64,000 nucleotides of DNA. It comes from Candidatus Pacearchaeota archaeon. Its GTDB lineage: Archaea; Nanobdellota; Nanobdellia; Pacearchaeales; GW2011-AR1. The notes beneath the pieces are model-generated. The model saw only the letters and a list, made by a program, of their open reading frames with translations, did not search any database and was not told where the DNA came from. Location: NCBI GenBank assembly GCA_018304175.1, contig JAGVWT010000003.1:1-64000 (forward strand), in the 5' to 3' direction. How positions within the stretch are numbered: position 1 is the first letter of the stretch; every line of letters begins with the position of its first letter. Shown here in pieces: positions 1-64,000 of the stretch. Made by a program: the position numbers and the translations under genes.

Positions 1-126
1 ATAATCTAAATGAGAAAGTTGTTTGTTTAAGACTCCATTATATTTTCTTATTGGGATATTACCTCAAATCTCCCTATAAGAAAATATTATGGAGTCTTAA
101 ACAAACAACTTTCTCATTTAGATTAT
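1..126. repeat. Long inverted repeat (fold-back), 56-bp arms, 14-nt loop
   Basis: 1-38 is the exact reverse complement of 89-126; pairing continues inward to 56/71 with two T-T mismatches (39/88, 52/75). Confidence 0.95.
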
Positions 127-297
127 GGAAGAAGTGAAACCAAAGAACCCCCACCAGTAGCCTTTATCTATGAAGCATATAAACACTTTAGATTATTGAT
201 TAATAAATTCTTAGATAAAGTGCCAAAAGAAATGCTCAACCCAAATTTTCAGGAACTAAAAGAGATAGTAAAACAAGATATAACCCATTATCCTTAA
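31..297 (+). CDS. 3' fragment of a hypothetical protein (no start codon visible)
   Basis: Frame-1 open stretch ...IRKYYGVLNKQLSHLDYGRSETKEPPPVAFIYEAYKHF...DITHYP* ending TAA 295-297; 5' part replaced by the inverted copy. Confidence 0.4.
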   Translation, partial: DSIIFSYWDITSNLPIRKYYGVLNKQLSHLDYGRSETKEPPPVAFIYEAYKHFRLLINKFLDKVPKEMLNPNFQELKEIVKQDITHYP

Positions 298-372
298 CTT
301 TCTGTGTAAAAAGTAAGCCTTTATTCAGACTTTATACACAAAGCCCATTAGAAGATTTTTTAACAATTGAGA

Positions 373-732
373 TTATTCAATTAAAATTCCATTAAGAATT
401 CCCTCTTGGCTTGGGCGGTTTGTGACCTTGACTTTTCCAAGGTCTGTTTCTACAATTGTTCCTTTTGTTATAACATTTTGTCTTGCAAGGAACCTGTCTG
501 CCGGAGTTTCAACGACTTTTTTTATTTCTAACTTTTTAACACCTTTTTTTGTCTTTATGTTTATGAATTTTGCTTTTAACAGGAAAAATTTTCTTTTCCC
601 ACTTCTTGTTCTTTTTGATTTTCTTTTTTCATCTCCGAGTTTAACAACCCTTTTTTGTCCAGGAGATTCGTAAAGCTTTTTCTTTCTCCTTTTGTTGTAT
701 TTTCCGCCAGATATTTTTTTTCCTTTTTTCAT
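373..732 (-). CDS. rps8e: 30S ribosomal protein S8e
   Basis: Motifs GGKY..RRKK and VVETPADRFLARQNVITKGTIVETDLGKVKVTNRPSQEG typical of eS8; start moved to MKKGKK (ATG 732). Confidence 0.92.
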   Translation of the reverse strand: MKKGKKISGGKYNKRRKKKLYESPGQKRVVKLGDEKRKSKRTRSGKRKFFLLKAKFINIKTKKGVKKLEIKKVVETPADRFLARQNVITKGTIVETDLGKVKVTNRPSQEGILNGILIE

Positions 733-852
733 TTTATATAAAAACCCTCTTTTTGATTTAAATAGGTTTCTATATCGTATTCTGTAAAAATCAAAAACAA
801 TGTTGAATTTTATTTTAGTAAACTTTATAAACAACTTATGCAAGTTTAAATC

Positions 853-1104
853 ATGGCTAACAACATAGAGAGACCGTTGGATTTGCTAAACAATTCGAAA
901 AACAAGGAAGTGTTGGTGCATCTTAAAGGTGGGAACCAGTTTGTCGGAATACTTGTAGCATTTGACATTCACATTAATCTTGTTTTGGATAACACGAAGG
1001 AAATGCAAAACAACGAAATCAAGCGAAACATTGGATTGACTTTTCTTAGGGGAGATACAATAATCTTTATATCCCCTGCGTCATTCTCTTCGAAAAAGGA
1101 ATAA
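853..1104 (+). CDS. Sm-like archaeal protein (SmAP/Lsm)
   Basis: RPLDLL, G.LVAFDIHINLVL (Sm1) and FLRGDTIIFISP (Sm2) motifs. Confidence 0.93.
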   Translation: MANNIERPLDLLNNSKNKEVLVHLKGGNQFVGILVAFDIHINLVLDNTKEMQNNEIKRNIGLTFLRGDTIIFISPASFSSKKE

Positions 1105-1771
1105 TTTTTATAAGGAAGTTAAAAGATTTAATTTAGTTGATATAGGTTGCGGTGAAGGTCATACGACAAAACAGATTTTAGATAGATTAGAGTTTGATTA
1201 TGTTTGTGATTTGGTAGAGCCAAATAAAAATGCCTTAAATTCTGCGAAGGTTTTCCTAAGTTTTGAAAATAATATTGGGGGTTATTTTGTTGATACTCTT
1301 TCGAGTTTTAAGCCCAAGAAAAAATATGATGTTATTTTTACTTCCCATACTAACTACTACTGGTCATCGAACGAAGAGGATTATAAAAGTCAGCTAAAGA
1401 AGTTAATATCTATACTTAATGAAAAAGGAAAGCTGTTAATTTTAACACTTCCTAGAAGAAGTGACCATTATAATATAATGTTAAGGCAAGTTTACCCTAA
1501 GTTTGTTTATTCAAAATACATTACCAATTTTTATAGAAATATAGGGTTTAATGTTAAAGTTAAGAAATTTAAAATGAGGATGTATGTTGGAGACATGTTA
1601 ACAAATAAGAAATATTTTGATTTGAATAATTTCTATAAGTTTATCCATAACACTAACGTAAATCCTTCTAGGACTGAACTAGATATTTTTAGATTAAAAT
1701 TAAAGAAATATCAAAAAAAGGGCTATCTAGATTTTAAGGATGAATTACTATTAATCTCTAAAAACAAATAA
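1064..1771 (+). CDS. Class I SAM-dependent methyltransferase; no canonical start upstream of motif I (possibly 5'-truncated)
   Basis: Frame open from 1064; motif I LVDIGCGEG (1133-1159) lies upstream of the ORF-track TTG at 1211; YDVIFTSH motif further on. Confidence 0.7.
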   Translation, partial: SLYPLRHSLRKRNNFYKEVKRFNLVDIGCGEGHTTKQILDRLEFDYVCDLVEPNKNALNSAKVFLSFENNIGGYFVDTLSSFKPKKKYDVIFTSHTNYYWSSNEEDYKSQLKKLISILNEKGKLLILTLPRRSDHYNIMLRQVYPKFVYSKYITNFYRNIGFNVKVKKFKMRMYVGDMLTNKKYFDLNNFYKFIHNTNVNPSRTELDIFRLKLKKYQKKGYLDFKDELLLISKNK

Positions 1772-1795
1772 AAACCTCTTTAGCTTATTTCTTTA

Positions 1796-2692
1796 ATGAT
1801 AAAAGTAACTTTTTTGGGAACTTCCTACGCAATTCCTACTCCGGAGAGAAACCATACAGGAATACTTCTTAGCTATGGTGCTGAAAATATTTTGATTGAT
1901 TGCGGTGAAGGAACTCAAAGACAATTCAGAATTGCAAAAATAAATCCCTGCAAACTCACGAGGATTTTAATTACTCACTGGCATGGCGACCATGTTTTGG
2001 GATTGCCAGGAGTTTTGCAGACGCTTTCCTTGACTGGTTATAGTAAAATTCTTCACATTTACGGACCACATGGAATAAAAAAACATCTAGAAAATATTAT
2101 AAGAACTTTCACATTTCAATTAAATTACAAGATAGTTGTTCAAGAAGTTTCCAACAAGGTTTTTGAAACAGATGATTTTGTTATTGAAGCAAAACCAATG
2201 ACCCACAGTATTATTTGCAATGCGTATTCTTTTATAAAAAAAGGAAAAATAAGGATAGACAAAAACAAATTGAAGAAAATTAAAGATATATCAATTGAAA
2301 ATTTAAAAAAACTGAAGCAAGGTAAAGACATAACACATAACAGAAAGAAATACAAAAACAAAGATTTTACTTTTAAGGAAGATGACAAAAAAGTTTCATT
2401 TGTTCTTGATACTTCAATAAATAACAAAATTGTGGGTTTTGTAAAAAATTCTGATTTGCTTGTTTGTGAGGCAACATTTCATTCAGAGATTACTTCAGAA
2501 GCCAGCAAAAAGAAACACTTAACTGCAAAACAGGCAGGAGAAATTACGAAAAAATCAAATTCAAAAAAACTTATTATAACCCACATCAGCGACAGGTATA
2601 AAACAAATTTACAAAGGCTTTTGGACGATGCGAAAAAAGTTTTCAAAAACACAACAATGGCTAAAGATTTTGATGTTGTTGAACTGAAGTGA
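1796..2692 (+). CDS. rnz: Ribonuclease Z
   Basis: FLGTS..IPT..RNHT, DCGEGTQ, THWHGDH, HS, CEATF, HLT, THIS motifs of tRNase Z. Confidence 0.95.
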   Translation: MIKVTFLGTSYAIPTPERNHTGILLSYGAENILIDCGEGTQRQFRIAKINPCKLTRILITHWHGDHVLGLPGVLQTLSLTGYSKILHIYGPHGIKKHLENIIRTFTFQLNYKIVVQEVSNKVFETDDFVIEAKPMTHSIICNAYSFIKKGKIRIDKNKLKKIKDISIENLKKLKQGKDITHNRKKYKNKDFTFKEDDKKVSFVLDTSINNKIVGFVKNSDLLVCEATFHSEITSEASKKKHLTAKQAGEITKKSNSKKLIITHISDRYKTNLQRLLDDAKKVFKNTTMAKDFDVVELK

Positions 2693-2707
2693 TTTAACAG
2701 GAAACAT

Positions 2708-2715
2708 TTTAAATA
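2708..2715 (+). promoter_or_regulatory. TATA box for the tRNA-Arg(TCT) locus
   Basis: TTTAAATA ending 24 nt before the partial tRNA copy at 2739; same spacing as TATA-to-G1 for tRNA-Cys (3483 to 3507) and tRNA-Asn (47895 to 47919). Confidence 0.65.
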
Positions 2716-2738
2716 CAATTTCTTCTTGTTTTTTGTAA

Positions 2739-2831
2739 GCCCTCGTAGCTCAGCGAGAACACGAAGTTTTCTCGCGCACTTTCCGGTTTGAATTCGTTTA
2801 AACCGATTAAGTCGCTACGTTGGTAATGAGT
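2739..2831 (+). repeat. Duplicated tRNA-Arg 5' end (16 bp) plus 77-nt hairpin-rich insert
   Basis: gccctcgtagctcagc at 2739-2754 is identical to 2832-2847; insert carries TTTAAACCGATT (2797-2808) and GCTACG (2814-2819). Confidence 0.9.
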
Positions 2832-2942
2832 GCCCTCGTAGCTCAGCCTGGATAGAGCGACTGCCTTCTAGCGATTACGCATACGCATCGCGAAACACGG
2901 AAAGAAAGCAGTAGGTCGCAGGTTCAAGTCCTGTCGAGGGCA
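2832..2942 (+). tRNA. tRNA-Arg(TCT) with 37/38 intron (about 2871-2906)
   Basis: Acceptor gccctcg/cgagggc, D-arm gctc/gagc, anticodon stem actgc/gcagt with CT-TCT-A, T-loop TTCAAGT. Confidence 0.92.
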
Positions 2943-2945
2943 TTT

Positions 2946-3045
2946 AGGATTTGAACTGCTAAATCAGTTTAAGAGAGCCAGGAAGGGGTTAGTGTAAGGG
3001 GAAACGTAGTTGCCCCTCATGGTTCAAGTCCTGTCGAGGGCATTT
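2946..3045 (-). repeat. 75-nt insert plus duplicated tRNA-Arg 3' end (25 bp)
   Basis: ggttcaagtcctgtcgagggcattt at 3021-3045 is identical to 2921-2945; 2984-3020 is the near reverse complement of 60089-60119. Confidence 0.9.
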
Positions 3046-3083
3046 TTAGTTAAATTTATAAAACCGTTTCTTTAGTGAATTTT

Positions 3084-3470
3084 ATGAATATTTATTTTAC
3101 TCATTCAAGAGCAGAAGGTTTTGACTTCAGAAATAGGCTGTATTTGCCAATTAGACAAAGCTATTTGAATAGCCAACATAATTTCGTTTTTCCTTTTGAA
3201 AAAGGCAATATGCTTTTTGATAGCAGATTTTTAATGTCTAGTGGAGGATTAGATTTAGTTTTGGCAGAAGTTTCATACGAGTCAACGAGAGAAGGTATTG
3301 AACTTGGCTGGGCAGACAATTTTGATATACCTATTTATTTATTATCACAAAAAGGGAAAACCCCATCTGAATCAATTAGAAGAGTGTCTGATTCTCTGTT
3401 TTTTTATTCTTCTGAGTCACAGTTGATTGAAGGTGTTGAAGAATCAATTAATTCTTGTTTGGGTTTGTAA
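3084..3470 (+). CDS. Nucleoside 2-deoxyribosyltransferase-like (DNPH1/Rcl fold) protein
   Basis: IYFTHS N-terminus and DLVLAEVSYEST.EGIELGWA resemble the NDT/Rcl signature. Confidence 0.6.
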   Translation: MNIYFTHSRAEGFDFRNRLYLPIRQSYLNSQHNFVFPFEKGNMLFDSRFLMSSGGLDLVLAEVSYESTREGIELGWADNFDIPIYLLSQKGKTPSESIRRVSDSLFFYSSESQLIEGVEESINSCLGL

Positions 3471-3506
3471 ATACTTTTAAATATGATTTCTATTTCTTAG
3501 TTTTAC

Positions 3507-3579
3507 GCGGAGGTGGCACAGTGGCTACTGCAACCGGTTGCAGCCCGGTTTTTCGTGGGTTCGAGTCCCACCCTCCGCT
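3507..3579 (+). tRNA. tRNA-Cys(GCA)
   Basis: gcggagg/cctccgc acceptor, accgg-TTGCAGC-ccggt anticodon arm, TTCGAGT T-loop, U73. Confidence 0.93.
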
Positions 3580-3593
3580 TTCAAATTGAAAAA

Positions 3594-4160
3594 ATGAAAA
3601 TGAAAAAAATATATTTGATACACGGTTGGGGAGGTTCATCTGAAGGAGGATGGTTTGACTGGCTAAAATCAGAATTAGAGAAAAAAGGTTTTAAAGTAAA
3701 AGCATTCGACATGCCCGATACAGAAAACCCAAAGATTGAAAATTGGGTTGGATTTTTGAAGGAAAATATTTCTCCAGAAGAGATTGATGAAGAAACTTAT
3801 TTTATTGGACACAGCATCGGATGTCAGACAATAATGAGATTTTTAGAAAAACTTCACAAACATAAAAGAATTGGTGGCTGTGTTTTTGTTGCAGGTTGGT
3901 TTAAATTGATGAACCTTGGATCTGAGGAATTAAAGATTGCACATCCTTGGGAAAATACCCTAATAGATTTTGAGAGAGTTCTAGATCATTGCGATAATTT
4001 TTTAGCTATATTTTCAGACAATGATCCTTATGTCCATTTAGATGAAGCTGAGAAATTTAAGGATTTTCTTGGCGCTAAAATAATTATCAAAAAGAAGCAA
4101 GGGCATTTTACTGATGAAGACAATGTGGGAAAAATTCCGGAAATCTTAAAATTCTTGTAG
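3594..4160 (+). CDS. YdeN/RBBP9-family alpha/beta hydrolase
   Basis: IYLIHGWGG, GHSIG nucleophile elbow, SDNDPYV, GHF; start corrected because the track start lies inside tRNA-Cys. Confidence 0.88.
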   Translation: MKMKKIYLIHGWGGSSEGGWFDWLKSELEKKGFKVKAFDMPDTENPKIENWVGFLKENISPEEIDEETYFIGHSIGCQTIMRFLEKLHKHKRIGGCVFVAGWFKLMNLGSEELKIAHPWENTLIDFERVLDHCDNFLAIFSDNDPYVHLDEAEKFKDFLGAKIIIKKKQGHFTDEDNVGKIPEILKFL

Positions 4161-4268
4161 TGCCTACGAAAAGATTTAAATATATCTTTGTAGTGGGTAA
4201 AATGGGGTTGGTTTATTTTATCTCAAAACACTGAATTTATCCACCCACCTTTCAAAAACTAAAATAAA

Positions 4269-5993
4269 ATGTCATTTATTGTAAAGAAGAAGATTGGTAA
4301 TAAGGAATATTTCTACTTAAACGAAAACAAAAGGGTTAATGGAAAGGTTAAGACAAAAACACTTGCCTATTTGGGAAAAACAAAAAAAGATGCAGAAAAA
4401 AAGGTAAAAGACATTCTCAATATATTAAAAAAGCAAGAAATAAAAAGTATGAAAAATGAAGGAAAGGAAATTCAAGCAGAAAAAATGGAAAATAAAATTG
4501 AAGTCGGGAAAAAAATTGATGAAATAAACAAAATTGCATCAACAAAAGGTTTTTTCTTTCAGACTGCTAATATTTACAGCGGAAAGGCAGGATTTTACAC
4601 TTACGGACATTTAGGAAAATTGTTAAAAAATAATTGGGAAGATTTGTGGAGAAAAAATATTCTTTCAATAGACGAGAATTTTTATGAAATTCAGAGTAAC
4701 AATATTCTTCCTGAAGAAGTTTTCAAAGCTTCTGGACATATAGAAAACTTTAATGACCCTATGTCTGAATGCAAGAAATGTCACTTTAGATTCAGAGCTG
4801 ACCAGTTTCTTGAAGATAATGGTGTGAAAAATCCAGAATTGTTATCAATTGAAGAAATGGATAATGAAATTAGAAACCTTAAACTAAAATGTCCTAAATG
4901 TGGTTCTGTAGACTTTTCAAAAGTTAAACAATTTAACATGATGTTCTCAGTTAATGTTGGCTTTAATAACGAAGTTTCTTATCTAAGCCCTGAGACAGCG
5001 CAAGGAGCATACATAACTTTTCTAGAAGAATTCAAGGCGACAAGAAATAAATTACCTCTTGGATTAGCAATTATTGACAAAGCTTACAGAAATGAGATAT
5101 CACCAAGGCAAATGTTCTTTAGGCTCAGGGAATTCAGCCAAGCAGAGCTACAGATTTTTTTCAACCCCGAGAAAATTAATGAGCATGAGAAATGGAATGA
5201 AGTGAAGAATAAAAAATTAAGGATCAAATTTTTTGGTAAGGAAGATATTGAAGAAATTTCCTGTTTGGAATTGAATGAAAAAAATAAAATTCCTAAATTT
5301 TATTTGTATCATACTTTTAAAGTCCAGGAATTTTATTTTAATGTTTTGAGAATACCAAAAGAAAAGTTCAGGTTCAGGGAATTGGGTGAAAAAGAAAGAG
5401 CTTTTTACAATAAAATTCATTTTGATGTTGAAATTAATTTAGATACTTTAAGTGGTTTCAAGGAAGTTGCAGGAGTCCATTACAGAACAAATCATGATTT
5501 ATCAGGGCACGGAAAAATCTCAGGTAAAAATCTGGAAGTTTTTGACGAGGAATCAAAGAAAAAGTTTTTACCGCATGTTTTAGAATTAAGTTTCGGAGTT
5601 GATAGGAATATATGGACTATGTTAGATATTTTCTATTCTGTTGGAAAAGAAGGAAGTATGTTTACATTCCCTCAAATACTTGCCCCAATAAAAGCAGCAA
5701 TTTTCCCTTTAGTCAAAAAACCAGAATTTGAAAAAATCGCTGGAGAAGTTTTTTCTGAACTAAAAAATGAATTTAATGTTGCCTATGATTCTGGCGGGAG
5801 TATAGGGAGGAGGTATGCAAGAAATGATGAGATAGGAACTCCTTACTGCATAACAATTGATGGCGATTCTATAAAAAATCAAGATGTGACTATAAGAGAC
5901 AGAAACACAACAAAACAAATCAGAGTTAAGATTTCAAAACTAAAAGAAACTATGGATAAATTGATAAATTCTGAAGATGAAATATTCAAATGA
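4269..5993 (+). CDS. glyS: Glycine--tRNA ligase (alpha2 type) with extra 72-aa basic N-terminal module
   Basis: LSPETAQG, YRNEISPRQ.FFRLREFSQAE, ELSFGVDR, GGSIGRRYARNDEIGTPYCITID. Confidence 0.95.
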   Translation: MSFIVKKKIGNKEYFYLNENKRVNGKVKTKTLAYLGKTKKDAEKKVKDILNILKKQEIKSMKNEGKEIQAEKMENKIEVGKKIDEINKIASTKGFFFQTANIYSGKAGFYTYGHLGKLLKNNWEDLWRKNILSIDENFYEIQSNNILPEEVFKASGHIENFNDPMSECKKCHFRFRADQFLEDNGVKNPELLSIEEMDNEIRNLKLKCPKCGSVDFSKVKQFNMMFSVNVGFNNEVSYLSPETAQGAYITFLEEFKATRNKLPLGLAIIDKAYRNEISPRQMFFRLREFSQAELQIFFNPEKINEHEKWNEVKNKKLRIKFFGKEDIEEISCLELNEKNKIPKFYLYHTFKVQEFYFNVLRIPKEKFRFRELGEKERAFYNKIHFDVEINLDTLSGFKEVAGVHYRTNHDLSGHGKISGKNLEVFDEESKKKFLPHVLELSFGVDRNIWTMLDIFYSVGKEGSMFTFPQILAPIKAAIFPLVKKPEFEKIAGEVFSELKNEFNVAYDSGGSIGRRYARNDEIGTPYCITIDGDSIKNQDVTIRDRNTTKQIRVKISKLKETMDKLINSEDEIFK

Positions 5994-6337
5994 TAGATTG
6001 TGTTTTTTGCAAAATTGCAACCGGCGAAATAAAAAGTAATAAAATCTATGAAAATGATAATTTTTTCTCCATTTTTGATAGAAGTCCTGTTGCTCCCGGG
6101 CATAGTTTGGTTATATCGAAAAAACACTTTAAGACAAGTTTAGATTTGCATGATAGTTTAGGGGATGAGTTTTTGGATTGCTTGAAAAATACAGCTTTAA
6201 AAGTTATTGATGCAAACAATGCAGAGGGGTTTAATGTTATAAGCAACAATTTTGCCGCTGCAGGACAAGTTGTGAATCACTTCCATTTTCACATTATACC
6301 AAGAAAAAAAGGTGATGGCTTGAATATGATTGCGTGA
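5990..6337 (+). CDS. HIT family hydrolase
   Basis: DCVFCKI and GQVVNHFHFHIIPR histidine triad. Confidence 0.93.
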   Translation: MIDCVFCKIATGEIKSNKIYENDNFFSIFDRSPVAPGHSLVISKKHFKTSLDLHDSLGDEFLDCLKNTALKVIDANNAEGFNVISNNFAAAGQVVNHFHFHIIPRKKGDGLNMIA

Positions 6338-6355
6338 ATTTTTCTGCTAGAGAAA

Positions 6356-6473
6356 TGTCTCTGGGGAGTGCTGACCTCCCGACCTCCGCCTCACCCAGTT
6401 GAACAAGTTCAACATGATTTATTGAACATACCCAGCTCATGAGAGCGGCGCTCTACCGCTGAGCTACAGAGAC
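6356..6473 (-). tRNA. tRNA with CAT anticodon (Met or Ile2), 37/38 intron, deviant T-loop
   Basis: gtctctg/cagagac acceptor, gctc/gagc D-arm, ccgct/ggcgg anticodon stem with CT-CAT-G, BHB-like intron, T-stem gggag/ctccc with loop GTCAGCA. Confidence 0.75.
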
Positions 6474-6512
6474 AAATTTATTAAATAAGATTCATTTAAA
6501 AGTCTTAGTAAA

Positions 6513-6731
6513 ATGGCTATTGAAGAAAACCTTAAGGAAGTTGCTGAAGTCCTTCCAATAGAGCTTGTTTCAAAGATAGAATTACTCATCGGTGCTGTTG
6601 GTGGCTTGGTTGTGATTTATCTGGTCTTTTTAATAATCAGATTTTTTATGCTTAGAAAACAAAATAAAATGATTAAGCAAATGCGAAATGATATCGTATT
6701 CATCAAAAGAAAATTAGCTGGAAGAAGATGA
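6513..6731 (+). CDS. Small single-pass membrane protein
   Basis: One hydrophobic segment followed by a basic tail; TATA-like element upstream. Confidence 0.7.
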   Translation: MAIEENLKEVAEVLPIELVSKIELLIGAVGGLVVIYLVFLIIRFFMLRKQNKMIKQMRNDIVFIKRKLAGRR

Positions 6732-7028
6732 TTCCTTTTTTACAAGTGTTATCTCTATTGTTGATACATTAATTTTTTTACCTTCTTTGTTTTCCATTTC
6801 TTCGCTGTCAATTTTAACATCTTTAACTTCTATGTTTCTATCTTTTAGGAATTTTTTTCTTACAACTTCTGAAACATCCACGGCGCGATTTATGAATTTC
6901 CCCCTGGCTTTAACAACTACTTCTTTTTTGTTTTTGGTTGTGAACTGCATTACAACACTTGTTACGTAATTCATAAATGGTTTTATGCCAATAAAAATTA
7001 CATTATCGTCTTTCTTTTCTTCTACCAT
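6714..7028 (-). CDS. albA: DNA/RNA-binding protein Alba
   Basis: IFIG.KPFMNYV, VVVKARGKFINRAVDV, INVSTIEI.L motifs. Confidence 0.93.
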   Translation of the reverse strand: MVEEKKDDNVIFIGIKPFMNYVTSVVMQFTTKNKKEVVVKARGKFINRAVDVSEVVRKKFLKDRNIEVKDVKIDSEEMENKEGKKINVSTIEITLVKKESSSSS

Positions 7029-7049
7029 TACTAAGTAATATTTTGATGT

Positions 7050-7256
7050 TTACTTTTTTAATGCTTCTGCTTTTACCATTTCCTGCTTTTTTATCTTACC
7101 CAAAAGTCCTGCTATCTGGTTCCTGAGTTTTTTGCTTGGCATTGTATCATTTCCAAGCATTCTTTTGTTATCTTCAAAATTCTCGGTAAATTCTATATCT
7201 TTTTTTAAAAGAGTATTTGCAGTTCTTCTGATGAGTTTTGATTTTATCTTTCCCAT
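7050..7256 (-). CDS. rps17e: 30S ribosomal protein S17e
   Basis: MGKIKSKLIRRTA...FTENFEDNK...SKKLRNQIAG. Confidence 0.92.
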   Translation of the reverse strand: MGKIKSKLIRRTANTLLKKDIEFTENFEDNKRMLGNDTMPSKKLRNQIAGLLGKIKKQEMVKAEALKK

Positions 7257-7297
7257 GATTATCATAAAAGTTGGGGGTTTTTAAGAGTTTTGATAGC

Positions 7298-8239
7298 CTA
7301 CTCAACTTTTTCCACGGTTTTTATATCTTTGAGTGCGTAGATTAAATCAGATACTTTTTTAGGCAATTCACTCATTGACAAAATTGAGTATTTTAAGTTC
7401 AATTCAGCGGCTTTTTTTGCTGCTTTTATTATTTCTTTTTCAGTGATTTTCTTTTTGTTAAAAGCCATAAGCAATTGTTCTTCACCATTATTTTTAACCT
7501 TAAGAACAATTTCATCTTTCCCAAGTCCTTCAATACTAGTAATTTCAATTGCCGATTTAGAAAGAAAGTCTTTAATTTTCTCAAGAAACTTATCATTTTG
7601 CTTGCTTTTTTTTGAGGTAGTTTTCTTTTTCAGAGTCTTTTCTTTTATTTTTTTTTCTGTTTTTGCTTTTGGTTCAGAAACTACAGAGGTTTTTTTGTCA
7701 AATATTTCTAGTGTTTTGGTTTTTTCTCTAATTTGTATTAATGGTTTTTTTGGTTTAGAGATTTCTTCTTCAGATATCATTGGTTTTTCGTTTATTGGTT
7801 CTTTTTTTATTTCAAAAGTAGAAATGCTTACAGTGAAGTATCTCCAGTAAATATCTCCTGACTCGTTAGGATATTTGAAAGGAACCGCAAAGTCTTTCAA
7901 TGAACGCAGAGCAACTCTTATAGCAGGTTCTTGTTCAGAATCTTTGAGAAATTTTTTTTCTTTTAGCAGAATGAATGCTTCTCTTTCTTTGCTTTTTAGA
8001 TATTCTGAAAATCTTTCTAGCATGAATTCTTGCCCTGGAATAAAATAAAGGGGAGAACTCCCAACTTTCATATTACTGACTTTTATTCTTTTTTCGTCTA
8101 CAAGTTCAGAAAGAAATGCAGAAGAGAAGAGAATATTCATACCAGTTTCTTTTGCAATGTGAACTGGAAGACGCGGCCCTTTCATTCTAAAAATTCCAAT
8201 GATTTTTTCTTTTAATTCAGAAGTGTTCTGAGCAGGCAT
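7298..8239 (-). CDS. Hypothetical protein with N-terminal winged-helix-like region and Lys-rich linker
   Basis: Long ORF with coding bias; GPRLPVHIAK...LSELVDEKRIKVS resembles a wHTH; function unknown. Confidence 0.7.
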   Translation of the reverse strand: MPAQNTSELKEKIIGIFRMKGPRLPVHIAKETGMNILFSSAFLSELVDEKRIKVSNMKVGSSPLYFIPGQEFMLERFSEYLKSKEREAFILLKEKKFLKDSEQEPAIRVALRSLKDFAVPFKYPNESGDIYWRYFTVSISTFEIKKEPINEKPMISEEEISKPKKPLIQIREKTKTLEIFDKKTSVVSEPKAKTEKKIKEKTLKKKTTSKKSKQNDKFLEKIKDFLSKSAIEITSIEGLGKDEIVLKVKNNGEEQLLMAFNKKKITEKEIIKAAKKAAELNLKYSILSMSELPKKVSDLIYALKDIKTVEKVE

Positions 8240-8280
8240 AGACTAAATACGCAGGTAAAGGTTATAAATTTTCTTGTGAT

Positions 8281-8799
8281 TTATGGCTTCAGCCACCTGA
8301 CTTCGTAATAAGTTATGTCGCCTTCATCGTCGACAATTGCTAAAAGAAGGTTTTTTTTCGTGCTGTGTGCCACACGACTCTTTGCAGAAAACTCGTGCCA
8401 TGATGTTTTATTTGATTCGTAGTCTGTAAAGACAATCCATTTCGCGTGTTCTTCTCCGGGTTTTTTCCCTTTTTCATAGACGCGGAATTCAGCGCCGAAT
8501 TTCAACGCTGTTTTTACAATATAACCTTTATTTCTTAAATCCCTAAATACAGAATATTTAACCTGAATTTTCTTATCATATTTTTGCAGTTTTCTCATCA
8601 AATCTTTTTCTGAAATTTCTCTATTTCCTGAAAAAACCGACATTTTATTTTTTTCAACTAGAAATAATGCTTCTGGGAATGAATATCTTATTTTACCATC
8701 TTTATTCTCTCCAAGGTGGCTTTTTTTCCATAAACTATATGCTTCTGATGAGTTGCTTGAGATTACTTCTCTGAGAAGGTATGATTGGATCTTTTCCAT
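8281..8799 (-). CDS. endA: tRNA-intron endonuclease, single-domain (alpha4-type)
   Basis: VFRDLRNKGYIVKTALKFGAEFRVY, H and K catalytic positions (EEHAKW, KSRVAHSTKK), DITYY; 172 aa. Confidence 0.92.
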   Translation of the reverse strand: MEKIQSYLLREVISSNSSEAYSLWKKSHLGENKDGKIRYSFPEALFLVEKNKMSVFSGNREISEKDLMRKLQKYDKKIQVKYSVFRDLRNKGYIVKTALKFGAEFRVYEKGKKPGEEHAKWIVFTDYESNKTSWHEFSAKSRVAHSTKKNLLLAIVDDEGDITYYEVRWLKP

Positions 8800-8820
8800 A
8801 ATTTTAAAAAAGAAGAGGAA

Positions 8821-8830
8821 TATTTAAAAA
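8821..8830. promoter_or_regulatory. Bidirectional TATA element for endA and the leu leader
   Basis: TATTTAAAAA reads TTTAAAAA (+) and TTTAAATA (-); ATGs at 8852 and 8799 each lie 22 nt from the respective box. Confidence 0.6.
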
Positions 8831-8851
8831 TATGCATTTCTTTAATATTTT

Positions 8852-8914
8852 ATGGAAGCTAGAAGAAAAATTATTTCTGGAGAAAATTCTCTAGCTTTGC
8901 TTCTGTTACTATAA
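8852..8914 (+). CDS. Putative leucine leader peptide MEARRKIISGENSLALLLLL
   Basis: Ends CTA GCT TTG CTT CTG TTA CTA TAA; ATG at the expected TSS; immediately upstream of leuA-leuS. Confidence 0.8.
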   Translation: MEARRKIISGENSLALLLLL

Positions 8915-8945
8915 GATCAATCATTGATTGGTCTTGATACATTTT
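8910..8945 (+). terminator. Putative attenuator hairpin overlapping the leader stop codon
   Basis: aagatcaatc(8913-8922)/gattggtctt(8926-8935) 10-bp stem with 1 GU, extendable by tat/ata over a bulge; followed by CATTTT. Confidence 0.55.
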
Positions 8946-8963
8946 AAACTACTAAAGGTTTCT

Positions 8964-10145
8964 ATGACATACATTAAAATTTTTGATACAACATTAAGGG
9001 ATGGAGAACAAAGTCCTGGAGTCAATCTTTCTAAAGATGAAAAATTAAAAATAGCGAAGCAGCTTGAAAAACTTGGTGTTGATATAATTGAAGCAGGATT
9101 CCCAGTTAGTTCTGAGGAAGATTTTGAAGCAGTAAAACAAATTGCGAAAGAGATAAAAGGACCTATTATTTGTGGATTAGCTCGAGCAGTTAAAGAAGAT
9201 ATTGATATTTGTTGGGAAGCTATTAAATATTCTAAAAAGCCAAGGATTCACACATTTATTGCAACGAGCAAAATTCACATGGATGAGAAACTTAAGAGGT
9301 CACCTCAAGAGGTAATTGAATTAGTTCGAGAAATGGTTGCTTATGCTAAATCACTTTGTAATGATGTTGAATTTTCTTTAGAAGATGCATCAAGAACAGA
9401 GCGAGACTTTATGTGCAAGATAATTCGCGTCGCAATAGAATTTGGTGCAACGACAATAAATATTCCTGATACTGTGGGATATTCTCAACCAGATGAATTT
9501 AAAGATACAATAAAATACATCTTTGATAATCTTGGAGATATAATTTCAAAGAATAAAGTTACGATAAGTTGCCATTGCCATAATGATTTGGGAAATGCAG
9601 TGGCTAATTCTCTTGCAGCGATTAAAGCAGGAGTAACGCAAGTTGAATGCACAATTAATGGTATAGGAGAAAGGGCAGGAAATGCTTCATTGGAAGAGAT
9701 TGTTATGAATTTAATAACAAGAAAGAGCTATTTTAATGTTGAGACCTGTATTGATATATCAAAAATTTTTGAAACATCAAGGATGGTAAGTGACATTGCC
9801 GGAATGGTTGTACAACCAAATAAAGCGATAGTCGGCAAAAATGCTTTTTCGCATGAGTCTGGAATTCATCAAGATGGCATCATAAAAAATCGTTTGACTT
9901 ATGAGATAATAAATCCTAAGGATGTTGGTTGGGTTGGGGAGAGTATTGTTATAGGAAGGCATTCCGGAAAAAGGGCTGTTTCAGAGTTTTTGTCTAAGTC
10001 AGGTTATAATTTTTGCGATGAAGATATTGTGAAAATAACAAGCTCTATTAAAGGTCTGGTCGATAAAAACATAGTTTCTAAGGAAGACATAATTGGAATT
10101 GCCAATAAATTAAAATTGAATGAATCCAAAACAAAACTAATTTAA
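8964..10145 (+). CDS. leuA: 2-isopropylmalate synthase (DRE-TIM), lacking the C-terminal regulatory domain
   Basis: [47 protein letters not shown]; about 393 aa. Confidence 0.85.
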
Positions 10146-10168
10146 ATAATCTATCAATTCTTTATACT

Positions 10169-12619
10169 ATGTCTTATAATTTTAAGAAACTTGAAGCGAA
10201 GTGGCAGCGAAAGTGGGAAAGTAAAAAGATTTTTGAAGTTAAGGAAGATGGAAAAAAGGGAAAATTTTATGTTCTAGAGATGTACCCTTATCCATCTGCC
10301 TCTGGATTGCATATGGGTCATGCATTTAACTATACTATTGGGGATATTCTTGCAAGATTCAAGAGGATGCGTGGATTAAATGTTTTGCATCCAACGGGCT
10401 TTGATTCATTTGGATTGCCAGCAGAAAATGCAGCAATAAAAAATAAGTCTCATCCAAAAATATTTACTGATAAGGCAATTAAAAACTACATAAAGCAGAT
10501 GAAGATGCTTGGATTAAGCTACGACTGGAAAAGAATGCTTATGAGCCATGATCCAGAATATTACAAGTGGAACCAATGGATTTTTTTGAAAATGTTTGAA
10601 CGCGGTTTGGTGTATAGAAAAAAGGCGCCTGTAAATTTCTGCCCAAAATGTGATACTGTTCTAGCAAACGAGCAGGTGCATAATGGCAAGTGTTGGCGTC
10701 ATCAAGATACAGATGTTGTAATAAAAAATCTTGAGCAGTGGTTCATAAAAACAACAAAATATTCAGAGGAACTCCTGAACAAGGTTGACTCATTGGATTG
10801 GCCTGAGAGAATAAAAATCATGCAAAAAAACTGGATTGGAAAGAGTCAAGGAGTTGAGATTGAGTTTGAAATAAATAAAGAGAAATGGAAAATTTTCACG
10901 ACTCGTCCAGATACTTTATTTGGAATTACATTCATGGTTGTAAGTGCGCAACATTCTAAATTAATGGACTTGGTTACGAAAGAACAAAAAAATGAAGTTG
11001 AAAAGTTCTTGGAAAAAATAAAATCAACTAGAGAAAAAGACATTGATGTTTTGGAGAAGGAAGGAGTTTTTACAGGTTCTTATGCTTTACATCCTATAAC
11101 AAAGGAAAAAATCCCAGTTTATGCAGGAAATTTTGTCGTTGCTGATTATGGTTTTGGCATGGTTATGGCTGTTCCTGCGCATGACCAAAGAGACTTTGAT
11201 TTTGCTAAGAAATACAAGTTGCCTATCAAAGAAGTTATTTCTGGAGGAAACGTTAAAAAAGAAGCTTACGTTGGTTTTGGTAAGCTAATAAATTCTAGTG
11301 ATTTCAACGGCTTGACAAGTGATGAATCAAAAGAGCATATTACTAAAACACTTGAATTCAAAAAACTTGGGAGAAGAGTCATACAATACAAATTCCGTGA
11401 TTGGCTTGTTTCTCGTCAGCGTTACTGGGGAACTCCTATTCCAATAATTTATTGCAATAAATGCGGAATTCAAGGTGTTAAAGAAAAAGATTTACCTGTT
11501 AAATTGCCTGAAAAAGTAAAGTTTGGAAAAGGAAATCCCCTGGAAACAAACAAAAAATTCTTTGAGATTAAATGTCCAAAATGCAAAGGCAAGGCACGAA
11601 GAGAAACAGATACTATGGACACTTTTTTTGATTCTTCGTGGTATTACCTAAGGTTTTGTGATTCAAAAAACAAAAAAGAAATTTTTGACAAGAAGAAAAT
11701 CAAATATTGGATGCCTGTTAATTTTTATACAGGAGGGGCAGAGCATGCGTGTATGCACCTGATTTATGCAAGATTTTTCACGAAATTTTTGAGAGATATA
11801 AAACTTTTAGATTTTGATGAGCCTTTTACAAAATTGTTTAATCAAGGAATGGTTCACGGAGAAGACAAATTTGTTATGTCTAAAAGCAGGGGCAATATTG
11901 TAGACCCAACAATTGTTATTAATAAATATGGGGCAGATATCTTAAGATTTTTTTTGGTTAGTACAGGTAGTCCTGATAAAGATTTTATTTGGAGCGAAAA
12001 TGGAATTGATGGAAGTTATAAGTTCGTTAATAAATTATTAGGTTATTTCTTCAAACCGAAATTTGAGAAATCTGATGAAAAAGTTCAAAGCAAAATTAAT
12101 AAAACAGTAAAAGAGGTATCTGCAGATATAGAAAATTTAAAGTACAATTTGGCTATTATAAAGATTAGAAATTTGCTTGATTATTTACAAGGTAAAAAAG
12201 TTGGGAAGAAAGAGTTAGAAATTTATATTAAATTAATTTCTCCATTTGCTCCACATATTGCAGAAGAACTCTGGGAAAGGCTTGGAAACAAGAAATTTAT
12301 TTCCCTTGAAAAATGGCCTGAAGTTGATGAAAGTAAAATAAATGAAAAATTTGAAAAAGAAGAGGAAATTATTGAGAAAACTATAGAAGACATAAATAAT
12401 GTTGTTAAAATTATCAAAGATAAAGGCAAAAACGTTAATAAAATATATTTGTATTCGGTACCAAATGAATTTAATATTTATGTAGATAATTTAACTGAAA
12501 TTGAAAAAAGGACAGGGCTTAGTGCTAAGATTTTTGTAGTTAACGATAAAAGCAAACACGACCCTGAGAACAAATCATCTAAAGCAAAACCAGGAAAACC
12601 GGGAATCTATCTTGAATAG
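10169..12619 (+). CDS. leuS: Leucine--tRNA ligase (bacterial-type core, archaeal-type C-terminus)
   Basis: YPYPS.SGLHMGH, FDSFGLPAENAA, TTRPDTLFG editing domain, DWLVSRQRYWG, VMSKS; C-terminal KAKPGKPGIYLE. Confidence 0.96.
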   Translation: MSYNFKKLEAKWQRKWESKKIFEVKEDGKKGKFYVLEMYPYPSASGLHMGHAFNYTIGDILARFKRMRGLNVLHPTGFDSFGLPAENAAIKNKSHPKIFTDKAIKNYIKQMKMLGLSYDWKRMLMSHDPEYYKWNQWIFLKMFERGLVYRKKAPVNFCPKCDTVLANEQVHNGKCWRHQDTDVVIKNLEQWFIKTTKYSEELLNKVDSLDWPERIKIMQKNWIGKSQGVEIEFEINKEKWKIFTTRPDTLFGITFMVVSAQHSKLMDLVTKEQKNEVEKFLEKIKSTREKDIDVLEKEGVFTGSYALHPITKEKIPVYAGNFVVADYGFGMVMAVPAHDQRDFDFAKKYKLPIKEVISGGNVKKEAYVGFGKLINSSDFNGLTSDESKEHITKTLEFKKLGRRVIQYKFRDWLVSRQRYWGTPIPIIYCNKCGIQGVKEKDLPVKLPEKVKFGKGNPLETNKKFFEIKCPKCKGKARRETDTMDTFFDSSWYYLRFCDSKNKKEIFDKKKIKYWMPVNFYTGGAEHACMHLIYARFFTKFLRDIKLLDFDEPFTKLFNQGMVHGEDKFVMSKSRGNIVDPTIVINKYGADILRFFLVSTGSPDKDFIWSENGIDGSYKFVNKLLGYFFKPKFEKSDEKVQSKINKTVKEVSADIENLKYNLAIIKIRNLLDYLQGKKVGKKELEIYIKLISPFAPHIAEELWERLGNKKFISLEKWPEVDESKINEKFEKEEEIIEKTIEDINNVVKIIKDKGKNVNKIYLYSVPNEFNIYVDNLTEIEKRTGLSAKIFVVNDKSKHDPENKSSKAKPGKPGIYLE

Positions 12620-12655
12620 GGTTAATTTTTTATAATACATTTCATCATATTAGTT

Positions 12656-13696
12656 ATGGGTTATGGAAAAGAGCTGATTATTTTCTTTGTTTTTGTAGCT
12701 GTAATCTCAATTATTCTTGTATTTTTTTATTTTTCAGACAATTTTTTTGGTGATGAAGAAACAATTCCGACTTGTGGTGATGGGACCTTTTATGACAAAT
12801 GCTCTTTGGATGAGCCGTATTACTGCGTTAACGGAAAACTTGTAGAAAAATCATCTGTATGTGGATGTCCTGAAGGATTGGTAAAGTCAAATGATGGGTG
12901 TATTTCTGAATTGAATCAGAATCCAAGAACAGCCACTTTGAATTATGTTTTGAGAGGTGAAGAAAAAAGCTTTAATCTTGTTGCTTACGACGACGCGGAA
13001 AGGTATTTTTCAGAACTTTCTAGGAGCATTACATACGAAGATGGAGAGATTCCTTTTAGGGAAGATTTCAAATTAAAAAAAATAAATGAAGAGGAGCAGA
13101 GGCATTTGCTTTTGCCTATAGTGAAGCAAATCCAAAATCTTGCAAATGACAAAGACGACCAAGTGAGAATTGCCATTAGCGTTGTGCAAAATATTCCTTG
13201 GGGAATCTCAGACAAAAAAGTACAATTTGGAAATAACCAACTTGATTATTCAAGATACCCATATGAAGTGTTTTATGGTTCGGAAGGAAGCTGTGGCGAA
13301 AAATCAGAGCTTTTGGCGTTTTTGCTAAAGGAGTTAGGTTTTGAAGTTGTTATATTTTACAACCAGCAGGAAAATCACGAATCTGTTGGAATAAAATGTG
13401 CCTCTCAAGAAACATGGCATAGTTCTGGATATTGTTTTGTGGAAACTTCTGGACCGTCTATAATAACAGATAACACTTTGGTTTATGACAACGGCGTTAT
13501 TTTGAGTTCACAGCCAGATATTCTTTTGATTTCTTCAGGTTTGTTTTTGAAAGAAGATTTGTATGAATATGAAGATTCAAAAGAACTTGAAGGGATAAGA
13601 AAAAGAATGGCAACCGGAAAATTGAATTTTTATGATGAGTGGAAATACAACAATCTCAGAGAAAAATACGGTTTGGACGGCGTGTATAATTTGTAG
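12656..13696 (+). CDS. Membrane-anchored Cys-rich protein with transglutaminase-like domain
   Basis: N-terminal TM helix, CxDGT..C..C module, GSCGEKSELLAFLL and HESVG resembling the Cys/His catalytic pair. Confidence 0.6.
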   Translation: MGYGKELIIFFVFVAVISIILVFFYFSDNFFGDEETIPTCGDGTFYDKCSLDEPYYCVNGKLVEKSSVCGCPEGLVKSNDGCISELNQNPRTATLNYVLRGEEKSFNLVAYDDAERYFSELSRSITYEDGEIPFREDFKLKKINEEEQRHLLLPIVKQIQNLANDKDDQVRIAISVVQNIPWGISDKKVQFGNNQLDYSRYPYEVFYGSEGSCGEKSELLAFLLKELGFEVVIFYNQQENHESVGIKCASQETWHSSGYCFVETSGPSIITDNTLVYDNGVILSSQPDILLISSGLFLKEDLYEYEDSKELEGIRKRMATGKLNFYDEWKYNNLREKYGLDGVYNL

Positions 13697-13731
13697 TGAT
13701 TGATTATATATAGCTTTATAAATAAAAATGA

Positions 13732-14133
13732 TTGTGTTTTAAAATGGGAGTAGTTGATGGTGACGGAAATGGATGGATAAGTGGTCCAAATGGACCTATT
13801 CAAGTTGAACGCAACGGAGAAATTACTAAAGAGGGAAGGTCTTATTTTTTTACATCATCAATGTCTTTTTTTAGGGATAATTACATGGAAAATAACCTTT
13901 TTCCGGAAACCATAGATAGATTGTTTGATTTATACAATCAGGCATGGAATTTTAAATTAGAAGGAAAAAGCAGAAAAAGTATTAGGTTAAAGCTCTTGGA
14001 AAGTGCAAGTTTAATTGATGAAATCTCTAACGGATTTTATACAAGAGTTAATAATGTTTCAAAACCAGATATTAAAAAACGTAAAGAATTTTTAATTTTC
14101 TCAGAAGAGAGGTTAAAATATTTATTGAAGTGA
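13732..14133 (+). CDS. Hypothetical protein
   Basis: Fills the intergenic gap, TATA upstream; no recognised motif. Confidence 0.6.
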   Translation: MCFKMGVVDGDGNGWISGPNGPIQVERNGEITKEGRSYFFTSSMSFFRDNYMENNLFPETIDRLFDLYNQAWNFKLEGKSRKSIRLKLLESASLIDEISNGFYTRVNNVSKPDIKKRKEFLIFSEERLKYLLK

Positions 14134-14141
14134 TTAAGGTT

Positions 14142-15884
14142 TCATCCCAAAACAGCTTTAATTCTTCTAACTCCTGCTGATGAAGATTCTTCTTTTGTTA
14201 TCTTGAATTTTCCTAATTCAGAAGTATTTTTGACATGCGGTCCTGTGCAAATTTCTTTTGAAAAATCCCCAACTGAATAAACTTTCACAATTTCAGGGTA
14301 TTTCTCTCTGAAGTAAGACAAAGCCCCTGTTTTAATTGCCTCTTTGTAAGGCATTTCTTTGTAAGTTACCTTATGATTCTTTTTTATCTCCCTGTTTACT
14401 AAATCTCCAATTTTTTTTATTTCCTCGTCTGTTAATTTTCTTGGAAAATTAAAATCAAATCTAAGCCTTTCAGGAGTTATGTTGCTTCCCATCTGCTGAA
14501 CCTCTGAACCAAGAATTAATTTCAGTGCTTTGTGAAGCATATGCGTCGCAGTGTGATATTTTGTGCTTTGCTTTGAATTATCAGATAAGCCCGCTACGAA
14601 TTTTCCTTTTGTCGCTGTTCGCGAAAGTTCTTGGTGTTTTTTGAGCTCTTCAAAAAAATCTTTTTTGTCAATTTTTATTTTTCTATTTTTTACTTCTTCT
14701 TCAATCAGTTCTATAGGAAAACCATAAGATTGATACAACAAAAAAGCTTCTTTCCCAGATAATTCTTTTTTGTTTTTTGTCAACTTTTCAAAAATTTTTA
14801 TTCCTTTTTCAATAGTTTCGTTGAATTTTTCTTCTTCTAATTTTAGCGTTTCTAATATCTTATTCTTATTTTTCTTTAGTTCTTTATAATCATTATATAT
14901 TTCAAAAACCGGTTCAGCGACTTTGTAAGCGAAGTTTTTTAGAGCTAAAAATTTTCCAAGCCTTACACATCTTCTAATTAAACGCCTGAGAACATACCCT
15001 TGTCCTGTATTGCTTGGCTGAATTCCATCAGCAATTATAAAAACACTTGCTTTTATGTGGTCAGCAATAATTCTCATTTTTTCTTTATGCTTTGTATAAT
15101 CTTTTTTTGAAAGTTTTTCAATTTCATTTATTATCGGCTTCCAGACTTCTGTCAAATAGTTGTCATCCAATCCATTTAACACTGCGAGAGTCCTTTCAAC
15201 ACCACCGCCGAAGTCAACATTTTTTTGTTTTGCTTCATTATAATTTCCTTTCTCATCTTTGGTGTACTGCATTAAAACATCATTTGCAATTTCAACCCAC
15301 CTTTTATCTTCAGGATTGAAATCTTTTGGTGGTTTTGCTTTTGAAGTCCAGTAAAATTGTTCTGTGTCAGGACCGCAAGGCCCTGCGTTTCCTGCAGGCC
15401 CCCACCAATTATCTTTTTTTGGGAGAAATTTTATTCTGCCTTTAGAAATTCCGAGTGATTCCCAAATTTTTGCAGATTCATCATCTTTTGGAGCATCTTC
15501 ATCTCCTGCAAAACAACTTACAGCATATTTTTCCAAAGGAATTTTCAGAATTTTTGTGTGAAAATCAAAAGTGTATTTTATTGCATCTTCTTTCCAATAA
15601 TCTCCCAAACTCCAATTCCCCAACATCTCAAAAAATGTGTGGTGTGTTTCATCTCCAACTTCATTAATGTCTGTTGTCCTTATGCATTTTTGGACATTAA
15701 CAAGACGTTTTCCAAGGGGATGTTTCTCTCCGAGAAGATATGGGACTAAAGGATGCATTCCTGCTGTCGTGAATAAAACAGTTGGGTCGTTTTCAGGAAT
15801 CAATGAAGCAGAAGGAATAACTTTATGCTTTTTCGATTCGAAAAATTTCAGATATTTTTCTATGAGTTCTTTGCGATTTATCAT
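14142..15884 (-). CDS. alaS: Alanine--tRNA ligase, C-terminally short (no C-Ala domain)
   Basis: FTTAGMHPL, QKCIRT, HHTFFEMLGNWS, HTATHMLH and CTGPHV editing motifs; ends SAGVRRIKAVLG. Confidence 0.95.
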   Translation of the reverse strand: MINRKELIEKYLKFFESKKHKVIPSASLIPENDPTVLFTTAGMHPLVPYLLGEKHPLGKRLVNVQKCIRTTDINEVGDETHHTFFEMLGNWSLGDYWKEDAIKYTFDFHTKILKIPLEKYAVSCFAGDEDAPKDDESAKIWESLGISKGRIKFLPKKDNWWGPAGNAGPCGPDTEQFYWTSKAKPPKDFNPEDKRWVEIANDVLMQYTKDEKGNYNEAKQKNVDFGGGVERTLAVLNGLDDNYLTEVWKPIINEIEKLSKKDYTKHKEKMRIIADHIKASVFIIADGIQPSNTGQGYVLRRLIRRCVRLGKFLALKNFAYKVAEPVFEIYNDYKELKKNKNKILETLKLEEEKFNETIEKGIKIFEKLTKNKKELSGKEAFLLYQSYGFPIELIEEEVKNRKIKIDKKDFFEELKKHQELSRTATKGKFVAGLSDNSKQSTKYHTATHMLHKALKLILGSEVQQMGSNITPERLRFDFNFPRKLTDEEIKKIGDLVNREIKKNHKVTYKEMPYKEAIKTGALSYFREKYPEIVKVYSVGDFSKEICTGPHVKNTSELGKFKITKEESSSAGVRRIKAVLG

Positions 15885-15908
15885 ACTTAAATTAAAACTT
15901 AGCTTTTT

Positions 15909-16289
15909 TTAAAGATTTGTCTCAACCCTAAAGTTTTCTTCATATATTATATATAATTTTAGAATTTTCTCATAAAATCCTTCCCGAGAAAATTGGTTTT
16001 TGTAACTGAAATGTGCTAAATTATCTCTTTCAAAATCTATCTTTTCCCTACGTTCATAAAGATTACATGGTAACAAGGTATCTATTTTTGTTGCAGTATC
16101 ATGCCGTGAATGCCCATCAATCAAAACATATGTGTGGTTGTATTCTTCTGGAAGTCTGAAAATCGGAACGCGAGGTATATTTTTCCAACCTTCCCTTTTG
16201 ATTACTAATTCTAAAGGTTCTTTATGTAATTTTAGACCTCCTGGAAACCATATTCCAATTTGTCTCGGATTTAATTCTATCTTTATCAT
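15909..16289 (-). CDS. ParB/Srx N-terminal-like domain protein
   Basis: VPI...YVLIDGHSR motif. Confidence 0.55.
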   Translation of the reverse strand: MIKIELNPRQIGIWFPGGLKLHKEPLELVIKREGWKNIPRVPIFRLPEEYNHTYVLIDGHSRHDTATKIDTLLPCNLYERREKIDFERDNLAHFSYKNQFSREGFYEKILKLYIIYEENFRVETNL

Positions 16290-16325
16290 AAAATAAAGTT
16301 TTGTGTGATATATATAAATATTTGT

Positions 16326-16703
16326 TTAGTATCTTTGTCGTCTTTCTAAAGAATTAAGCTTTTCCTGAATTTCATAAATCTGCCTTTCTATACTACTGTC
16401 AATTTTGCTCCTTCCTTCTATTTTGTCAAAATCAAAGGATTTTTTTCCAAATACTTTTGGAGTTTTGACCTGTGGAAAATTATCAATCATTCTTTTCATT
16501 ATTGACTTTGTTTCTTTAGACTTTCTGCTTAAAGAGGATTTTATTTTCAATTCATCTTTTCTCACGTACAAATAGTCTTTTATTTTTTTTGCCAGAATCA
16601 TAAGGCTTTTTTCTATTTCCAAGATATCCTTCACAGAATCAACTGCGTCATCGTATTCTAATCTCAAATGTATTACGCTTGAGCTTTCCGGATTTTTTTT
16701 CAT
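16326..16703 (-). CDS. Hypothetical coiled-coil protein
   Basis: Start placed at ATG 16703, which overlaps the upstream TGA (ATGA coupling). Confidence 0.7.
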   Translation of the reverse strand: MKKNPESSSVIHLRLEYDDAVDSVKDILEIEKSLMILAKKIKDYLYVRKDELKIKSSLSRKSKETKSIMKRMIDNFPQVKTPKVFGKKSFDFDKIEGRSKIDSSIERQIYEIQEKLNSLERRQRY

Positions 16704-17320
16704 CTTACTTTTGAGAATATGTTTTTGTCCACTTTTTCTAATTGATTTTTTATGTTCTGGATTTCTCTTTCCCATTCCTGAAGTTCCATTTCTTCTTCAT
16801 TCTTTTTCTTTTTAATGTCCCTGAGAAGGGATTCAATTTCAGCAATATTCCTTCTCGCCTCTTCAAAAATTTCCAAACTTTCTTGGAACTTATCTAATCT
16901 CACAAAAATAGGCTCCACTTCAATAGCTTTCTTTTGTGCTGGAAATTCAATATCTATTTCCCTTCTTCTGTTTTCAATGATTGGATTTATTCTTTTATTT
17001 TGAAAATTTTGTTTGAATGGAATTTCCCTAAGTGTTTTATTTTGCTGGGGTTTTTGCATCATCATTTCATCGTTAAATGATTCATCTGCTTCAAAACCCC
17101 ATTTGTCACCTTCTTTTCCCCCAGATATTGCGTCTTTTATAGCACTCTTAGAGAATTTTTCTCCGAAAGAATTTTTTGGATAAGACGGAAGTTTTGGAAG
17201 ATTTTGTTTTTCCGAGAAATTCTCCTCCAAATCTGGGAGTTCAGGAAGCTTTGGAGGTTCTGGAAGTTTCGGAAGTTCTGAATCTTTATTTTCTTTTTTC
17301 TCTTTTGTGAACCAACTCAT
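16700..17320 (-). CDS. Hypothetical protein (Pro-rich N-terminus, coiled-coil C-terminus)
   Basis: LPKLPEPPKLPELP repeats; PIFVRLDKFQE then heptad pattern. Confidence 0.75.
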   Translation of the reverse strand: MSWFTKEKKENKDSELPKLPEPPKLPELPDLEENFSEKQNLPKLPSYPKNSFGEKFSKSAIKDAISGGKEGDKWGFEADESFNDEMMMQKPQQNKTLREIPFKQNFQNKRINPIIENRRREIDIEFPAQKKAIEVEPIFVRLDKFQESLEIFEEARRNIAEIESLLRDIKKKKNEEEMELQEWEREIQNIKNQLEKVDKNIFSKVR

Positions 17321-17568
17321 TTTATATACTTTTAAATCTATATTTTAATATATATAATGGAAAATAAGTTTAAAAACTTTTATTTTTGTGGCAGAAAAAT
17401 TTAGTTTTTTCCATGTGTTTTTGCTAAGACAGAAACCGAAATTGAAATTGGAAATTCCGTAACTGTTTCATTTATAGAACCGAAAGGTATATATTTAAAT
17501 TATTTTTGAGATAATAATGTTAAAACTAAAATTAAAGATTTTGTATAAATTATTTAACAAAAGATAAA

Positions 17569-18246
17569 ATGCTTAAGGATTTTCTTAAAGAGATTGTAAC
17601 CCTCGTTGCTGGAAAACCAGCTGAAAATATAGTGGATCTTCTTGTCGGAAATAAGCATGTAAATGAGTTCTTAATCGCGAAGAAAATGAATCTGACTATA
17701 AATCAGACTAGGAATATCTTATACAAACTTTCTGATGAAGGGATTGTTTCTTCAATGAGGAAAAAAGACAGGAGAAAGGGATGGTATATTTACTTCTGGA
17801 AAATTGAAAATCTCAAGTCGCTTGAATTGTTAAGGGAAAATTACAAAAATAAGATTTCTCAAATAAGCCACCAAATAGAAAATCGGGAGAATAAGATATA
17901 TTATGTATGCGAAAAATGTGGTATTGAATTCAACGAGGAAAACGCGCTTCTTAATAATTTTACTTGTCCTGAGTGTGGAAGTGTTTTTGTGATAAAAGAT
18001 AATACTAAATTTATAAAAGAGCTGAAAAAGAATTTTGACAGATATAAAAAGAAGTTGTCTTTAATAGAATCAGAAATTGAGAAAGAAAAACAATTTTCCA
18101 AGAAAAAAATAAAGTTGCCAATAAAAGCAAAGCCAAAAAAGGCGAAAAAGGTATTTAAGGTGAAAAAAGCAAAGAGGCCAAAAAAGAAAATTACCAAAAA
18201 AAAGTCACCTAAAAAAATAAAAAAGAAAATCAAAAAGAAAAGATAA
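17569..18246 (+). CDS. tfe: Transcription factor E alpha with Lys-rich tail
   Basis: wHTH (EFLIAKKMNLTINQTRNILYKL...GWYIYFW) plus CEKC...FTCPECG zinc ribbon. Confidence 0.9.
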   Translation: MLKDFLKEIVTLVAGKPAENIVDLLVGNKHVNEFLIAKKMNLTINQTRNILYKLSDEGIVSSMRKKDRRKGWYIYFWKIENLKSLELLRENYKNKISQISHQIENRENKIYYVCEKCGIEFNEENALLNNFTCPECGSVFVIKDNTKFIKELKKNFDRYKKKLSLIESEIEKEKQFSKKKIKLPIKAKPKKAKKVFKVKKAKRPKKKITKKKSPKKIKKKIKKKR

Positions 18247-18247
18247 A

Positions 18248-18928
18248 ATGCCTGTTTATAAAATTCATAGAAAAAAAAGTCTTTTTTCTGGATTGAGTGT
18301 CAATGCTGTTTTAATCTTAGTTAATGTGGTCTTTTTTGTTTTGGCATTGACTTTGATTAGTTTTGGAGTAATGAACATGGATTATGTAGCATTGAAGCCT
18401 ACAGCAATTTTTCAAGGCCAATATTTGTGGACATTTTTAACAAGTATGTTCATGCACGGGGGATTTTTGCATTTGTTTGTTAATATGTTTTCATTGTTTT
18501 TTGTCGGAAGCTTGACTGAAAAGATTTTGGGGGCGAAAAGATATCTGTGGTTTTATCTTCTTGCAGGTTTGCTTGCAGGCGGATTTTTTGTTTTGTCAGA
18601 ATTTTTGTTTCCCACAGCCCCGGATATTGCAGCTGTTGGAGCTAGTGGTGCTTTGTTTGGTGTTATAGGTCTTTTAATGCTCTTGACTCCTAATTTGCCG
18701 ATTTATATAATGTTTATTCCCACCCCTATAAAAATGAAATATGCTGCTCCAGGAATGTTGATTGTTTTATGGTTAATTTCTGCCGCACCAATGGCGTTTG
18801 GTGCGGAAAGAATTTTAATAGGAAACACTGCACATCTTGGAGGATTGATTGCAGGAATAATTTACGGATTGTACTTAAGGCAAAAATTTCCAAGGAAAAC
18901 TAAAATGCTTAGTACTTATTTCAGATGA
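18248..18928 (+). CDS. Rhomboid intramembrane serine protease
   Basis: W..LTSMFMHGG.LHL.VNM, VGASGA, AHLGG. Confidence 0.95.
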   Translation: MPVYKIHRKKSLFSGLSVNAVLILVNVVFFVLALTLISFGVMNMDYVALKPTAIFQGQYLWTFLTSMFMHGGFLHLFVNMFSLFFVGSLTEKILGAKRYLWFYLLAGLLAGGFFVLSEFLFPTAPDIAAVGASGALFGVIGLLMLLTPNLPIYIMFIPTPIKMKYAAPGMLIVLWLISAAPMAFGAERILIGNTAHLGGLIAGIIYGLYLRQKFPRKTKMLSTYFR

Positions 18929-19524
18929 AAAAAAACAAAAAACACAAGAATTTTTTAGCCCAAAATTACGCTGATAGTTTTGGATATATCAAGGAATCAA
19001 AAAATTTTATTTATCTTTCCATAATCGTCTTTTCGTTTTTTTATCTCTTAGGATTTTTAGTCCAGCCTTCTGATTATATTCTCAGTTTTATAATAGATTT
19101 TGTAGAAGAAATACTTGAAAGAACTAAAGATATGTCTCAAATAGAGCTTATTGAATTTGTATTCCTGAATAATATTCAAAGCTCTTTTTTTGCAATGGTT
19201 TTAGGAATTTTTCTTGGCATATTCCCAATTTTTGTTCTTATATTAAATGGATATGTTGTTGGTTTTGTTTCTTTGATTAGTATTGAAGCCGATGGTGCTT
19301 TCAGCATCTTGAGACTTTTACCTCACGGAATTTTTGAATTACCTGCAATTTTTATATCTGCTGGATTGGGAATAAAGTTAGGAACTTTCTTGTTTCAAAA
19401 AAATAAATATAAATCACTAAAATATTATTTTATTAATTCCTGCAAAGTTTTTTTCCTTGTTGTTTTACCTCTTTTAATCATCGCGGCAATAATTGAGGGT
19501 AGCTTGATATTTTTTGGGAGGTAA
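18925..19524 (+). CDS. SpoIIM/DUF95-family membrane protein
   Basis: FLNN, NGYVVG, LPHGIFELPA, AAIIEG motifs. Confidence 0.88.
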   Translation: MKKNKKHKNFLAQNYADSFGYIKESKNFIYLSIIVFSFFYLLGFLVQPSDYILSFIIDFVEEILERTKDMSQIELIEFVFLNNIQSSFFAMVLGIFLGIFPIFVLILNGYVVGFVSLISIEADGAFSILRLLPHGIFELPAIFISAGLGIKLGTFLFQKNKYKSLKYYFINSCKVFFLVVLPLLIIAAIIEGSLIFFGR

Positions 19525-19525
19525 T

Positions 19526-20011
19526 TTATTCTTTTAGTACAACAATATTGGTCATGCCTCTTCTTTTACGCTCAACAAAACCTCTTCCTTCTAATCTGTC
19601 TATAATTCTTGTCATTTTCGCTTTGCCAAAACCACTCTTTTCAATAAGTTCTGCTTGAAATATTGCTTTGTTATCTTTTATCAACTCCAAAACTTTTTTT
19701 TCTTCATTCTTTAATTCTGAAGTGTCAATTTTAATTTTTTTATTTCCTATTTTTTTAATTATTATTCTTTCAGCTGGCTTGGAAAATATCAAGAACAGTC
19801 CAAGGACTATAAGTAACCCAGCAATTCCTAAGGAAAGGTAAGTTTGTTGATTTATTGTTCCATAAGCTGGACAAACTCCAATTCCGTGCTCCTCTGTTAG
19901 AGGGCATCCTTGGATTATTATCTCTTTCATCGCGTTATTGAATAAAAATATTATAAATATAATTAATATGGAGATACTTAAAATTAAATATCCAACATTT
20001 TTGTTTTCCAT
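19526..20011 (-). CDS. Two-TM membrane protein with C-terminal winged-helix DNA-binding domain
   Basis: Two hydrophobic helices flanking GCPLTEEHGIGVCP; IFQAELIEKSGFGKAKMTRIIDRLEGRGFVER wHTH. Confidence 0.8.
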   Translation of the reverse strand: MENKNVGYLILSISILIIFIIFLFNNAMKEIIIQGCPLTEEHGIGVCPAYGTINQQTYLSLGIAGLLIVLGLFLIFSKPAERIIIKKIGNKKIKIDTSELKNEEKKVLELIKDNKAIFQAELIEKSGFGKAKMTRIIDRLEGRGFVERKRRGMTNIVVLKE

Positions 20012-20051
20012 AAATTAACTGAATTTCTTTGTTTTAATAATCTTTTGGAAC

Positions 20052-20065
20052 TGAAACTAGTTTCA
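20052..20065. promoter_or_regulatory. Perfect 14-bp palindrome, candidate operator
   Basis: TGAAACTAGTTTCA between the divergent wHTH gene and the copper operon, about 10 nt upstream of a TTTTATA box. Confidence 0.55.
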
Positions 20066-20102
20066 CAAAAGTGTTTTTATAGTAATCTTCTTATTTTATT
20101 TT

Positions 20103-20777
20103 ATGTCGTTTAAAAAATTTTCAAGCTATGTAAGTGAGGAGGAGAATTTAGTCAGGGCTATTTTTGTTTCCCTGTTAAGCTCATTTATTATTTTGGCGTT
20201 TTTTTATTTTTTAATATTAAAGAATATAATAGATTTTATCCCAAATTACGGGTTTTTTTTGTTTTTTGCCATTTTAAGCTACGCTTTTATAATTCCCTCT
20301 ATAAAGCATATTAGAATATACGGAGAATTTGCGTGCATGTCGGGGATGATTATTGGGATGACTATTGGTATGATTTCTGGGTTTCTTGGGGGATTTTACG
20401 TCGGTTCTACTAATGGAATGTTTTGGGGCAGTGTTTTTGGTATGTCAGTTGGAATGTTTTTTGGCATATCAAACGGAAAGTGTTGCGGAATTATGGGAAT
20501 TATTGAAGGGGTATTGGCTGGTTTTATGGGTGGCTTAATGGGGGGAATGACTGCCTTGATGTTATTGAATGATAATTTAAAGTACATGGCTGTAATTGTG
20601 TTTTTTATTTCAGTATTAACTTTATCCGGATTGAATTACATGATTTATAAGGAAACAAGAGAAATAAAAGATAAGAGAAGAGAAAATGATTTCTTTACAA
20701 TATTCTGGAGTGTATTGCTTACAACTATTACAGTATGGTTCATGGTTTTTGGACCAAGGAGCGTTTTATTTCAATGA
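20103..20777 (+). CDS. Met/Gly/Cys-rich polytopic membrane protein (copper operon)
   Basis: FACMSGMIIGMTIGM, GKCCGIMG, GFMGGLMGGM in TM segments. Confidence 0.75.
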   Translation: MSFKKFSSYVSEEENLVRAIFVSLLSSFIILAFFYFLILKNIIDFIPNYGFFLFFAILSYAFIIPSIKHIRIYGEFACMSGMIIGMTIGMISGFLGGFYVGSTNGMFWGSVFGMSVGMFFGISNGKCCGIMGIIEGVLAGFMGGLMGGMTALMLLNDNLKYMAVIVFFISVLTLSGLNYMIYKETREIKDKRRENDFFTIFWSVLLTTITVWFMVFGPRSVLFQ

Positions 20778-21154
20778 AAACTGGAAAAATAATGTTTTAT
20801 ATTATTGGAGTAATCTTTTTAGTCTCAGTCTCAGGTTATTTTATGTTGGGAAATTCTGAAGTGAGTAAAGATGATTACAATGATGAAAGTGGGGAATTCC
20901 AAAAAGTTGTGATAGGAATGAAAGGTTTTAATTATTATCCGAATACCATAACTGTAAAAGAAGGAATTCCTGTTAGAATTTATCTTGATGAAAGTGTTGT
21001 CGGTTGTCTTAGATCATTTACAATTCCTGAATTTGGTGTTGCAAAATATTTAAAGACACAAGAAGATTATGTTGAATTCACGCCAAATAAAAAAGGAACT
21101 TTTAAGTTTGCCTGTTCTATGAACATGGGAACCGGAACGTTAATAGTTGAATGA
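20774..21154 (+). CDS. Cupredoxin-domain protein
   Basis: Signal anchor; YYPNTITVKEG.PVRI, GCL, FKFACSMNMGTG. Confidence 0.85.
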   Translation: MKTGKIMFYIIGVIFLVSVSGYFMLGNSEVSKDDYNDESGEFQKVVIGMKGFNYYPNTITVKEGIPVRIYLDESVVGCLRSFTIPEFGVAKYLKTQEDYVEFTPNKKGTFKFACSMNMGTGTLIVE

Positions 21155-21166
21155 AAGGAGGAAAAC

Positions 21167-21400
21167 ATGAAAAACAACAATAATTTGCTGATGTTGGTTC
21201 TTGGAATAGTTGTGTTGCTGATTTTGTTCAGCGGATTCGGAACAATGAACTACGGTTATGGCGGGATGATGGGAATGATGTACGGTAACTACGGGGGTGG
21301 TATGATGCTTTTTGGCTGGCTCTTCGGAGTTTTAATTTTGATAGTGTTAGTGCTTTTAATAGTATGGTTGCTCCAACAAATACAAAATCCAAGGAGATAA
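21167..21400 (+). CDS. Small two-TM protein with Met/Gly-rich loop
   Basis: GGAGG SD; GYGGMMGMMYG loop. Confidence 0.75.
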   Translation: MKNNNNLLMLVLGIVVLLILFSGFGTMNYGYGGMMGMMYGNYGGGMMLFGWLFGVLILIVLVLLIVWLLQQIQNPRR

Positions 21401-21401
21401 A

Positions 21402-21614
21402 ATGAAAATAAAACTGAAAATCGAGGGAATGCATTGTGCCAGCTGTGCTTCAAATACAGAAAAAAGTCTGAAAAAAATTTCTGGTATCAAGGAAGCAAGC
21501 GTAAGTTTAATGACAAAAAAAGGGATTGTTGAATCAGACGCGGAAATTAACGATGAGGAATTAAAAAAAGCTGTGGCACGGGTAGGATATAAATTAATTG
21601 GGATTGAGAGATGA
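21402..21614 (+). CDS. copZ: Heavy-metal-associated copper chaperone
   Basis: IEGMHCASC HMA motif; 70 aa. Confidence 0.9.
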   Translation: MKIKLKIEGMHCASCASNTEKSLKKISGIKEASVSLMTKKGIVESDAEINDEELKKAVARVGYKLIGIER

Positions 21615-22180
21615 AAAACAAGAGTTTTTATTTGGCTCTGGTTGGGATTTTTATAATTTTAATTTTTATTGCATTTTTCTCTTTTCAAAAAACAGAGACA
21701 AAAAACATTGACGTGGAGAATCTTGAAGAACTTGAAGCAAAATTTTCTTTATTAAATGATGAAAGAACTAATTTTTGCGCAGGACCTGAGATTGTTTCTG
21801 TTGTGGATTCAGAGAGGCTACAGGGAAGCTGTTGTTCTGCAATGGATTTTCATAGATATACAGAGCAAATAGAAGGCCTGAAAAAATTTTCGTATATTGA
21901 AGAAATTCCAAAAGATCCTTATGACATTCCAAAAAAATGGGCAGATGAGTTTATAGAATATTATCAGACAGATTTGGTAGTTGAACAACAGAAAATTTAC
22001 GACGATGCTTCTGAAATTTCTGATGAAAAAGGACCTTGCTGTTGCAAATGCTGGAGATGGTACGCCTACGGTGGTTTGGCAAAATATTTAATAGTAAATT
22101 ATGACTTCACTGCCGAGCAAATAGCGGAAGTCTGGGATTTATCTGATGGTTGCGGAGGTTCAGGACATAGTCACATATGA
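21611..22180 (+). CDS. Membrane-anchored Cys-rich protein of unknown function
   Basis: N-terminal TM; [19 protein letters not shown] (9 Cys); translationally coupled to neighbours. Confidence 0.8.
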
Positions 22181-24165
22181 AAATGGAAGAAATGGGTCGC
22201 GAACACGAACAATCTATGGAAATTAATTCACATCACCATTCCGAGCCGCTAGAAGATTCTGAAATAAAATCTTGGTTTAAAAGAACAGTTTGGTCCTGGA
22301 TATTTACAATTCCGATTGCAATATTCATGCTCTCGCAAAGGTTGTTTGGGATTAGCTTAATCCCAGAAAATTATTTGGTTGCTGTCCTGTTAATTTTGGC
22401 TTTTCCTGTTGTTTTTGTTTTTGGATTTGATACTATTAAAGGCGGATTAAGGGGATTGTTTACTTTTTATTTTAATATGGACTCGTTGATAGCTTTGGGA
22501 ACAATAGTGGCTTATCTTACAGGTATTTTCAGTTTTTTTGGAATCGTTGATGATTATTCTGGAGTTGCAGGGATGATAATGGCTTTTTTTACTACAGGAA
22601 AATATGTTGAATCTCTTGCAAGAGGTCGTGCAGGAAGGGAAATAAAAAAACTTCTAGAGCTTGGAGCAAAAAATGCTAAAATTATTAAAGGAAAAGAAGA
22701 AATTGAAATCCCTGTTATTGAAGTTAAAGTTGGAGATGTAATGATTGTAAGACCGGGAGAAAAGATACCCACTGATGGGACTATTGTAAAGGGATACAGC
22801 AGCGTCGATGAATCAATGATTACCGGAGAAAGTTTGCCTGTTGATAAAAAAGTTGGAAGCAATGTTATTGGATCTACTGTAAATCAGGACGGTGTCCTTT
22901 ATGTGAAAGCAACAAAAGTTGGGAAAGATACTTTTCTCGCGCATATAATAGAATTAGTTGAAGAGGCGCAAGGAACTAAAATTCCAATACAAAAATTGGC
23001 AGATAAAATCACAAGTATTTTTGTTCCATCTATTTTAGTAATTTCAATATTAACTTTTGGAGCTTGGTGGTTTTTTACTAATGACATAAGCCGGGCTGTT
23101 GGAGTTTCCGTTGCTGTTTTAGTTATTGCTTGTCCATGTGCATTAGGATTAGCAACTCCTACTGCATTAATGGTTGGAAGCGGAATGGGTGCAAAACGAG
23201 GCATTCTGATAAGGAAAGGAGAAGCGATTCAGACTATGAAAGAAATCAAAATAATAATATTCGATAAAACAGGGACAATAACAAAAGGAAGACCTGAAGT
23301 GAGAAAACTTTATTCTACAGTTAAAGAAAGTTACTTGTTGGAAATTGCATCTTCAATGGAAAGATTTAGTGAGCATTCAATAGCTAAAGCGATAATTGAA
23401 AAAGCAAAATTGAAAAAATTTAGGGAAGTCAAAAATTTCAGAGTTTTAAGAGGAAAAGGGGTTGAAGGAACCATGGGAAAAAACAGGATTATTATTGGAA
23501 ATAAATTATTGATGAATGAAAATAAAATTTCTTTGAAAGATTTTGAAGATAAATTAGATAATTTTGAAAATCAAGGTTATACTGTAGTAATAGTGTCTTC
23601 AGATAAAAAAGTGATAGGAATTATTGGTGTTGCAGATAATATCAAGGAAGATTCTGCAAGGGCGATGGCTCTCCTTAATGTTAAAGGTTATAGAACAATT
23701 ATGATTACTGGGGATAATGAAAGAACTGCTAAGACAATTGCAAATGAAGTTGGAATAAAAGAAGTTATAGCAAATGTTCTCCCAGAAGACAAAGCAAAAA
23801 AAGTTGAAGAATTGCAAAAACATGGTATGGTTGCCTTTGTCGGCGACGGAATAAATGATGCTCCTGCATTGAAGCAAAGCAATGTCGGAATTGCAATGGG
23901 AACAGGAACAGATGTTGCAATTGAATCAGGAGATATTGTTCTCGTAAAAGGATCTTTAACAGGTGTTGTTCAGGCGATAATATTAAGTAAAGCAACTTTT
24001 AGAAAAATAAAACAGAATTTGTTTTGGGCTTTTGCTTACAATACCATCGCAATTCCCGTCGCTGTTTTAGGGTTGCTTCATCCTGTTATTGCGGAGATAG
24101 CGATGGCTTTATCTTCTATAACTGTTGTCGTGAATGCAAATCTCTTAAGAAGGCAAACAATATAA
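22177..24165 (+). CDS. copA: Cu(I)-translocating P1B-type ATPase
   Basis: [29 protein letters not shown] and MALSS; His-rich short N-terminus instead of an HMA domain. Confidence 0.95.
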
Positions 24166-24265
24166 ATTTTGATAGCATCGGTAAAAGTTAGATTTAAATA
24201 CTGTTTTTACATGTTAAATACATATTAAATTAAATAAAAGGAAAATTAAATAAAAGGAGGTTAGA

Positions 24266-24400
24266 ATGAACGATTGGAAAAGGTGGTTGATCGTTTTGGG
24301 AGGAGTTGTTGCTGTAGTTGGACAATTCTGGGGAGCAGAGTTTTACCTACCATTAATCGGCGGGGCAGTAGCAGCAATCCTTGCATTAATCCCTGATTAA
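24266..24400 (+). CDS. 44-aa two-TM micro-protein (not in ORF track)
   Basis: AAAGGAGGT SD 4 nt before ATG; MNDWKRWLIVLGGVVAVVGQFWGAEFYLPLIGGAVAAILALIPD*. Confidence 0.8.
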   Translation: MNDWKRWLIVLGGVVAVVGQFWGAEFYLPLIGGAVAAILALIPD

Positions 24401-24481
24401 AATTTATTTTTTATTTATAATTTATTATAATTAGAAGTATTTTATATTTCTATAGAAACAGTTTTAGATAAATGTGTAAAA

Positions 24482-24922
24482 TTAGTCTAATCTGTCATAC
24501 GGCGATTTGTTCAACTCATTTGCAACTCTTCTGATGCTGTAAACTGCAAATGCAAAAAACATTATACTTATTGTTACCATAGCGTTGCTTAGGTTCATTT
24601 CAAAAGGTAGAGGGAAAAGCTGTAATCTTATGAAGACAAGCGTGTATGTTAAAGCCAATGACTGGAAAAAAATTCCCCAGACGATGAATACAAAACCAGT
24701 TTTTAAGTCTCCTTGAAAAGGAGAGAGGCTTAACATAAATAAAATTAATATTATTACTCCAATCATAAATCCAACAGCATCAATTAAAGTCAGTGCAAGG
24801 AAGGTATCACCTAGTTCAATCGACAAAGATGTTTCTTCAGCAGTTTCCTGAGCTGAGACAATGCTCGTGACTAGAGCTAAAAAGAATAAAGACAAGAGCA
24901 TAATATTAAATAATTTTCTCAT
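24482..24922 (-). CDS. Hypothetical membrane protein
   Basis: Signal-like N-terminus and three further hydrophobic segments. Confidence 0.65.
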   Translation of the reverse strand: MRKLFNIMLLSLFFLALVTSIVSAQETAEETSLSIELGDTFLALTLIDAVGFMIGVIILILFMLSLSPFQGDLKTGFVFIVWGIFFQSLALTYTLVFIRLQLFPLPFEMNLSNAMVTISIMFFAFAVYSIRRVANELNKSPYDRLD

Positions 24923-25027
24923 TTTTCTAATTCAAAATAGAATTATAATTTTAAATATCTTGTCTTTAGAGAAGCTTTGTAAAATAAGTCGCTCTTGTAA
25001 AAAAGTCCTTTAGGGGGATCAGCACTT

Positions 25028-25243
25028 TTATCTTGCGTCTTTAATGTTTTTTTCAAGTATCTTTTTTAATACCTCTCCCAACACCCAATAATTTTTTTCA
25101 CTTTCAATTTCTTTAACGTAAGCTGAATTATACTGTGAGTTTTTTATTGCACTTATGACAATGCCTGCTCCAAGTAAAGTTCCCATTACTATCGCGAGTG
25201 TGTAATCAAATACTTTTGAGTTTAAACAATATCTTTGAATCAT
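25028..25243 (-). CDS. Small hypothetical membrane protein
   Basis: One TM segment. Confidence 0.5.
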   Translation of the reverse strand: MIQRYCLNSKVFDYTLAIVMGTLLGAGIVISAIKNSQYNSAYVKEIESEKNYWVLGEVLKKILEKNIKDAR

Positions 25244-25279
25244 TTTATCTTTTATTGAATTAACAATGTGTTTTATAAA

Positions 25280-25495
25280 TCAATCTTTCAAATCATTAAT
25301 TCCTAAAAATATCAACAGAATTCCTATAAGCATCAACAGCCAGAATATTCCTCCTTTGAGGAAAACCCATGCAGGGTTCAGGAAGTTGAAATCTTTGCCG
25401 AATAGAGTCCAGTCATATGTTGAAGATGCCCAAGCAATGAAAATCACACCAACTACAACTATTAGCCCAACCAATATTTCTATCCATTTATTCAT
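25280..25495 (-). CDS. Small two-TM hypothetical protein
   Basis: Two hydrophobic helices, ends GINDLKD. Confidence 0.7.
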   Translation of the reverse strand: MNKWIEILVGLIVVVGVIFIAWASSTYDWTLFGKDFNFLNPAWVFLKGGIFWLLMLIGILLIFLGINDLKD

Positions 25496-25575
25496 TATTT
25501 TTATGATGTTTTTTTATTTAAAAAGATTTATGTGTTTTTAGTTAAGCTTAAAAATTACCTATATTTACGTAATTC

Positions 25576-26574
25576 ATGAAAAATACAGGTAAAAACACAG
25601 AGAAAATTTCAAGGGAGAACATACTAAAAAACTCCAAGGAAATAGATGGAATTTCAATTAAGGGGTATAATTTTAACAAAGGGGTAAATTATGAAGGGAT
25701 TTTAGACAGCTATTTGTCGACAGGTTTTCAGGCAAGCCACTTTGCAAAGGCAGTTGAGATAATAAACAGCATGATTAAAGACAAAGCCACTGTTTTTCTT
25801 GGATGCAGTTCAAATTTAGTCACATCTGGAATAAGGGATATTGTAAGATATTTAGCAGAACATAAAAAAATTGATGTTTTTGTTACAACAGCAGGGGGCA
25901 TTGAGGAAGACATAATAAAATGCTTTGGAGATTTCAAGTTGGGAAAATTTTCTGCTTCTGGAGAATTGCTTAGGGAACAGGGAATTAACAGGACAGGAAA
26001 TATTTTTATTCCAAATTCAAGATATGTTGAATATGAAAAATTCATGAACAAAATTTTGGAGGAAATTTATGATGAACAAAAGAGAACAGGAGAAATAATC
26101 TCTGTTTCTGAGTTCATTAAAATTCTAGGAAAGGAAATAAACAACAAAGATAGTATTTTGTATTGGTGCTGGAAAAATGACATCAAGGTTTATTGTCCTG
26201 CGATAACAGATGGCTCTACAGGAGATATGGTGCATTTTTTTATGTACAAAAATCCTGATTTGAAAATGGATATTTTCAAGGACATTCACGATTTGAATGA
26301 ATACACAACCACGAGAAAAAAAACAGGAATTATAATTCTTGGAAAAGGAATAATGAAGCACCATATTTGCAATGCGAACCTTATGAGAAACGGAGCTGAT
26401 TATGCAGTTTACATAAATACAGGAGAAGAATGGGACGGTGCTGATTCTAATGCAAGGCCTGATGAAGCTGTTTCATGGGGAAAAATCCAACAAAATAAAG
26501 GAGAAGCAATAAAAGTTTTTGGAGATGCGACAATTTTGTTTCCTTTGCTTGTGGCAAAGACTTTCGCAAAATAA
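25576..26574 (+). CDS. dys: Deoxyhypusine synthase
   Basis: STGFQASH, TTAGGIEED, CPAITDGSTGD, KHHICNAN, DGADSNARPDEAVSWGK. Confidence 0.95.
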   Translation: MKNTGKNTEKISRENILKNSKEIDGISIKGYNFNKGVNYEGILDSYLSTGFQASHFAKAVEIINSMIKDKATVFLGCSSNLVTSGIRDIVRYLAEHKKIDVFVTTAGGIEEDIIKCFGDFKLGKFSASGELLREQGINRTGNIFIPNSRYVEYEKFMNKILEEIYDEQKRTGEIISVSEFIKILGKEINNKDSILYWCWKNDIKVYCPAITDGSTGDMVHFFMYKNPDLKMDIFKDIHDLNEYTTTRKKTGIIILGKGIMKHHICNANLMRNGADYAVYINTGEEWDGADSNARPDEAVSWGKIQQNKGEAIKVFGDATILFPLLVAKTFAK

Positions 26575-26715
26575 AAAATTAAGATGAAAATAAAATCAAC
26601 CTTACTAAAAACTTTCCCACCAACCCTAACCCCAACCATCCACCCTTAAATTGATAATCTAATCTAAAAATACAAAAATTCTTTAATCATTAAAATATAA
26701 ATCAATATCAATAAT

Positions 26716-27756
26716 ATGCTCAATAAAAACCAGATAGAAGAAATTAGGAAACATCTTGAAAAGGCTCAAAACCCGGTTTTCTTTTTCGACAATGATTCTG
26801 ACGGTTTGTGCTCGTTTCTTTTGCTTCAGAAATATTCCAACAAGGGAAAAGGAATTCCGATAAGGTCTTTTCCAGAGCTTTCAGTTGAATATTTCAGGAA
26901 AATTTTTGAGCTGAACGCAGATTATATTTTTATTCTTGATAAACCACTTATAGCTGCGGAATTTTTTGAAGAAGCGAAAAAATACAACATTCCAATTGTT
27001 TGTATAGACCATCATGACATAGACAAATCAAAAATTCCAGAATTTGTTAATTACTTCAATCCTGTCTTTGACGGTGTTAACGACGGACCAACAACATATC
27101 TTTGCTACCAAATTTCACAGAAAAAAGAAGATATGTGGATTGCAATTGTAGGATGTGTTGCTGACAGGTTTCTCCCTGATTTTTACCAAGAGTTTAGGGA
27201 AATTTATCCTGATTTGACAATTGACTCTGAAGATGCTTTTGAAGTTCGTTATAAATCCCAAATAGGTAAGATTACGAATATGCTTAGTTTTGCTTTAAAG
27301 GACAGGACTACTAACGTCGTGAACATGATGAAATTCATGTCAAATGCCAAAAATCCTTACGAAGTTTTGGAAGAGAGTCAAAATAATTACACAATGCATA
27401 AAAGATTTAACCAGATTAACTTAAAATACAAAAACCTGCTTGAAAAAGCTGAAAAATTTTATAATTTAAATAAAAAGATTTTGTTTTTCAAATACGCTGG
27501 AGATTTGAGTATAAGCAGTGACGTGGCGAATGAGCTTTGTTATATGTTTCCAGATAAAATTGTAGTTGTTGCTTACATCTCTGGAATGAAGGTGAATATT
27601 TCTGCTAGAGGTAAAAAAGTGAGGGACGCTGTTTCTAATGCAGTTGAAGGACTGGAAAATTCAACTTCAGGAGGGCATGAAGAAGCTGTCGGAGCAAAAG
27701 TCATGACTGAAGATTTGGAAAAATTTAGGGAGAAAATCGAAGATTTTTATAGTTGA
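26716..27756 (+). CDS. DHH-family phosphoesterase
   Basis: DNDSDG, ILD, IDHH and C-terminal GGHEEAVG. Confidence 0.9.
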   Translation: MLNKNQIEEIRKHLEKAQNPVFFFDNDSDGLCSFLLLQKYSNKGKGIPIRSFPELSVEYFRKIFELNADYIFILDKPLIAAEFFEEAKKYNIPIVCIDHHDIDKSKIPEFVNYFNPVFDGVNDGPTTYLCYQISQKKEDMWIAIVGCVADRFLPDFYQEFREIYPDLTIDSEDAFEVRYKSQIGKITNMLSFALKDRTTNVVNMMKFMSNAKNPYEVLEESQNNYTMHKRFNQINLKYKNLLEKAEKFYNLNKKILFFKYAGDLSISSDVANELCYMFPDKIVVVAYISGMKVNISARGKKVRDAVSNAVEGLENSTSGGHEEAVGAKVMTEDLEKFREKIEDFYS

Positions 27757-27964
27757 GAAAATATCCTCTTTTCTCTATGGTTCGCTTCGCTCACAATATT
27801 GTCTTTAGTAACTAAAAATCTAAAACAATTACAGTTTTTTCTACCATTGCTATTTTAGTTTTCTTTTGCATTTTAGATTTTCTTTTTCTAAAAGAAAATC
27901 CCATTTTTCTAAAAAAGAAACCCAGAAGCGACAAATTTATAAATAGGGTTTTTCTAATACAAAT

Positions 27965-28129
27965 ATGGGAAAAGGGCTAAGCGTAGCGAAGCAATGGAAC
28001 AGAATGAATGCAATGACTTGCCTGGTTTTTCCTATAATTAAATATCTTTAATTTAATTCGGGTTTACAGCTATGAATTAAATTAAGGATTGCTTCTATAA
28101 TTTAGTTTTGGCTGAATTCCCGAATTAAA
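27965..28129 (+). ncRNA. Putative structured RNA (two stem domains) behind an archaeal promoter
   Basis: TTTATAAA 27936-27943; stem 27968/28032; 78-nt hairpin 28052-28129 with about 31 paired positions. Confidence 0.4.
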
Positions 28130-28141
28130 CCATATCGGATA

Positions 28142-28267
28142 ATGAAAAAAGAAGACATGGAACACGAATTCGTGAAGGAGGAGTTAGGTGCTTTGTTTGA
28201 GCTTACGATTAAGCTTGAAGACGAGCTTAATCAAATTTCAGTAAAAAATAAATTCGAATACGAATAG
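28142..28267 (+). CDS. Possible 41-aa acidic peptide
   Basis: MKKEDMEHEFVKEELGALFELTIKLEDELNQISVKNKFEYE*; protein-like composition, no SD. Confidence 0.35.
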   Translation: MKKEDMEHEFVKEELGALFELTIKLEDELNQISVKNKFEYE

Positions 28268-28308
28268 CACTTCAAAGAAAGATTTTTATTAGCCGTTATG
28301 CTTCAAAA

Positions 28309-28644
28309 TTATCTGCTTTTGTTTTGCTTCAAAGGAACATTGTCCAGCAAATTATCTCTTCTCAATCTTTGATACAAACTATGATTTTCAACTCGTAGTT
28401 TTCCCCTTATCATTCCCACATGATGTTTTTGATAGTATTCTAAAGGATTACCACCAAAATTTGTATTTTTTATAGGAACTTCACCGAGCAGTCTGTCTTT
28501 CCATAATCTCTTATACAAACTATAATCTAAAGTTGCTAATTTACCTCTTGTTAATCCCAAATAATATCTATTATAATATTCAAGAGGATCTTGGCTTTTG
28601 TCGGTTCTTTTAGCCCATCTTAATATGTTCTCAACATTTTCCAC
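28309..28644 (-). CDS. Hypothetical protein with two internal ~45-aa repeats
   Basis: PLEYY...G..RGKL....SLY.RL..D.LL..VP occurs twice. Confidence 0.75.
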   Translation of the reverse strand: MENVENILRWAKRTDKSQDPLEYYNRYYLGLTRGKLATLDYSLYKRLWKDRLLGEVPIKNTNFGGNPLEYYQKHHVGMIRGKLRVENHSLYQRLRRDNLLDNVPLKQNKSR

Positions 28645-28720
28645 GAAGAAAATTATATAAAATTATTTATAAAATTTATGAAATTTAGTACTATCTTAAC
28701 AAGATGTTGAATTTTAAAAA

Positions 28721-30166
28721 TCAATAACTTTTCGCGATGTAAACAATTACGCTGGCTTTTTTGTCGCAGATTGCACATTTTCCTGAAACTTTTGTTTTTT
28801 CGTCAAGTCGTGTTCCTCTAACTTCAGCTCCAATGTTTTTTTCAATGACTTCAGCGCATTTTATTCCATCTGCTTGAGTTGAGCAGAATCTACATTTTGC
28901 AACTAATCCTTCTTTTATTGCTTTTTCCATTTCTTTTATGTCTTTAACTTCCTTTATTCTATTGTCAAAAACTCTGTCAGCTTTTTTTATAAGATTTTTT
29001 GTAAATTCTCTGGAGATTTTTGATATTTCTTTCACAATACTTTTTTCTGAGACTACTATTTTTTTGTCCAAATCTCTTCTGAATATTGTTACTTTTCCTT
29101 TTTTAGAGTCCTGCAAACCTAAATCAATTCTTATTGGAATACCTTTCATTTCCCAATAATTAAATTTCTCTCCTGGTCTTTTGTCTGAGTAGTCAATCTC
29201 AACATTCACAATTTTCTCAATTTCTTTTTTTATTTTTTCTGCTTTTTTGTTGAGTTTTGCATCAATTGGCACGATAACTGTTTGAATTGGAGCAATTTCC
29301 CAAGGAAATTTTAGGCCTTTATCATCTCCGTGAGTTATTACAACTGACGCGAAAATCCTGGAAATTGCGGGACCATAGCATGTCATGAAAGAATATTTGT
29401 CTTTTCCATCTTTGTCTTTGAATTTCACATCAAACGCTTTTGAAAATTCCTGTGAAATCATATGTGTTGATGGTTGTTGTATAACTTTTCCATCAGGATT
29501 TAAAGCATCAGCTGCAAATGTTCTTGAAGCTCCTGGAAATTTGTCCCATTGTGGTCTTTCAAAAAATATGAATGGAACTCCAAATATGTCATGCATAACT
29601 TCTTTTGTTGTTTTCATGTCTTCCTTAACTTGCTGTAATGCATTTTTTTCACTTTCATGTGCACAGTGAGTTTCAATCCAATGGAATTCCCTACTTCTCA
29701 GAAAAGGGCGGGTTGCTTTTGTGTCATACCTAAATATATTTGCCCGTTGATATGTTTTAAATGGTAAATCTTTGTAGCTTCTTATCCATAACGAGAACAT
29801 TTGATAAAAAGCTGTTTCGCTCGTCGGACGAAGTGCTAAAGGTTCATCTAGTTTGTCTTTTCCGCTTGAAGAAATCCAAAAGACTTCTGGAGTAAAACCG
29901 CTGAGATGTTCGCTTTCTTTTTTTAGATTGCTTTCAGGAATTAGTGTTGGGAACCAGTAGGGCTTGTGTCCTTTTTTCTGGAGATTTTTTTCCATGTAAT
30001 CATACATTTTTTCCATTGCAAGAACAGACCATGGCTGAAAAACTAAAAATCCTTTAATATTGTACCTTAAATCAGCCAGCTCACATTTCTGAACAACTTG
30101 TGTAAACCATTCACTGAAGTTTTCATTTTTTTTTGCAGTTATTCCTTCTTCTGATTTTTTTGACAT
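28721..30166 (-). CDS. proS: Proline--tRNA ligase (archaeal/eukaryal type)
   Basis: LRPTSET, RYDTKATRPFLRSREF, HGDDKGL, WEMKGIPIRI, C-terminal Zn domain. Confidence 0.96.
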   Translation of the reverse strand: MSKKSEEGITAKKNENFSEWFTQVVQKCELADLRYNIKGFLVFQPWSVLAMEKMYDYMEKNLQKKGHKPYWFPTLIPESNLKKESEHLSGFTPEVFWISSSGKDKLDEPLALRPTSETAFYQMFSLWIRSYKDLPFKTYQRANIFRYDTKATRPFLRSREFHWIETHCAHESEKNALQQVKEDMKTTKEVMHDIFGVPFIFFERPQWDKFPGASRTFAADALNPDGKVIQQPSTHMISQEFSKAFDVKFKDKDGKDKYSFMTCYGPAISRIFASVVITHGDDKGLKFPWEIAPIQTVIVPIDAKLNKKAEKIKKEIEKIVNVEIDYSDKRPGEKFNYWEMKGIPIRIDLGLQDSKKGKVTIFRRDLDKKIVVSEKSIVKEISKISREFTKNLIKKADRVFDNRIKEVKDIKEMEKAIKEGLVAKCRFCSTQADGIKCAEVIEKNIGAEVRGTRLDEKTKVSGKCAICDKKASVIVYIAKSY

Positions 30167-30167
30167 T

Positions 30168-31037
30168 TTAAATTAAACTTTGATTTAAATTTTCTGTTGC
30201 AATTTCATTAATGGAACCTTTTATGTAATTTGATTCTAATGCAAAGCCGAGGCTTTCTCCTCCGCTAGTTTTGAAATTATTAATTCCTATAACTTTTCCT
30301 TCTTTATTAATTAATGGACCTCCTGAATTTCCGGGATTTAATGCAGCGTCTGTTTGAATATATGCGCCGATTTCATTAGTGCCTTCCCTGTTTACTGCAG
30401 AAACAATTCCCTCCGAAACACTGAACTGCAATCCAAGAGGATTTCCTATTGCGATTACTTTTTCTCCGATTTGAACTTTATCTGAATCAGCTAGTTCAAG
30501 CGTTGGATAATTTCCCGGGATTTTTAATAAAGCTACATCAAATAGTCCATCATACCCTATAAATTCTGCATCCCTTTTTGCTTGGTCGTAGGTTATTACT
30601 GTTATACTTGAAGCTAAATATCCACTATCATCTGCTAAAACATGCGCGTTTGTTACTACATAACCATCACCTGAAATTATGAATCCTGATCCTTGATATC
30701 CTGCACTTGTCTTTATTGTTACAACTGATTTAATAGCTGTTTCAACTATTCCTGAGAAATCAGCGCTTGTTGTGGCCTTTATGGAGCTAATCTCGTCGCT
30801 GATTGAGCCGAGTTCAGTATTGATAAATTCATTCGTCTCTGAAACACTTTCAACCAAATCATTTATTTTTACCTGCGTATCTGCTTGAATTTCATTAAGC
30901 TTTTGATTTAACAAATTATAATTTATTTCTTGTTTAACAAAGATGATATAAGTAAAAGTGCCAGAGGCAATCATAAAAATTACAACAAATGAGCTAAAGC
31001 CCCCGATAAGCCATTTGTGGTGTGTTTTCAAAGCCAT
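30168..31037 (-). CDS. Membrane-anchored trypsin-like (HtrA-type) serine protease, no PDZ
   Basis: GSGF, VTNAHV, DVALLK, IQTDAALNPGNSGGPL. Confidence 0.92.
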   Translation of the reverse strand: MALKTHHKWLIGGFSSFVVIFMIASGTFTYIIFVKQEINYNLLNQKLNEIQADTQVKINDLVESVSETNEFINTELGSISDEISSIKATTSADFSGIVETAIKSVVTIKTSAGYQGSGFIISGDGYVVTNAHVLADDSGYLASSITVITYDQAKRDAEFIGYDGLFDVALLKIPGNYPTLELADSDKVQIGEKVIAIGNPLGLQFSVSEGIVSAVNREGTNEIGAYIQTDAALNPGNSGGPLINKEGKVIGINNFKTSGGESLGFALESNYIKGSINEIATENLNQSLI

Positions 31038-31116
31038 TTTATCTCATGGAAAACTTTATTTATATTCTTTTTGAAACTATATCAAACTTTATAAGAAAAC
31101 AAATATTTTAATTGTA

Positions 31117-31244
31117 GGGCTTATAGTTTAACGGATAGAATAACAGGTTTCGGTGAGGAAGTTTGCGAAGACATTTATTTTGATGCCATTGCGAGCGGGC
31201 TTCGGAATACCCTGTTGATGGGGGTTCGATTCCTCCTAAGCCCA
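31117..31244 (+). tRNA. tRNA-Arg(TCG) with 37/38 intron (about 31154-31209)
   Basis: gggctta/taagccc acceptor, acagg/cctgt anticodon stem with TT-TCG-G, TTCGATT T-loop. Confidence 0.88.
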
Positions 31245-31459
31245 TAATTCTCCTCGCCATGTTCGGTTATTTTATTTTCCCAAATTCATTATTCTTTCCC
31301 ACCCCCTTCCCTTCAAGCCATATTAATTAAATATTGGGGGTGCATATTCTTACCTCTTTTAAATAAGTTATATTAACAACGCAAAATTTTTCTGGATTAA
31401 AAATTTATATCAAACTTGAGCGATTTTTAAGCGAACGCGGTGAGCGATGAGATTTTAAA
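31245..31459. repeat. Dispersed MITE-like element, copy X (conserved L and R ends)
   Basis: L end 28/32 identical to 43509-43540; R end (31429-31459) 27/31 identical to 40864-40894; L and R are imperfect inverted repeats. Confidence 0.65.
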
Positions 31460-31518
31460 TGAGGGTAAGTTTTTAGTCTTCTGAAAAGTTTTTATACCAA
31501 ATTTTGCTAATTTTGTTT

Positions 31519-32664
31519 ATGAGTGAAAAAGAGGGCTTCAGTGGTGACTGGAAAAAAGGGACTTTTTGGATTTTGGCTTTTACTTTAGCCGGCACGACTA
31601 TAGGGGCGGGAATTTTTGGATTGCCATATGTTTTTTCTAAATCAGGATTTGCTGTTGGGATTTTCTGGCTTTTTCTTTTGGGTTTTATGATGATTCTTAT
31701 TAATCTTTATCTCGGAGAAATAACTTTGAGAAACAAGAGAATCCACCAGTTACCTGGTTATGCGAGAATTTACCTTGGAAAAACCGGGGAAAAAATAATG
31801 CTCTTTACGGTTGTATTTGGAATTTATTCTGCGTTGCTTGCTTATTTAATTGGAGAAGGACAAAGCCTTTCGCAATTATTTTTTGGGCATCTTGATTACA
31901 GTATTTATTTTGGAGTTCTGTTTTGGTTTTTAATGACTCTTTTATTGAGGCAAGGGCTTGGAGGACTGAAAAGGACGGAATTTTTTGGTGTCCTGACGAT
32001 AATATTTATTATAATTATAATATCTATACAATTTCTCCCACAAATAAAAACAGAGAATTTAACAACTGTCGATTTTTCGAATTTTTTCTTTCCTTTTGGA
32101 GTTATTCTCTTTGCACTTCTTGGTTATACTTCAATTCCTGAATTGAGAATTGAATCAGAGAGAAAAGGAGACAAAAAAATACTTAAGAATGCAATTATTC
32201 TTGGAACTTTGATTCCTATTTTTTTGTATTTTGTTTTTGCACTTATTTTTCTGGGAGTTTTAGGAAATGAAGTTGAGCAAGTATCAACAATTTCTTTTAG
32301 TAGTTTAGTAATTGTTTTAGGAGTTCTGACAATGTTTACAAGTTATTTTGTTTTGAGTTTTTCTTTAAAGGATGTTTTTTATTATGATTTAAAAAGAGAC
32401 AAATTGACCTTTATTTTTGTTTCTGTAACTCCTTTGGTTTTTTATCTTCTTGTGACATTTTTTGATTTGGCAAATTTCGTCCAGGTTTTAGGAATTGGGG
32501 GGGCTGTTTCTGGAGGGCTTGCTGGAGTATTGATTTTGATTATGCATATAAAATCAAAGAAATTATCTAAAAGAATTCCTGAGTATTCAATCCCTTCAAG
32601 CTGGCTCGCTATAACTCTCTTGAGCCTGATTCTATTGGTAGGAATTATTTTTGAGGTGTTTTAA
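31519..32664 (+). CDS. Aromatic amino acid permease (TyrP/Mtr-like, APC superfamily)
   Basis: GTTIGAGIFGLP, about 11 TM segments, YSALLAY, GY.SIPE. Confidence 0.8.
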   Translation: MSEKEGFSGDWKKGTFWILAFTLAGTTIGAGIFGLPYVFSKSGFAVGIFWLFLLGFMMILINLYLGEITLRNKRIHQLPGYARIYLGKTGEKIMLFTVVFGIYSALLAYLIGEGQSLSQLFFGHLDYSIYFGVLFWFLMTLLLRQGLGGLKRTEFFGVLTIIFIIIIISIQFLPQIKTENLTTVDFSNFFFPFGVILFALLGYTSIPELRIESERKGDKKILKNAIILGTLIPIFLYFVFALIFLGVLGNEVEQVSTISFSSLVIVLGVLTMFTSYFVLSFSLKDVFYYDLKRDKLTFIFVSVTPLVFYLLVTFFDLANFVQVLGIGGAVSGGLAGVLILIMHIKSKKLSKRIPEYSIPSSWLAITLLSLILLVGIIFEVF

Positions 32665-34037
32665 CTCCCAAGATTTTTAATCAAAATTTCCTTGGCTGTT
32701 TTAAAATCTGCGCGTTTTTTTGAAAGTTTCATTATCTGACCGACGAGAAAATTCAAAGCGTTTTCATTCCCTGATTTGTAGTCTTCAATTGCCTTTGAAT
32801 TTTCCTTTACAACTTGCTTTACTATTTTTTCAATTTCATCTTCAGATGAGATTTTGGTGTGTTTTTCCATTTCTTTTAATGGAGAAAATGAATCTGGAAT
32901 GAATTTGTTCAGGATTTCTTTTGCCTTTAATTCTGTAATAACTTTTTTGTTAATTAAATCCAAGAGTTCAATAAAATGCTGCGGATTAATTGAAACTTCA
33001 TCCAATTCCTTTTTTGAATAATTTAAAACTCTTAATAATTCCCCAGTTATCCATGGAATTGCAAGTTTTGTTGGAACTTTTGAACTGGAAATAACATCTT
33101 CGAAGAATTCAACAATTTCAGGCCTTTTAGTCAAGACTTTTGCACTTCTCTTTTCTATTTTGTATTTCTTTACGAGCTTTTTTACTTTTTCTTGAGGAGT
33201 TTCTGGAAGATTTGATTTTATCTTATTAACACGCGATTTTTCTATTTTTATTACTGGCAAATCAGGTTCTGAAATAAACCTGTAATCTTCCGCTTGCTCT
33301 TTTGTTCTCATCCTTGTGGTTTTTCCTGTTTTTTCGTCAAACGCCCTTGTCTCTTGGATTTTGGGAAGCTCTGAAGGTTTTTTTTGCCTGATTATTTCAT
33401 ACTCAATCGCTGTTTTTACATTTGTTAAACTGTTTAAGTTTTTTAATTCAACCCTCTCACCTTTTAATTCTGGAAGTGATATATTTACATCAGCTTTTAC
33501 GCCGAGAGATTTATCTATTGTTTTTGTGTATTTCAAAGTTTCAATCAATTGTTTCAACCAATCAATAACTTGCGAACTTGATGTGAAATCAGGTTCAGTT
33601 ACTATTTCAATTAAAGGATAACCTGATTTGTTGTAATCTACTTCCCCATTTAGTGGGTTCCATGCAGCAGGGTCTTCTTCAAGATGCGCCTCTGTTATTC
33701 TTATGCCGAGGAATTTTCCTCCAACGCCAAGAGGAATTGCGTAAGGTCCTGAAATTGTTGACTGAAAACCTTTTGGTAAGTCAGGCCAGTTATAATGTTT
33801 TCTCTGCCAGATTAATTTGCTGTTTATTTTGCAGTTTAGAATCAAGCATATCTGAATTGCCTTTTCAATCGCGGTTTTATTAGGAAGCATTGGCTTGCTC
33901 CCGGGTTGGGCTGTGCAAATTGGGCAAATATTTGTGTTCGGTTTTACAAATTTCTTTCCATGAACAGCATCGCATTTACAGAACAGTTTTTCTTTTGTGT
34001 TCAAGTATCCGTGAATTTCCAAGCCTATTTTAGCCAT
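32661..34037 (-). CDS. gatB: Asp-tRNA(Asn)/Glu-tRNA(Gln) amidotransferase subunit B
   Basis: IGLEIH, CPIC..PG..P, RKHYNWPDLPKGFQ, HLEED, PLIEIVTEPD, DYRFISEPDLP. Confidence 0.95.
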   Translation of the reverse strand: MAKIGLEIHGYLNTKEKLFCKCDAVHGKKFVKPNTNICPICTAQPGSKPMLPNKTAIEKAIQICLILNCKINSKLIWQRKHYNWPDLPKGFQSTISGPYAIPLGVGGKFLGIRITEAHLEEDPAAWNPLNGEVDYNKSGYPLIEIVTEPDFTSSSQVIDWLKQLIETLKYTKTIDKSLGVKADVNISLPELKGERVELKNLNSLTNVKTAIEYEIIRQKKPSELPKIQETRAFDEKTGKTTRMRTKEQAEDYRFISEPDLPVIKIEKSRVNKIKSNLPETPQEKVKKLVKKYKIEKRSAKVLTKRPEIVEFFEDVISSSKVPTKLAIPWITGELLRVLNYSKKELDEVSINPQHFIELLDLINKKVITELKAKEILNKFIPDSFSPLKEMEKHTKISSEDEIEKIVKQVVKENSKAIEDYKSGNENALNFLVGQIMKLSKKRADFKTAKEILIKNLGS

Positions 34038-34146
34038 TTGAAAACAACCTGCTGGTTTTTTTCGATTTTCCTCAAAGCACTGAACAGCGATTTCAAACTG
34101 CCTCCGAGGAAATCGCAATTTTATAAAATAAAATCAGTTTATTAAA

Positions 34147-34527
34147 TTGTTGTTTGAGTACCACCATAAAATTTTTAAACCTGCTCCTGTTATGAAAAAA
34201 ATGGGATACCGATTCTTTGCATATAGGAGCAATCTTACTTTTAAAGATAGTAATAAACCATTATTTGGATATTTGCTGGCAAAAGATAAAAAATCATTTG
34301 GAGATGTTCTCGATAATATGTCAGTTAATGATGTTAATTGTATTTCTAGAATTGTTGATCAAGCTAGTGAAAGTGCAAGGAAAGGCGAATTACATGAAAC
34401 TAAAATATCTTTAGATAAGCTGCTTGAATTGGCAAGAAGTAAAAATTTTGATGCAGATGAAGTTTACAAAGTCATATCCTTAGAAGCATTCTATTATAAT
34501 CAAAATCAGGCAATGTCAGTTCAATAA
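34147..34527 (+). CDS. Hypothetical protein
   Basis: ORF filling the gap between gatB and gatD; no motif recognised. Confidence 0.5.
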   Translation: MLFEYHHKIFKPAPVMKKMGYRFFAYRSNLTFKDSNKPLFGYLLAKDKKSFGDVLDNMSVNDVNCISRIVDQASESARKGELHETKISLDKLLELARSKNFDADEVYKVISLEAFYYNQNQAMSVQ

Positions 34528-34557
34528 CTTTTTATATATGATTTGTTTTTTCTTTTG

Positions 34558-35880
34558 ATGAAAACTCAACAACTAGTACCAAAGCCAGGAGACTATGTTG
34601 AAGTTCATTTAATCAAGAAAATTTATGAGGGAACTTTGCTTGAGTCGCCCAAAGATGATAAAGGAATTATCTTGCTAAAACTTGATTCTGGTTACAATAT
34701 TGGTTTTAACAGAAAGGATATATTGGAAGTAAAACTTGTAAAGAAAGCTTTAAGCAAAAAAGAAGAAGTCGAAGTAAAAACTTCGAAAGAAAAGCCCAAC
34801 ATTGCTATGATTATTACAGGGGGAACAATTTCTGCGAGGATGAATCCGAGGAAAGGAGGTGTTGATTGGTTGGACAGTCCTGAAAGTTTGTTTAAATTTT
34901 ATCCGGAAATTTTTGATTTAGTGAACATTTCTAAAGTTGAAGTCCCATTCATGAAAGCTTCAGAAGACATGGATTTTAAAGATTGGCAAAAACTTGCGAA
35001 AGTAACAGAGAGATTTTTGAACGATGGTAGTATTAAAGGTGTGATAATTACTCATGGAACAGATTTTCTGCACTACACAGCTGCCGCATTAAGTTTTTTT
35101 CTCGGAAATCTGAATAAACCCGTCGTTTTAACCTACAGCCAGCGCTCGATAGATCGTGCAAGTAGTGATGCTAATTTGAATCTTCAATGCAGTGCTTTGG
35201 CTGCAATTTCAGATATTGCAGAAGTAATGCTTGTAGGGCATGCAACTAGCAATGATGATTTTTGTTATGCAATTCCTGGAACAAAAGTAAGAAAAATGCA
35301 CACATCTCGGAGAGATGCTTTCAAAGCTATAAACAGAAAACCTTTTGCGAAAATATTTCCAAATCAGATGGAAATTTTGAGTGATTTCAATAACAGAAAT
35401 TCAGGCAAGAACAATAAAATAAAAATTGATGCTAAATTTGAGGAAAAAGTTGCATTAGTTAAATTTTACCCTGGGCAGGAACCAGATATTTTAGATTATT
35501 ACGTGAAGAAAAAATATAAAGGGATTGTTTTGGAGATGAGCGGATTAGGGCATGTTGCATCAAGTCGCGCACGACAAGGAAGATCATGGATAAAAAAACT
35601 CAGAAAAATTCAAAGTAAAGGAATTGTAGTTTGCGCGACGTCGCAAACAATTTATGGCAGAACTGATGCGTTAGTTTACTCAAACGGCAGGGAGATATTG
35701 AATACAGGAGTGATTTATCTTGAAGATATGCTTTCTGAAACAGCGCTTGTAAAATTATCTTGGGTTTTGGGACATAAAGATTGGGCAAAAAACAAAGAAA
35801 CTGTTAAAGAAAAAATGCTCCACAATTTTTCACATGAAATAAACAAAAGACTGGAATTTGAAAAAGATTTTAGCGAGTGA
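34558..35880 (+). CDS. gatD: Glutamyl-tRNA(Gln) amidotransferase subunit D
   Basis: KLDSGYNIG N-domain, TGGTIS, THGTD, SQRSIDRASSDA, KMHTSRRDAF. Confidence 0.95.
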   Translation: MKTQQLVPKPGDYVEVHLIKKIYEGTLLESPKDDKGIILLKLDSGYNIGFNRKDILEVKLVKKALSKKEEVEVKTSKEKPNIAMIITGGTISARMNPRKGGVDWLDSPESLFKFYPEIFDLVNISKVEVPFMKASEDMDFKDWQKLAKVTERFLNDGSIKGVIITHGTDFLHYTAAALSFFLGNLNKPVVLTYSQRSIDRASSDANLNLQCSALAAISDIAEVMLVGHATSNDDFCYAIPGTKVRKMHTSRRDAFKAINRKPFAKIFPNQMEILSDFNNRNSGKNNKIKIDAKFEEKVALVKFYPGQEPDILDYYVKKKYKGIVLEMSGLGHVASSRARQGRSWIKKLRKIQSKGIVVCATSQTIYGRTDALVYSNGREILNTGVIYLEDMLSETALVKLSWVLGHKDWAKNKETVKEKMLHNFSHEINKRLEFEKDFSE

Positions 35881-35881
35881 A

Positions 35882-36223
35882 ATGGTTTTTGAAAATATCC
35901 TTGAGTTTACTCAAAAAATAGAGCCTGTTTGGACAATTATTTTAGTTCCAGTTTGGCAAGAACTTGTTTTTAGGTATTTGCCTTATAAATTTTGGTATTT
36001 GCCGTCGGGAAATATTTTATTAGTTGGAATTGTAAGCTCCATAGTTTTTGCTCTTATTCATTTGTATTTCGGCAAATGGTTTGTTTTGCTTGCTTTTTTT
36101 GCAGGGTTACTTTATTGGGTGATTATGGTAAAATTCGGGTTTATATACGCTATTTTAGCTCACTCTGCTATCAACATTATTGACTTATCATTTGGGATAA
36201 GATATTATGTAATGAACTTGTAG
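35882..36223 (+). CDS. CPBP/CAAX (Abi) family intramembrane metalloprotease-like protein
   Basis: P.WQELVFR, FALIH, AILAHSAIN. Confidence 0.75.
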   Translation: MVFENILEFTQKIEPVWTIILVPVWQELVFRYLPYKFWYLPSGNILLVGIVSSIVFALIHLYFGKWFVLLAFFAGLLYWVIMVKFGFIYAILAHSAINIIDLSFGIRYYVMNL

Positions 36224-36285
36224 GTTTATTTCTGCCTAGTTTCTGGAATATTAAATTTAATAAACTGGTTTTTGCTTATTGTTAA

Positions 36286-37731
36286 ATGGAAATTGATTAC
36301 AAAAAAATTGGTTTGAAATGCGGTTTGGAGATTCATCAACAGCTTAATACTAAGAAGCTTTTTTGTGATTGTCCGAGTGTTTTGAGAAATGAGGTGCATG
36401 ATTTTTTTGTAAAAAGAAAACTTCATGCTGTTGCTGGAGAAAGCGGTGAGGTAGATGTTGCCGCGAAATATCAAACTTCTCTTGAGAAACAATTTATTTA
36501 TGAAGGCTATAAAGATACAACATGCTTAGTTGAACTTGACGAGTCACCTCCGAAGGAAATAAATTCTAAAGCATTAGGAATAGTATTACAGATTTCTTTG
36601 TTACTCAATGCGAAAATTTTTCCTGTTACACAAATAATGAGAAAAACGGTCGTTGATGGTTCAAACACTTCGGGGTTTCAGAGAACTGTTTTGATTGCTC
36701 ACGACGGTTTCATAGAAACTCGGGAAGGAAAAATTGGTATTGATTCTATTTGTCTGGAAGAAGATTCCGCTAGAAAAATATCTGAAACTGAGAATGGCTT
36801 GACTTACAGATTGGACAGGTTAGGGGTTCCTCTTGTTGAAATAGCAACTTCTGCAGAAATAAAATCACCAACACAGGCGAGAGAAGTTGCTTTGCATATC
36901 GGAAAAATTCTTCGAAGTTGTAATGTTAAAAGAGGAATTGGCACAATAAGGCAAGATGTAAATGTTTCTGTAAAAAAAGGGAGCAGGGTTGAAATAAAAG
37001 GTGTCCAGGATTTGAAGCTTATTGACAAGGCAGTTGAAAAGGAAGCCATAAGACAATCTAGTCTTATCAAACAAAACAAAAATGTAATATCAGAAGTCAG
37101 AAAAGCCTTGCTTAACGGTGAGACAGAGTTTTTGAGACCAATGCCGGGAAGTGCAAGAATGTATCCTGAGACAGATTTACCTTTGTTGAAAATATCAAGA
37201 GATTTGATAAATGAAGTAAAGAAAACCTTACCTCGCTTGAGAGATGAAACTGAAAGAGAATTACAAGACACCGGATTGAATTCAGAGATGATTAGGCTCT
37301 TATTTAAACGTAATAAAATAGATGAATTTAAAGAATTGCAGAAAACTCTTGATAACCCAAAACTTATAGCAAATATTCTTTTAGTTTACCCAAAAGAAAT
37401 ATCTAGTCATAGAAAAATTCCTCAAAAAAGAGTAGAAGAAATTCTAAATATTGATATTACAGAGTCTATTTTGAAAAACTTAAAGCAAAACAAAATTTCT
37501 GAGTCTCATGTGAAGCACGTTCTTGAAGAAATAGCTTCGGGAAAATCTATTGAAGAAGCGATTAAGCTGGAAACAGAAGATGAAAATATTCTGGAAGAAA
37601 AAATTTTTAAGATAGTAAAAGAAAAACCAGGGCTTTCACATCACGCGTATATGGGAATTATTATGAAAGAGCTTAAAGGCAAGGTTTCAGGCAAAGAGGC
37701 AATGGAAATTATTAAAAAGTATGTTCAATAA
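36286..37731 (+). CDS. gatE: Glutamyl-tRNA(Gln) amidotransferase subunit E (short form)
   Basis: GLKCGLEIHQQL, RKTVVDGSNTSGFQRT, RGIGTIRQDVN, RPMPGSARMYPETD. Confidence 0.95.
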   Translation: MEIDYKKIGLKCGLEIHQQLNTKKLFCDCPSVLRNEVHDFFVKRKLHAVAGESGEVDVAAKYQTSLEKQFIYEGYKDTTCLVELDESPPKEINSKALGIVLQISLLLNAKIFPVTQIMRKTVVDGSNTSGFQRTVLIAHDGFIETREGKIGIDSICLEEDSARKISETENGLTYRLDRLGVPLVEIATSAEIKSPTQAREVALHIGKILRSCNVKRGIGTIRQDVNVSVKKGSRVEIKGVQDLKLIDKAVEKEAIRQSSLIKQNKNVISEVRKALLNGETEFLRPMPGSARMYPETDLPLLKISRDLINEVKKTLPRLRDETERELQDTGLNSEMIRLLFKRNKIDEFKELQKTLDNPKLIANILLVYPKEISSHRKIPQKRVEEILNIDITESILKNLKQNKISESHVKHVLEEIASGKSIEEAIKLETEDENILEEKIFKIVKEKPGLSHHAYMGIIMKELKGKVSGKEAMEIIKKYVQ

Positions 37732-37739
37732 ATTTTATC

Positions 37740-39056
37740 ATGAAAAACCCAGAGTTAAAAAAACTAAATGAAAATAGAATTCTTGCTGAAGATGTTTTTA
37801 ATGGTAAAGAAAAATATGCAGAAGTTTCAGGATGGGTTCATAATTCTAGAGAGCTTGGAAAAATAAGGTTCATAATCCTTAGAGATTTTTCAGGAGTTAT
37901 CCAAATTACAGCTGTCAAAGGAAAAGTTACTGAAGAGATTTTTGACTTGATGAACAAATTAACAAGGGAGTCTGTAGTTTCAGTTAAGGGAAAAGTTGTT
38001 GATTCAAAACAAGCGCCTGGAGGAAAAGAGATTATTCCTGATGAAATTATCATTTTGAATTCCGCAGAAGACTTGCCGATTGACATCCCGTTTGACCCAA
38101 GCGGTGAGACAAAAACAGAATTACCTAAAAGACTTGATTACAGGTTTTTGGATTTTCACAGAAGAAAAATCCAGACAATTTTTAAAATTCAAACTACAAT
38201 TGCGACGGCATTCAGGGAGTTTTTTCAAAATAAAAATTATATAGAGATGCAACCACCTTGCATCATTGGTTCTGCCAGCGAAGGAGGAACCGATTTGTTT
38301 GAAGTAAAATATTTTGACAAGAAAGCGTATTTAGCCCAAAGCCCTCAATTGTACAAGCAAATGATCGCATGTAGTATGGAAAAAACTTTTATGATAACAC
38401 CTGTATGGCGTGCAGAAAAACATAACACAACGAGACACATAAACGAAATAAGGCAAATGGATATTGAAGTTGCATTTGCAGGGCAATTTGAAGTGATGAA
38501 AGAATTGGAAGAAGTTGTGAAGTTTATTGCTAAAAATGTGATTGAAAAAAACAAAAAAGAATTAGAAATGCTTGGCGTGAAACTAAAAATCCCAAAAGCC
38601 GTTTATTTGAGTTACGAAGAAGCTATAAAAAAAGTTAATGGAAAACCTGGAGAGGATTTTACGCCTGAGCAAGAAAGAAAACTTTGTGAAAAGTATGAAG
38701 GAGACATTGTTTTTGTGCATTCATGGCCATCTTCACTGAAGCCTTTTTATATTATGCCTCAAAACGAAAATAAAAATTCAGATTTTAGCGAGGGTTTTGA
38801 TGCTCTTTATGGAGGTATGGAAATTTCTTCTGGCGGACAGAGGATTCATCTCCCTGAATTGTTGATTGAAAGAATAAAATCAAAAAAACTAAATCCTAAA
38901 AATTTTAAAGATTATATTGATTCATTCCGTTACGGAGCTCCACCTCATGCAGGTTGGAGCTTGGGTTTGGAAAGACTAACTCAAGTAATTTGTAGCTTAA
39001 ACAACATCAAAGAAGCTACGATGTTCCCGCGAGATAAAGATAGATTGAATCCTTAA
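37740..39056 (+). CDS. aspS: Aspartate--tRNA ligase (archaeal type, probably non-discriminating)
   Basis: OB domain, SEGGTDLF, LAQSPQLYKQ, RAEKHNTTRH, EISSGGQR, G.GLER; flanked by gatCAB genes. Confidence 0.95.
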   Translation: MKNPELKKLNENRILAEDVFNGKEKYAEVSGWVHNSRELGKIRFIILRDFSGVIQITAVKGKVTEEIFDLMNKLTRESVVSVKGKVVDSKQAPGGKEIIPDEIIILNSAEDLPIDIPFDPSGETKTELPKRLDYRFLDFHRRKIQTIFKIQTTIATAFREFFQNKNYIEMQPPCIIGSASEGGTDLFEVKYFDKKAYLAQSPQLYKQMIACSMEKTFMITPVWRAEKHNTTRHINEIRQMDIEVAFAGQFEVMKELEEVVKFIAKNVIEKNKKELEMLGVKLKIPKAVYLSYEEAIKKVNGKPGEDFTPEQERKLCEKYEGDIVFVHSWPSSLKPFYIMPQNENKNSDFSEGFDALYGGMEISSGGQRIHLPELLIERIKSKKLNPKNFKDYIDSFRYGAPPHAGWSLGLERLTQVICSLNNIKEATMFPRDKDRLNP

Positions 39057-39057
39057 C

Positions 39058-39447
39058 ATGACAGATTTTTTATTTCATAAAGTTTCCGACGAAGAAAAAG
39101 CTGAAATTCAAAGACAGGCGAAAGAGATAATGGACAAATTTTCTGAAAGAATGTCTAAAGTAAAAGCAAAAATTTCAGAGTCACTTATTGAAAGAAAAGA
39201 TTTTGAACGAGAAGAGAAAAAGGATATTGCTAATGCTTTTCCACCCAACTCGCGCCCTGACTTTGCTATAAATAACAAAATTGCTAAAGTCAAAACACTC
39301 GCCCACCCTGAAAAAAATAGTCATTTAAAAGAAAGAAACCAAGCCATTCACTTAAAAGAAAAAGAAGATTTCAGGAGAAGAATTCTAGAAAATGCTCCAA
39401 ATAAAAACAAGGATTTTATCATCGCTGAGAAAAAATCCTGGAAATAA
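39058..39447 (+). CDS. gatC: GatC with an internal ~47-aa insertion
   Basis: Position between aspS and gatA; ends FRRRILENAP...DFIIAEK; 129 aa. Confidence 0.7.
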   Translation: MTDFLFHKVSDEEKAEIQRQAKEIMDKFSERMSKVKAKISESLIERKDFEREEKKDIANAFPPNSRPDFAINNKIAKVKTLAHPEKNSHLKERNQAIHLKEKEDFRRRILENAPNKNKDFIIAEKKSWK

Positions 39448-39448
39448 A

Positions 39449-40765
39449 ATGACAACTTTACAAAATCTTCAGAAATATCTTGATAAAATAAGAAGAGAAG
39501 ACAAAAAAATAAATGCATTTTTGCAGTTGAGGGACGAAGAAGAGCTTATTGAAGAAGCGAAAAAAATTGATGAGAAAATTTCTAAAAAATCCGCTGGTAA
39601 ATTAGCTGGAAAAGTAATTGCAGTTAAAGCCAATATTAATGTTAAAGGTTTAAACATCAGTTGTGCTTCGAAGACCTTGGAGAATTATAAAGGAACTTAT
39701 GATGCTTCTGTTATCAAAAAAATAAAAGAAGAAGATGGATTAATTATTGGAATTACAAATATGGACGAGTTTGCTTGTGGAAGCAGTGGAGAAAATTCTG
39801 CCTTCGGACCGACGAGAAATCCAATTAATAATCAATTAATTACTGGGGGAAGCAGTAGCGGAAGTGCGGCTGCTGTAAGTGCAGGATTCTGCGACTTCAC
39901 TCTTGGTTCTGATACAGGGGGAAGTATAAGAAACCCTGCAAGCCATTGTGGTGTAGTTGGAGTCAAGCCGAGTTACGGTTCTGTTAGCAGGTATGGTTTG
40001 ATTGATTTATCAATGAGTTTAGATCAGATTGGTCCTTTTGCAAAAAATGTTGAAGACGCAGCGATTTTGCTTGATGTTATTTATGGAAAAGATGAGTATG
40101 ATTCAATATCAGAAAGCGGAAAGATTAATCTAAAAGAAATAGAAAAAACCCCCAAAAATCTCACAATTGGAGTTGTGAATTTTAAAATTCAAGACAAAAG
40201 AATTCAGGAAATTGTTGACAGGAAGATACAAGAAGCAGTAAAAAAATATAAATGGGATGTTAAAAAAATAAATATGAAATATGTCGACTTGATGGTTGAG
40301 ACTTATTATCCTCTGGTTTACGTTGAATTTTTTTCAGGAACAAGGAAGTTTGATGGAAGGCGCTATGGAATGAAAATTGAAAATAGTGCAGGAGTTGAAG
40401 TTTTACGAAGAATTCTCGGAGGAAGCGAAATAACAAAAGCAGAGCATCATGGAAGATATTATAATAAATCATTGAAAGTTCGTAAACTCGTAACAGAAGA
40501 ATTTACAAAAGCATTTAAGAAAGTTGATTGTATTATTATTCCAACAGTTCCAAAATTACCTCATAAAATCGGAGAGAAGATTACCGTCGAGGAAATGTAT
40601 TCTTACGACACTTTAACTATTCCCTCAAATTTGACAGGAAATTGTTCATTAAGCATTCCTGCCGGCAAAATTCAAGGAATTCCTGTTGGAATGCAGATAA
40701 TCTGCGATAAATTTCAAGATACTAAGATGTTGCAGATTGCGCGAAGTTTTGAAAAGCTTAGTTGA
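39449..40765 (+). CDS. gatA: Amidotransferase subunit A
   Basis: KANI, TNMDEFACGSS, GGSSSGSAAAV, GSDTGGSIRNPA amidase signature. Confidence 0.95.
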   Translation: MTTLQNLQKYLDKIRREDKKINAFLQLRDEEELIEEAKKIDEKISKKSAGKLAGKVIAVKANINVKGLNISCASKTLENYKGTYDASVIKKIKEEDGLIIGITNMDEFACGSSGENSAFGPTRNPINNQLITGGSSSGSAAAVSAGFCDFTLGSDTGGSIRNPASHCGVVGVKPSYGSVSRYGLIDLSMSLDQIGPFAKNVEDAAILLDVIYGKDEYDSISESGKINLKEIEKTPKNLTIGVVNFKIQDKRIQEIVDRKIQEAVKKYKWDVKKINMKYVDLMVETYYPLVYVEFFSGTRKFDGRRYGMKIENSAGVEVLRRILGGSEITKAEHHGRYYNKSLKVRKLVTEEFTKAFKKVDCIIIPTVPKLPHKIGEKITVEEMYSYDTLTIPSNLTGNCSLSIPAGKIQGIPVGMQIICDKFQDTKMLQIARSFEKLS

Positions 40766-40894
40766 TAATTCTCTCGTCGTTGCTCAATTACTTTCAATTT
40801 CCCCCTCATAAAATTATTAATACCAAAACAAAATTTACATTAACACTATCTCACCCACCATAAAAGCGAACGCAATGGGTGATGAGATTTTAAA
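40766..40894. repeat. Dispersed MITE-like element, copy Y
   Basis: Degenerate L end at 40766-40800 and R end AAGCGAACGCAATGGGTGATGAGATTTTAAA at 40864-40894. Confidence 0.6.
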
Positions 40895-40963
40895 CAGAGA
40901 TTAATTGTTAGACAAAGCCTTAATCATCAAAAGTCTTTAAAACACTGGAATTTTCTTGCTTTT

Positions 40964-41629
40964 ATGAAAGTTGGTGATACAGAAATAAAGTGGTTGGGGC
41001 ACGCTGGTTTTATGATTAAGAATTCGCATGTGATTTACATTGACCCTTATAATATAAAAGACAGGACTGAAAAAGCTGATTTGATTTTGCTGACTCATAG
41101 CCATTACGATCATTGCAGCATCGCAGATATAGAAAAAGTTGTGAAAGAGGGAACGAAAATAATTCTTCCTGCTGATTGCCAGAGTAAACTTGCGAGAATA
41201 AAAACACCGATAAAGATGGAGATTATTCAACCATCGCAGGAGTTTGTTTTTAAAAATGTGAGAATTACGACGCTGCCGGCATATAATATTGACAAACCGT
41301 TTCATCCGAAAGAAGAAGCTTGGGTGGGGTATTTAATTAAGATGAACGATGTTTTAATTTATCATGCAGGCGATACTGATTTGATTCCTGAAATGCAAAC
41401 ACTCACAGGATTTAGACATGAAGGTCAGAAACTTGTTGCCTTGCTCCCTGTTGGGGGAAGGTTCACGATGAATGCAGAAGAAGCTGCAGAATCTGCGAAG
41501 TTGATAAAACCATTTATTGCAATTCCTATGCATTATGGAACAATCGTCGGAACAGAAGAAGACGCAAAAGAATTCAAAACTCTTTGTAGCGAGGAAAATC
41601 TCAACGCAGAAATTATGGAAAAAGAATGA
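40964..41629 (+). CDS. Metallo-beta-lactamase-fold hydrolase (UPF0173-like)
   Basis: WLGHAGF, IDP, THSHYDH, YHAGDT, IPMHYG. Confidence 0.9.
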   Translation: MKVGDTEIKWLGHAGFMIKNSHVIYIDPYNIKDRTEKADLILLTHSHYDHCSIADIEKVVKEGTKIILPADCQSKLARIKTPIKMEIIQPSQEFVFKNVRITTLPAYNIDKPFHPKEEAWVGYLIKMNDVLIYHAGDTDLIPEMQTLTGFRHEGQKLVALLPVGGRFTMNAEEAAESAKLIKPFIAIPMHYGTIVGTEEDAKEFKTLCSEENLNAEIMEKE

Positions 41630-41679
41630 TATTATTTTCAAATATAAATCTATAAAAAGGATAAATCTTTTTGAATTAA

Positions 41680-42102
41680 ATGAATAAGATAGAATTGGTT
41701 TTGTTTGGTTCTATAGCTCTTTTGAGTGCTGGTATTGGATTTAAAACTGGATATCAAATGCACGAAAATACGGTGAAGCCAGCAAACTTAGAAGACAATC
41801 TTGTAACAGAAAGAAATCCTAATTCTCCTGTTTTTGAATTTCATGGTGTAAAAAATGTTGGGTTTAAAGATAATTTAGCTCCAGGAATGAAAGCATATGT
41901 TAGATATGAAAGCAGGTTAACTCAGCTAGAAGCATATTATGTTAACCAAGAAAGATCTGAGTTTAGAATGCCTGATGAAGTATTTAACGGAAGTGAAAAT
42001 TATTTTTTTATTTATGCTAAAGACAGGGATGGAAATTTTTCTGAGACAAAAAGGTTGTATGTTTTAGATGGTGTTGTTATTGATTCACTATCAGGAAGCT
42101 AA
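41680..42102 (+). CDS. Hypothetical membrane-anchored protein
   Basis: N-terminal hydrophobic helix; no motif. Confidence 0.6.
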   Translation: MNKIELVLFGSIALLSAGIGFKTGYQMHENTVKPANLEDNLVTERNPNSPVFEFHGVKNVGFKDNLAPGMKAYVRYESRLTQLEAYYVNQERSEFRMPDEVFNGSENYFFIYAKDRDGNFSETKRLYVLDGVVIDSLSGS

Positions 42103-42349
42103 TTTTTTAGTCCACAAAAATATTTTTAATCACTTAACACTCAAAAAAATATTTTCCTAGAGTATAGAAATATTTTTAAAGAACAAGTTCTTCAGTTTTT
42201 TATTACATTAGTTTATTCAATTGGGGGATTGAATAAATTAATCTTTGTATTGTCTGAATTCTATTTTAATAGTGTTAAGTATGACACATATATAAATCTT
42301 TCGACGAAAGATTTTTTGGAAACAACTGAAAGGAGGTTAATGAAAAAAC

Positions 42350-43429
42350 ATGGTATTAGATTTTGCGAAAGAAGCTATACAGAATACAGCAACACATAGC
42401 ATTAACTTTGATGAGTTGAAAGCTGGAAAGGCTAACATCAAGGTTGTTGGTTGTGGAGGAATGGGTGGCAATGCAGTCACATGGCTTTATAATAAAGGAA
42501 TAAACGGCGCAACTGTTTACGCAATAAATACTGATGCTCTTCACTTAAGTGTTACAAAGGCTGATGACAAAATCCTAATCGGAAAGGAATTAACTCGTGG
42601 TCTTGGAGCTGGTGGAAAGCCTCAGGTTGGAAGAGAAGCTACAAAAGAAACTATGGCTGAAATCAAAAAGATGGTTTCTGGTGCAGATATGGTTTGGGTT
42701 GTTGCAGGACTTGGAGGAGGAACAGGAACAGGCTCTGCTCCAGTTGTTGCTCAGATAGCAAAAGAATCAGGTGCTGTAGTCATAGGTATTGTAACAATGC
42801 CTTTCGAGGCTGAAAAAGCAAGAATTGACAAGGCAGAATTTGGGCTTCAAGAATTGAGAGACCAAACAGACACTTGCATTGTTCTTGACAACAACAGACT
42901 TGTTGACATCGCAGGCCAATTGCCAATTGAGCAGGCATTCGCTGTTGCAAACGAACTTATCTCTACAATGATTAAAGGAATTGTTGAGACAATTACATTG
43001 CCAAGTTTGATTAACTTGGATTATGCAGACGTTTCAGCAATAATGAAAGGTGGAGGAGTTGCTGTTATTGGAATCGGGGAAGCTGACACAACAGATAGAG
43101 TTAACGAAGCTGTAAAACAGGCTTTGACTCATCCTTTGCTTGATGTTGATTATAGAGGTGCAGATGGAGCTTTAATCCACGTTACTTGCGGTCCTGATAT
43201 GAAGCTTGAAGAATTTGAGGCTGTCGGAAGATTAGTCTCTGAAAATTTAAGCCAGGATGCGAATGTTATCATCGGAGCAAGAATCAACAAAGAATTTCAA
43301 GGAAGAGTAAGGGTTATAACAATCATGACTGGTGTGAAGAGTCCATACATAATGGGTAGAGCAACAGAAGACAAAGCATTCCCTGTATCAAAAGAAATCT
43401 CTGATCTTGGTATAGAGGTCTGGAGATAA
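42350..43429 (+). CDS. ftsZ: Cell division protein FtsZ
   Basis: VVGCGGMGGN, NTD, GLGGGTGTG tubulin signature, INLDYAD. Confidence 0.97.
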   Translation: MVLDFAKEAIQNTATHSINFDELKAGKANIKVVGCGGMGGNAVTWLYNKGINGATVYAINTDALHLSVTKADDKILIGKELTRGLGAGGKPQVGREATKETMAEIKKMVSGADMVWVVAGLGGGTGTGSAPVVAQIAKESGAVVIGIVTMPFEAEKARIDKAEFGLQELRDQTDTCIVLDNNRLVDIAGQLPIEQAFAVANELISTMIKGIVETITLPSLINLDYADVSAIMKGGGVAVIGIGEADTTDRVNEAVKQALTHPLLDVDYRGADGALIHVTCGPDMKLEEFEAVGRLVSENLSQDANVIIGARINKEFQGRVRVITIMTGVKSPYIMGRATEDKAFPVSKEISDLGIEVWR

Positions 43430-43442
43430 ATTCATTTTTCTG

Positions 43443-43466
43443 AAGCCGTCCAATTTTGGCCGGCTT
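43443..43466 (+). terminator. Hairpin after ftsZ
   Basis: aagccg/cggctt plus inner cca/tgg, followed by T-rich tract. Confidence 0.45.
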
Positions 43467-43508
43467 TCTTATTATTTTTATTTTTAGAACTATTTGGAAA
43501 TCTGAAAA

Positions 43509-43540
43509 AATTCTCTTCGCCATGCTCAGTTATTTTTATA
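43509..43540. repeat. Solo L end of the dispersed repeat (copy Z)
   Basis: 28/32 identity to 31246-31277. Confidence 0.7.
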
Positions 43541-43582
43541 ATAGATGGTTAGAGATGATTAAGCTGTCTTGTGTAAACTAAA

Positions 43583-44150
43583 TTATTCTTCTACCAATTC
43601 ATCAAGGCTTTTTGGTTTTCTTTTTATCTCAAGAGTGGAAAATAATAAACTCAATGTTTCTTCCAAAGGAATATTTTTGCCATGTATATATGACGAAACC
43701 GTCTGTCGTGTCACACCTATCTGTTCTGCAAGCCATGTTTGATTTTTTCCTAGTTTCTTCAAACTATATTTTATTAAGTCGCTTAACTCTTTATTCGTAT
43801 GTCTTTGACTTCTTTTTACAGCAAGATGTTCTCGATATTTGCTAAGATTCTTGAAACCTTTTTGTACAGCAAGATGTTCTTGATATTCGCTACGATTCTT
43901 GAAACCTTTTTTTACAGCAAGATGTTCTTGATATTCGCTACGATTCTTGAAACCTTTTTTTACAGCAAGATGTTCCATATATTCGTTTAAATTCTTGAAA
44001 CCTTTTTGTACCTTGTCTTCTGCCTTCTGTAAGACCCCATGCAGAAGTATAAGATATGTTTATAGATTTAGCAATATCAGTTATACTATCTCCTGTTTCA
44101 TACATTTCCCATGCTCTTTCTCTCTGTCTGTCTTGTATTTTTCTTTGCAT
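43583..44150 (-). pseudogene. Frameshifted HTH - repeat - XRE-HTH regulator
   Basis: 44150 ORF gives an N-terminal HTH (DSITDIAKSINISYTSAW); the repeat and the C-terminal XRE HTH (QTWLAEQIGVTRQTVSSY) are in the +1 frame. Confidence 0.65.
43813..44011. repeat. 48-bp tandem repeat, about 4 units, encoding EHLAVKKGFKNRSEYQ
   Basis: TACAGCAAGATGTTC recurs at 43817, 43865, 43913, 43961. Confidence 0.95.
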
Positions 44151-44230
44151 AGAAAAAGAGATGAAAAACCACTTATAAAAGTATCTATAAGTATAAACTA
44201 TGAAGTAGTTAATTATACCTCAATTTAACA

Positions 44231-44800
44231 TTAATCAACAAATCCTTTTGGACTTTTCATCTTTACATTTCCATATTGGTTGAAATAAAGGATATTGTCC
44301 AAATCTATTGGATTTTTCTTTTTTTGATTTCCAAAACCAAATCCTATTGGAAATATTGCTTCAACATTTGATGATTCAGGAATTTTTAATTCCCTTTTGA
44401 TTTGTTTTTCTGTAAAGAAACCTATCCAGCATGTTGAGAGATTTTTTTCAGTGATTTTCAGAAGAAAATTTTCTATCGCTGCTCCTGCCTGCTGCTTCCC
44501 GTATTTCTTTCCAAATTCATTACCGAATGAGTTTTTTAGTCTGGAATGGTCGGAAATTACAACTAAAACATAACTTGCATCCGCGATGAAATCCTGTTGA
44601 CATGCTTCTGTAATTTTTTTGATTTTATTTTTATCATCAACTAGAATGAATTTTAATGTAAAGTTTTTTCCTGCTTTTGGAGAATAGCGTGTAGCGTCGA
44701 TACACTCTATTATGTCTCTCCAATCTGGCTTTTTGCTCTTGAATTTCTTAACACTTGTTCTTGAGTGGATTGCTTTATCTAAGTCCATTTTTTCCTTCAC
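44231..44800 (-). CDS. Nitroreductase family protein
   Basis: AIHSRTSVKKF, SPKAG, AAIENFLL, STCWIG, IFPIG. Confidence 0.9.
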   Translation of the reverse strand: MKEKMDLDKAIHSRTSVKKFKSKKPDWRDIIECIDATRYSPKAGKNFTLKFILVDDKNKIKKITEACQQDFIADASYVLVVISDHSRLKNSFGNEFGKKYGKQQAGAAIENFLLKITEKNLSTCWIGFFTEKQIKRELKIPESSNVEAIFPIGFGFGNQKKKNPIDLDNILYFNQYGNVKMKSPKGFVD

Positions 44801-44895
44801 TATTTATTTCCCAACCCATCCGCCCGAAGGCAGCCGAGTTAATGTAAATATAAAACAAGGAAGGAAAAAAGAGATTAAAAATGTTTTTAAGTTTT

Positions 44896-45156
44896 TTAGG
44901 CGGCATAATGGGTTAATGTTGGTCTTTTTTCGTTAAAATAAGTTCTCCGTGTAATTACTTTTCTTGTATCAATTTCTTTCTTACTTAAACCTTCAAGTAA
45001 ATTTATTAAGTTTTTTCCATGACCTATTATTTTTCTATTATATATCGCGACCCATTCGTCAGGATATTCTATTCTTAAATTTTCATAATTTTCATCAAAG
45101 TATTCGAAATTATCACTAAACCCCTGTACTATTTTATCAGCTTTTCTAGATTTCAT
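44896..45156 (-). CDS. DUF5678-like protein
   Basis: NYENLRIEYPDEWVAIYNRKIIGHGK pattern. Confidence 0.6.
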   Translation of the reverse strand: MKSRKADKIVQGFSDNFEYFDENYENLRIEYPDEWVAIYNRKIIGHGKNLINLLEGLSKKEIDTRKVITRRTYFNEKRPTLTHYAA

Positions 45157-45193
45157 GATAAAAATATTTATTTAAAGTTTATAAAAATTATTG

Positions 45194-46420
45194 TTATTCA
45201 AAAGCAATTTCTTCGCCTCCGAGAACTTTTTCACCTTTGTAGAGAACAATTGCCTGCCCATTTGCTATTCCTATTACTGGTTTGTTAAGTGATACGCGGA
45301 ATTTTCGTGCTGTTGGTGTTCGAAAAATCTTTACAGGGATTAGTTTTCCTAACTGGCGGATTCTTGCGCGGAGTTTAGAATCTTTGAAGTTAGTCCCACC
45401 TTCCACAGCCCCGACCATCCACCCTTCTTTTTTATCACTATATACAATCGATTTTATTTTATTATTAACTTTTTTACCAACTAACTTTTCAACCTCATCT
45501 TTATTTATCCAAAAGGGATTCTTTATGAAAATTTCTTTTCTGCAAAGTAGTTTGTGTCCTTCTGGAGCGGCGATTATTATATTTTTTTTAGAATCTTTTT
45601 TTGCAACATACCATTTTTTGATACTTCCATTATCACTGTTTTTTAAAATTTTAATCCCATTTTTTTCACCTAATCTCTGACCAATTGTATAGTAATAAAT
45701 TCCGTCGTGTTCTCCAATCACTTTCCCTTCGTGATTAAGGATTTTTCCTGGTTTTGCCTTTATTTTCTTTTGAAGGAATTTTTTCATGTTGACTTTTCCA
45801 ACAAAACAAATTCCTACTGTTGATTTCTTGTCAAAATTTGGAAAATTTTCTTTTTTTGCAATTTCTCTGACTTGCTTTTTTGTATAATCTCCTATTGGGA
45901 AAATAAGTTTTTTCAATTCATTCTGCTTTGTTCTATATAAGAAATAACTCTGGTCTTTTGATTCATCTTTAGCTCTGAAGAGTTCGAATTTACCTTTTTT
46001 ATCTTTTCTTATTCTTGCGTAATGTCCTGTAACTAAATATTCAGCATTTAGTTTTTTTGCCGTCCTTAGCAAAAGTGGAAATTTTATTTTGTAGTTGCAA
46101 TCAATGTCTGGATTTGGGGTTTTTCCTGAATAGTAATCATGAAACATTTTTTCTATAACTTCCTTTTTGTATTGCTTTTCAAAATCCAATGTGATTAATG
46201 GAATTTTTAGTTTATGTGCTATTTGAATTGCATATTTTCTTTCATCTTTCCAATTACATTCTCCAATCTCATTTTTACTATCACTCCAATTTTTCATGAA
46301 AACTCCAATTACATCAAACCCTTGTTTTTTCATTAATAATGCGGCGACACTTGAATCGACGCCTCCTGACATTGCGACGATAACTTTCGTTTTTTTAATT
46401 GGTTTCATTTTCCAAAGCAT
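45194..46420 (-). CDS. mnmA: tRNA 2-thiouridine(34) synthase, bacterial type
   Basis: AMSGGVDSS, TPNPDIDCN, TGHYA, KDQSYFL, K.STVGICF, YTIGQR, GQAIVLY. Confidence 0.93.
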   Translation of the reverse strand: MLWKMKPIKKTKVIVAMSGGVDSSVAALLMKKQGFDVIGVFMKNWSDSKNEIGECNWKDERKYAIQIAHKLKIPLITLDFEKQYKKEVIEKMFHDYYSGKTPNPDIDCNYKIKFPLLLRTAKKLNAEYLVTGHYARIRKDKKGKFELFRAKDESKDQSYFLYRTKQNELKKLIFPIGDYTKKQVREIAKKENFPNFDKKSTVGICFVGKVNMKKFLQKKIKAKPGKILNHEGKVIGEHDGIYYYTIGQRLGEKNGIKILKNSDNGSIKKWYVAKKDSKKNIIIAAPEGHKLLCRKEIFIKNPFWINKDEVEKLVGKKVNNKIKSIVYSDKKEGWMVGAVEGGTNFKDSKLRARIRQLGKLIPVKIFRTPTARKFRVSLNKPVIGIANGQAIVLYKGEKVLGGEEIAFE

Positions 46421-46459
46421 ATACTATAATTTAATAATACTTATATACAAGTTTCTTAT

Positions 46460-47164
46460 TTGAACTTTATGGATGATTATCAAAAAATCTTTTTGGATTT
46501 ATTATTCAATAAAGGAACTTTAAAAGTTGATGGAGAATATATGTTAAAAAATAAAAGAGTGTCTCCTTGGTTTTTTAATGTAGGTGATTTAAATGACGGA
46601 CAAAGTTTAAATGTAATTGGAGAATCATTTGCAAAACAAGTTCCCCTAAATACTAATATTGTATTTGGTCCTGCATATAAAGGAATACCTCTTGCTGTTG
46701 CAACCGTTATAGCAATTCAGTCACCCGTATACGGGAAAGTTAGTTATTCAACTTATAGAAAGGAAGAAAAAGACCATGGCGAAGCCACAGGAGAAGATTT
46801 ACAGAAAAAAGTTTTAATTGGCGCTAGAATAAAAGATGGAGACAAAATCACATTAGTTGACGATGTTTTTACCGACGGCGGTACAAAATATGATGCATTA
46901 AATCTCTTGAATAAAATGGCTGACAATTTAATATTTAATTCACTGCTTGTTGTTATAGACAGACAGGAAGTCAATTCCAATGGAGAAAATGCAATTGCTA
47001 AATTTTCCAGGGAAACAGGAATTCCAGTTAAGCCTATGATTTCTGCATTGGATGTTTATGACTTCTTGATTGAAAAAAACATGAATCCTCAGGCACATAG
47101 AATAAAAAAATATTTGCTTGATTATGGAACTGATGAAGTAAAAAAAGATTTTGAGAAGAGATAA
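46460..47164 (+). CDS. pyrE: Orotate phosphoribosyltransferase
   Basis: LKNKRVSPWFFN, GPAYKGIPL, RKEEKDHGE, LVDDVFTDG; adjacent to pyrF. Confidence 0.9.
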   Translation: MNFMDDYQKIFLDLLFNKGTLKVDGEYMLKNKRVSPWFFNVGDLNDGQSLNVIGESFAKQVPLNTNIVFGPAYKGIPLAVATVIAIQSPVYGKVSYSTYRKEEKDHGEATGEDLQKKVLIGARIKDGDKITLVDDVFTDGGTKYDALNLLNKMADNLIFNSLLVVIDRQEVNSNGENAIAKFSRETGIPVKPMISALDVYDFLIEKNMNPQAHRIKKYLLDYGTDEVKKDFEKR

Positions 47165-47878
47165 ATGATGCCTAAAGACTCTATTATTCCTATTGAAAGA
47201 AGTGTTATTCCCGCTTGCGATGTTTCAAGTCTGAAAGATTTGGAAAGAATTGTTAAAAATACTTCAAATATCGAAAAAATCGGCGGATATAAAATAGGAT
47301 TTGAATTAGGTTTGAAATATGGTTTTTCTTCTGTTGTGGATGTAATAGGAAAATATTCTGACAAGCCGATAATTTACGATCATCAAAAGGCAGGAACTGA
47401 TATTCCTGATATAGGGGAAAATTTTGCACGAATATGTTGGGTTTCAGGAATTGATGCAGTTATTTTATTTCCGCAGTCAGGACCTGAAACAGAAAAAGCA
47501 TGGATTGAAGCTGCTTTTGAGAGGGGTTTAGGAGTAATCGTAGGAGGATTGATGACTCATCCTAAATATTTGAGGAGTGAAGGAGGATATATTGCTGACG
47601 AGGCAATAATGGAAATGTACTTGAATGCAGCTGATTTAGGTGTTAGGAATTTTGTTGTTCCAGGAAATAGGCCTAATGACATAAAGAAAATCAGAAAAGC
47701 GATTGAACAAAAAGGAATCTCTCCAACATTTTATGCTCCTGGATTTATAGAGCAAGGTGGGAATCTTTCAGAAGCTGCAAAAGCTGCCGGAAAGAGATTT
47801 CATGGAATTGTCGGACGAACTTTGTGCAATGCAGAAAATATTGAAAAAGTTGCCAGAGATTTAACGAGCCAGATTTAA
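47165..47878 (+). CDS. pyrF: Orotidine-5'-phosphate decarboxylase
   Basis: PACD, YKIG, YDHQKAGTDIP, PG...QGG, IVGR. Confidence 0.88.
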   Translation: MMPKDSIIPIERSVIPACDVSSLKDLERIVKNTSNIEKIGGYKIGFELGLKYGFSSVVDVIGKYSDKPIIYDHQKAGTDIPDIGENFARICWVSGIDAVILFPQSGPETEKAWIEAAFERGLGVIVGGLMTHPKYLRSEGGYIADEAIMEMYLNAADLGVRNFVVPGNRPNDIKKIRKAIEQKGISPTFYAPGFIEQGGNLSEAAKAAGKRFHGIVGRTLCNAENIEKVARDLTSQI

Positions 47879-47918
47879 CTAAAAACCTTTAAATACGTTT
47901 TTCTTTTTCTCAAATCAT

Positions 47919-48011
47919 GTCCCGGTAGCTCAGCAGGTAGAGCACATGACTGTTAGAATTTTGAAAATTGCAGCGATCATGGGGTCGTAGGTTCGAGTCC
48001 TACCCGGGACG
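47919..48011 (+). tRNA. tRNA-Asn(GTT) with 20-nt 37/38 intron
   Basis: gtcccgg/ccgggac, catga/tcatg stem with CT-GTT-A, clean BHB (ctgt/gcag), TTCGAGT. Confidence 0.93.
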
Positions 48012-48013
48012 TT

Positions 48014-48517
48014 TCATTTTTTCTTCAGGCCCAAATCAAAAATAGGTTCTGGTTTATGTTTTTCAATTCTGTTGTAAACCTTTGAGTGTTTTGAGCCCTT
48101 TATTATAGAAACAACTGCTTCTCCGGCGTTTTTTATATTGTCAACATCTCCGATTATTCCAACTTGGCTGTCTTTAACTTGAAAATAACATTTTGTCAAT
48201 TCACTTAAAACACGAAGAGTTTTGCCTTTTGTTCCTATTATCCGCGCCTTTATCATTCCTAAATCTTTTCTTTTTGTGTAATCTTTTATGTTTAAAATTT
48301 CAAGTACAAATTCATCTTCTTTTAAGAGGAATGCTTTTTCTATTGGAAAACCTAAGTTTATTGCGTCAACAATTTTTTCAGCATAGTACTCATCTTCAGG
48401 CTTACCATCAATATGAATTTCTTTTTCCTTGATAGACACTTTTACCTTTAGTTCTTTCTCAAACTTTGCCTTTGCCTTTAGGACTTTCCTTGGATTTTCA
48501 GATATTAATCTTTTCAT
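48014..48517 (-). CDS. KH-domain rRNA-processing protein (Pno1/Dim2-like)
   Basis: AINLGF and KARIIGTKGKT GxxG motif; GSKHSKVY. Confidence 0.85.
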   Translation of the reverse strand: MKRLISENPRKVLKAKAKFEKELKVKVSIKEKEIHIDGKPEDEYYAEKIVDAINLGFPIEKAFLLKEDEFVLEILNIKDYTKRKDLGMIKARIIGTKGKTLRVLSELTKCYFQVKDSQVGIIGDVDNIKNAGEAVVSIIKGSKHSKVYNRIEKHKPEPIFDLGLKKK

Positions 48518-48564
48518 GATTGTAAATAGAATATCTTTTTAAAATACTTTTGCATTTTATTGTA

Positions 48565-49203
48565 ATGATAAAAGCTGTGATTTTTGATTTGGGTGGTGTC
48601 TTGATTTTTTATAATCACATGATTGCTGCCAGAAAAATGTCCAGACTTATTAGAGTTCCAAAGGAAAAGATTTTTGCTTTTTTAAATGAAAACAAAGAGT
48701 TTAATGTTTCTTATGAATTAAAATCTTCTCCAAAAATATATTGGGGTATTGCTGAGAAAGAGTTAGGAAAGAAAATTCCAATAAGTGATTTTGAGAATTT
48801 ATGGAAAACAATTTTTTGGCCGAATAAAAAAATGATATTCTTCGCCAGAAAAATAAAGAAAAAATACAAAATCGCGCTGCTTTCAAATACGGGAAATCTA
48901 CATGGTTCTTACCTATCAAAAAAATATCATCTTCAAGAGATTTTTTCTGTTATAATTTATTCTTACAAAGTTAAAACCAGAAAACCAAATCGAAAAATTT
49001 ATGAAATTGCTCTGAAAAAATTACATGTAAAACCTAGAGAAGCAATTTTTATTGATGATAAAAAACCAAATGTCAAAGGTGCTGAAAAAGTTGGAATTCA
49101 CGGAGTTTTATTCAGAAATTCAAAGCAGGCAATAAGAGATGTTGATAAAATAATTGAAAGAGAAAATAAAAATCAAAACTCAATTGTTTCTTTTTCGAGA
49201 TAA
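48565..49203 (+). CDS. HAD-superfamily hydrolase
   Basis: FDLGGV, LLSN, RKP, FIDD motifs. Confidence 0.92.
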   Translation: MIKAVIFDLGGVLIFYNHMIAARKMSRLIRVPKEKIFAFLNENKEFNVSYELKSSPKIYWGIAEKELGKKIPISDFENLWKTIFWPNKKMIFFARKIKKKYKIALLSNTGNLHGSYLSKKYHLQEIFSVIIYSYKVKTRKPNRKIYEIALKKLHVKPREAIFIDDKKPNVKGAEKVGIHGVLFRNSKQAIRDVDKIIERENKNQNSIVSFSR

Positions 49204-49505
49204 TTATTTTTTTTGAGCCATTCAATTTGATTAGGTCGATATTTGAAAATAACATCTCCTTTTTCATAATCTAGCTCCCACATTTCTATAATAACCACAT
49301 CACCCGGGCGTAACCAAAGTTTTCTTTTTAATCTTCCAGGAACACGGCAATTACGATTTTTGCCGTCGAGACAACGCACCATCATTTTATTTCCTCCAAG
49401 TCTTTGTTCTATAATTCCTATAACTTCTCCTTTTCTAGGAAGTTTTACCCTTGTGATTTGCTGTTCCTCTTCATTTTCATTGTTACTTTTATTATTTTTA
49501 TTCAT
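49173..49505 (-). CDS. eif1a: Translation initiation factor aIF-1A
   Basis: RLGGNKMMVRCLDGKNRNCRVPGRLKRKLWLRPGD. Confidence 0.95.
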   Translation of the reverse strand: MNKNNKSNNENEEEQQITRVKLPRKGEVIGIIEQRLGGNKMMVRCLDGKNRNCRVPGRLKRKLWLRPGDVVIIEMWELDYEKGDVIFKYRPNQIEWLKKNNYLEKETIEF

Positions 49506-49554
49506 ATATACTTTGATTTCATAATGTTTATAAATTTAATCTCCAAATAAATAA

Positions 49555-49803
49555 ATGGGTTTTGAATTCTATTTTGAATTACTATCTGGTGAAAGTCATT
49601 TTCATTGTGGTCTTGAAAATTTGGAAAGTGCAAATAAAGGACTTGAATCATTAGCTAATAATGGAATGCGGGTAGAAAGTGCGTATGGTGAAATAAAAGA
49701 AAATGGTAAAGTCATAAAAATGTATAATATTACTTATGAAATAATTGATGGGAAAAGAAAAGCAATACTTAAAGAATGGAAACTCATAAAAGAACAATTG
49801 TGA
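49555..49803 (+). CDS. Hypothetical protein
   Basis: Short ORF; no motif. Confidence 0.45.
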   Translation: MGFEFYFELLSGESHFHCGLENLESANKGLESLANNGMRVESAYGEIKENGKVIKMYNITYEIIDGKRKAILKEWKLIKEQL

Positions 49804-50089
49804 ATGGAGTGCCTGAAATTTTTCTTACCTGATTTTCAGAAATAATTCCAGCTTTAATCGCCGATTTTATTGAGTTTTCTCCAACAATATTAAATGTCGC
49901 GTCTTCTACTGACATTTGTTTTAGAAATTCAACCAATTTTTCTTCATTTAATTCTAAAGAATCTTTTCCGTTGAAAAAACTCTCTTTTATGTCAAGCTGG
50001 AAATTTCCTTCGTAGAATTTTTTTCCGAGTAAATCTTCGTCGCAGACAGCGACTATATCTCGATAGGATTTTATAATCCTTGCAAACAT
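49784..50089 (-). CDS. DUF424 family protein
   Basis: VAVCDEDLLGK...FF...N.VGENSI..AIKAG. Confidence 0.85.
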   Translation of the reverse strand: MFARIIKSYRDIVAVCDEDLLGKKFYEGNFQLDIKESFFNGKDSLELNEEKLVEFLKQMSVEDATFNIVGENSIKSAIKAGIISENQVRKISGTPFTIVLL

Positions 50090-50095
50090 TGTAAA

Positions 50096-50287
50096 TTAAT
50101 AAGATTTTTTTGCTCCAGATTTGATTGCCTTTTCTGCGTTTTCTTGAGACATCATAGCACTCATTTTTGTACCACAAACACTACATGGACCTTGAGCCAT
50201 AAATCCGCCTCTTGAAGTCTTGACAATCTTTGGGTCTTTCATTTCTCTTCCTTTTGCTTTACATTTAACACAATATGCTTGAACCAT
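50096..50287 (-). CDS. DUF5679-like zinc-ribbon protein
   Basis: AYCVKCK...G.C.VCGTKM. Confidence 0.8.
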   Translation of the reverse strand: MVQAYCVKCKAKGREMKDPKIVKTSRGGFMAQGPCSVCGTKMSAMMSQENAEKAIKSGAKKSY

Positions 50288-50411
50288 TTTTTACCTCCTA
50301 AAAAATTTAGTTTTTTTAGTTTATAAGGTTTATTGTTAATAACATTTAAAATTATTTTATAACAAAGATTTATAAAATATTTAAAAAAATCGAAAAACTT
50401 ATGTAAGTCTG

Positions 50412-50822
50412 TTAAATCTTGCTTCTTACGCTGTGTTTTGCACCACATGCTAAACAATGAATAAATGCTAGTCTATCTTCTTTTAATAATTCTGTGTCTG
50501 GTTTTCCACATTGTTTGCAGGTGACAAATTCTTTGATATAGTCATTTATTTTTTGATTTATTTTCTCGCTTGGAACTTTTATATTCAAAACTAACCTATC
50601 TCCTTCTTTTTGCCCCGAAGTTGCGAGTTCTTTAAGGATGAATTTTTGGAAGTGAGACTCGTCACGTCTGATATAACTTGCAATCTGGAAAAAGTTTGTG
50701 ATAATCGTCTTTTTACCTTCAAAATAACCTTGAATTTTTGGGATTTCAAATCTATCACTATCTTTTTTAGATACTTGCTTTACTTTCTTGTATGCTTCTT
50801 CAAGAAGTTTTTCGTATTCCAT
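50412..50822 (-). CDS. eif2b: Translation initiation factor aIF-2 beta
   Basis: RFEIP, KTIITNF, KELATSG, CKQCGKPDT...CLACG. Confidence 0.95.
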   Translation of the reverse strand: MEYEKLLEEAYKKVKQVSKKDSDRFEIPKIQGYFEGKKTIITNFFQIASYIRRDESHFQKFILKELATSGQKEGDRLVLNIKVPSEKINQKINDYIKEFVTCKQCGKPDTELLKEDRLAFIHCLACGAKHSVRSKI

Positions 50823-50872
50823 AGAAATATTGCCACGGAATACTTTATAAATCTTTTACGCTTTACACTCCA

Positions 50873-51478
50873 ATGAATTTGAGGCACATTGTTATTGGAA
50901 TTGGAATTTTTATTCTGACTTTATTTGTGACTATTTACGGAATCAGTGTGTTTTTTCCGCAGCCACAGTATGAAGATTTTTGTGGCTCTGAAAGATTCCC
51001 AAAAATGGTAAATGGGGAAGAGCAAATATGTCCTTCTATTTGTGTTGAACTTTATGAAATACAAGATGGTGAGTGTATTTTCAATGAGTGTGGTTCTGGT
51101 TGTGGTCCTGATGCTGTGACGAGTTTTGATAAACTAAATCAATGTGAAATTGCTTTGACAGGAAAGAATTGTTATGATCTTTATAATGATGCGATGGAAG
51201 AAAACAGTAAGAAAAGATTCTTGGCTTCAATTCCTCTTGGGGTTATTGTGATTATTTTGGGAAATGTAATATTTGCGCTTGAGAGTGTTGGAGTTGGATT
51301 AATGGCTGGTGGAGTTGGGACATTTATCTGGGGGGCAGGAGGTTACTGGAGTTATGCAAGCGATTTGTGGAGGTTTGCGATTTCACTTTTAGGATTGGTG
51401 GTTTTGATATTGGCTGCATACTGGTTTGAGAAACAAAACAAAACCGGTTTCTTCAAAAGAATTTTTGGGAAGAAGTAA
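50873..51478 (+). CDS. Membrane protein with Cys-rich extracellular loop
   Basis: TM, then loop with C..C, C..C.SGCG, then three TM segments. Confidence 0.75.
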   Translation: MNLRHIVIGIGIFILTLFVTIYGISVFFPQPQYEDFCGSERFPKMVNGEEQICPSICVELYEIQDGECIFNECGSGCGPDAVTSFDKLNQCEIALTGKNCYDLYNDAMEENSKKRFLASIPLGVIVIILGNVIFALESVGVGLMAGGVGTFIWGAGGYWSYASDLWRFAISLLGLVVLILAAYWFEKQNKTGFFKRIFGKK

Positions 51479-51529
51479 TGTCTAGGTTAATACAACAATT
51501 TTTAAAAACCCTTCAAAACTTTATTTTTA

Positions 51530-51991
51530 ATGGGTAAAAATAAATTAAGGGATAGACTTTATTCGGAAGTAAACAGAAATTCTAGTATAAAAAAAAGAGA
51601 AATAAATTATATTCTTGGATTGATTCAAGCAAATCCTATGATCACCAAATTACTTGGAGATAAAAATTTGGATAATGGGAATTTAGAGAAGAGTGTTTTT
51701 GAAAACACAAGAAAAATTCTTGTTGAAATTGAGGACAGATATTCTTCTCCTGTTGGTATCACTTATACATATCAACCAGAAGAATTGTCTAACCCAAACT
51801 CTACGGGATACTCGCCGGTATTTATTCTTGGCTGGATTGAGAGTAGAAAAATGAACGGGATTGATGCATATCATTTATTTTCTTCTGAAGAAGGTTTGAG
51901 GATAGTCAATGATTTGAGAAAAATAAGGAAACAAATTTCTATTGAAGAAAGAAACAAACGAGTTCTTGGGAGGCTTTATTATAGTCTCTAG
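51530..51991 (+). CDS. Hypothetical protein
   Basis: ORF with upstream TATA-like element; no motif. Confidence 0.6.
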   Translation: MGKNKLRDRLYSEVNRNSSIKKREINYILGLIQANPMITKLLGDKNLDNGNLEKSVFENTRKILVEIEDRYSSPVGITYTYQPEELSNPNSTGYSPVFILGWIESRKMNGIDAYHLFSSEEGLRIVNDLRKIRKQISIEERNKRVLGRLYYSL

Positions 51992-52076
51992 AGAAAGTCA
52001 TCAAGGTTGACTCCAATTCTCTCATAATATTTCCCGAATTTTTCTTTTACTCTTAACAAATAATTTTCCGCGTTTT

Positions 52077-52712
52077 TCAACCCAACCATCTTACAATTCC
52101 AGGACGTGGTTCAAATACAAGCCCTTCTTCAATTAATTTTAGGACTTCTTTGCTGACTTTTTCATTTGCCTCATTGATTTTTGGAGAAATTCCCGCGATT
52201 TCTATACCGCCGTTTTCTTCTGATTTTTTTATTATTTCAATTACTTTATTTTTTATTGAAAAATTTTGGTTTTGCTCCAATGAATCTTTTTTAATTGTAG
52301 AAATGTTATTTTCCTGTTTTTCAGTTTCAAGTTTTCTTAATAATAGATATTTTGGATCCTGTTTTTTTATTATTTCTGGTGAGATGTAAACTTCATCGTT
52401 GAAATATCTTAAGGAACCAATTATGATTATCGTGTCTCCGAGCGACAGTTCTTTGAGCTTTTCAGCGTCGTCACCGAATAATTTTAGGCTTATTTGTCCT
52501 GAGCCGTCGTCTATTTTTACAAAAACAAATTTTTTTTCTCCTTCGCTTTCGTATTTTTCAACTACACTGGCAATAACATTAACTCTTCGAACTTTTAAAT
52601 TCCCTAATTCAAGAAAACCAAACCTCTCATTTTCTATAACTGGCTTCTTGATTAGAATGCTGCCTATTCTTAACTTATACGCAATGTTTCGTTTGAATTT
52701 TTCATCTGGCAT
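52077..52712 (-). CDS. RPA32-like OB-fold protein with C-terminal winged helix
   Basis: KRNIAYK.RI, RVNVIA.VV, IDDGSG.I; ends EGLVFEPRPG. Confidence 0.8.
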   Translation of the reverse strand: MPDEKFKRNIAYKLRIGSILIKKPVIENERFGFLELGNLKVRRVNVIASVVEKYESEGEKKFVFVKIDDGSGQISLKLFGDDAEKLKELSLGDTIIIIGSLRYFNDEVYISPEIIKKQDPKYLLLRKLETEKQENNISTIKKDSLEQNQNFSIKNKVIEIIKKSEENGGIEIAGISPKINEANEKVSKEVLKLIEEGLVFEPRPGIVRWLG

Positions 52713-52718
52713 TTTAGA

Positions 52719-53033
52719 TTATCCTTCATATTTTTCAATTTTTCTTCTTAATATTTCCAATCTGTCTTTATACAATTCTTCTAAATCTTCATTAAGTAGA
52801 TTTGATAATCTTAGTGAGTGCATCAGCAAATCAGGAATAGCTTCGTTTATTATTTGTGTTAAGTCATAGCTTACTCCATGCTCTTGTTGTTCACAATATG
52901 TTGAAAATTTTCCAATCATTTTTCCAATGTGTAAAGTTATATGCCTAATCTGTTCTGGGACTGGCAAATTTTTGTGTTCCAAATATTTCTTGTCAAATTC
53001 TCTCTGTATTTCTAAAAATTCTTTTATGTCCAT
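52719..53033 (-). CDS. MazG-like NTP pyrophosphohydrolase fold protein
   Basis: All-helical; EAIPDLL..SLRLSN.L..DLE pattern. Confidence 0.5.
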   Translation of the reverse strand: MDIKEFLEIQREFDKKYLEHKNLPVPEQIRHITLHIGKMIGKFSTYCEQQEHGVSYDLTQIINEAIPDLLMHSLRLSNLLNEDLEELYKDRLEILRRKIEKYEG

Positions 53034-53034
53034 T

Positions 53035-55056
53035 TTAACCCATTTTTTGAATGTAACCTTTTTTTGGTTCAAATATTATTCCGTTTTTTACTAATTCAAT
53101 CAAAGCGTCGTCTATTTCGTCTTTTTTTAATCTTCCTTCAAGTTCTCTCTCCAATTCTTCTAATGGAATGAGCTTTCCCATTCTTTCTTCCATCTCTGTT
53201 ATTTTTGTCCTGAGCATAAAGACTTTGTTTCTTTTTGAACCAGTCATTGTTCCTCCTATTTTATCGATATCAAAAGCTTTTGATTCTTGGTCATAGCCGA
53301 CTTGCATCATATATGAATTCATTATACCTACTGCAATTTTCGCGTCATTTTTTGTTATTGTGTTATCAAGACGGAGTTTTGCAGAAGCTTCACTCATACG
53401 AATCAGTGCTTCTAGCTGTCTAGGTGAAATTGGAATTGGTCTCAGCGATTCGGCTGAAACAGCGCTGCTACGCAATTCAATGTAGAATTTTTCAATTTCT
53501 TCAATTGCTTCCTCGCTTAATTTTGGATTTATTTTTTGTTTTGAATACGCTACGTATTTTCTAAAAAGTTCTTTTGGAACAATCATTGTTTTTCCTTCCT
53601 TGTTATGCTCGTCCAGAATGTGGCGCGCAATTTTTCTATCTTTTTCTTTATCTGGGATGTCTCTTAATGGAAATATTATATCAAATCTGTTTATCAGAGT
53701 TACTGGAAGGTCAAATTGACTTGACAGTGATTCATCTGGGTTAAATCTTCCGAGTTTTGGATTTGCTGCTGCGAGCACAGAGGTTTCAGCTCTTAAAGTT
53801 GCCTGTACATTTGCTTTGCTAATTGTTATTGTTTGCTGCTCCATTGCTTCATGCATCGAACTTCTTTCCTGTGCGTCCATTTTTTCCAATTCATCTATGC
53901 AAACAAGTCCTTTGTTTGCCAGAACCATTGCGCCTGCTTCTAAGGACCAACCGCGGAGGTAATCATCTCTTACAACTGTCGCAGTTAAACCTGCTCCGCT
54001 TGCGCTTTTACCGACGACATAACGTCCTTTTGGAGAAATTTCCGCCATGAATTTTAAAGTACTAGATTTTGCAACTCCGGGATCTCCGATTAAAAGAACG
54101 TGAATGTCTCCTCTTCTTTTTTGCCCATCTGCGTGAGTTTTTCTTACACCACCGAAAATCTGTAATACTAAAGCTTTTTTAATTTCGTCGTAACCCCATA
54201 CACTTGGAACAATGCTTTGCGAAAATTTGTTGAATAATTGAGGGTCTTTTGAAAGTTCAATAATTTTATTCTCATCTTCTTCACTTATTTCAAATTCTTC
54301 AAAGTTTTCTTCTAAAGGTATTATATTGTTTGCTTCAAGTGCAAGTTCGTATCTTGTTGATAAACCCCCTGTCGCTAAAGGAACAGGAACTTCTTTTAAA
54401 ACACCGATGACTTTTATCCTACTTCCGGGAGTTGTTTTTTCTTCCATCTTTGGCTCGACTAAATCTTCTTTTACGAAAACATTTATTCTTTTTGGCTGTT
54501 CGCCTCCTGAGAGCGATTCTGGAGATTCTTCAATTACAAGTCTTTGGGTGTCAACCATTATTTTTTTGATTAATTTAAAACCACCTCTTCTTCCACACGA
54601 GCATCTTGAAGGTTCTATGAATTTTTTTTCCATCTGCAATAAAGAGATGTTTGTCCCACATGAAGGGCAATCAAATGTTGCGTTTACTACTTGGGGTCTT
54701 ACATCACTTGATTGCCTGATGATTCCTTCAACTACGACGAATTCGTTAATGTGTTTTGACCTGATGTTCCTGATGTCTATTTGCTGGCTTTCAGGAAGAT
54801 TGTAAAGACGGACCCTTATGTTTCCTATGATTAGCCCTGATTCTTCTATAGCAGCTTCTATTTCTGCGAGAGTTTCTTCGGGATTTGCGAGCACTTCTTC
54901 CGAGAGAGCGCTTGAAAATTCCGAGAGTTTCATGAAGTCAATGAATATTACATTATTTCCTTTTCTTAGATATTCCCCGAAATCTGTTTTGTAAGAATCA
55001 AAAAAATTCTTCGCCTCTATTATAAATTCCTCTTTACTTCTTCCGCTCTTTTCCAT
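53035..55056 (-). CDS. mcm: MCM replicative helicase
   Basis: CPSC..C.C zinc, GDPGVAKS Walker A, CIDELEKM Walker B, AAANP, C-terminal wHTH; no intein. Confidence 0.97.
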   Translation of the reverse strand: MEKSGRSKEEFIIEAKNFFDSYKTDFGEYLRKGNNVIFIDFMKLSEFSSALSEEVLANPEETLAEIEAAIEESGLIIGNIRVRLYNLPESQQIDIRNIRSKHINEFVVVEGIIRQSSDVRPQVVNATFDCPSCGTNISLLQMEKKFIEPSRCSCGRRGGFKLIKKIMVDTQRLVIEESPESLSGGEQPKRINVFVKEDLVEPKMEEKTTPGSRIKVIGVLKEVPVPLATGGLSTRYELALEANNIIPLEENFEEFEISEEDENKIIELSKDPQLFNKFSQSIVPSVWGYDEIKKALVLQIFGGVRKTHADGQKRRGDIHVLLIGDPGVAKSSTLKFMAEISPKGRYVVGKSASGAGLTATVVRDDYLRGWSLEAGAMVLANKGLVCIDELEKMDAQERSSMHEAMEQQTITISKANVQATLRAETSVLAAANPKLGRFNPDESLSSQFDLPVTLINRFDIIFPLRDIPDKEKDRKIARHILDEHNKEGKTMIVPKELFRKYVAYSKQKINPKLSEEAIEEIEKFYIELRSSAVSAESLRPIPISPRQLEALIRMSEASAKLRLDNTITKNDAKIAVGIMNSYMMQVGYDQESKAFDIDKIGGTMTGSKRNKVFMLRTKITEMEERMGKLIPLEELERELEGRLKKDEIDDALIELVKNGIIFEPKKGYIQKMG

Positions 55057-55158
55057 GATAAGGGTAAAAAGTACTGATTTTTATAGTTTGTTGTGGGAAA
55101 AAGATTGTTTTTGAAATGTTATAGAAATCTTTATAAATTAATGGATTAAACTAAAGTT

Positions 55159-55545
55159 ATGAATTCGCTTAGATTTGCCGTATTGAGGCATACTAATCAT
55201 CCAGAAAGTCCAGATCATTATGATATTGTTTTAGAAGAATCTCTAGGTCAAGATCCAGAACAAGTTGTATTAATGAAGTTTGAAACAATCGCAGAACTTA
55301 ATCAATCTGGATTGGCTATAAAATATGGGGGTAAGGTTAAAAGGAGATATTTGCAATATGAAGGGCCAATGAATGGGAATATGGGTGATGTGAGAAGAGT
55401 TGACGAAGGAACTTATAGAATTAATGAATCTTATGTAGAGTTTAATGGAAATATACTCAATGGAATTTATTTATATCAAACTGAAGAAAAAATAAATTTA
55501 ACTGATATTGAGCGGGCTTCTATTTTAAGAAAAGAATCCAAATAA
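55159..55545 (+). CDS. LigD 3'-phosphoesterase (LigD_N)-like standalone domain
   Basis: FAVLRH....HYDIVLE and YL.YEGPM.G..G.V...DEGTY resemble the LigD PE signature. Confidence 0.6.
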   Translation: MNSLRFAVLRHTNHPESPDHYDIVLEESLGQDPEQVVLMKFETIAELNQSGLAIKYGGKVKRRYLQYEGPMNGNMGDVRRVDEGTYRINESYVEFNGNILNGIYLYQTEEKINLTDIERASILRKESK

Positions 55546-55549
55546 AAAA

Positions 55550-56107
<558 letters not shown>

Positions 56108-56159
56108 TTTAATAACTGGTATTTATAAAGGAAGTGGCTTTATAAAGGCTTCGAGAGAT

Positions 56160-56663
56160 TTATTTTTTCTTCTTCACACGTTTGAATAAATGAGATAATT
56201 CTTTTCCCATCTTGAATGTGATGTTATAATTTAAGACAAACAAGACGAGCCCCACAAAAATAGATACAAACCATCTTCCAAGTAAATAATTAAGTTCAAG
56301 TTTCTCAACAGCAACCGCTAGCAAAGATACTGTCAAAAAAATTCCCAAAATGCCAAAAAAGATGAAATACACATATCCTTTAAACACATGCGATTTTGAT
56401 TCTTTAAACCCCCAATTTCTTTGAATAAAGTAGTTTGTTGAATGTGCTATTACGTATGTAGTTCCAGCAGCTAAGAGATAATATATTCCTAAAAATTCCA
56501 CTAAAATGAATAACAAAACTATGTCAAGAACAAGAGTAAGCCCACCAGCTACCCCATATCTTGTCAAGCGAGTTATGTAAATGGGCGACCTTCCTCCTAA
56601 AGAAGTAATTAAATTTACTGGTTCCATAAATTTTTTCATTAGTAAATTAAATATGAATGTCAT
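56160..56663 (-). CDS. GtrA-family membrane protein
   Basis: RYGVAGG...D, NYFIQRNWGF, four TM segments. Confidence 0.85.
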   Translation of the reverse strand: MTFIFNLLMKKFMEPVNLITSLGGRSPIYITRLTRYGVAGGLTLVLDIVLLFILVEFLGIYYLLAAGTTYVIAHSTNYFIQRNWGFKESKSHVFKGYVYFIFFGILGIFLTVSLLAVAVEKLELNYLLGRWFVSIFVGLVLFVLNYNITFKMGKELSHLFKRVKKKK

Positions 56664-56671
56664 GAGAAGTT

Positions 56672-58393
56672 TTAACTATATTTGAAATCCTTCTTTTGAT
56701 TTTCATAATCTTTTTTGATTTCATTCAGCGTTGTAATTTCTGAAAGAGGTTTGTCTTCTCTTAAAGCTGTGAATCTTGGAAACCTTAATGCAAAACCAGA
56801 ATTGTAGTTTGGAGATTTCTGAACTTCTTGGTAAGTCACAGCGACGACTACTTTTGGCTTTACTTCAACAGTTTTTCCGTGTTCTTTTGTAATTAAAGGC
56901 TTAAGCATTTCCGTTAACTCATGGAAAGAAGTTCCTATTTTTTCCTCTTGCTCTTCAAATTTTTCTTTTATTCCTGTTCCTACTTTTCCGATTTCTAGAA
57001 ACTCACCATCTTTTTCTCCCAAGCATGAAAGGATGAAGCTCGACATCCATCCACTTCTCTTTCCAGTTCCATATTCAGCGCCGGTTATAACTAAATCATA
57101 ATCTCTCAATTCTTCTTTTAACTTCAGCATGAAACCGACACGACTTCCTGGTTTGTAAGGAGCTTTCAAATTTTTTAGAATCAAACCTTCCTGGTTGTCT
57201 TTTATTGCTTTATTGTAAAAATCTCTGACTTCTTTTTCACTGTCTGTTATTTTCTGGTCAGCAGTTGTTATTTTATATCTTTCATTTTTTACGATCTTTT
57301 TTAATATCTCTGTTCTTTTTTCAAAAGGTTCTTTAATAATATTTTTTCCATTCAAATATACAATGTCAAAAGCTTTCACTTCAACAGGAAGTTCTTTTAC
57401 AAGCCTTTCTACATGATATTTTCTTTTTATTCTCTGTGAAATTGCCTGGAATGGAACATATTTTTTTGTCTTGGGATTGTAACCAATTACTTCAGCGTCA
57501 ACAATGAATGAATTCCCATTTATGTGTTTTTTTATTACATCAACAATGTCTGGAAATTGATTAGTTACATTTTCCAGTCTTCTAGTGTATAAAGTTATAT
57601 TTCCGTCTTTTTTATTTATCATCATTCTAAATCCGTCGTATTTGAACTCAGCAGCGAGAGGTTTTCCTGCTTTTTCAAATGCATCTTTTATTGTGTTTGC
57701 TTTCTGAGCCAACATGACTTTTATCGGCTTGCCTGCTTTTAGTTCTATAGAAAATCTTTTTCCTTTTTTTGCAAGTTCAAATACTAATGCTAAATCAGGA
57801 TTCATGTCATAAGCATTTTGAATTTCCTCTATAGCATTTTTCTTTTCTTCTTCCTTGAAAAATGCTTTTGCAATAGCGTTTCTAACGGTGCTCGACTTCA
57901 ATCCGATTCTTAAATCTCCAATTACAATTCTAATCAAGTAGAGTGCTTCTAGAGGCGAAGCAGAAGTCAGCAATTCAGTTATAAGCGAGATTTTTTTTTC
58001 AACAGTTCCTTTTCCTTCCATCTCGGGGAGTTTTCTCAAATTTGAAATAACTTTTTCAGTTGTCAAGTTACTTTGAGAAAGAGTTGATTGCCTTTTTTGT
58101 TTTTTTAATTTTTCAGCTACTTTTCCCAAATCACCTAAAGATTTCCATTCATTCACAACTTCGCTGTTTGTTACTCCGGTTGATTTGGCAATCGCCTTTA
58201 TTGCTAGCTGACTTGAAATTCCAATTTTCTTTTCATCATGTTCAGGGTAAATATCTCCGAGCAACAAATATAAAATATCTCTATCTGATTCGCCAATTTC
58301 TTTTAGGAATTTTGATAGAATTTCAATTTTTTCCAAACGTTTGGTAGTTGAAGATAATTCATCATAAATTTCAGCGAGCTTTTTGTATTTCAT
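56672..58393 (-). CDS. lig: ATP-dependent DNA ligase
   Basis: PIKVMLAQ, EFKYDGFR, EGLILK, PGSR...KLK, LRFPRF..LREDK. Confidence 0.97.
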   Translation of the reverse strand: MKYKKLAEIYDELSSTTKRLEKIEILSKFLKEIGESDRDILYLLLGDIYPEHDEKKIGISSQLAIKAIAKSTGVTNSEVVNEWKSLGDLGKVAEKLKKQKRQSTLSQSNLTTEKVISNLRKLPEMEGKGTVEKKISLITELLTSASPLEALYLIRIVIGDLRIGLKSSTVRNAIAKAFFKEEEKKNAIEEIQNAYDMNPDLALVFELAKKGKRFSIELKAGKPIKVMLAQKANTIKDAFEKAGKPLAAEFKYDGFRMMINKKDGNITLYTRRLENVTNQFPDIVDVIKKHINGNSFIVDAEVIGYNPKTKKYVPFQAISQRIKRKYHVERLVKELPVEVKAFDIVYLNGKNIIKEPFEKRTEILKKIVKNERYKITTADQKITDSEKEVRDFYNKAIKDNQEGLILKNLKAPYKPGSRVGFMLKLKEELRDYDLVITGAEYGTGKRSGWMSSFILSCLGEKDGEFLEIGKVGTGIKEKFEEQEEKIGTSFHELTEMLKPLITKEHGKTVEVKPKVVVAVTYQEVQKSPNYNSGFALRFPRFTALREDKPLSEITTLNEIKKDYENQKKDFKYS

Positions 58394-58394
58394 G

Positions 58395-58655
58395 TTAAGA
58401 CATCCGTGGTTTTTTTACACTTACTTTTCCTTTATTCATTTGTAATATTAAATCGTATACAGCAACTAACACAAAAACTATCTGTAGGGTTATGAATATG
58501 GCATCTTTTATGTAGAAACTGTATGCTATTAATGATGTTCCCCCAATAATGTATAATATGTCTCTTATTTTCCTGTCTTTCTTTTTTATTAAAACACCAG
58601 CGATAATTAACAATAATCCAACAATTCCTGAGAAGTAAAAAATATTTATGGCCAT
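58395..58655 (-). CDS. Small three-TM membrane protein
   Basis: Hydrophobic 86-aa ORF, FI.LQ motif. Confidence 0.7.
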   Translation of the reverse strand: MAINIFYFSGIVGLLLIIAGVLIKKKDRKIRDILYIIGGTSLIAYSFYIKDAIFITLQIVFVLVAVYDLILQMNKGKVSVKKPRMS

Positions 58656-58689
58656 CTACTTCCTAAGAAGAAGATATTTTTAAGTTTGT

Positions 58690-59262
58690 TTATTTTCCTT
58701 TGTTCTTGTTTGCTCTTGCGCTTGGACGGACTTTCAAGTTTGGAGATTTGCTTCTTAATCCACGGGATTTTTTTCCTGCGCTAGTCAAACCTCTGAAAAC
58801 ACGCCCTTTGTTTCTGGGTTTTGAAATCCATGAAATTGTAGAATCGTTTTTTATTTCCGGAGCATTTGGATTTACAAGAATCACTTCGTAGAAATAATGA
58901 AATCCATCTTTTCCAATTAAGTATGAGTTTAGGACTTCGAAGTCCATGAATTTTTGGGCTGCTCTTTGTTCTGCAATCCAGCGGTAATTCATCTTTAGAT
59001 TTTTTCTAGTGTGCAATCTTTTACCTCTGCGTCCTTTATTTGGTCTGGAACGCTTGTGGCCTCCGCGTCTTAAACGGACTCTTACAACTACAAATCCTGT
59101 TTTGTCTTTGTAGCCGAGGTTTCTAGCACGGTCAATTCTTAATGGCTTGTCAATTTCTTTCACTGCATTGTCTTTACGCCATTGAATCATTCTTTCCCTC
59201 AAGACTTTTCTATCTGGAGATTTCCATGCTTCTTTCATATAGTGATACATTCCGTGTGCCAT
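58690..59262 (-). CDS. rpl15e: 50S ribosomal protein L15e
   Basis: RIDRARNLGYK, RVRLRRGG, WIAEQRA, YEVILV, RVFRGLTSAG. Confidence 0.96.
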   Translation of the reverse strand: MAHGMYHYMKEAWKSPDRKVLRERMIQWRKDNAVKEIDKPLRIDRARNLGYKDKTGFVVVRVRLRRGGHKRSRPNKGRRGKRLHTRKNLKMNYRWIAEQRAAQKFMDFEVLNSYLIGKDGFHYFYEVILVNPNAPEIKNDSTISWISKPRNKGRVFRGLTSAGKKSRGLRSKSPNLKVRPSARANKNKGK

Positions 59263-59346
59263 GTTAAGAATAGAAAAAATTCATTTTTAAACTTTCTTAA
59301 TTTTATTTTTGGATAATTATTTATACCTAAACTTACAAATATTTAA

Positions 59347-60039
59347 ATGCAGCCAAAAAAAAGGTTGGACGATACGGTCTCTTATCTGAAGAAAAAGAGA
59401 AATGTTTTGCTTTTAACAACTTCTAATAGGTGGGCTGGAAATCATGAAATTCCAAAAAGTTCCCAACTTGCCTATTACATAAACAAAAAACTTGGAAAAA
59501 AATCAAAAATTATTGAAGTTGCGACATTAAAAATTTATATGTGTGAGGGTAATGTTTCTACTTCTAAAGGTAATAATTGTGGTGTTAAAGACGCTGTTTT
59601 GAAAGATAAGAAAAAAAATCCGTCTGGTTGTCATCGGTGTTATGCATCAATAAATAATAAAGATGATGAACTCTGGAAAATTTCTAAAGAGTTATTGTCT
59701 TCTGATGCTGTTTTGTTTTTTGGTTCTATAAGGTGGGGTCAGGCGAATGCGATTTATCAAAAACTTATAGAAAGACTTACATGGCTTGAGAATAGGCACT
59801 CAACACTTAAAGAAGATAATATTTTGGGAAATATTGACGCCGGTGTTATTTTTGTTGGTCAAAATTGGAATGGAGTAAATGTGGTTAAAATACAGAGGAA
59901 AGTGCTTGATTTTTTCGGCTTTAAAACTCCTAAAGTTTTGTCTTGGAATTGGCAGTACACAAAAAATGCGTATGATGAAAGCCAAGATTCTTACATGAAT
60001 TCAATAAAGAAATTCAAGAAAGATTTTAAATTTAATTAG
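59347..60039 (+). CDS. Flavodoxin-like / NAD(P)H-dependent FMN reductase-fold protein
   Basis: LTTS.R...SS.LA, CEG..S..GN.C...C, SDAVLF.GSIRWG...K.IERL. Confidence 0.7.
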   Translation: MQPKKRLDDTVSYLKKKRNVLLLTTSNRWAGNHEIPKSSQLAYYINKKLGKKSKIIEVATLKIYMCEGNVSTSKGNNCGVKDAVLKDKKKNPSGCHRCYASINNKDDELWKISKELLSSDAVLFFGSIRWGQANAIYQKLIERLTWLENRHSTLKEDNILGNIDAGVIFVGQNWNGVNVVKIQRKVLDFFGFKTPKVLSWNWQYTKNAYDESQDSYMNSIKKFKKDFKFN

Positions 60040-60044
60040 ACAAT

Positions 60045-60052
60045 TTTATAAA
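60045..60052 (+). promoter_or_regulatory. TATA box for the tRNA-Ile locus
   Basis: TTTATAAA ending 24 nt before G1 of the partial copy (60076). Confidence 0.65.
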
Positions 60053-60071
60053 TGGATTTGGTTTTGATTTT

Positions 60072-60163
60072 AAGCGAGCCTGTAGCTCATGAGGGGCATA
60101 TCCCCTTACAATAACCCCTATCGTTAAAACCGATTGGTCGCTACAGTCTTGAACAGAAAAATG
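60072..60163 (+). repeat. Duplicated tRNA-Ile 5' end (18 bp) plus 74-nt insert
   Basis: aagcgagcctgtagctca at 60072-60089 is identical to 60164-60181; insert related to both tRNA-Arg inserts. Confidence 0.9.
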
Positions 60164-60167
60164 AAGC

Positions 60168-60242
60168 GAGCCTGTAGCTCAGCCCGGTTAGAGCACTGCT
60201 CTGATAAGGCAGGGGTCCGAGGTTCAAATCCTCGCAGGCTCA
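60168..60242 (+). tRNA. tRNA-Ile(GAT)
   Basis: gagcctg/caggctc, ctgct-CTGATAA-ggcag, TTCAAAT, A73; no intron. Confidence 0.94.
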
Positions 60243-60248
60243 TTTACC

Positions 60249-60899
60249 TTATTCCTTGCTATCAAGTTCAAGAACAAGTTTTCCCTCTGAAAGTTCGTAA
60301 TCAATTACGGGAAGGTTGATTGGAATTATTTTGTAATATGCTTTGCCTTTCGTCACGGCTTTTATTTCAAGACTGTTTTCTAATTGAATAATAGATATAT
60401 CTTCTATTGATTTTACACCAGGAACAACTACTTCATAAACAATTTTATCTGAAAATCTTCTTACGTTAGTTTTTGGTTCTTTTCTTGGAAGCGCCGAAAA
60501 GTTTTTCAAGATGTTGTTAGGAAGGTCTTTTATTTCTTTTTCTTCTATTTGATTTTTGTTGTTTGATAGCTCTCTTGGTTCTATTTTTCTTCCATTTATG
60601 TAAAGTCTGTATTCTGTTTTTGGACCTTTGTTTACGGGGTTTTTTTTAATTTCTTTTCTCATTTCTTTTTCCAGAATTTTCATTGCACTTTCAAACATTT
60701 TGTTTATCATCCTCCCGCTAATTCCTCCTAATATTGGAGAATTATAATCCTCAAATTCATTCAAGAAATCATCATCTCCTAAAAGGCCATCGTTTTTTGA
60801 TTTTTTCTTCTCTTTCAAATACTCTCCGCAAGTAGGGCAGAAGCTATATTTTCTATCAAGTTTCTCACCACAGTTTTTGCATTCATTTCTTTTGAACAT
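60249..60899 (-). CDS. Zinc-ribbon plus Hsp20/alpha-crystallin-like domain protein
   Basis: CKNC...FCPTC N-terminus; YEVVVPGVK..EDI...LEIKA...YYK.I....GKLVLEL. Confidence 0.75.
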   Translation of the reverse strand: MFKRNECKNCGEKLDRKYSFCPTCGEYLKEKKKSKNDGLLGDDDFLNEFEDYNSPILGGISGRMINKMFESAMKILEKEMRKEIKKNPVNKGPKTEYRLYINGRKIEPRELSNNKNQIEEKEIKDLPNNILKNFSALPRKEPKTNVRRFSDKIVYEVVVPGVKSIEDISIIQLENSLEIKAVTKGKAYYKIIPINLPVIDYELSEGKLVLELDSKE

Positions 60900-60978
60900 T
60901 ATTAATAAAAATCATTTTTATTTAAATAGTTTGTTGTGCTACCATTAAGTTTTTATATACTATATATTCAATAAAAAT

Positions 60979-61461
60979 ATGAAGCTGAACCTGAAAGATT
61001 ACGCTGTTAATATAATCACTCATAAATTCCTAACAAGTGTTACGGGAAAAATAAGTGACAGAGCAAAAAGAAAGTTTGAAAAATATGGGCAGGAAGCTGC
61101 CGAAAGGTTGAAGGTTAAAGAGGCTTTGAAAGATTCTAATTTAATTCTGAGATTGGGTTGGAGTGATGAGGCTGTATCTTATGTTAGAAAAATAACTTTA
61201 GCATTAGAAGAATTTAAGCAAGTGAATCCTAAAGCTTATACACAATTTGAAAGGATAAGGGGGAAGCATAAAGATGTTAGGAGGGCTTATATTGAATTCG
61301 GAGGAGAAGTTCCTGATTCTTATTACATAAAAGTCATTAAAGATATCATTCCGGGGATTAATGATAAAGATGCCGTTGTTTTTTATAACAGGCTAAAATC
61401 TGCTGACAAAATTCTAACGAAGAAAGGCAGAGGGATTCAGAGACTTCTGCTTCCAGAATGA
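60979..61461 (+). CDS. Hypothetical protein
   Basis: ORF with upstream TATA; no motif. Confidence 0.65.
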   Translation: MKLNLKDYAVNIITHKFLTSVTGKISDRAKRKFEKYGQEAAERLKVKEALKDSNLILRLGWSDEAVSYVRKITLALEEFKQVNPKAYTQFERIRGKHKDVRRAYIEFGGEVPDSYYIKVIKDIIPGINDKDAVVFYNRLKSADKILTKKGRGIQRLLLPE

Positions 61462-61494
61462 TAGTTTTTTATATCTAATTTCTTAATTTTTTAC

Positions 61495-63030
61495 ATGACA
61501 AAAAATTTTTATGTTACGACGGCGATAGACTATGTTAATGCGAGACCTCATATAGGGCATGCATTCGAGAAAGTTTTAGCTGACGCTCTAGTTCGATGGC
61601 ACAAGGCAAAAGGAGAAAAGACTTGGTTTTTAACTGGCACTGATGAAAACGCTCAAAAAAATGCACGAGCCGCGAAAGAACAAGGTATTCCTGTGAAAAA
61701 ATTTGTTGACTCTAATTCCAAGATTTTTGTAGAATTGTGTAAAAAACTTAATGTTGATTATGACAGATTTATCAAGACGACTGAAAAAGAACATAAATTG
61801 AATTCACAGAAAATTTTCAAGGAAATTTATGACAATGGGGATATATACAAAGGAGAATATGAGGGGCTTTATTGTGTTGGTTGTGAAGCCTTCAAAACAG
61901 AGAAAGATTTAATTGATGGAAAGTGTCCTGAGCATGATATAAAACCCGAGTGGATATCTGAGGAAGCTTATTTTTTTAAGTTGAGCAAATACAAAGATAA
62001 ATTGCTGAAGTTTATTGATTCTTACATAATTCCTGAGCAGAGAAAAAATGAAATTGTTTCGAGACTGAAAAACGAACCTTTGAAGGATTTGTGTGTTTCA
62101 AGAACAAATTTGGACTGGGGAATTGATTCTCCAATAGACAAAAATTTCAAAATTTATGTTTGGTTTGATGCTTTAATTAATTACATTTCTGGCGCTGAAG
62201 GAAATTGGCCTGTTGATGTTCATGTTATTGGGAAGGGAATAAACTGGTTTCATTCTGTGATTTGGCCTTCAATCCTAATTTCTGCTGATTATGATTTGCC
62301 AAAAAAACTTTTAGTTCATGGTTATTTGAATTTTCAGGGAAAAAAGATTTCAAAATCACTTGGAAATGTGATAGACCCGATTGAACTTGTGAATAAATAT
62401 GGGAGCGATAGTGTGAGATATTCATTGCTAAGATGCAGTGTTTTTGATGATTCAGATTTTTCAGAAGAGCTCTTGAAGAAAAGAAATAATGAACTTGCGG
62501 ACAAGTTGGGAAATTTAATCTTAAGAATAAGTGCGCTGGCGGAAAAATATGGAATTACAAAGCCGGTTATTACACTGACTTTGGATGATGAACGAAAAAG
62601 ATTATTAAGAGGAAGTAAGTTAAAGATAGAGGTTTTAGATAAGAAAAAAAATGAGTATATTCTAAGACCAAAAGAAGGGGAGGGGTTAAAAATAGAATTT
62701 GGAGAAGTATTCCCTCTTATTTTATCATATCCTTCACAATTTCTTGAAGCTACTATATCACTTATTGAAAAATATTTAGATAATTACGAGTTTGATAAGG
62801 CATTAGACGAAATTTTTAAATTTATTGATTTCTGTAATGGTTATACCCAAGAAATAAGGGTTTGGGAACATACTGAGGCGGATAGAAAGATATTATATCA
62901 ATTAATTGAATCAATCAGAAAAATAAATCCTTATCTGGGAATTTTCATTCCTGAAACGGCGAAAAAAATTGAGAGAATTTTCAAAACAGACAAAATTAAA
63001 AAATCAGAAGTTTTGTTTAAGAAAATATGA
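61495..63030 (+). CDS. metG: Methionine--tRNA ligase with ~60-aa insertion in the anticodon-binding domain
   Basis: YVNARPHIGH, GTDENAQK, YCVGCE, YVWFDALINY, KISKSLGN. Confidence 0.95.
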   Translation: MTKNFYVTTAIDYVNARPHIGHAFEKVLADALVRWHKAKGEKTWFLTGTDENAQKNARAAKEQGIPVKKFVDSNSKIFVELCKKLNVDYDRFIKTTEKEHKLNSQKIFKEIYDNGDIYKGEYEGLYCVGCEAFKTEKDLIDGKCPEHDIKPEWISEEAYFFKLSKYKDKLLKFIDSYIIPEQRKNEIVSRLKNEPLKDLCVSRTNLDWGIDSPIDKNFKIYVWFDALINYISGAEGNWPVDVHVIGKGINWFHSVIWPSILISADYDLPKKLLVHGYLNFQGKKISKSLGNVIDPIELVNKYGSDSVRYSLLRCSVFDDSDFSEELLKKRNNELADKLGNLILRISALAEKYGITKPVITLTLDDERKRLLRGSKLKIEVLDKKKNEYILRPKEGEGLKIEFGEVFPLILSYPSQFLEATISLIEKYLDNYEFDKALDEIFKFIDFCNGYTQEIRVWEHTEADRKILYQLIESIRKINPYLGIFIPETAKKIERIFKTDKIKKSEVLFKKI

Positions 63031-63128
63031 AACCTCCAATAAATTTTTCAGATTGGGAAAAGCTTGATGTTAGAGTTGGTAAAATTGTAAAAGTTGAAGA
63101 TATTGAAATTGGAAGCAGGGTTAATTGA
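63027..63128 (+). pseudogene. Truncated Trbp111/CsaA-like tRNA-binding domain
   Basis: ATGA-coupled to metG; MKPPINFSDWEKLDVRVGKIVKVEDI then diverges and stops after 33 aa. Confidence 0.75.
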
Positions 63129-63282
63129 ATTGCTTCACTAACATTTGATTATTCCCACCCAAAAATTCGCTTCGCGAAAAGCCCATCCAAAGATTATTAA
63201 CATAAAAGAAAATTTTTTTGTTATCTATTAAAAAAGACTTGAGTGACTTTGGAGCGAAAACAAATACCTACAACGAAAAAAG

Positions 63283-64000
63283 TTAAACAATCAAACCCAA
63301 TTTTCTGAGAAGTCTCCGGAGCATTCTTTCTTTGTCTTTTTCAGAATCATAGTTTTCATCTATTATTCTTGCTGCGATTTCCTTGTAAGCGCGCGCCGCA
63401 TTGCTTTTTGGATGACTGTAAACCACTGGATTTTTTAAGTTCAACGCGCGTGAAACATCCAAATCATGCGGAATCATTCCTAATATAGGGACTTCAAGCA
63501 TTTCTTTGACTGCTTCAGGACTCATCTCTATATTATCTTTACGAACCTTTGTTATTATCACACCGAGAATTTTCTTTTTCTTTTTTTCCGCGATTTTTAT
63601 TGCTTTCAAAGCATCTGTTATTGCAGGAATTTCTGGATTTGTTACAATAATTAATTCATCAGCAAGATCAAATACAGACAATACTTCATTTCCCAATCCT
63701 GCAGCGCTATCAATTATTACAAAATCAGATATTTTTCTGAAATCTTTTCTGAAATCTTTAATTTTTTCAGGTCTTAATTTTTTAAGTTCATTTATAGAAA
63801 GTGAAGACGGAAGTATTTTCATTCCTGATTCATGCTCGTAAACTGCTTCTTCTAAATCTGCTTTTTCCGCTAAAACATGATTTAAATTTACAGGAACTTC
63901 TGAAGAGCCAAGGTAAACGCCGATGTTCGGTGTGGACAAATTTCCATCGACGACAAGAACATTTTTTTTAAAATAATTCATTGCAGCACCTAGATTTATC
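63283..64000 (-). CDS. minD: MinD-like cell division ATPase (5' end outside window)
   Basis: INLGAAMNY, VVDGNL.TPN, IIDSAAGLG, VTNPEIPAITDA; basic amphipathic C-terminus. Confidence 0.88.
   Translation of the reverse strand, partial: INLGAAMNYFKKNVLVVDGNLSTPNIGVYLGSSEVPVNLNHVLAEKADLEEAVYEHESGMKILPSSLSINELKKLRPEKIKDFRKDFRKISDFVIIDSAAGLGNEVLSVFDLADELIIVTNPEIPAITDALKAIKIAEKKKKKILGVIITKVRKDNIEMSPEAVKEMLEVPILGMIPHDLDVSRALNLKNPVVYSHPKSNAARAYKEIAARIIDENYDSEKDKERMLRRLLRKLGLIV

Follow-up and report, generated by a model that had tools for sequence, protein, structure and literature searches.

The window, meaning the whole stretch of 64,000 nucleotides (64 kb) that was analysed, possesses two tRNA genes with duplicated ends, tRNA-Arg(TCT) and tRNA-Ile(GAT). 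The genome from which it comes (G000) is 0.54 Mb in size, is assembled in 17 contigs and is 87.7% complete. At both loci a partial outer copy of the gene end, termed stump here, is separated from the intact gene by a short insert. The tRNA-Arg gene carries such inserts on both sides and the tRNA-Ile gene on the 5' side. The upstream gene is a tRNase Z homologue (a tRNase Z-like metallo-beta-lactamase), and the other genes adjoining the two loci encode a hydrolase and unknowns. The features of the two loci are as follows.

2709..2717, + strand: native TATA box TTTTAAATA of tRNA-Arg(TCT), now ahead of the 5' stump
2739..2754, + strand: 5' stump, a copy of tRNA-Arg(TCT) nt 1-16 (exact 16-nt direct repeat of 2832-2847)
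2755..2831, + strand: insert 1, an e1-type cassette of 77 nt on the 5' side of tRNA-Arg
2753-2775: hairpin 1 of insert 1
2784-2805: hairpin 2 of insert 1
2797-2808: TATA-like core TTTAAACCGATT of insert 1
2814-2819: antisense arm GCTACG of insert 1
2820-2831: spacer of insert 1
2832..2942, + strand: intact tRNA-Arg(TCT) with an intron at the canonical position (Rfam RF00005, 57.1 bits)
2946..3020, - strand: insert 2, an inverted GGGG-hairpin cassette of 75 nt on the 3' side of tRNA-Arg
2946-2956: antisense arm AGGATTTGAAC of insert 2
2962-2972: core of insert 2, TTAAACTGATT on the minus strand
2984-3017: GGGG/CCCC module of insert 2
3021..3045, + strand: 3' stump, tRNA-Arg nt 52-73 plus TTT (exact 25-nt direct repeat of 2921-2945)
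60044..60052, + strand: native TATA box TTTTATAAA ahead of the tRNA-Ile 5' stump
60072..60089, + strand: 5' stump, 4 leader nt plus tRNA-Ile(GAT) nt 1-14 (exact 18-nt direct repeat of 60164-60181)
60090..60163, + strand: insert 3, a GGGG-hairpin cassette of 74 nt on the 5' side of tRNA-Ile
60092-60119: GGGG module of insert 3
60125-60135: core TAAAACCGATT of insert 3
60140-60150: antisense arm GCTACAG(tCTT) of insert 3, with GCTACAG itself at 60140-60146
60151-60163: A-rich spacer of insert 3
60168..60242, + strand: intact tRNA-Ile(GAT) (ARAGORN and Rfam, 69.8 bits)

The three inserts, their sizes and the copies of 16, 25 and 18 nt had been reported in the preliminary description, and all coordinates and sequences were confirmed. 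The antisense strings were likewise found at the positions given there. It had stated that no enzyme gene lies nearby, and the neighbours include no recombinase or transposase gene. Uninterrupted tRNA genes are present at 2832-2942 and 60168-60242, so the inserts do not interrupt the only copy of either gene. The tRNA-Arg(TCT) gene was missed by ARAGORN and detected by Rfam. A T5 terminator comes right after the Arg 3' stump, and native tRNA TATA boxes in this genome begin at -30 to -33. The nt 12-16 portion of the Arg 5' stump may be the element's own TCAGC start. Insert 2 is 90-100% identical to copies situated after tRNA-Arg(CCT), Leu(TAA), Thr(GGT) and Gln(CTG), and insert 3 shows 98% identity over 46 nt with the insert before tRNA-Lys(TTT) on contig C1. 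The RNA fold predicted for insert 1 is Y-shaped (z = -3.5), and that predicted for insert 3 is closed by an 11-bp stem whose single mismatch falls at tRNA nt 4 (z = -3.3).

The polarity of insertion is shown by empty sites, and the outer copies are stumps. Empty sites, which the preliminary description had proposed to look for in relatives, were found at both tRNA genes. In G002, a member of the same genus, tRNA-Arg(TCT) is insert-free on both sides, and the promoter block AACATTTTAAATA..., which stands before the stump in the source genome, directly abuts the intact gene. The Arg 5' stump occupies the gene-start position of this empty site. In G010 and G028 the same promoter block precedes a stump with an arm fitting its own sequence, and the body is different in each. 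Orthologous tRNA-Arg(TCT) loci of three genera possess three different bodies at one junction. The tRNA-Ile site is empty in the same-genus genome G001 and also in G006 and G015, where the spacing from the TATA box to the intact gene equals the spacing from the TATA box to the stump in the window. In older or tandem loci (the C12 copies, L045 and L014) the stumps are truncated or mutated, indicating that the outer copies are relics and not exons. Stump-plus-insert units are tandemly amplified in G008 and G017. On a 390-kb contig of G025, a related genome that is 92% complete, 28 tRNAs were checked and none showed such duplications or inserts.

A census of the source genome by BLAST and repeat scan, covering 37 tRNA genes, revealed inserts at 14 of them, nine on the 5' side and eight on the 3' side. 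The 5' inserts belong to the genes for Arg-TCT, Ile-GAT, three Thr isoacceptors, two Lys and two Glu, and the 3' inserts to those for Arg-TCT, Arg-CCT, Leu-TAA, Thr-GGT, Gln-CTG, Lys-CTT and two further tRNAs. Each of the 17 inserts is 68-125 nt long and none contains coding remnants. The end duplications are 13-25 nt in this genome and 13-31 nt across all copies examined. The 5' copies start at -5 to +1 and the 3' copies stop 1-3 nt beyond the discriminator. Junctions on the 5' side lie after nt 11-16 and once after nt 20, and those on the 3' side lie in the T arm at nt 52-58. The element has the same orientation as the tRNA at the 5' side and is inverted at the 3' side, so that the hairpin part always faces the stump, and the core and antisense arm face the intact gene. 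The 5' inserts have A-rich spacers and variable duplications, whereas the mirror-image arrangement of the 3' inserts lacks a separate A-rich tail.

This layout is common to several body types. Insert 1 belongs to the e1 double-hairpin type, and inserts 2 and 3 belong to the GGGG/CCCC hairpin type; a Glu/Lys type also exists, and some bodies are unique, for instance at the Thr(CGT) locus on C12, whose second insert lies after nt 20 and has the arm TACCACT. The modules are common to unrelated tRNAs within the genome. The preliminary description had proposed a search for TTAAACYGATT. With one mismatch allowed, the motif alone occurs 6 times in the window against 8.6 expected, and it was rejected as a stand-alone signal as its frequency there is not above chance; whole modules, by contrast, recur beside tRNAs throughout the genome. 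The e1 core TTTAAAC lies at -30 to -39 from tRNA +1. At this promoter distance the cassette may also bring a promoter, which could mean that it is useful to the host and not merely tolerated.

The e1 body is 85-97% identical at many tRNAs of the genomes G000, G002, G007, G010, G012 and G017. An exact 30-mer of e1 was searched in species-representative MAGs and matched 17 contigs from at least 11 MAGs named Pacearchaeota, Woesearchaeota or Nanoarchaeota. All 17 copies are at tRNA ends, 11 at 5' ends following GTAGCTCAGC and 6 at 3' ends, on the opposite strand, following the reverse complement of the T-loop. The non-autonomous element family at duplicated tRNA ends put forward in the preliminary description is upheld, and the presence of the same architecture in many independently assembled MAGs excludes an assembly artefact. 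The housekeeping protein TRM5 is only about 65% identical among genomes that share the e1 body, implying that the nearly identical bodies are either spreading recently or strongly constrained. Bodies 90-100% identical across genera, placed at tRNA ends only, point to targeted spread and not passive capture.

The GGGG module also occurs away from tRNA ends. It was found inside the canonical tRNA-Asp intron, in RNase P RNA at P3 (44 nt compared to 13 in the model), at two intergenic sites and, in antisense orientation, within a 58-aa in-frame insert of TRM5 which is missing from the same-genus G002. The mid-gene TRM5 site shows a decayed duplication as well. The module thus appears in both RNA orientations, and its placement in RNase P RNA, the tRNA-Asp intron and TRM5 indicates that it moves at the DNA level. 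It behaves as selfish DNA, surviving only where it is harmless, i.e. where it is spliced out, sits in a tolerant hairpin, stays in frame or lies beside a regenerated gene end.

The antisense arm, 6-11 nt long, forms that end of the cassette which is nearer to the gene. It is complementary to the bases with which the stump ends, so that stump and cassette can close into a Y-shaped stem-loop. In nine e1-type 5' loci, the three predicted helices (the stump-arm stem and two hairpins) are paired in 87% of cells, and the covariation score was reached by none of 500 shuffles. Compensatory changes are present in both hairpins, and at tRNA nt 6 six loci have a U-A pair and two have a C-G pair. Covariation of arm and target at additional loci had been named as a check in the preliminary description, and it was found on both sides. 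For the 5' side, 15 GTAGC-anchored loci in eight target classes were analysed by exact permutation; outside the invariant pentamer, the next six bases agree with the local target in 42 of 90 positions compared to 26 expected (p = 0.001). The match falls from 13/15 at nt 6 to 7/15 at nt 5 and 5/15 at nt 4, with 8/15 at nt 3. Where the target does not vary (GTAGC), neither does the arm (GCTAC), and several 5' arms reach all 11 nt with a mismatch near tRNA nt 4. For the 3' side, the self complementarity of 16 inserts exceeded that of shuffled pairings (p <= 5e-5), and the arms of two sister tRNAs differ exactly at the differences of T-stem and acceptor. When seven arms were ranked against all 37 tRNAs of the source genome, the host tRNA or an isoacceptor with the same 5' end was the top complement in six cases. 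The arm therefore tracks its target. As to the proposal that the element is guided to, or copies, its target, the segment matches the local target at many more loci, but the strong match extends only 1-3 nt past the invariant core; so steep a decay would fit a short seed as well as correction at a later time. In the MAG JACQLK01, two loci with the targets GGGGACG and GGCTCCG carry an identical arm GCTGCGTCGCC, indicating that the arm can travel with the element and is not always re-made, which favours an element-borne arm. At L041, where the duplication takes in about 28 nt of promoter, the arm matches nothing past GCTAC. The arm may guide insertion, may be copied or corrected from its target, or may be kept by selection.

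Enzymes were surveyed in 61 genomes, consisting of the source genome and 60 relatives. No gene for HUH Y1, RT, IS110, TnpB or Cas1 (PF01867, the integrase family of casposon or Cas1-type integration, which gives 14-15-bp or repeat-length duplications) was found in the 87.7% complete source genome, no recombinase or transposase gene was found near the inserts, and a search for guide-using enzyme families in G000 and G002 found none. Across the 61 genomes, the source genome included, RT occurs in 18, Y1 in 16 and IS110 in 4; the distribution is patchy and the presence of these enzymes does not track the elements. A HUH Y1 transposase, an IS110-like recombinase or an RT in trans, as suggested in the preliminary description, was not supported. 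Apart from two Xer-like tyrosine recombinases, the source genome possesses a single truncated IS5-like transposase, and none of the three is near the inserts of the window. Both tyrosine recombinases are on contigs other than that of the window loci, and one of them follows, at a distance of about 360 nt on the downstream side, a tRNA-Glu gene which carries a 5' insert. The end of the truncated IS5-like transposase has no similarity to the inserts.

Known RNA families were searched with the Rfam 15 covariance models. Nothing was obtained on the inserts at an E of 1 or better, and the only matches were the tRNAs. C/D-box sRNAs, ribozymes and other known RNAs were rejected on this basis, and by eye the ATGAGGGG and CTGA strings misfit the C/D and hammerhead cores. 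Every equivalent splice position was scanned for a BHB motif, using the tRNA-Asp intron as positive control. The inserts gave only palindromic 4-bp helices (AGCT or TCGA) with 0-2-bp flanks, and neither an hBHBh' nor a relaxed motif, while the control gave a perfect motif (H4, outer 5, inner 4). Split or permuted tRNA halves were rejected because the inner gene is complete and the stumps decay. A leader-trailer processing stem was rejected because most loci have an insert on a single side. RNA-templated duplication looked attractive for the 5' inserts. As a general rule, duplication bounded by RNA ends was rejected, since the 3' inserts have the mirror-image arrangement on the opposite strand and L041 duplicates promoter sequence. 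In pre-tRNA-Ile folds with native and with shuffled arms, the stump paired with the 3' strand of the acceptor both times, in a model which misfolds the tRNA itself.

Several known systems share some of these features. Direct repeats of a tRNA end which reach the gene end are the mark of integrase-mediated integration. Such repeats are present here (13-25 nt), and integrase or other element genes between or beside them are absent. Like archaeal integrative elements of SSV or pNOB8 type (PMC3293823), the inserts interrupt a tRNA gene near its end, the gene is regenerated, a partial copy stands beside the intact gene, and both 5' and 3' fragments occur. In Caldiarchaeum subterraneum, tRNA-Thr(GGU) is associated with a fragment and a 1.8-kb recombinase element (PMC3293823). 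The present inserts differ in being 45-125 nt long, noncoding and structured, in using one body for many tRNAs, in possessing a stump-complementary segment, and in having no linked integrase. Families of archaeal BHB tRNA introns shift between positions ('intron transposition', Fujishima et al. 2010, as reviewed in PMC4090602). They resemble the inserts as related short structured sequences at several tRNAs and positions, and one module here is situated in a real intron; the inserts differ in that they lack the splicing motif, are located outside an intact copy of the gene and are accompanied by a duplication. A 2026 census of tRNA intron gains in Asgard archaea found no arrival route (bioRxiv 10.64898/2026.10.13.758758).

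The inserts show neither the terminal inverted repeats shared with an autonomous parent nor the short TSD of fixed length that mark MITEs of DDE transposons; their sole inverted pairing, that of stump and arm, is target-derived, and TSD length varies. SINE-like target-primed retroposition would go with an RT, an A-rich 3' tail and a variable TSD; the 5' inserts have variable duplications and A-rich spacers, the 3' inserts have no separate A-rich tail, and RT was not found in the source genome and occurs in 18 of the 61. Rickettsia palindromic elements (RPEs) are reportedly short hairpin selfish repeats of a reduced genome, tolerated in essential genes, in frame in proteins and in stable RNAs, with a transposase said to be not known. 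The present inserts are likewise short hairpin repeats in a reduced genome, found inside essential genes and stable RNAs, with an in-frame protein case (TRM5) and a stable RNA case (RNase P RNA). To our knowledge, duplicated gene ends, tRNA-end targeting or a target-matched arm have not been reported for RPEs, and these are features of the present inserts. IS200/IS605 (HUH Y1), group II introns with EBS/IBS pairing and the IS110 bridge RNA leave no long target duplication, and their guide lies beside the end that is read. The likeness is an internal segment which is the complement of the flank directly 5' of where insertion occurs; the differences are the long duplication, the arm at the far end of the cassette and the failure to find their enzymes in the source genome. 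Insertion of IS200/IS605 type, an analogy drawn in the preliminary description, is not supported: every copy is flanked by a duplication of 13-31 nt, which is incompatible with it. DUP-TRP/INV-DUP and short template-switch rearrangements produce a direct-inverted-direct segment and tandem amplification and are sporadic, whereas the present family is conserved and site-specific, occurs in multiple genomes and has a shared body. Integrative elements, RPEs and BHB introns thus each share one or two features with the inserts and fail on the defining ones. The preliminary description knew of no described element with this layout, and a full-text literature search found no description either. The inserts represent a widespread mobile-element design for which the literature searched holds no description.

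On this evidence the inserts are probably (at a probability of about 0.6) copies of a family of short, noncoding, hairpin-rich and non-autonomous cassettes of about 45-125 nt, situated at tRNA gene ends in Pacearchaeota-type DPANN and tolerated as the gene end is regenerated. Regeneration of the gene end lets an essential single-copy tRNA gene survive the insertion. The cassette lands inside the tRNA gene near one end, in opposite orientation at the 3' side, and the stretch from the junction to the gene end is doubled. The outer copy remains as the stump beside the old promoter or terminator, and the inner copy makes the gene whole. Spread would take place at the DNA level and in trans, with an enzyme which is probably either unlinked or a host one. 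Since either gene end can be used, in mirror image, a strand-symmetric process at the DNA level is favoured over templating by a tRNA transcript. A staggered or template-switch insertion would fit the variable duplications of 13-31 nt, only gene-regenerating events surviving. We know of no mechanism which gives such a variable duplication, an inverted junction-proximal copy and a conserved body together. The old promoter would then drive a precursor with a Y-shaped folded leader closed by stump and arm, with an A-rich linker presumably separating the folded domain from the tRNA. RNase P and tRNase Z would trim the long folded leader or trailer. In e1-type loci, synthesis of the tRNA may instead begin from the TATA-like core within the cassette. 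The complementary arm would either read the target or be corrected against it.

It is possible, at well below even chances, that insertion is guide-directed, which was the main idea of the preliminary description, the element-borne arm of 6-11 nt pairing with the tRNA gene end (as DNA or RNA) and setting the insertion point where the paired stretch ends, with arms diversifying by mutation. EBS/IBS pairing in group II introns and the guide tetranucleotide of IS200/IS605 work in this manner. The arm is complementary right up to the junction though junctions vary (5' nt 11, 15 and 20; 3' nt 52-58), in 6/7 cases no tRNA family of the genome complements the arm better than that of the host, a mismatch recurs near tRNA nt 4, and the shared arm in JACQLK01 appears to have moved with its element and not to have been re-copied. 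Set against this, strong matching ends 1-3 nt past the invariant GTAGC and at L041 nothing outside GCTAC matches, isoacceptors whose 5' ends are identical stay unoccupied (Arg-CCT and a second tRNA-Ile), guide-using enzyme families were not found in G000 or G002, and a guide leaves the duplication unexplained. A fuller and slightly more tentative version holds that a protein-less miniature element reads its site by the 6-11-nt arm pairing that sets the junction, and that the folded cassette is put in, and the gene end restored, by an enzyme which is either unlinked or the host's own, which would make it a programmable DPANN system unrelated to HUH, IS110 and group II. Less likely than these is template switching at highly transcribed tRNA genes, giving the direct-inverted-direct layout without dedicated machinery, with hairpin modules captured or swapped later and the arm kept matched by hairpin-templated correction. 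It would account for one short segment occurring thrice (direct, inverted, direct), for unrelated bodies with the same layout (the second C12 insert and the Arg insert of G008), for orthologous Arg and Ile loci which keep a similar arm and spacer with differing bodies, for the tandem amplification in G008 and G017 and for a match that weakens with distance from the core. It does not fit the near-identical bodies confined to tRNA ends across genera (17/17), which argue for targeted spread, nor the same arm at two different targets.

The high conservation of bodies across genera and the compensatory hairpin changes could equally mean a function at the host level. In this form the cassette would be a portable promoter or processing platform, with the e1 core as TATA box and the stump-arm stem insulating the leader or recruiting RNase P, which is rather unlikely and a little more so than template switching. 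The position of TTTAAAC (-30 to -39) near that of native TATA boxes (-30 to -33), the hairpin changes, the GGGG module at P3 of RNase P RNA and the stable leader folds predicted for inserts 1 and 3 speak for it. However, same-genus and same-family relatives manage without inserts, in 3' inserts the core is directed antisense into the tRNA, the cores of GGGG-type 5' inserts are degenerate and lie at -38 to -44, and the GGGG module is found in either RNA orientation as well as in frame within a protein gene; equilibrium folding, in a model that misfolds the tRNA itself, gave insulation no support. It is improbable that the inserts are deletion scars of integrase-mediated elements which carried a copy of the tRNA end, stump and gene end being attL and attR, even though direct repeats reaching the gene end are the signature of such integrations and one of the two tyrosine recombinases lies close to an insert-bearing tRNA-Glu. 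All 17 inserts fall within 68-125 nt without coding remnants, one body occurs at at least 10 different tRNAs with locally exact repeats, which does not agree with att blocks that had to be exchanged at every event, insertion occurs at either gene end with the polarity mirrored, and the arm has no counterpart in att sites. The idea of decoy att sites in the preliminary description found no support. Very improbable, and the least so favoured of all, is that the inserts are non-canonical introns of the D-loop or T arm which include a duplicate of the neighbouring exon, the stump being the real exon. Promoter and terminator do adjoin the stumps, the GGGG module sits in a genuine intron, and the equilibrium fold, again from a model misfolding the tRNA itself, pairs the tRNA-Ile stump with the 3' acceptor strand. 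The BHB motif is nevertheless absent at all equivalent splice positions, whereas the control intron shows a perfect one, an uninterrupted tRNA is present, and stumps are truncated or mutated at several loci.

The cassette family bears on the question of how archaeal tRNA genes become interrupted, split or intron-bearing. It is an active donor family visible at each stage, from the empty site through the insert with an exact stump to the decaying stump and tandem accretion, and the same module is also found inside a true intron, RNase P RNA and an in-frame protein. It shows how an ultra-small genome with single-copy tRNA genes tolerates insertions, the gene end being regenerated. The inserts make ARAGORN miss or misname tRNAs, and they would inflate the calls of 'leader' and 'pseudo-tRNA' in DPANN annotation. 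If the arm directs insertion, the family would represent a new kind of nucleic-acid-guided DNA insertion.

Units composed of a stump (the outer leftover copy of a gene end) and an insert (a short hairpin-rich cassette at a tRNA gene end) are tandemly amplified in two relatives, G008 and G017. At least three tandem copies of a 31-nt tRNA-Arg start together with a 44-nt insert are present on the minus strand of G008 (contig C20, locus L015, 1200-1900). In G017 (contig C32, locus L013, about 1490-1700), three consecutive 57-nt units of the double-hairpin body type e1 were found.

The GGGG module, the GGGG/CCCC hairpin body of one insert type, was also observed within two other genes of the source genome, G000, and variants of it occur on two further contigs.

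C17:7350-7674, (+), RNase P RNA (locus L001, 1501-1825)
C16:313-1266, (-), TRM5/TYW2-type tRNA methyltransferase gene (locus L002/L074)
C14:81783-81905, (-), variant GGGG-type module, upstream insert
C13:36330-36405, variant GGGG-type module

The RNase P RNA scored 78 bits, slightly below the Rfam cut-off, and in its P3 a 44-nt GGGG module replaces the 13-nt hairpin of the model. The TRM5/TYW2-type gene carries a 58-aa in-frame insert (about C16:571-744), which contains the hairpin module in antisense orientation and is flanked by a decayed direct repeat of ~20 nt. The whole insert is absent from the same-genus genome G002, and the G007 gene has only its first half in common. In the variant modules, the second pyrimidine run was found by eye to mirror the Watson-Crick strand, as exemplified before tRNA-Lys(CTT) by GAAGGAAA ... 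CTTCCTTT, also read by eye. Such a mirrored second pyrimidine run would be a requirement of an intrastrand Y.R-Y triplex.

Intron-containing tRNAs of G000 (C1:10853-10967, C5:14401-14515, C12:15154-15272, and window 2832-2942 and 47918-48012) were wrongly named or not called by ARAGORN. On the basis of the anticodon loop, 'Glu(ttc)' was renamed Lys(TTT) and 'Ala(tgc)' Thr(TGT), and tRNA-Arg(TCT) and Thr(CGT) received no call in G000. Window 47918-48012 was called Stop(tta) without intron search but Asn(gtt) with it.

Further enzyme genes are as follows.

Window 1796-2692, (+), tRNase Z-like metallo-beta-lactamase (PF12706, PF13691)
G000 C1:990-1826, (-), Xer/integron-integrase-like tyrosine recombinase (locus L073)
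G000 C5:3-1187, (-), IS5-family-like DDE transposase gene, truncated by the contig end (locus L072)

The tRNase Z-like gene is the immediate upstream neighbour of the window tRNA-Arg locus. The tyrosine recombinase lies ~360 nt downstream of a tRNA-Glu(TTC) having a 5' insert, and the IS5-family-like gene is the sole transposase detected in G000. A search of 61 genomes yielded reverse transcriptases of 340-520 aa in 18, including the relatives G007, G010, G012, G013, G016 and G020-G022. Several of the relatives' genes are situated at contig ends, and these enzymes may represent diversity-generating or group II retroelements.

What the first reader, a model, noticed from the sequence alone, without database searches (positions are those of the whole stretch)
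8852..8914. Leucine-sensing leader peptide upstream of leuA-leuS: candidate ribosome-mediated attenuation in an archaeon
Seen: a 20-codon ORF absent from the ORF track, with 6 Leu in its last 7 codons. The last five are consecutive and each uses a different codon (TTG CTT CTG TTA CTA). It starts at the predicted TSS and ends 49 nt before leuA, which is followed by leuS. Established: amino-acid-rich leader peptides control the cognate operons in bacteria (enteric leuL, the actinobacterial LEU element ahead of leuA, leaderless poly-Cys sORFs in mycobacteria), and transcription and translation are coupled in archaea. To my knowledge, such attenuators are not established in archaea. Inference: stalling on uncharged tRNA-Leu switches on both leucine synthesis and LeuRS, and the codon mix samples several isoacceptors.
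Basis: partly seen in the sequence, partly recalled or inferred. Interest (0 to 1): 0.92.

Follow-up and report, generated by a model that had tools for sequence, protein, structure and literature searches.

The report
Leucine-sensing leader peptide in DPANN archaeon
A 20-codon mini-gene ending in five leucine codons opens the messenger of an isopropylmalate-synthase-like gene in a tiny DPANN-type archaeon. Leucine-, isoleucine- and leucine/valine-ending versions precede the matching genes in dozens of relatives, so it is very probably a ribosome-read amino-acid sensor, a control I found published only for bacteria.

Summary
ORF 8852-8914 ends Ser-Leu-Ala-Leu5-stop and lies 49 nt before a leuA-like gene.

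It is not chance. Its ATG sits exactly 29 nt after a perfect TATA box, the spacing this genome uses for leaderless genes. An 11-bp hairpin starts at its stop codon.

The same layout (TATA, leaderless mini-ORF of about 20 codons, cognate-codon run at the C-terminus, hairpin at the stop) recurs across the order and class:
- Leu tails precede leuA.
- Ile tails precede citramalate synthase (cimA, followed by ileS).
- Leu+Val tails precede leuA-ilvB.

Three of its points are not supported:
- leuS has its own TATA at -28, and leuS carries no leader in relatives that lack leuA. The sure target is leuA only.
- No leuB/C/D was found, so leuA is an orphan and "leucine synthesis" is doubtful.
- No conserved U-tract terminator or antiterminator was found. 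The output is more likely hairpin opening that affects translation than classical termination.

I found no paper describing such leaders in archaea. The scan has noted sister cases on other genomes (DPANN cimA, Asgard, Thermoplasmata). No expression data could be obtained.

The parts
8820..8833 (.). Shared, near-palindromic TATA region of a bidirectional promoter. TTTAAAAA (8823-8830, + strand) lies at -29 of the uORF ATG. TTTAAATA (reverse complement of 8821-8828) lies at -29 of the endA ATG (8799, - strand).
   Evidence: Sequence. -29 is the dominant TATA position before long ORFs in this genome. A TATA of at least 7/8 lies at -31..-27 of the uORF ATG in 24 of 34 related loci.
8852..8914 (+). 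Leaderless leader ORF of 20 codons (P0001). The N-terminal part is hydrophilic and the tail reads Ser-Leu-Ala-Leu-Leu-Leu-Leu-Leu-stop.
   Evidence: Homologous uORFs occur in relatives.
8891..8911 (+). Presumed sensing codons: Leu14 (CTA), Ala15 (GCT), Leu16-20 (TTG CTT CTG TTA CTA). Three of the six Leu codons are rare in this genome (CTA 6.8%, CTG 5.8% of Leu codons).
8912..8936 (+). RNA hairpin that begins with the uORF stop codon: 11-bp stem (2 G-U pairs) and a 3-nt loop. A ribosome with one of the last Leu codons or the stop in its A site would cover the 5' arm.
   Evidence: dG -10.7 kcal/mol and z -3.8 against dinucleotide shuffles. An equivalent hairpin starts within -6..+7 nt of the stop in 32 of 33 related loci. 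Covariation in the cimA class.
8937..8963 (+). Spacer to leuA. It holds a T4 tract (8942-8945) and an SD-like AGGT (8956-8959, -8..-5 of the ATG). There is no TATA at the leaderless distance for leuA.
8964..10145 (+). leuA-like gene, 393 aa. It is a bacterial-type 2-isopropylmalate synthase catalytic core (HMGL-like plus HCS_D2) without the C-terminal LeuA_dimer regulatory domain. It is an orphan: no leuB/C/D was found in the genome. This is the gene that depends on the uORF transcript.
10141..10148 (+). TTTAAATA box at -28 of the leuS ATG, overlapping the leuA stop codon (10143-10145). It is the probable own promoter of leuS.
   Evidence: The same holds for most leuS and ileS genes downstream of leuA or cimA in relatives.
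10169..12619 (+). leuS, bacterial-type LeuRS (816 aa), the only LeuRS found in the assembly. Any link to the leader would be by read-through only.
8281..8799 (-). endA (tRNA-splicing endonuclease), the divergent neighbour. It marks the genome as archaeal and shares the TATA region.

Best explanation
The transcript starts at, or within a base of, the A of the ATG at 8852, so the mRNA is leaderless. The first thing translated is a 20-codon leader peptide whose last seven codons include six Leu codons.

When charged tRNA-Leu is plentiful, the ribosome reaches the stop and leaves. The hairpin that begins at the stop codon (8912-8936) then forms and keeps expression of the downstream leuA-like gene low. 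When charged tRNA-Leu is scarce, the ribosome dwells on the last Leu codons. Its footprint covers the 5' arm, the hairpin stays open, and leuA expression rises.

The most likely output is better access of ribosomes to the leuA start region, as in the translational attenuation of the mycobacterial poly-Cys or cat/erm type. A less likely output is that the stalled ribosome prevents termination or factor-dependent (FttA-like) polarity.

Shown: the anatomy, its conservation, the match between the tail's amino acid and the downstream gene, and the covarying hairpin. Inferred: translation of the uORF, stalling, the direction of the response, and the level (translation or transcription) at which it acts. 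leuS probably runs mainly from its own promoter.
For: (1) Promoter geometry. A perfect TATA lies at -29 of the uORF ATG, the genome's leaderless spacing. The same is seen in 24 of 34 related loci, against 2.4% of all short ORFs in this genome. The synthase ATG has such a TATA in only 3 of 34.

(2) Conservation with cognate specificity.
- In the order, at least 4 Leu occur in the 7 codons before a stop upstream of leuA in 16 of 22 loci (reverse strand 1 of 22).
- At least 4 Ile occur upstream of cimA in 14 of 17 (reverse strand 1 of 17).
- The cimA genes are TIGR00977-like and are followed by IleRS.
- In other orders of the class, Leu+Val tails precede leuA-ilvB, Leu tails precede other leuA genes, and Ile tails precede cimA-like genes.
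- Composition of the last 8 residues: L 0.61 / I 0.11 before leuA; I 0.64 / L 0.01 before cimA; L 0.68 / V 0.28 before leuA-ilvB.
- Control: 158 mostly bacterial leuA upstream regions gave 3 of 158.

(3) Leu positions vary synonymously between loci, and rare codons are enriched (34% against 15% in the adjacent coding sequence).

(4) A hairpin lies at the stop codon. Mean z is -2.44 over 34 loci, with 21 below -2; two control windows average about 0. In the cimA class 81.8% of cells are paired against 26-45% when the partner is slid, and 0 of 500 shuffles reach the covariation score. G-U pairs point to RNA rather than DNA.

(5) Where an SD exists, it lies in or next to the 3' arm in 7 of 10 loci.

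(6) Genus mates without leuA have the same endA-leuS promoter region but no uORF.
Against: - No transcript, ribosome-occupancy or reporter data exist.
- In this locus the SD-like AGGT lies 20 nt beyond the hairpin, so how hairpin opening is turned into output is unclear.
- No conserved terminator U-tract or antiterminator was found.
- The genome lacks the rest of the leucine pathway, so the benefit of inducing leuA is not evident.
- For the actinobacterial LEU element, the authors cite evidence that mutating the Leu codons did not change regulation (PMC1262725). A Leu-run uORF is therefore not proof of stalling control.
- Related loci are not independent samples.
- A Ser codon and an Ala codon are conserved inside the runs of both classes (about 70% of loci). 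Simple codon counting does not explain this.
Confidence: 0.72

Rival explanations
1. The conserved uORF-plus-hairpin region is a cis-regulatory RNA or DNA element read by a trans-acting protein, as was proposed for the actinobacterial LEU element. The Leu or Ile codons would be a by-product of that site, not a ribosomal sensor.
For: Ser and Ala codons are conserved inside the runs (TCT xTA GCT in both classes). The hairpin is conserved. The LEU-element authors cite evidence that mutating its Leu codons did not change regulation.
Against: The Leu class (C/U-rich) and the Ile class (A/U only) share no nucleotide motif beyond TAGCT, yet each matches its gene's amino acid. Run positions vary synonymously. 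Hairpin sequences differ completely between loci while pairing is kept, which argues against a sequence-specific site. The ORF, its ATG at TATA+29 and its stop at the hairpin base are all preserved.
Confidence: 0.1
2. The uORF is only a translational 'starter'. In a genome where initiation is mostly leaderless and SD use is weak, a 5' mini-ORF delivers ribosomes that re-initiate at the SD-poor synthase gene. The hairpin brings the stop and the start together. No amino-acid sensing is involved.
For: SD-like motifs are weak in this genome (25% against 11-16% background) and are absent from most synthase starts. The hairpin's 3' end lies 8-13 nt from the cimA ATG in most Ile-class loci.
Against: This does not explain why the tails are Leu before leuA, Ile before cimA and Leu+Val before leuA-ilvB. 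It also does not explain why the run always sits just before the stop.
Confidence: 0.08
3. The ORF encodes a functional hydrophobic micro-peptide, for example a membrane-associated one.
For: The C-terminal hydrophobic tail is conserved.
Against: The hydrophobic stretch of 7-12 residues is too short to span a membrane. The N-terminal parts are not conserved. The residue identity switches between Leu, Ile and Val with the neighbouring gene, which no peptide function predicts.
Confidence: 0.04
4. The Leu-rich ORF is a chance product of an AT-rich spacer.
For: Leu has six codons, and the scan read very many windows. Such runs occur 50 times in six frames of this genome.
Against: About 0.008 are expected in this spacer. 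This is the only such ORF in the genome with the TATA, the tail and the hairpin together. Homologues occur in more than 50 loci.
Confidence: 0.01

Closest known systems
Mycobacterial leaderless poly-cysteine short ORFs (Ms5788A type; bioRxiv 10.1101/834739)
   Same: Both have a leaderless mini-ORF at the transcription start, consecutive codons of the relevant amino acid, and an operon gene downstream. In the mycobacterial case a stalled ribosome blocks an RNA pairing that otherwise limits translation of that gene, and no terminator is needed.
   Different: That system is bacterial, and its Cys-codon tract itself pairs with the SD. Here a separate hairpin starts at the stop codon, and the SD lies in the hairpin in only some loci. 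The promoter here is an archaeal TATA box, and the amino acids are Leu, Ile or Val.
Enterobacterial leader-peptide transcription attenuators (leuL, ilvL, ivbL, thrL, hisL, pheL; own knowledge)
   Same: Both have a short leader ORF enriched in the codons of the operon's product, placed before the first committed biosynthetic gene. Leu+Val mixtures occur before shared branched-chain operons, and non-cognate residues such as Ala are interspersed.
   Different: No conserved hairpin-plus-U-tract terminator and no competing antiterminator were found. The run sits at the very C-terminus, next to the stop, rather than mid-peptide. The mRNA is leaderless and the transcription machinery is archaeal.
Leader-peptide attenuators of aminoacyl-tRNA synthetase genes (E. 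coli pheM-pheST; predicted Streptomyces leuS and trpS; PMC1262725)
   Same: A cognate-codon leader lies in the neighbourhood of a synthetase gene.
   Different: Here the synthetase has its own TATA and lacks the leader when leuA is absent. The leader belongs to leuA.
E. coli tnaC (own knowledge)
   Same: A ribosome held at the end of a leader ORF masks the RNA immediately after the stop codon and so prevents factor-dependent termination.
   Different: tnaC senses free tryptophan through the nascent peptide and acts on Rho. An archaeal equivalent acting through FttA/aCPSF1 is only a conjecture here.
Actinobacterial LEU element upstream of leuA (PMC1262725)
   Same: Both are a Leu-run uORF before leuA with a structure that touches the SD.
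   Different: The LEU element is a conserved pseudoknot in which the Leu codons pair with the SD. Nothing of that kind is seen here, and no Rfam family matched.

Membership tests
Classical leader-peptide transcription attenuator (trpL/leuL type) | Short translated ORF at the 5' end of the operon transcript | tested here: inconclusive
   The ORF, its ATG at TATA+29 and the lack of a separate promoter for leuA fit this.
Classical leader-peptide transcription attenuator (trpL/leuL type) | Run of codons for the amino acid made by the operon | tested here: met
   6 of the last 7 codons are Leu. The tail's amino acid tracks the gene across Leu, Ile and Leu+Val classes.
Classical leader-peptide transcription attenuator (trpL/leuL type) | Intrinsic terminator (stem plus U-tract) between the leader and the first gene | tested here: not met
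   The hairpin is present, but T5 tracts follow it in only 4 of 33 loci and T4 in 9 of 33, against a genome background of 7% and 17%. In this locus there is only a T4 tract, 5 nt after the stem, although the simple scan flags it as terminator-like.
Classical leader-peptide transcription attenuator (trpL/leuL type) | Mutually exclusive antiterminator pairing | tested here: not met
   RNAalifold and MFE folds with a masked ribosome footprint showed no conserved alternative helix.
Translational attenuation by a leaderless sensory sORF (mycobacterial poly-Cys type; cat/erm logic) | Leaderless sORF with consecutive cognate codons | tested here: met
Translational attenuation by a leaderless sensory sORF (mycobacterial poly-Cys type; cat/erm logic) | RNA structure within reach of the stalled ribosome that sequesters the downstream ribosome-binding site | tested here: inconclusive
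   A hairpin lies at the stop in 32 of 33 loci. The SD lies in or next to the 3' arm in 7 of the 10 loci that have an SD. In this locus the SD is 20 nt further on, and only a weak second stem covers it.
Translational attenuation by a leaderless sensory sORF (mycobacterial poly-Cys type; cat/erm logic) | Expression responds to limitation of the amino acid | not testable with these tools
   Needs a reporter assay or ribosome profiling.
Rfam leader, T-box or LEU-type RNA families | Match to a curated covariance model | tested here: not met
   cmscan of 8750-9050 gave nothing better than E = 0.15, and the hits were unrelated families.
2-isopropylmalate synthase (LeuA), for the downstream gene | HMGL-like catalytic barrel, subdomain and C-terminal Leu-binding regulatory domain, within a leuABCD pathway | tested here: inconclusive
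   The catalytic core scores over the NF002086 cut-off (594 against 532 bits) and covers model positions 6-383 of 516. The regulatory domain is absent. leuB/C/D were not found.

The most novel reading that the evidence does not exclude
Archaea of this DPANN class possess a family of product-matched leader peptides (Leu, Ile, Leu+Val). These would sense tRNA charging through the ribosome on leaderless mRNAs and act through a hairpin that abuts the stop codon, without a bacterial-type terminator/antiterminator switch. That would be ribosome-mediated amino-acid control in a domain where I found none published.

In the most reduced genomes, this one included, the switch governs an orphan first-step enzyme that lacks its feedback domain. 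A more speculative use (about 0.1 on its own) is to feed or override a host cell's leucine pathway.
Probability: 0.7. Interest if true: 0.9.

Novelty: new variant of a known kind. Interest (0 to 1): 0.85.

Why it matters
Leader-peptide attenuation is a textbook bacterial mechanism. Transcription and translation are coupled in archaea too, yet I found no published archaeal case in five full-text searches.

This locus and its relatives give a compact, testable archaeal design: TATA, leaderless 20-codon ORF, cognate run, stop, hairpin. There are three amino-acid versions that serve as natural controls for one another.

The design works without the intrinsic terminators that archaea are not known to use. 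It therefore bears on how ribosome position is converted into gene output in archaea.

It also raises a metabolic puzzle. Genomes of about 0.5 Mb with no leucine or isoleucine pathway keep the regulated first enzyme, usually next to the cognate tRNA synthetase.

Tried and rejected
- The search for related loci in genome contigs and metagenome contigs with LeuA: the hits were almost all bacterial LeuA at 48-55% identity. They served only as a negative control and gave two extra archaeal-looking loci (L197, L124).
I used per-locus z-scores instead.
- Oligo-T terminator idea: not enriched.
- Antiterminator search by folding with the ribosome footprint masked: nothing convincing.
- Rfam: no family matched.
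- The overlapping ORF 8832-8894 has no TATA at -29 and is not conserved, so I rejected it as the leader.
- Other cognate-run leaders in this genome (before ileS, valS, metG): none found.
- A second, archaeal-type LeuRS: not found.
- Structure prediction, complex prediction and the large protein searches were not used, because no claim here depends on them.
- L172 comes from an unpublished genome (G654).

Full report
WHAT IS THERE. The window is contig C14 of a 544-kb, 33% G+C assembly, 88% complete. It is archaeal: a tRNA-splicing endonuclease gene lies at 8281-8799 on the minus strand. Its size and gene content are DPANN-like.

It runs from the ATG at 8852 to the TAA at 8912-8914 and has 20 codons. 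The last eight read Ser-Leu-Ala-Leu-Leu-Leu-Leu-Leu, with six Leu codons of five kinds. Forty-nine nucleotides further on, a 393-aa gene starts at 8964. This gene is the catalytic core of a bacterial-type 2-isopropylmalate synthase (NF002086, 594 bits, model positions 6-383 of 516). It has no LeuA_dimer regulatory domain. A bacterial-type LeuRS gene follows at 10169 (TIGR00396, 930 bits).

IS IT CHANCE? Six-frame counting finds 50 runs of five or more Leu codons in the genome. That predicts about 0.008 for the sense strand of this 165-nt spacer.

The promoter geometry is more telling. In this genome perfect TTTAWAWA boxes pile up exactly 29 nt before the ATG of long ORFs (70 of 506; neighbouring offsets 0-9). 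Leaderless mRNAs are therefore the rule. The uORF ATG has TTTAAAAA at exactly -29 (8823-8830). The same near-palindromic AT block supplies a perfect box at -29 for the divergent endA gene. leuA has no box at that distance.

Among 6539 short ATG ORFs in the genome, 155 have a TATA at -30..-28. Five of these have four or more identical residues among the last seven, and this one alone has more than four (six Leu). It is also the only one of the five followed by a stable hairpin (dG -10.7, against -2.8 or weaker for the other four).

COMPARATIVE TEST. I searched 401 genomes of the same order with PF00682 and found 43 synthase genes in 36 genomes (extra regions fetched). tblastn and NCBIfam split them into two classes:
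- leuA-like genes, nine of them followed by leuS;
- citramalate-synthase-like genes (TIGR00977), almost all followed by IleRS (TIGR00392).

Nearly every leuA of at least 40% identity is preceded by a mini-ORF that ends in a Leu-rich tail, commonly Ser-Leu-Ala-Leu-Leu-(Leu/Ile)-Leu-Leu-stop. Nearly every cimA is preceded by one that ends Ser-Ile-Ile-Ala-Ile-Ile-Ile-stop.

I then used a statistic that ignores ATGs and my own ORF choice: at least four cognate residues in the seven codons before any stop, in any frame, within 200 nt upstream.
- Leu before leuA: 16 of 22 (reverse strand 1 of 22).
- Ile before cimA: 14 of 17 (reverse strand 1 of 17).
- Leu in 158 mostly bacterial leuA upstream regions: 3 of 158. 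One of the three is a high-G+C archaeal-looking locus with the same design.

In a 401-genome sample of the phylum, every genome with a hit belonged to the same class. There:
- Leu+Val tails precede leuA-ilvB operons;
- pure Leu tails precede other leuA genes;
- Ile tails precede cimA-like genes.

So the amino acid of the tail follows the product of the next gene in three variants. At the Leu positions the codons differ freely between loci. Rare Leu codons are over-represented (34% against 15% in the neighbouring coding sequence). The five-different-codons pattern itself is not conserved.

ANATOMY SHARED BY THE FAMILY.
- A TATA box of at least 7/8 lies at -31..-27 of the uORF ATG in 24 of 34 loci.
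- The uORFs are typically 17-29 codons long, and the run lies immediately before the stop.
- A hairpin of 7-12 bp starts within -6..+7 nt of the stop in 32 of 33 loci.
- The gap to the synthase ATG is mostly 27-60 nt.

The 42 nt from the stop fold with a mean z of -2.44 against dinucleotide shuffles, and 21 of 34 lie below -2. Two control windows average -0.15 and -0.06. In this window the stem is 8912-8936: 11 bp, two G-U pairs, dG -10.7, z -3.8.

In the cimA class the helix keeps pairing while its sequence changes. 81.8% of cells are paired against 26-45% when the partner is slid, and 0 of 500 shuffles reach the covariation score. In the leuA class the stems are unrelated in sequence, which is why MAFFT/RNAalifold gave no consensus. 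G-U pairs and this sequence turnover argue for an RNA structure rather than a protein-binding palindrome.

WHAT THE LEADER CONTROLS. The synthase gene is the sure target. It lacks its own TATA in 31 of 34 loci.

The synthetase genes are a different matter. leuS here has a perfect TTTAAATA at -28 that overlaps the leuA stop codon. Most leuS and ileS genes behind leuA or cimA have a box at -27..-29, even where it lies inside the synthase coding region.

The bacterial-type leuS is present in 59 of 61 relatives. In those without leuA, including both genus mates, leuS follows its TATA directly with no uORF, in several cases (one genus mate among them) with what looks like the same divergent endA-type gene upstream as here. 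The uORF-hairpin-leuA unit therefore sits between the old promoter and leuS in this genome. Co-induction of LeuRS could occur only by read-through, and the data do not support it.

THE METABOLIC ODDITY. No LeuB, LeuC or LeuD homologue is found in this genome. Four of five further genomes that carry these modules lack LeuB and LeuC. Of the 36 order genomes with a synthase, only one has an Iso_dh-family gene. These assemblies are 61-92% complete, so absence is not proven. The pattern is nevertheless consistent: the regulated first enzyme is an orphan, here also without its feedback domain. In larger genomes of the class the same kind of leader precedes leuA-ilvB. The reduced genomes thus seem to have kept the switch and the first enzyme only. 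I cannot explain this, and note as speculation that such an enzyme could feed a host's pathway.

MECHANISM. The steps from stalling to output are inferred.

Masking a ribosome footprint on the last Leu codons or on the stop removes the hairpin in silico. A footprint on the first Leu of the run does not. Three observations then point away from termination and towards translation:
- U-tracts after the hairpin are not enriched (T5 in 4 of 33 loci; genome background 7%), and no conserved alternative helix was seen. A bacterial-type terminator/antiterminator switch is therefore not supported.
- Where the synthase has an SD, it lies in or against the 3' arm in 7 of 10 loci.
- In the Ile class the 3' arm ends 8-13 nt before the ATG in most loci.

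This favours control of translation initiation, as in the mycobacterial leaderless poly-Cys ORFs (10.1101/834739).

In this particular locus the SD-like AGGT (8956-8959) lies 20 nt past the stem, and only a weak second stem covers it. The link is therefore open. Protection from factor-dependent termination, in the manner of tnaC, is an alternative that I cannot test.

KNOWN OR NEW. Rfam has no matching family. Five full-text searches found no report of leader-peptide attenuation in archaea, and exact phrases such as 'archaeal leader peptide' returned nothing. The library is open-access only, so this is not proof.

PMC1262725 describes predicted leuS attenuators in Streptomyces and the LEU element before actinobacterial leuA. 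It cites experimental evidence that mutating the Leu codons did not affect that element's regulation. That is a caution against reading every Leu-run uORF as a sensor.

Earlier notes of this scan describe the Ile leader before cimA in other DPANN genomes, and Leu and Ile leaders in Asgard, Thermoplasmata and Bathyarchaeia. I re-derived the DPANN cimA class independently here.

VERDICT. The reading 'Leu-sensing leader peptide' is well supported by comparative evidence. The readings 'switches on LeuRS', 'switches on leucine synthesis' and 'attenuation by termination' are not supported. I rate it a new variant of a known kind. Interest is high, and the decisive tests are experimental.

Noticed in passing
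window 8820-8833: One near-palindromic AT block supplies perfect TATA boxes at -29 for two divergent leaderless starts: endA (ATG 8799, minus strand) and the uORF (ATG 8852). The two ATGs are 53 nt apart.
   Followed up: partly
window 10141-10148: The leuS TATA box (TTTAAATA, -28) contains the leuA stop codon (10143-10145). In relatives the box for ileS often lies inside the cimA coding sequence (for example L043 and L049, perfect box at -29).
   Followed up: partly
window 8964-10145 and the whole genome G000: The LeuA is an orphan and is truncated. It has the catalytic core only, no regulatory domain, and no leuB/C/D in the assembly. The same orphan status holds for leuA or cimA in 35 of 36 order genomes. 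The conserved adjacency of each synthase to its cognate tRNA synthetase (leuA-leuS, cimA-ileS) is unexplained.
   Followed up: partly
uORF tails: window 8888-8896 and loci L012, L020, L022, L028, L047, L049, L056, L057: A Ser codon and an Ala codon (TCT xTA GCT) are conserved inside the Leu runs and the Ile runs alike, in about 70% of loci. ATAGCTAT in the Ile class is an 8-nt palindrome. Plain codon-counting sensing does not explain this.
   Followed up: no
window 10169-12619; relatives: The only LeuRS found is bacterial-type, and this type is present in 59 of 61 relatives. In many relatives the match is split in two (near residue 240 or 360) within open frames of 940-1180 aa. This suggests an inserted domain or an intein.
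   Followed up: no
window 8877-8894: A 7-bp hairpin lies inside the uORF, just before the Leu run, and the simple scan flags it as terminator-like. The 5' end of the mRNA can also pair with the Leu codons. Conservation was not examined.
   Followed up: no
window 47918-48012: ARAGORN calls a 95-nt 'tRNA-Stop' with anticodon TTA. It is probably an intron-containing tRNA that was misread.
   Followed up: no
window 14142-15884 (-): The AlaRS has only 580 aa and ends at the tRNA_SAD domain, so it is a miniaturised synthetase.
   Followed up: no
L051 (G338:C186): Between the Ile leader's hairpin and cimA lies a second 21-codon ORF that overlaps the cimA start. It could be an assembly frameshift or a coupling ORF.
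   Followed up: no
L124 (Candidatus Iainarchaeum MAG, JAUSFL010000036.1): A Leu-rich reading frame with the run in mid-peptide, followed by a long GC-rich hairpin, lies upstream of leuA. The theme may therefore extend to another DPANN lineage.
   Followed up: no

Follow-up and report, generated by a model that had tools for sequence, protein, structure and literature searches.

Rickettsia palindromic elements are small hairpin-forming repeats that occur in many copies and are tolerated inside RNA genes. Casposons are driven by Cas1 and produce target duplications of 14–15 bp, often at the 3′ ends of tRNA genes. Long duplications at tRNA gene ends are also present at the loci described here. 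MITEs and the IS200/IS605-derived PATEs (PMC3119063) resemble these loci in being short, gene-less hairpin repeats that occur in multiple copies. In the tRNA-gene-disruption model of Sugahara et al. 2012, a fragment of a tRNA gene is displaced by inserted DNA (PMC3293823). The attL/attR duplications of archaeal viruses and plasmids share with our loci an intact tRNA gene and a displaced 5′ or 3′ fragment of it, which forms a direct repeat (PMC3293823). The transposition of tRNA introns in the Thermoproteales (Fujishima et al. 2010), in the form in which it is summarised in PMC4090602, concerns bulge-helix-bulge introns and a permissive endonuclease.

The window is the whole analysed stretch of 64,000 nucleotides, and belongs to a Pacearchaeota/Woesearchaeota-like (DPANN) genome of 544 kb (0.54 Mb) with 33% G+C and 88% completeness, referred to as G000. 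A neighbouring protein led to relatives that are MAGs from groundwater, labelled 'Candidatus Pacearchaeota/Woesearchaeota/Nanoarchaeia'. The genome contains 37 tRNA genes, which were called with ARAGORN and the Rfam tRNA model, and the end duplications of G000 tRNA genes were counted by an exact-repeat scan and a per-tRNA test. The comparison set comprised 121 genomes of the family, among which G001 and G002 belong to the same genus as G000 and the others include members of other genera. The call at 47918–48012 (+), reported by ARAGORN as 'tRNA-Stop (tta)' without intron mode and as tRNA-Asn(GTT) with a 20-nt intron with intron mode, is an annotation trap and no suppressor tRNA. The repeat scan also identified a tandem repeat of about four 48-nt units at 43813–44010.

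The tRNA-Ile(GAT) gene carries a second copy of its 5′ end beside the promoter, and the insert between the two copies (60090–60163) is built from distinct parts:

60044..60052, + strand, promoter TATA box TTTTATAAA of the tRNA-Ile unit, with motif and spacing as in insert-free tRNA genes
60072..60089, + strand, outer (promoter-proximal) copy of the tRNA-Ile 5′ end, an exact 18-nt direct repeat with period 92
60090..60119, + strand, short variant of hairpin M1 (GAGGGG/CCCCUU) with a C-rich tail, 29/30 identical to the reverse complement of 2984–3020
60120..60135, + strand, near-palindromic core M2 ATCGTTAAAACCGATT, consensus TTCGTTTAAACCGATT, matching the tRNA-Arg 5′ insert at 2793–2808
60140..60146, + strand, antisense GCTACAG, complementary to tRNA positions 5–11 (CTGTAGC), which both copies have
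60147..60163, + strand, A-rich locus-specific spacer, different from that of the tRNA-Lys(TTT) insert and predicted to be unpaired
60164..60242, + strand, inner repeat copy (60164–60181) and intact tRNA-Ile(GAT) (60168–60242), called by ARAGORN and with an Rfam tRNA score of 69.8 bits

The repeat AAGCGAGCCTGTAGCTCA at 60072–60089 and 60164–60181 is composed of four leader nucleotides and tRNA positions 1–14, and the end of the TATA box TTTTATAAA is 24 nt from G1 of the outer copy (60076). Of the parts of the cassette described below, the insert lacks only a clear CTTCC linker, in place of which it has a shortened CCCCT. It is most closely related to the 5′ insert of tRNA-Lys(TTT) (82% over 117 nt), and the two are nearly identical as far as the antisense and divergent beyond it. 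Positions 60147–60156 of the spacer contain TCTTGAAC, a complement of the T-loop GTTCAA, and the M2-side of the Leu and Gln 3′ inserts begins with the same letters; this may be a chance similarity or a trace of exchange with a 3′-type cassette. Directly upstream of the tRNA-Ile unit, positions 59347–60039 (+) encode a 230-aa protein without a Pfam match. Its 57–69% identical relatives occur both among DPANN archaea and among Campylobacterota such as Sulfurovum, a distribution that may reflect transfer between domains. A search for conserved synteny at the Ile locus among relatives found none.

The tRNA-Arg(TCT) gene, located 57 kb away in the same window, has inserts at both ends:

2739..2831, + strand, tRNA-Arg(TCT) 5′ cassette: outer copy (2739–2754), type-B hairpin, linker, M2 (2793–2808), antisense GCTACG and spacer
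2832..2942, + strand, intact tRNA-Arg(TCT) with an intron in the anticodon region, Rfam tRNA score 57.1 bits
2946..3045, − strand, tRNA-Arg(TCT) 3′ cassette in mirror orientation, absent from the G002 ortholog

The Arg repeats start at 2739 and 2832 (16 nt, period 93) and at 2921 and 3021 (25 nt, period 100), and the TATA box TTTTAAATA at 2707–2715 ends 24 nt before 2739. The 3′ cassette is formed by the antisense to the T-loop, M2, linker, and M1 (2946–3020), followed by the outer copy of the 3′ end (3021–3045). The RNase Z gene (1796–2692, +) ends 47 nt upstream of the tRNA-Arg(TCT) outer copy; this 3′-processing enzyme is thus encoded beside a tRNA with a 100-nt trailer. At a permissive threshold, Rfam searches of the Ile and Arg loci identified tRNA only, and no ribozyme, C/D-box, or other family.

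The original prediction had presented the Ile insert as a mosaic that links the two Arg inserts. The underlying similarities are real: when the Arg 3′ insert is reverse-complemented, 29 of the 30 bases at 60090–60119 agree with it, with one 6-nt indel in the loop, and 60121–60144 agree with the Arg 5′ insert (2794–2818) in 22 of 25 aligned columns. Both local-alignment scores were reached in 0 of 2000 shuffles, and the opposite orientations scored at the level of chance. The distance of 24 nt between the TATA box and the decoy G1 at the Ile and Arg 5′ loci, and the repeat spacings of 92 and 93, were also reproduced. The sharing of modules therefore stands, but the Ile insert is not a recombinant of those two Arg inserts as such, its nearest relative being the Lys(TTT) 5′ insert. 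The mosaic look is the general modular build of the family, the first hairpin of which is exchangeable. Since 3′ inserts mirror 5′ inserts, the Arg 3′ insert has to be reverse-complemented before it matches the Ile 5′ insert. The further proposal that the inserts are one family and not products of local slippage is borne out by modules in a fixed order that are common to the three inserts, to at least 15 tRNA genes of G000, and to many genes of other genera. That other genera show this architecture in assemblies made independently argues against mis-assembly.

Inspection of the other tRNA genes of G000 for the same pattern showed that about 15 of the 37 have a 13–25-nt end duplicated 84–142 nt away, four of them at both ends. 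We regard these inserts as a probable family of small gene-less insertions, here called cassettes, which are specific to tRNA genes in this DPANN family. All inserts of G000 follow one order, which is, read inward, outer end copy, hairpin, C/U-rich linker (often CTTCC), M2 (TTCGTTTAAACCGATT), antisense, A-rich spacer, and intact tRNA; 5′ inserts have this order in the tRNA sense, and 3′ inserts are their mirror image. The inserted DNA is about 50–125 nt long, has no ORF between the repeats, and is positioned in the D-loop region (usually after A14) or the T-loop region of the tRNA gene. The displaced gene end is present twice, in the intact tRNA gene inside and as a truncated relic outside, which lies beside the promoter in the 5′ type and at the far downstream end of the unit in the 3′ type. 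The hairpin directly after the outer copy can be M1, type B (the 'cgagaacacgaagttttctcg' hairpin), or another type. The antisense has 5–10 nt, starts 2–5 nt past M2, and complements the final stretch of the copied end.

The hairpin M1 is present in the tRNA-Lys(TTT) 5′ insert as well, and also occurs alone in a tRNA-Asp intron, the variable loop of RNase P RNA, three intergenic sites, and a tRNA-Lys intron of G006. Both the introns and the RNase P RNA variable loop are settings in which additional RNA is either tolerated or taken out. As a module, the first hairpin can be exchanged, and it probably also spreads independently. The RNase P RNA gene of G000 (G000:C17:7350–7674) contains an insertion of about 50 nt with M1 at approximately 7375–7412, just after the conserved GAGGAAGGTCCG-CCAC; the corresponding site in G086, G002, G017, and G010 has other sequences or none, and M1 is absent. 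The tRNA-Asp(GTC) gene (G000:C14:126735–126871, −) escaped both ARAGORN and the first Infernal pass, and its canonical-position intron is largely the M1 hairpin. The intron of the G006 tRNA-Lys(CTT) gene (L074:262–307) holds the short M1 variant of the Ile insert.

The core M2, searched with up to two mismatches, has seven copies in G000 compared with one for a reversed-pattern control, and all seven are within tRNA end-inserts. Among the 121 genomes, M2 is clearly above this control in only a handful, with enrichment in G010, G086, G136, G017, G007, and G052. The fetched M2 copies of G010, G086, and G007, and most of those of G017, adjoin tRNA genes with the cassette layout, and for most of the fetched copies of G136 and G052 there was no tRNA within the fetched stretch. 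The layout recurs in G002, G004, G007, G010, G017, and G086, and the variant in G004 is smaller and has no M2, with the same logic. Three tandem 57-nt units of type-B linker and M2 lie beside a tRNA-Glu gene of G017 (L030/L065, G017:C32:7290–7600), and the tRNA-Ile gene of G013 (L002) has two tandem 3′ inserts. Both arrangements are probably products of unequal exchange between repeat copies.

Several properties separate the cassettes from MITEs and PATEs. They lack terminal inverted repeats apart from the target/antisense pair, and their right end is locus-specific. Their duplication is 13–25 nt long, variable, and always reaches the gene end, and they occupy tRNA genes only. A parent transposase was not found (TnpB was searched for in G000). 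Unlike casposons, they have no terminal inverted repeats or cargo, their duplications vary and do not exceed 25 nt, and Cas1 was not found in G000. Literature searches found no published description of a tRNA-end-copying cassette arrangement, and the family is apparently undescribed so far.

The tRNA-Arg(TCT) ortholog of G002 has the same promoter flank without either insert, and the tRNA-Ile gene of G001 has no 5′ insert. Because of these empty sites in the same genus, we conclude that the cassette was inserted inside the gene together with a fresh copy of the gene end. The end of the TATA box is 21–24 nt from G1 in the insert-free Ile orthologs and in all insert-free tRNA genes of G000, and insert-bearing genes keep this spacing for the outer copy. 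Wherever the two copies differ, the damage is always in the outer one. The Ser outer copy of G000 differs at 2 of 15 positions. At the C12 locus (L014, G000:C12:14960–15290) there are three serial copies of the 5′ end, with A instead of G7 in the middle copy and a truncated outermost copy that has lost G1. The two inserts that separate these serial copies are not alike, and in the second a promoter-like AAAACTTTTATAC lies 28 nt upstream of the gene. The outer copies of G007 deviate at 3 of 18 positions (Leu 3′), 3 of 20 including the junction base (Lys 3′), and 1 of 13 (Lys 5′); the Leu and Lys mismatches break the T stem or weaken the acceptor stem, and the inner copies still pair. Most outer copies are 100% identical to the inner ones, even at loci common to different genera, which counts weakly against their being relics, as only about two changes would be expected.

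Each affected tRNA gene is the sole one found for its anticodon, except for tRNA-Glu(TTC), which has two genes according to ARAGORN, one of them better read as Lys(TTT). Since there is a single gene per anticodon, the inner genes must work. The outer tRNA-Ile copy at 60072–60089 is probably a decoy or relic, and the label 'decoy', under which it was originally described, fits the evidence. Transcription starting at the repeat start fits Glu CTC and Lys CTT and fails for Ile and Lys TTT. An internal promoter function of M2 was rejected, as M2 has no fixed distance to the inner G1 (23–54 nt).

The removal of the inserts as a 5′ leader or 3′ trailer is feasible. The genome encodes a full-length archaeal RNase P RNA (78 bits, E = 1e-22), which was also found in all five relatives tested, and the RNase Z gene is present in the window. 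A loss of RNase P, which would force a leaderless or intron reading, is excluded by the presence of its RNA gene.

The 5′ leaders are predicted to fold into three-way junctions in which the outer copy and the antisense form P1, the hairpin P2, and M2 P3. In type B, P3 is a 9-bp stem with a UUCG cap. The z-scores of the 5′ leaders are about −2 to −5, with the one exception of L015 (z = −0.4); the three-way junction of the Arg 5′ leader has z = −3.5. The Ile leader alone has a predicted energy of −26.8 kcal/mol (z = −3.3), and its minimum-energy fold contains P1 with the antisense paired to the outer copy, and M1 as P2. In the minimum-energy fold of the whole pre-tRNA-Ile (−67.2 kcal/mol), the outer copy is in the acceptor stem and the antisense pairs with the inner copy, and the fold with the sequestered decoy (−62.8) is 4.4 kcal/mol worse. 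The modelled thermodynamics alone does not decide between the two. Sequestration is argued from the order of transcription, because the sequestered fold is not the one of minimum energy. A comparison of fold energies in two orientations, intended to indicate the strand of selection, gave no consistent answer.

The antisense is matched to its own tRNA at position 6 in 14 of 16 5′ loci (label permutation, 443/20000). Two 3′ loci differ at several paired positions (CGACCA/TGGTCG versus GTCACCA/TGGTGAC), and covariation at position 4 (G4/A4 versus C/T) is seen between the Phe loci of G010 and G086. Past the conserved GCTAC the signal is of modest strength, and loci that are related do not count as independent observations. 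Several type-B 3′ inserts have an antisense that extends across the junction and finds its better partner in the inner copy, an arrangement that would not be expected if selection acted for decoy sequestration only. Antisense letters are matched to the individual gene even among copies whose cores are nearly identical, a hint that the antisense was made or chosen at insertion.

Together with its relatives, the Ile insert is probably one copy of a selfish or neutral modular cassette that copies tRNA ends. In the mechanism that we propose from the predicted folds, the unit would be transcribed from the original promoter, and the leader would fold during synthesis into the three-way junction, with the antisense pairing the relic copy. 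The outer copy, the hairpins, and the antisense would emerge before the inner copy, so that the relic would be trapped first and barred from taking the place of the real 5′ end in the acceptor stem. Cleavage by RNase P at the 5′ side and by RNase Z at the 3′ side would then free a normal tRNA. The cassette would be tolerated, as the gene is restored and the extra RNA trimmed off, and copies within a genome would exchange sequence, giving rise to the mosaic look. Both type-B copies of G002 have 'ccagttt' compared with 'ccggttt' in G000, and orthologous inserts are found at Thr(GGT) in G000 and G002 and at Ser in G002 and G010. The genome-specific variants and orthologous inserts together suggest that sequence exchange among copies has taken place as well as new insertions.

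How the cassettes are inserted is a more tentative matter. No reverse transcriptase, Cas1 (PF01867), or TnpB was found in G000, which is 88% complete. That nearly identical cores carry an antisense matched to the gene speaks against a guide set beforehand and fits either templating at insertion or quick selection of P1, and the junction-spanning antisense segments of 3′ inserts favour templating or guiding. Reasoning from the layout, we rejected an origin of the antisense by fold-back into a perfect palindrome, as the spacer and antisense flanks do not match its prediction. A speculative and rather doubtful option is that the cassettes are a new kind of mobile DNA without a dedicated enzyme, in which a replicative template switch, a fold-back, or a base-pairing 'self-addressing' step puts the structured core into the two most conserved tRNA segments, and the same event copies the target both directly, restoring the gene, and inverted, providing the closing helix. 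If true, DNA would be inserted in a hitherto undescribed way, and tRNA genes could become disrupted or extended by a route that is likewise new.

The alternative that survives best, even though we consider it unlikely, is that the inserts are adaptive leaders and trailers kept for their usefulness, for example in the timing or chaperoning of pre-tRNA folding and processing, as small RNAs acting on tRNA, or as spare-end decoys for tRNA-targeting nucleases or integrating viruses. Such a function would agree with the retention of the structure across hairpin types and genera, with the change of a G·U to an A-U pair in P3 between G000 and G002 at the orthologous Thr locus, with outer copies that are mostly intact, and with the share of tRNA genes affected, about 40%. 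It is harder to reconcile with the patchy presence of the inserts within one genus and across the family, with the existence of decayed copies and tandem arrays (L030), and with the different cassette types that the same tRNA has in different genera: the cassette of tRNA-Ile is of type A in G000 and of type B in G017, and G013 has tandem copies at the 3′ end of this gene.

Integrative elements classically leave partial tRNA duplications behind (PMC3293823), and the repeats could be attL/attR scars of integrated viruses or plasmids that have lost almost all their content, an explanation that we hold to be very unlikely. On contig C1, the stretch directly after tRNA-Glu(TTC) (L055, G000:C1:990–2124, −) encodes a tyrosine integrase that has a zinc ribbon at its C-terminus and is interrupted by a frameshift close to eight consecutive A. 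It is the only non-Xer integrase of G000, its second tyrosine recombinase, and looks like the remnant of an integrated element. Its close homologs (48–65% identity) occur in 5 of the 121 family genomes (G102, G132, G018, G120, G133) and are absent from the genomes with the most cassettes: G010 and G136 have no match, and G086 has only a weak XerA-grade match. We rejected this integrase as the mobiliser of the cassettes, as it does not co-occur with cassette-rich genomes. Whereas attL/attR duplications have one att site per element type and a gene-carrying element between the repeats, the cassettes are small and gene-less, and use at least 15 tRNA targets and both gene ends in one genome. They also have a fixed modular RNA-like structure with an inverted target copy, and an antisense segment is no feature of att sites. 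Their uniform insert size of 66–125 nt and common internal order are unlike random deletion remnants. No copies were found in 2.9 million viral contigs; a search of IMG/VR for viral carriers gave no exact match for M1 or the type-B hairpin and 12 matches to the M2 16-mer, none with cassette context.

The antisense could also be the guide of a self-addressed mobile element, which chooses its tRNA site by base pairing before insertion. Its constant position just 3′ of M2, its pairing with the last 5–10 nt of the copied end at 0–5 nt from the junction, the match of type-B 3′ antisense to the uninterrupted target across the junction, and the choice of the two most conserved tRNA segments as targets would suit a guide. 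We nevertheless find this idea highly improbable, as a guide within near-identical cores would have to mutate before every hop to become gene-matched, the matching past the conserved GCTAC is only 1–3 nt, and none of the effector enzymes searched for in G000 was found.

The splicing of the inserts is unlikely. Six of the seven canonical-position introns scanned in G000 have bulge-helix-bulge scores of 11–12/12, and the tRNA-Arg(TCT) intron has its best score of 10/12 at an odd position. In contrast, the insert junctions lack the motif, with an in-register mean of 8.1 compared with 7.2 off register, and the Ile junction scores 9, a value reached by 18% of off-register controls. The sole splicing endonuclease gene found in the 88%-complete genome, in which a second subunit could be missed, encodes 172 aa with one N- and one C-terminal domain and looks, from this domain content, like the single-unit form. 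The forms able to cut at non-canonical positions are (alpha-beta)2 and epsilon2. Related short sequences in different tRNA genes and positions of one genome, among them M1 in canonical introns here, are a likeness to the Thermoproteales introns; as described in the PMC4090602 summary, those introns do not duplicate an exon, whereas the cassettes have junctions without the motif, a duplicated gene end, and a functional inner copy. The least probable of all the explanations is that the inserts are large non-canonical introns, with the outer copy as a real 5′ or 3′ exon and the insert and inner copy cut out by the splicing endonuclease and a ligase: it draws on the promoter at a leaderless distance from the outer copy, the use of the outer copy in the acceptor stem of the minimum-energy fold, the occurrence of M1 in true introns, and a self-complementary AGCT that ends 2 nt before the repeat end and could form a 4-bp central helix (H = 4), and is opposed by the junction scores, the apparently single-unit endonuclease, the presence of RNase P, and the stem-breaking changes gained by outer copies where inner copies stay functional.

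If the inserts are tRNA-end-copying cassettes, they bear on how archaeal tRNA genes become interrupted, split, or extended. The events are recent and can be traced, with filled and empty sites in one genus, serial insertions at one gene, and decaying relics, and one hairpin module is common to end-inserts, canonical introns, and RNase P RNA. The annotation of tRNA genes is affected, as the partial copies can be mis-called. In this minimal-genome symbiont, about 40% of the tRNAs probably arise with a structured leader or trailer of about 80–140 nt, a circumstance that bears on the substrate tolerance of RNase P and RNase Z.
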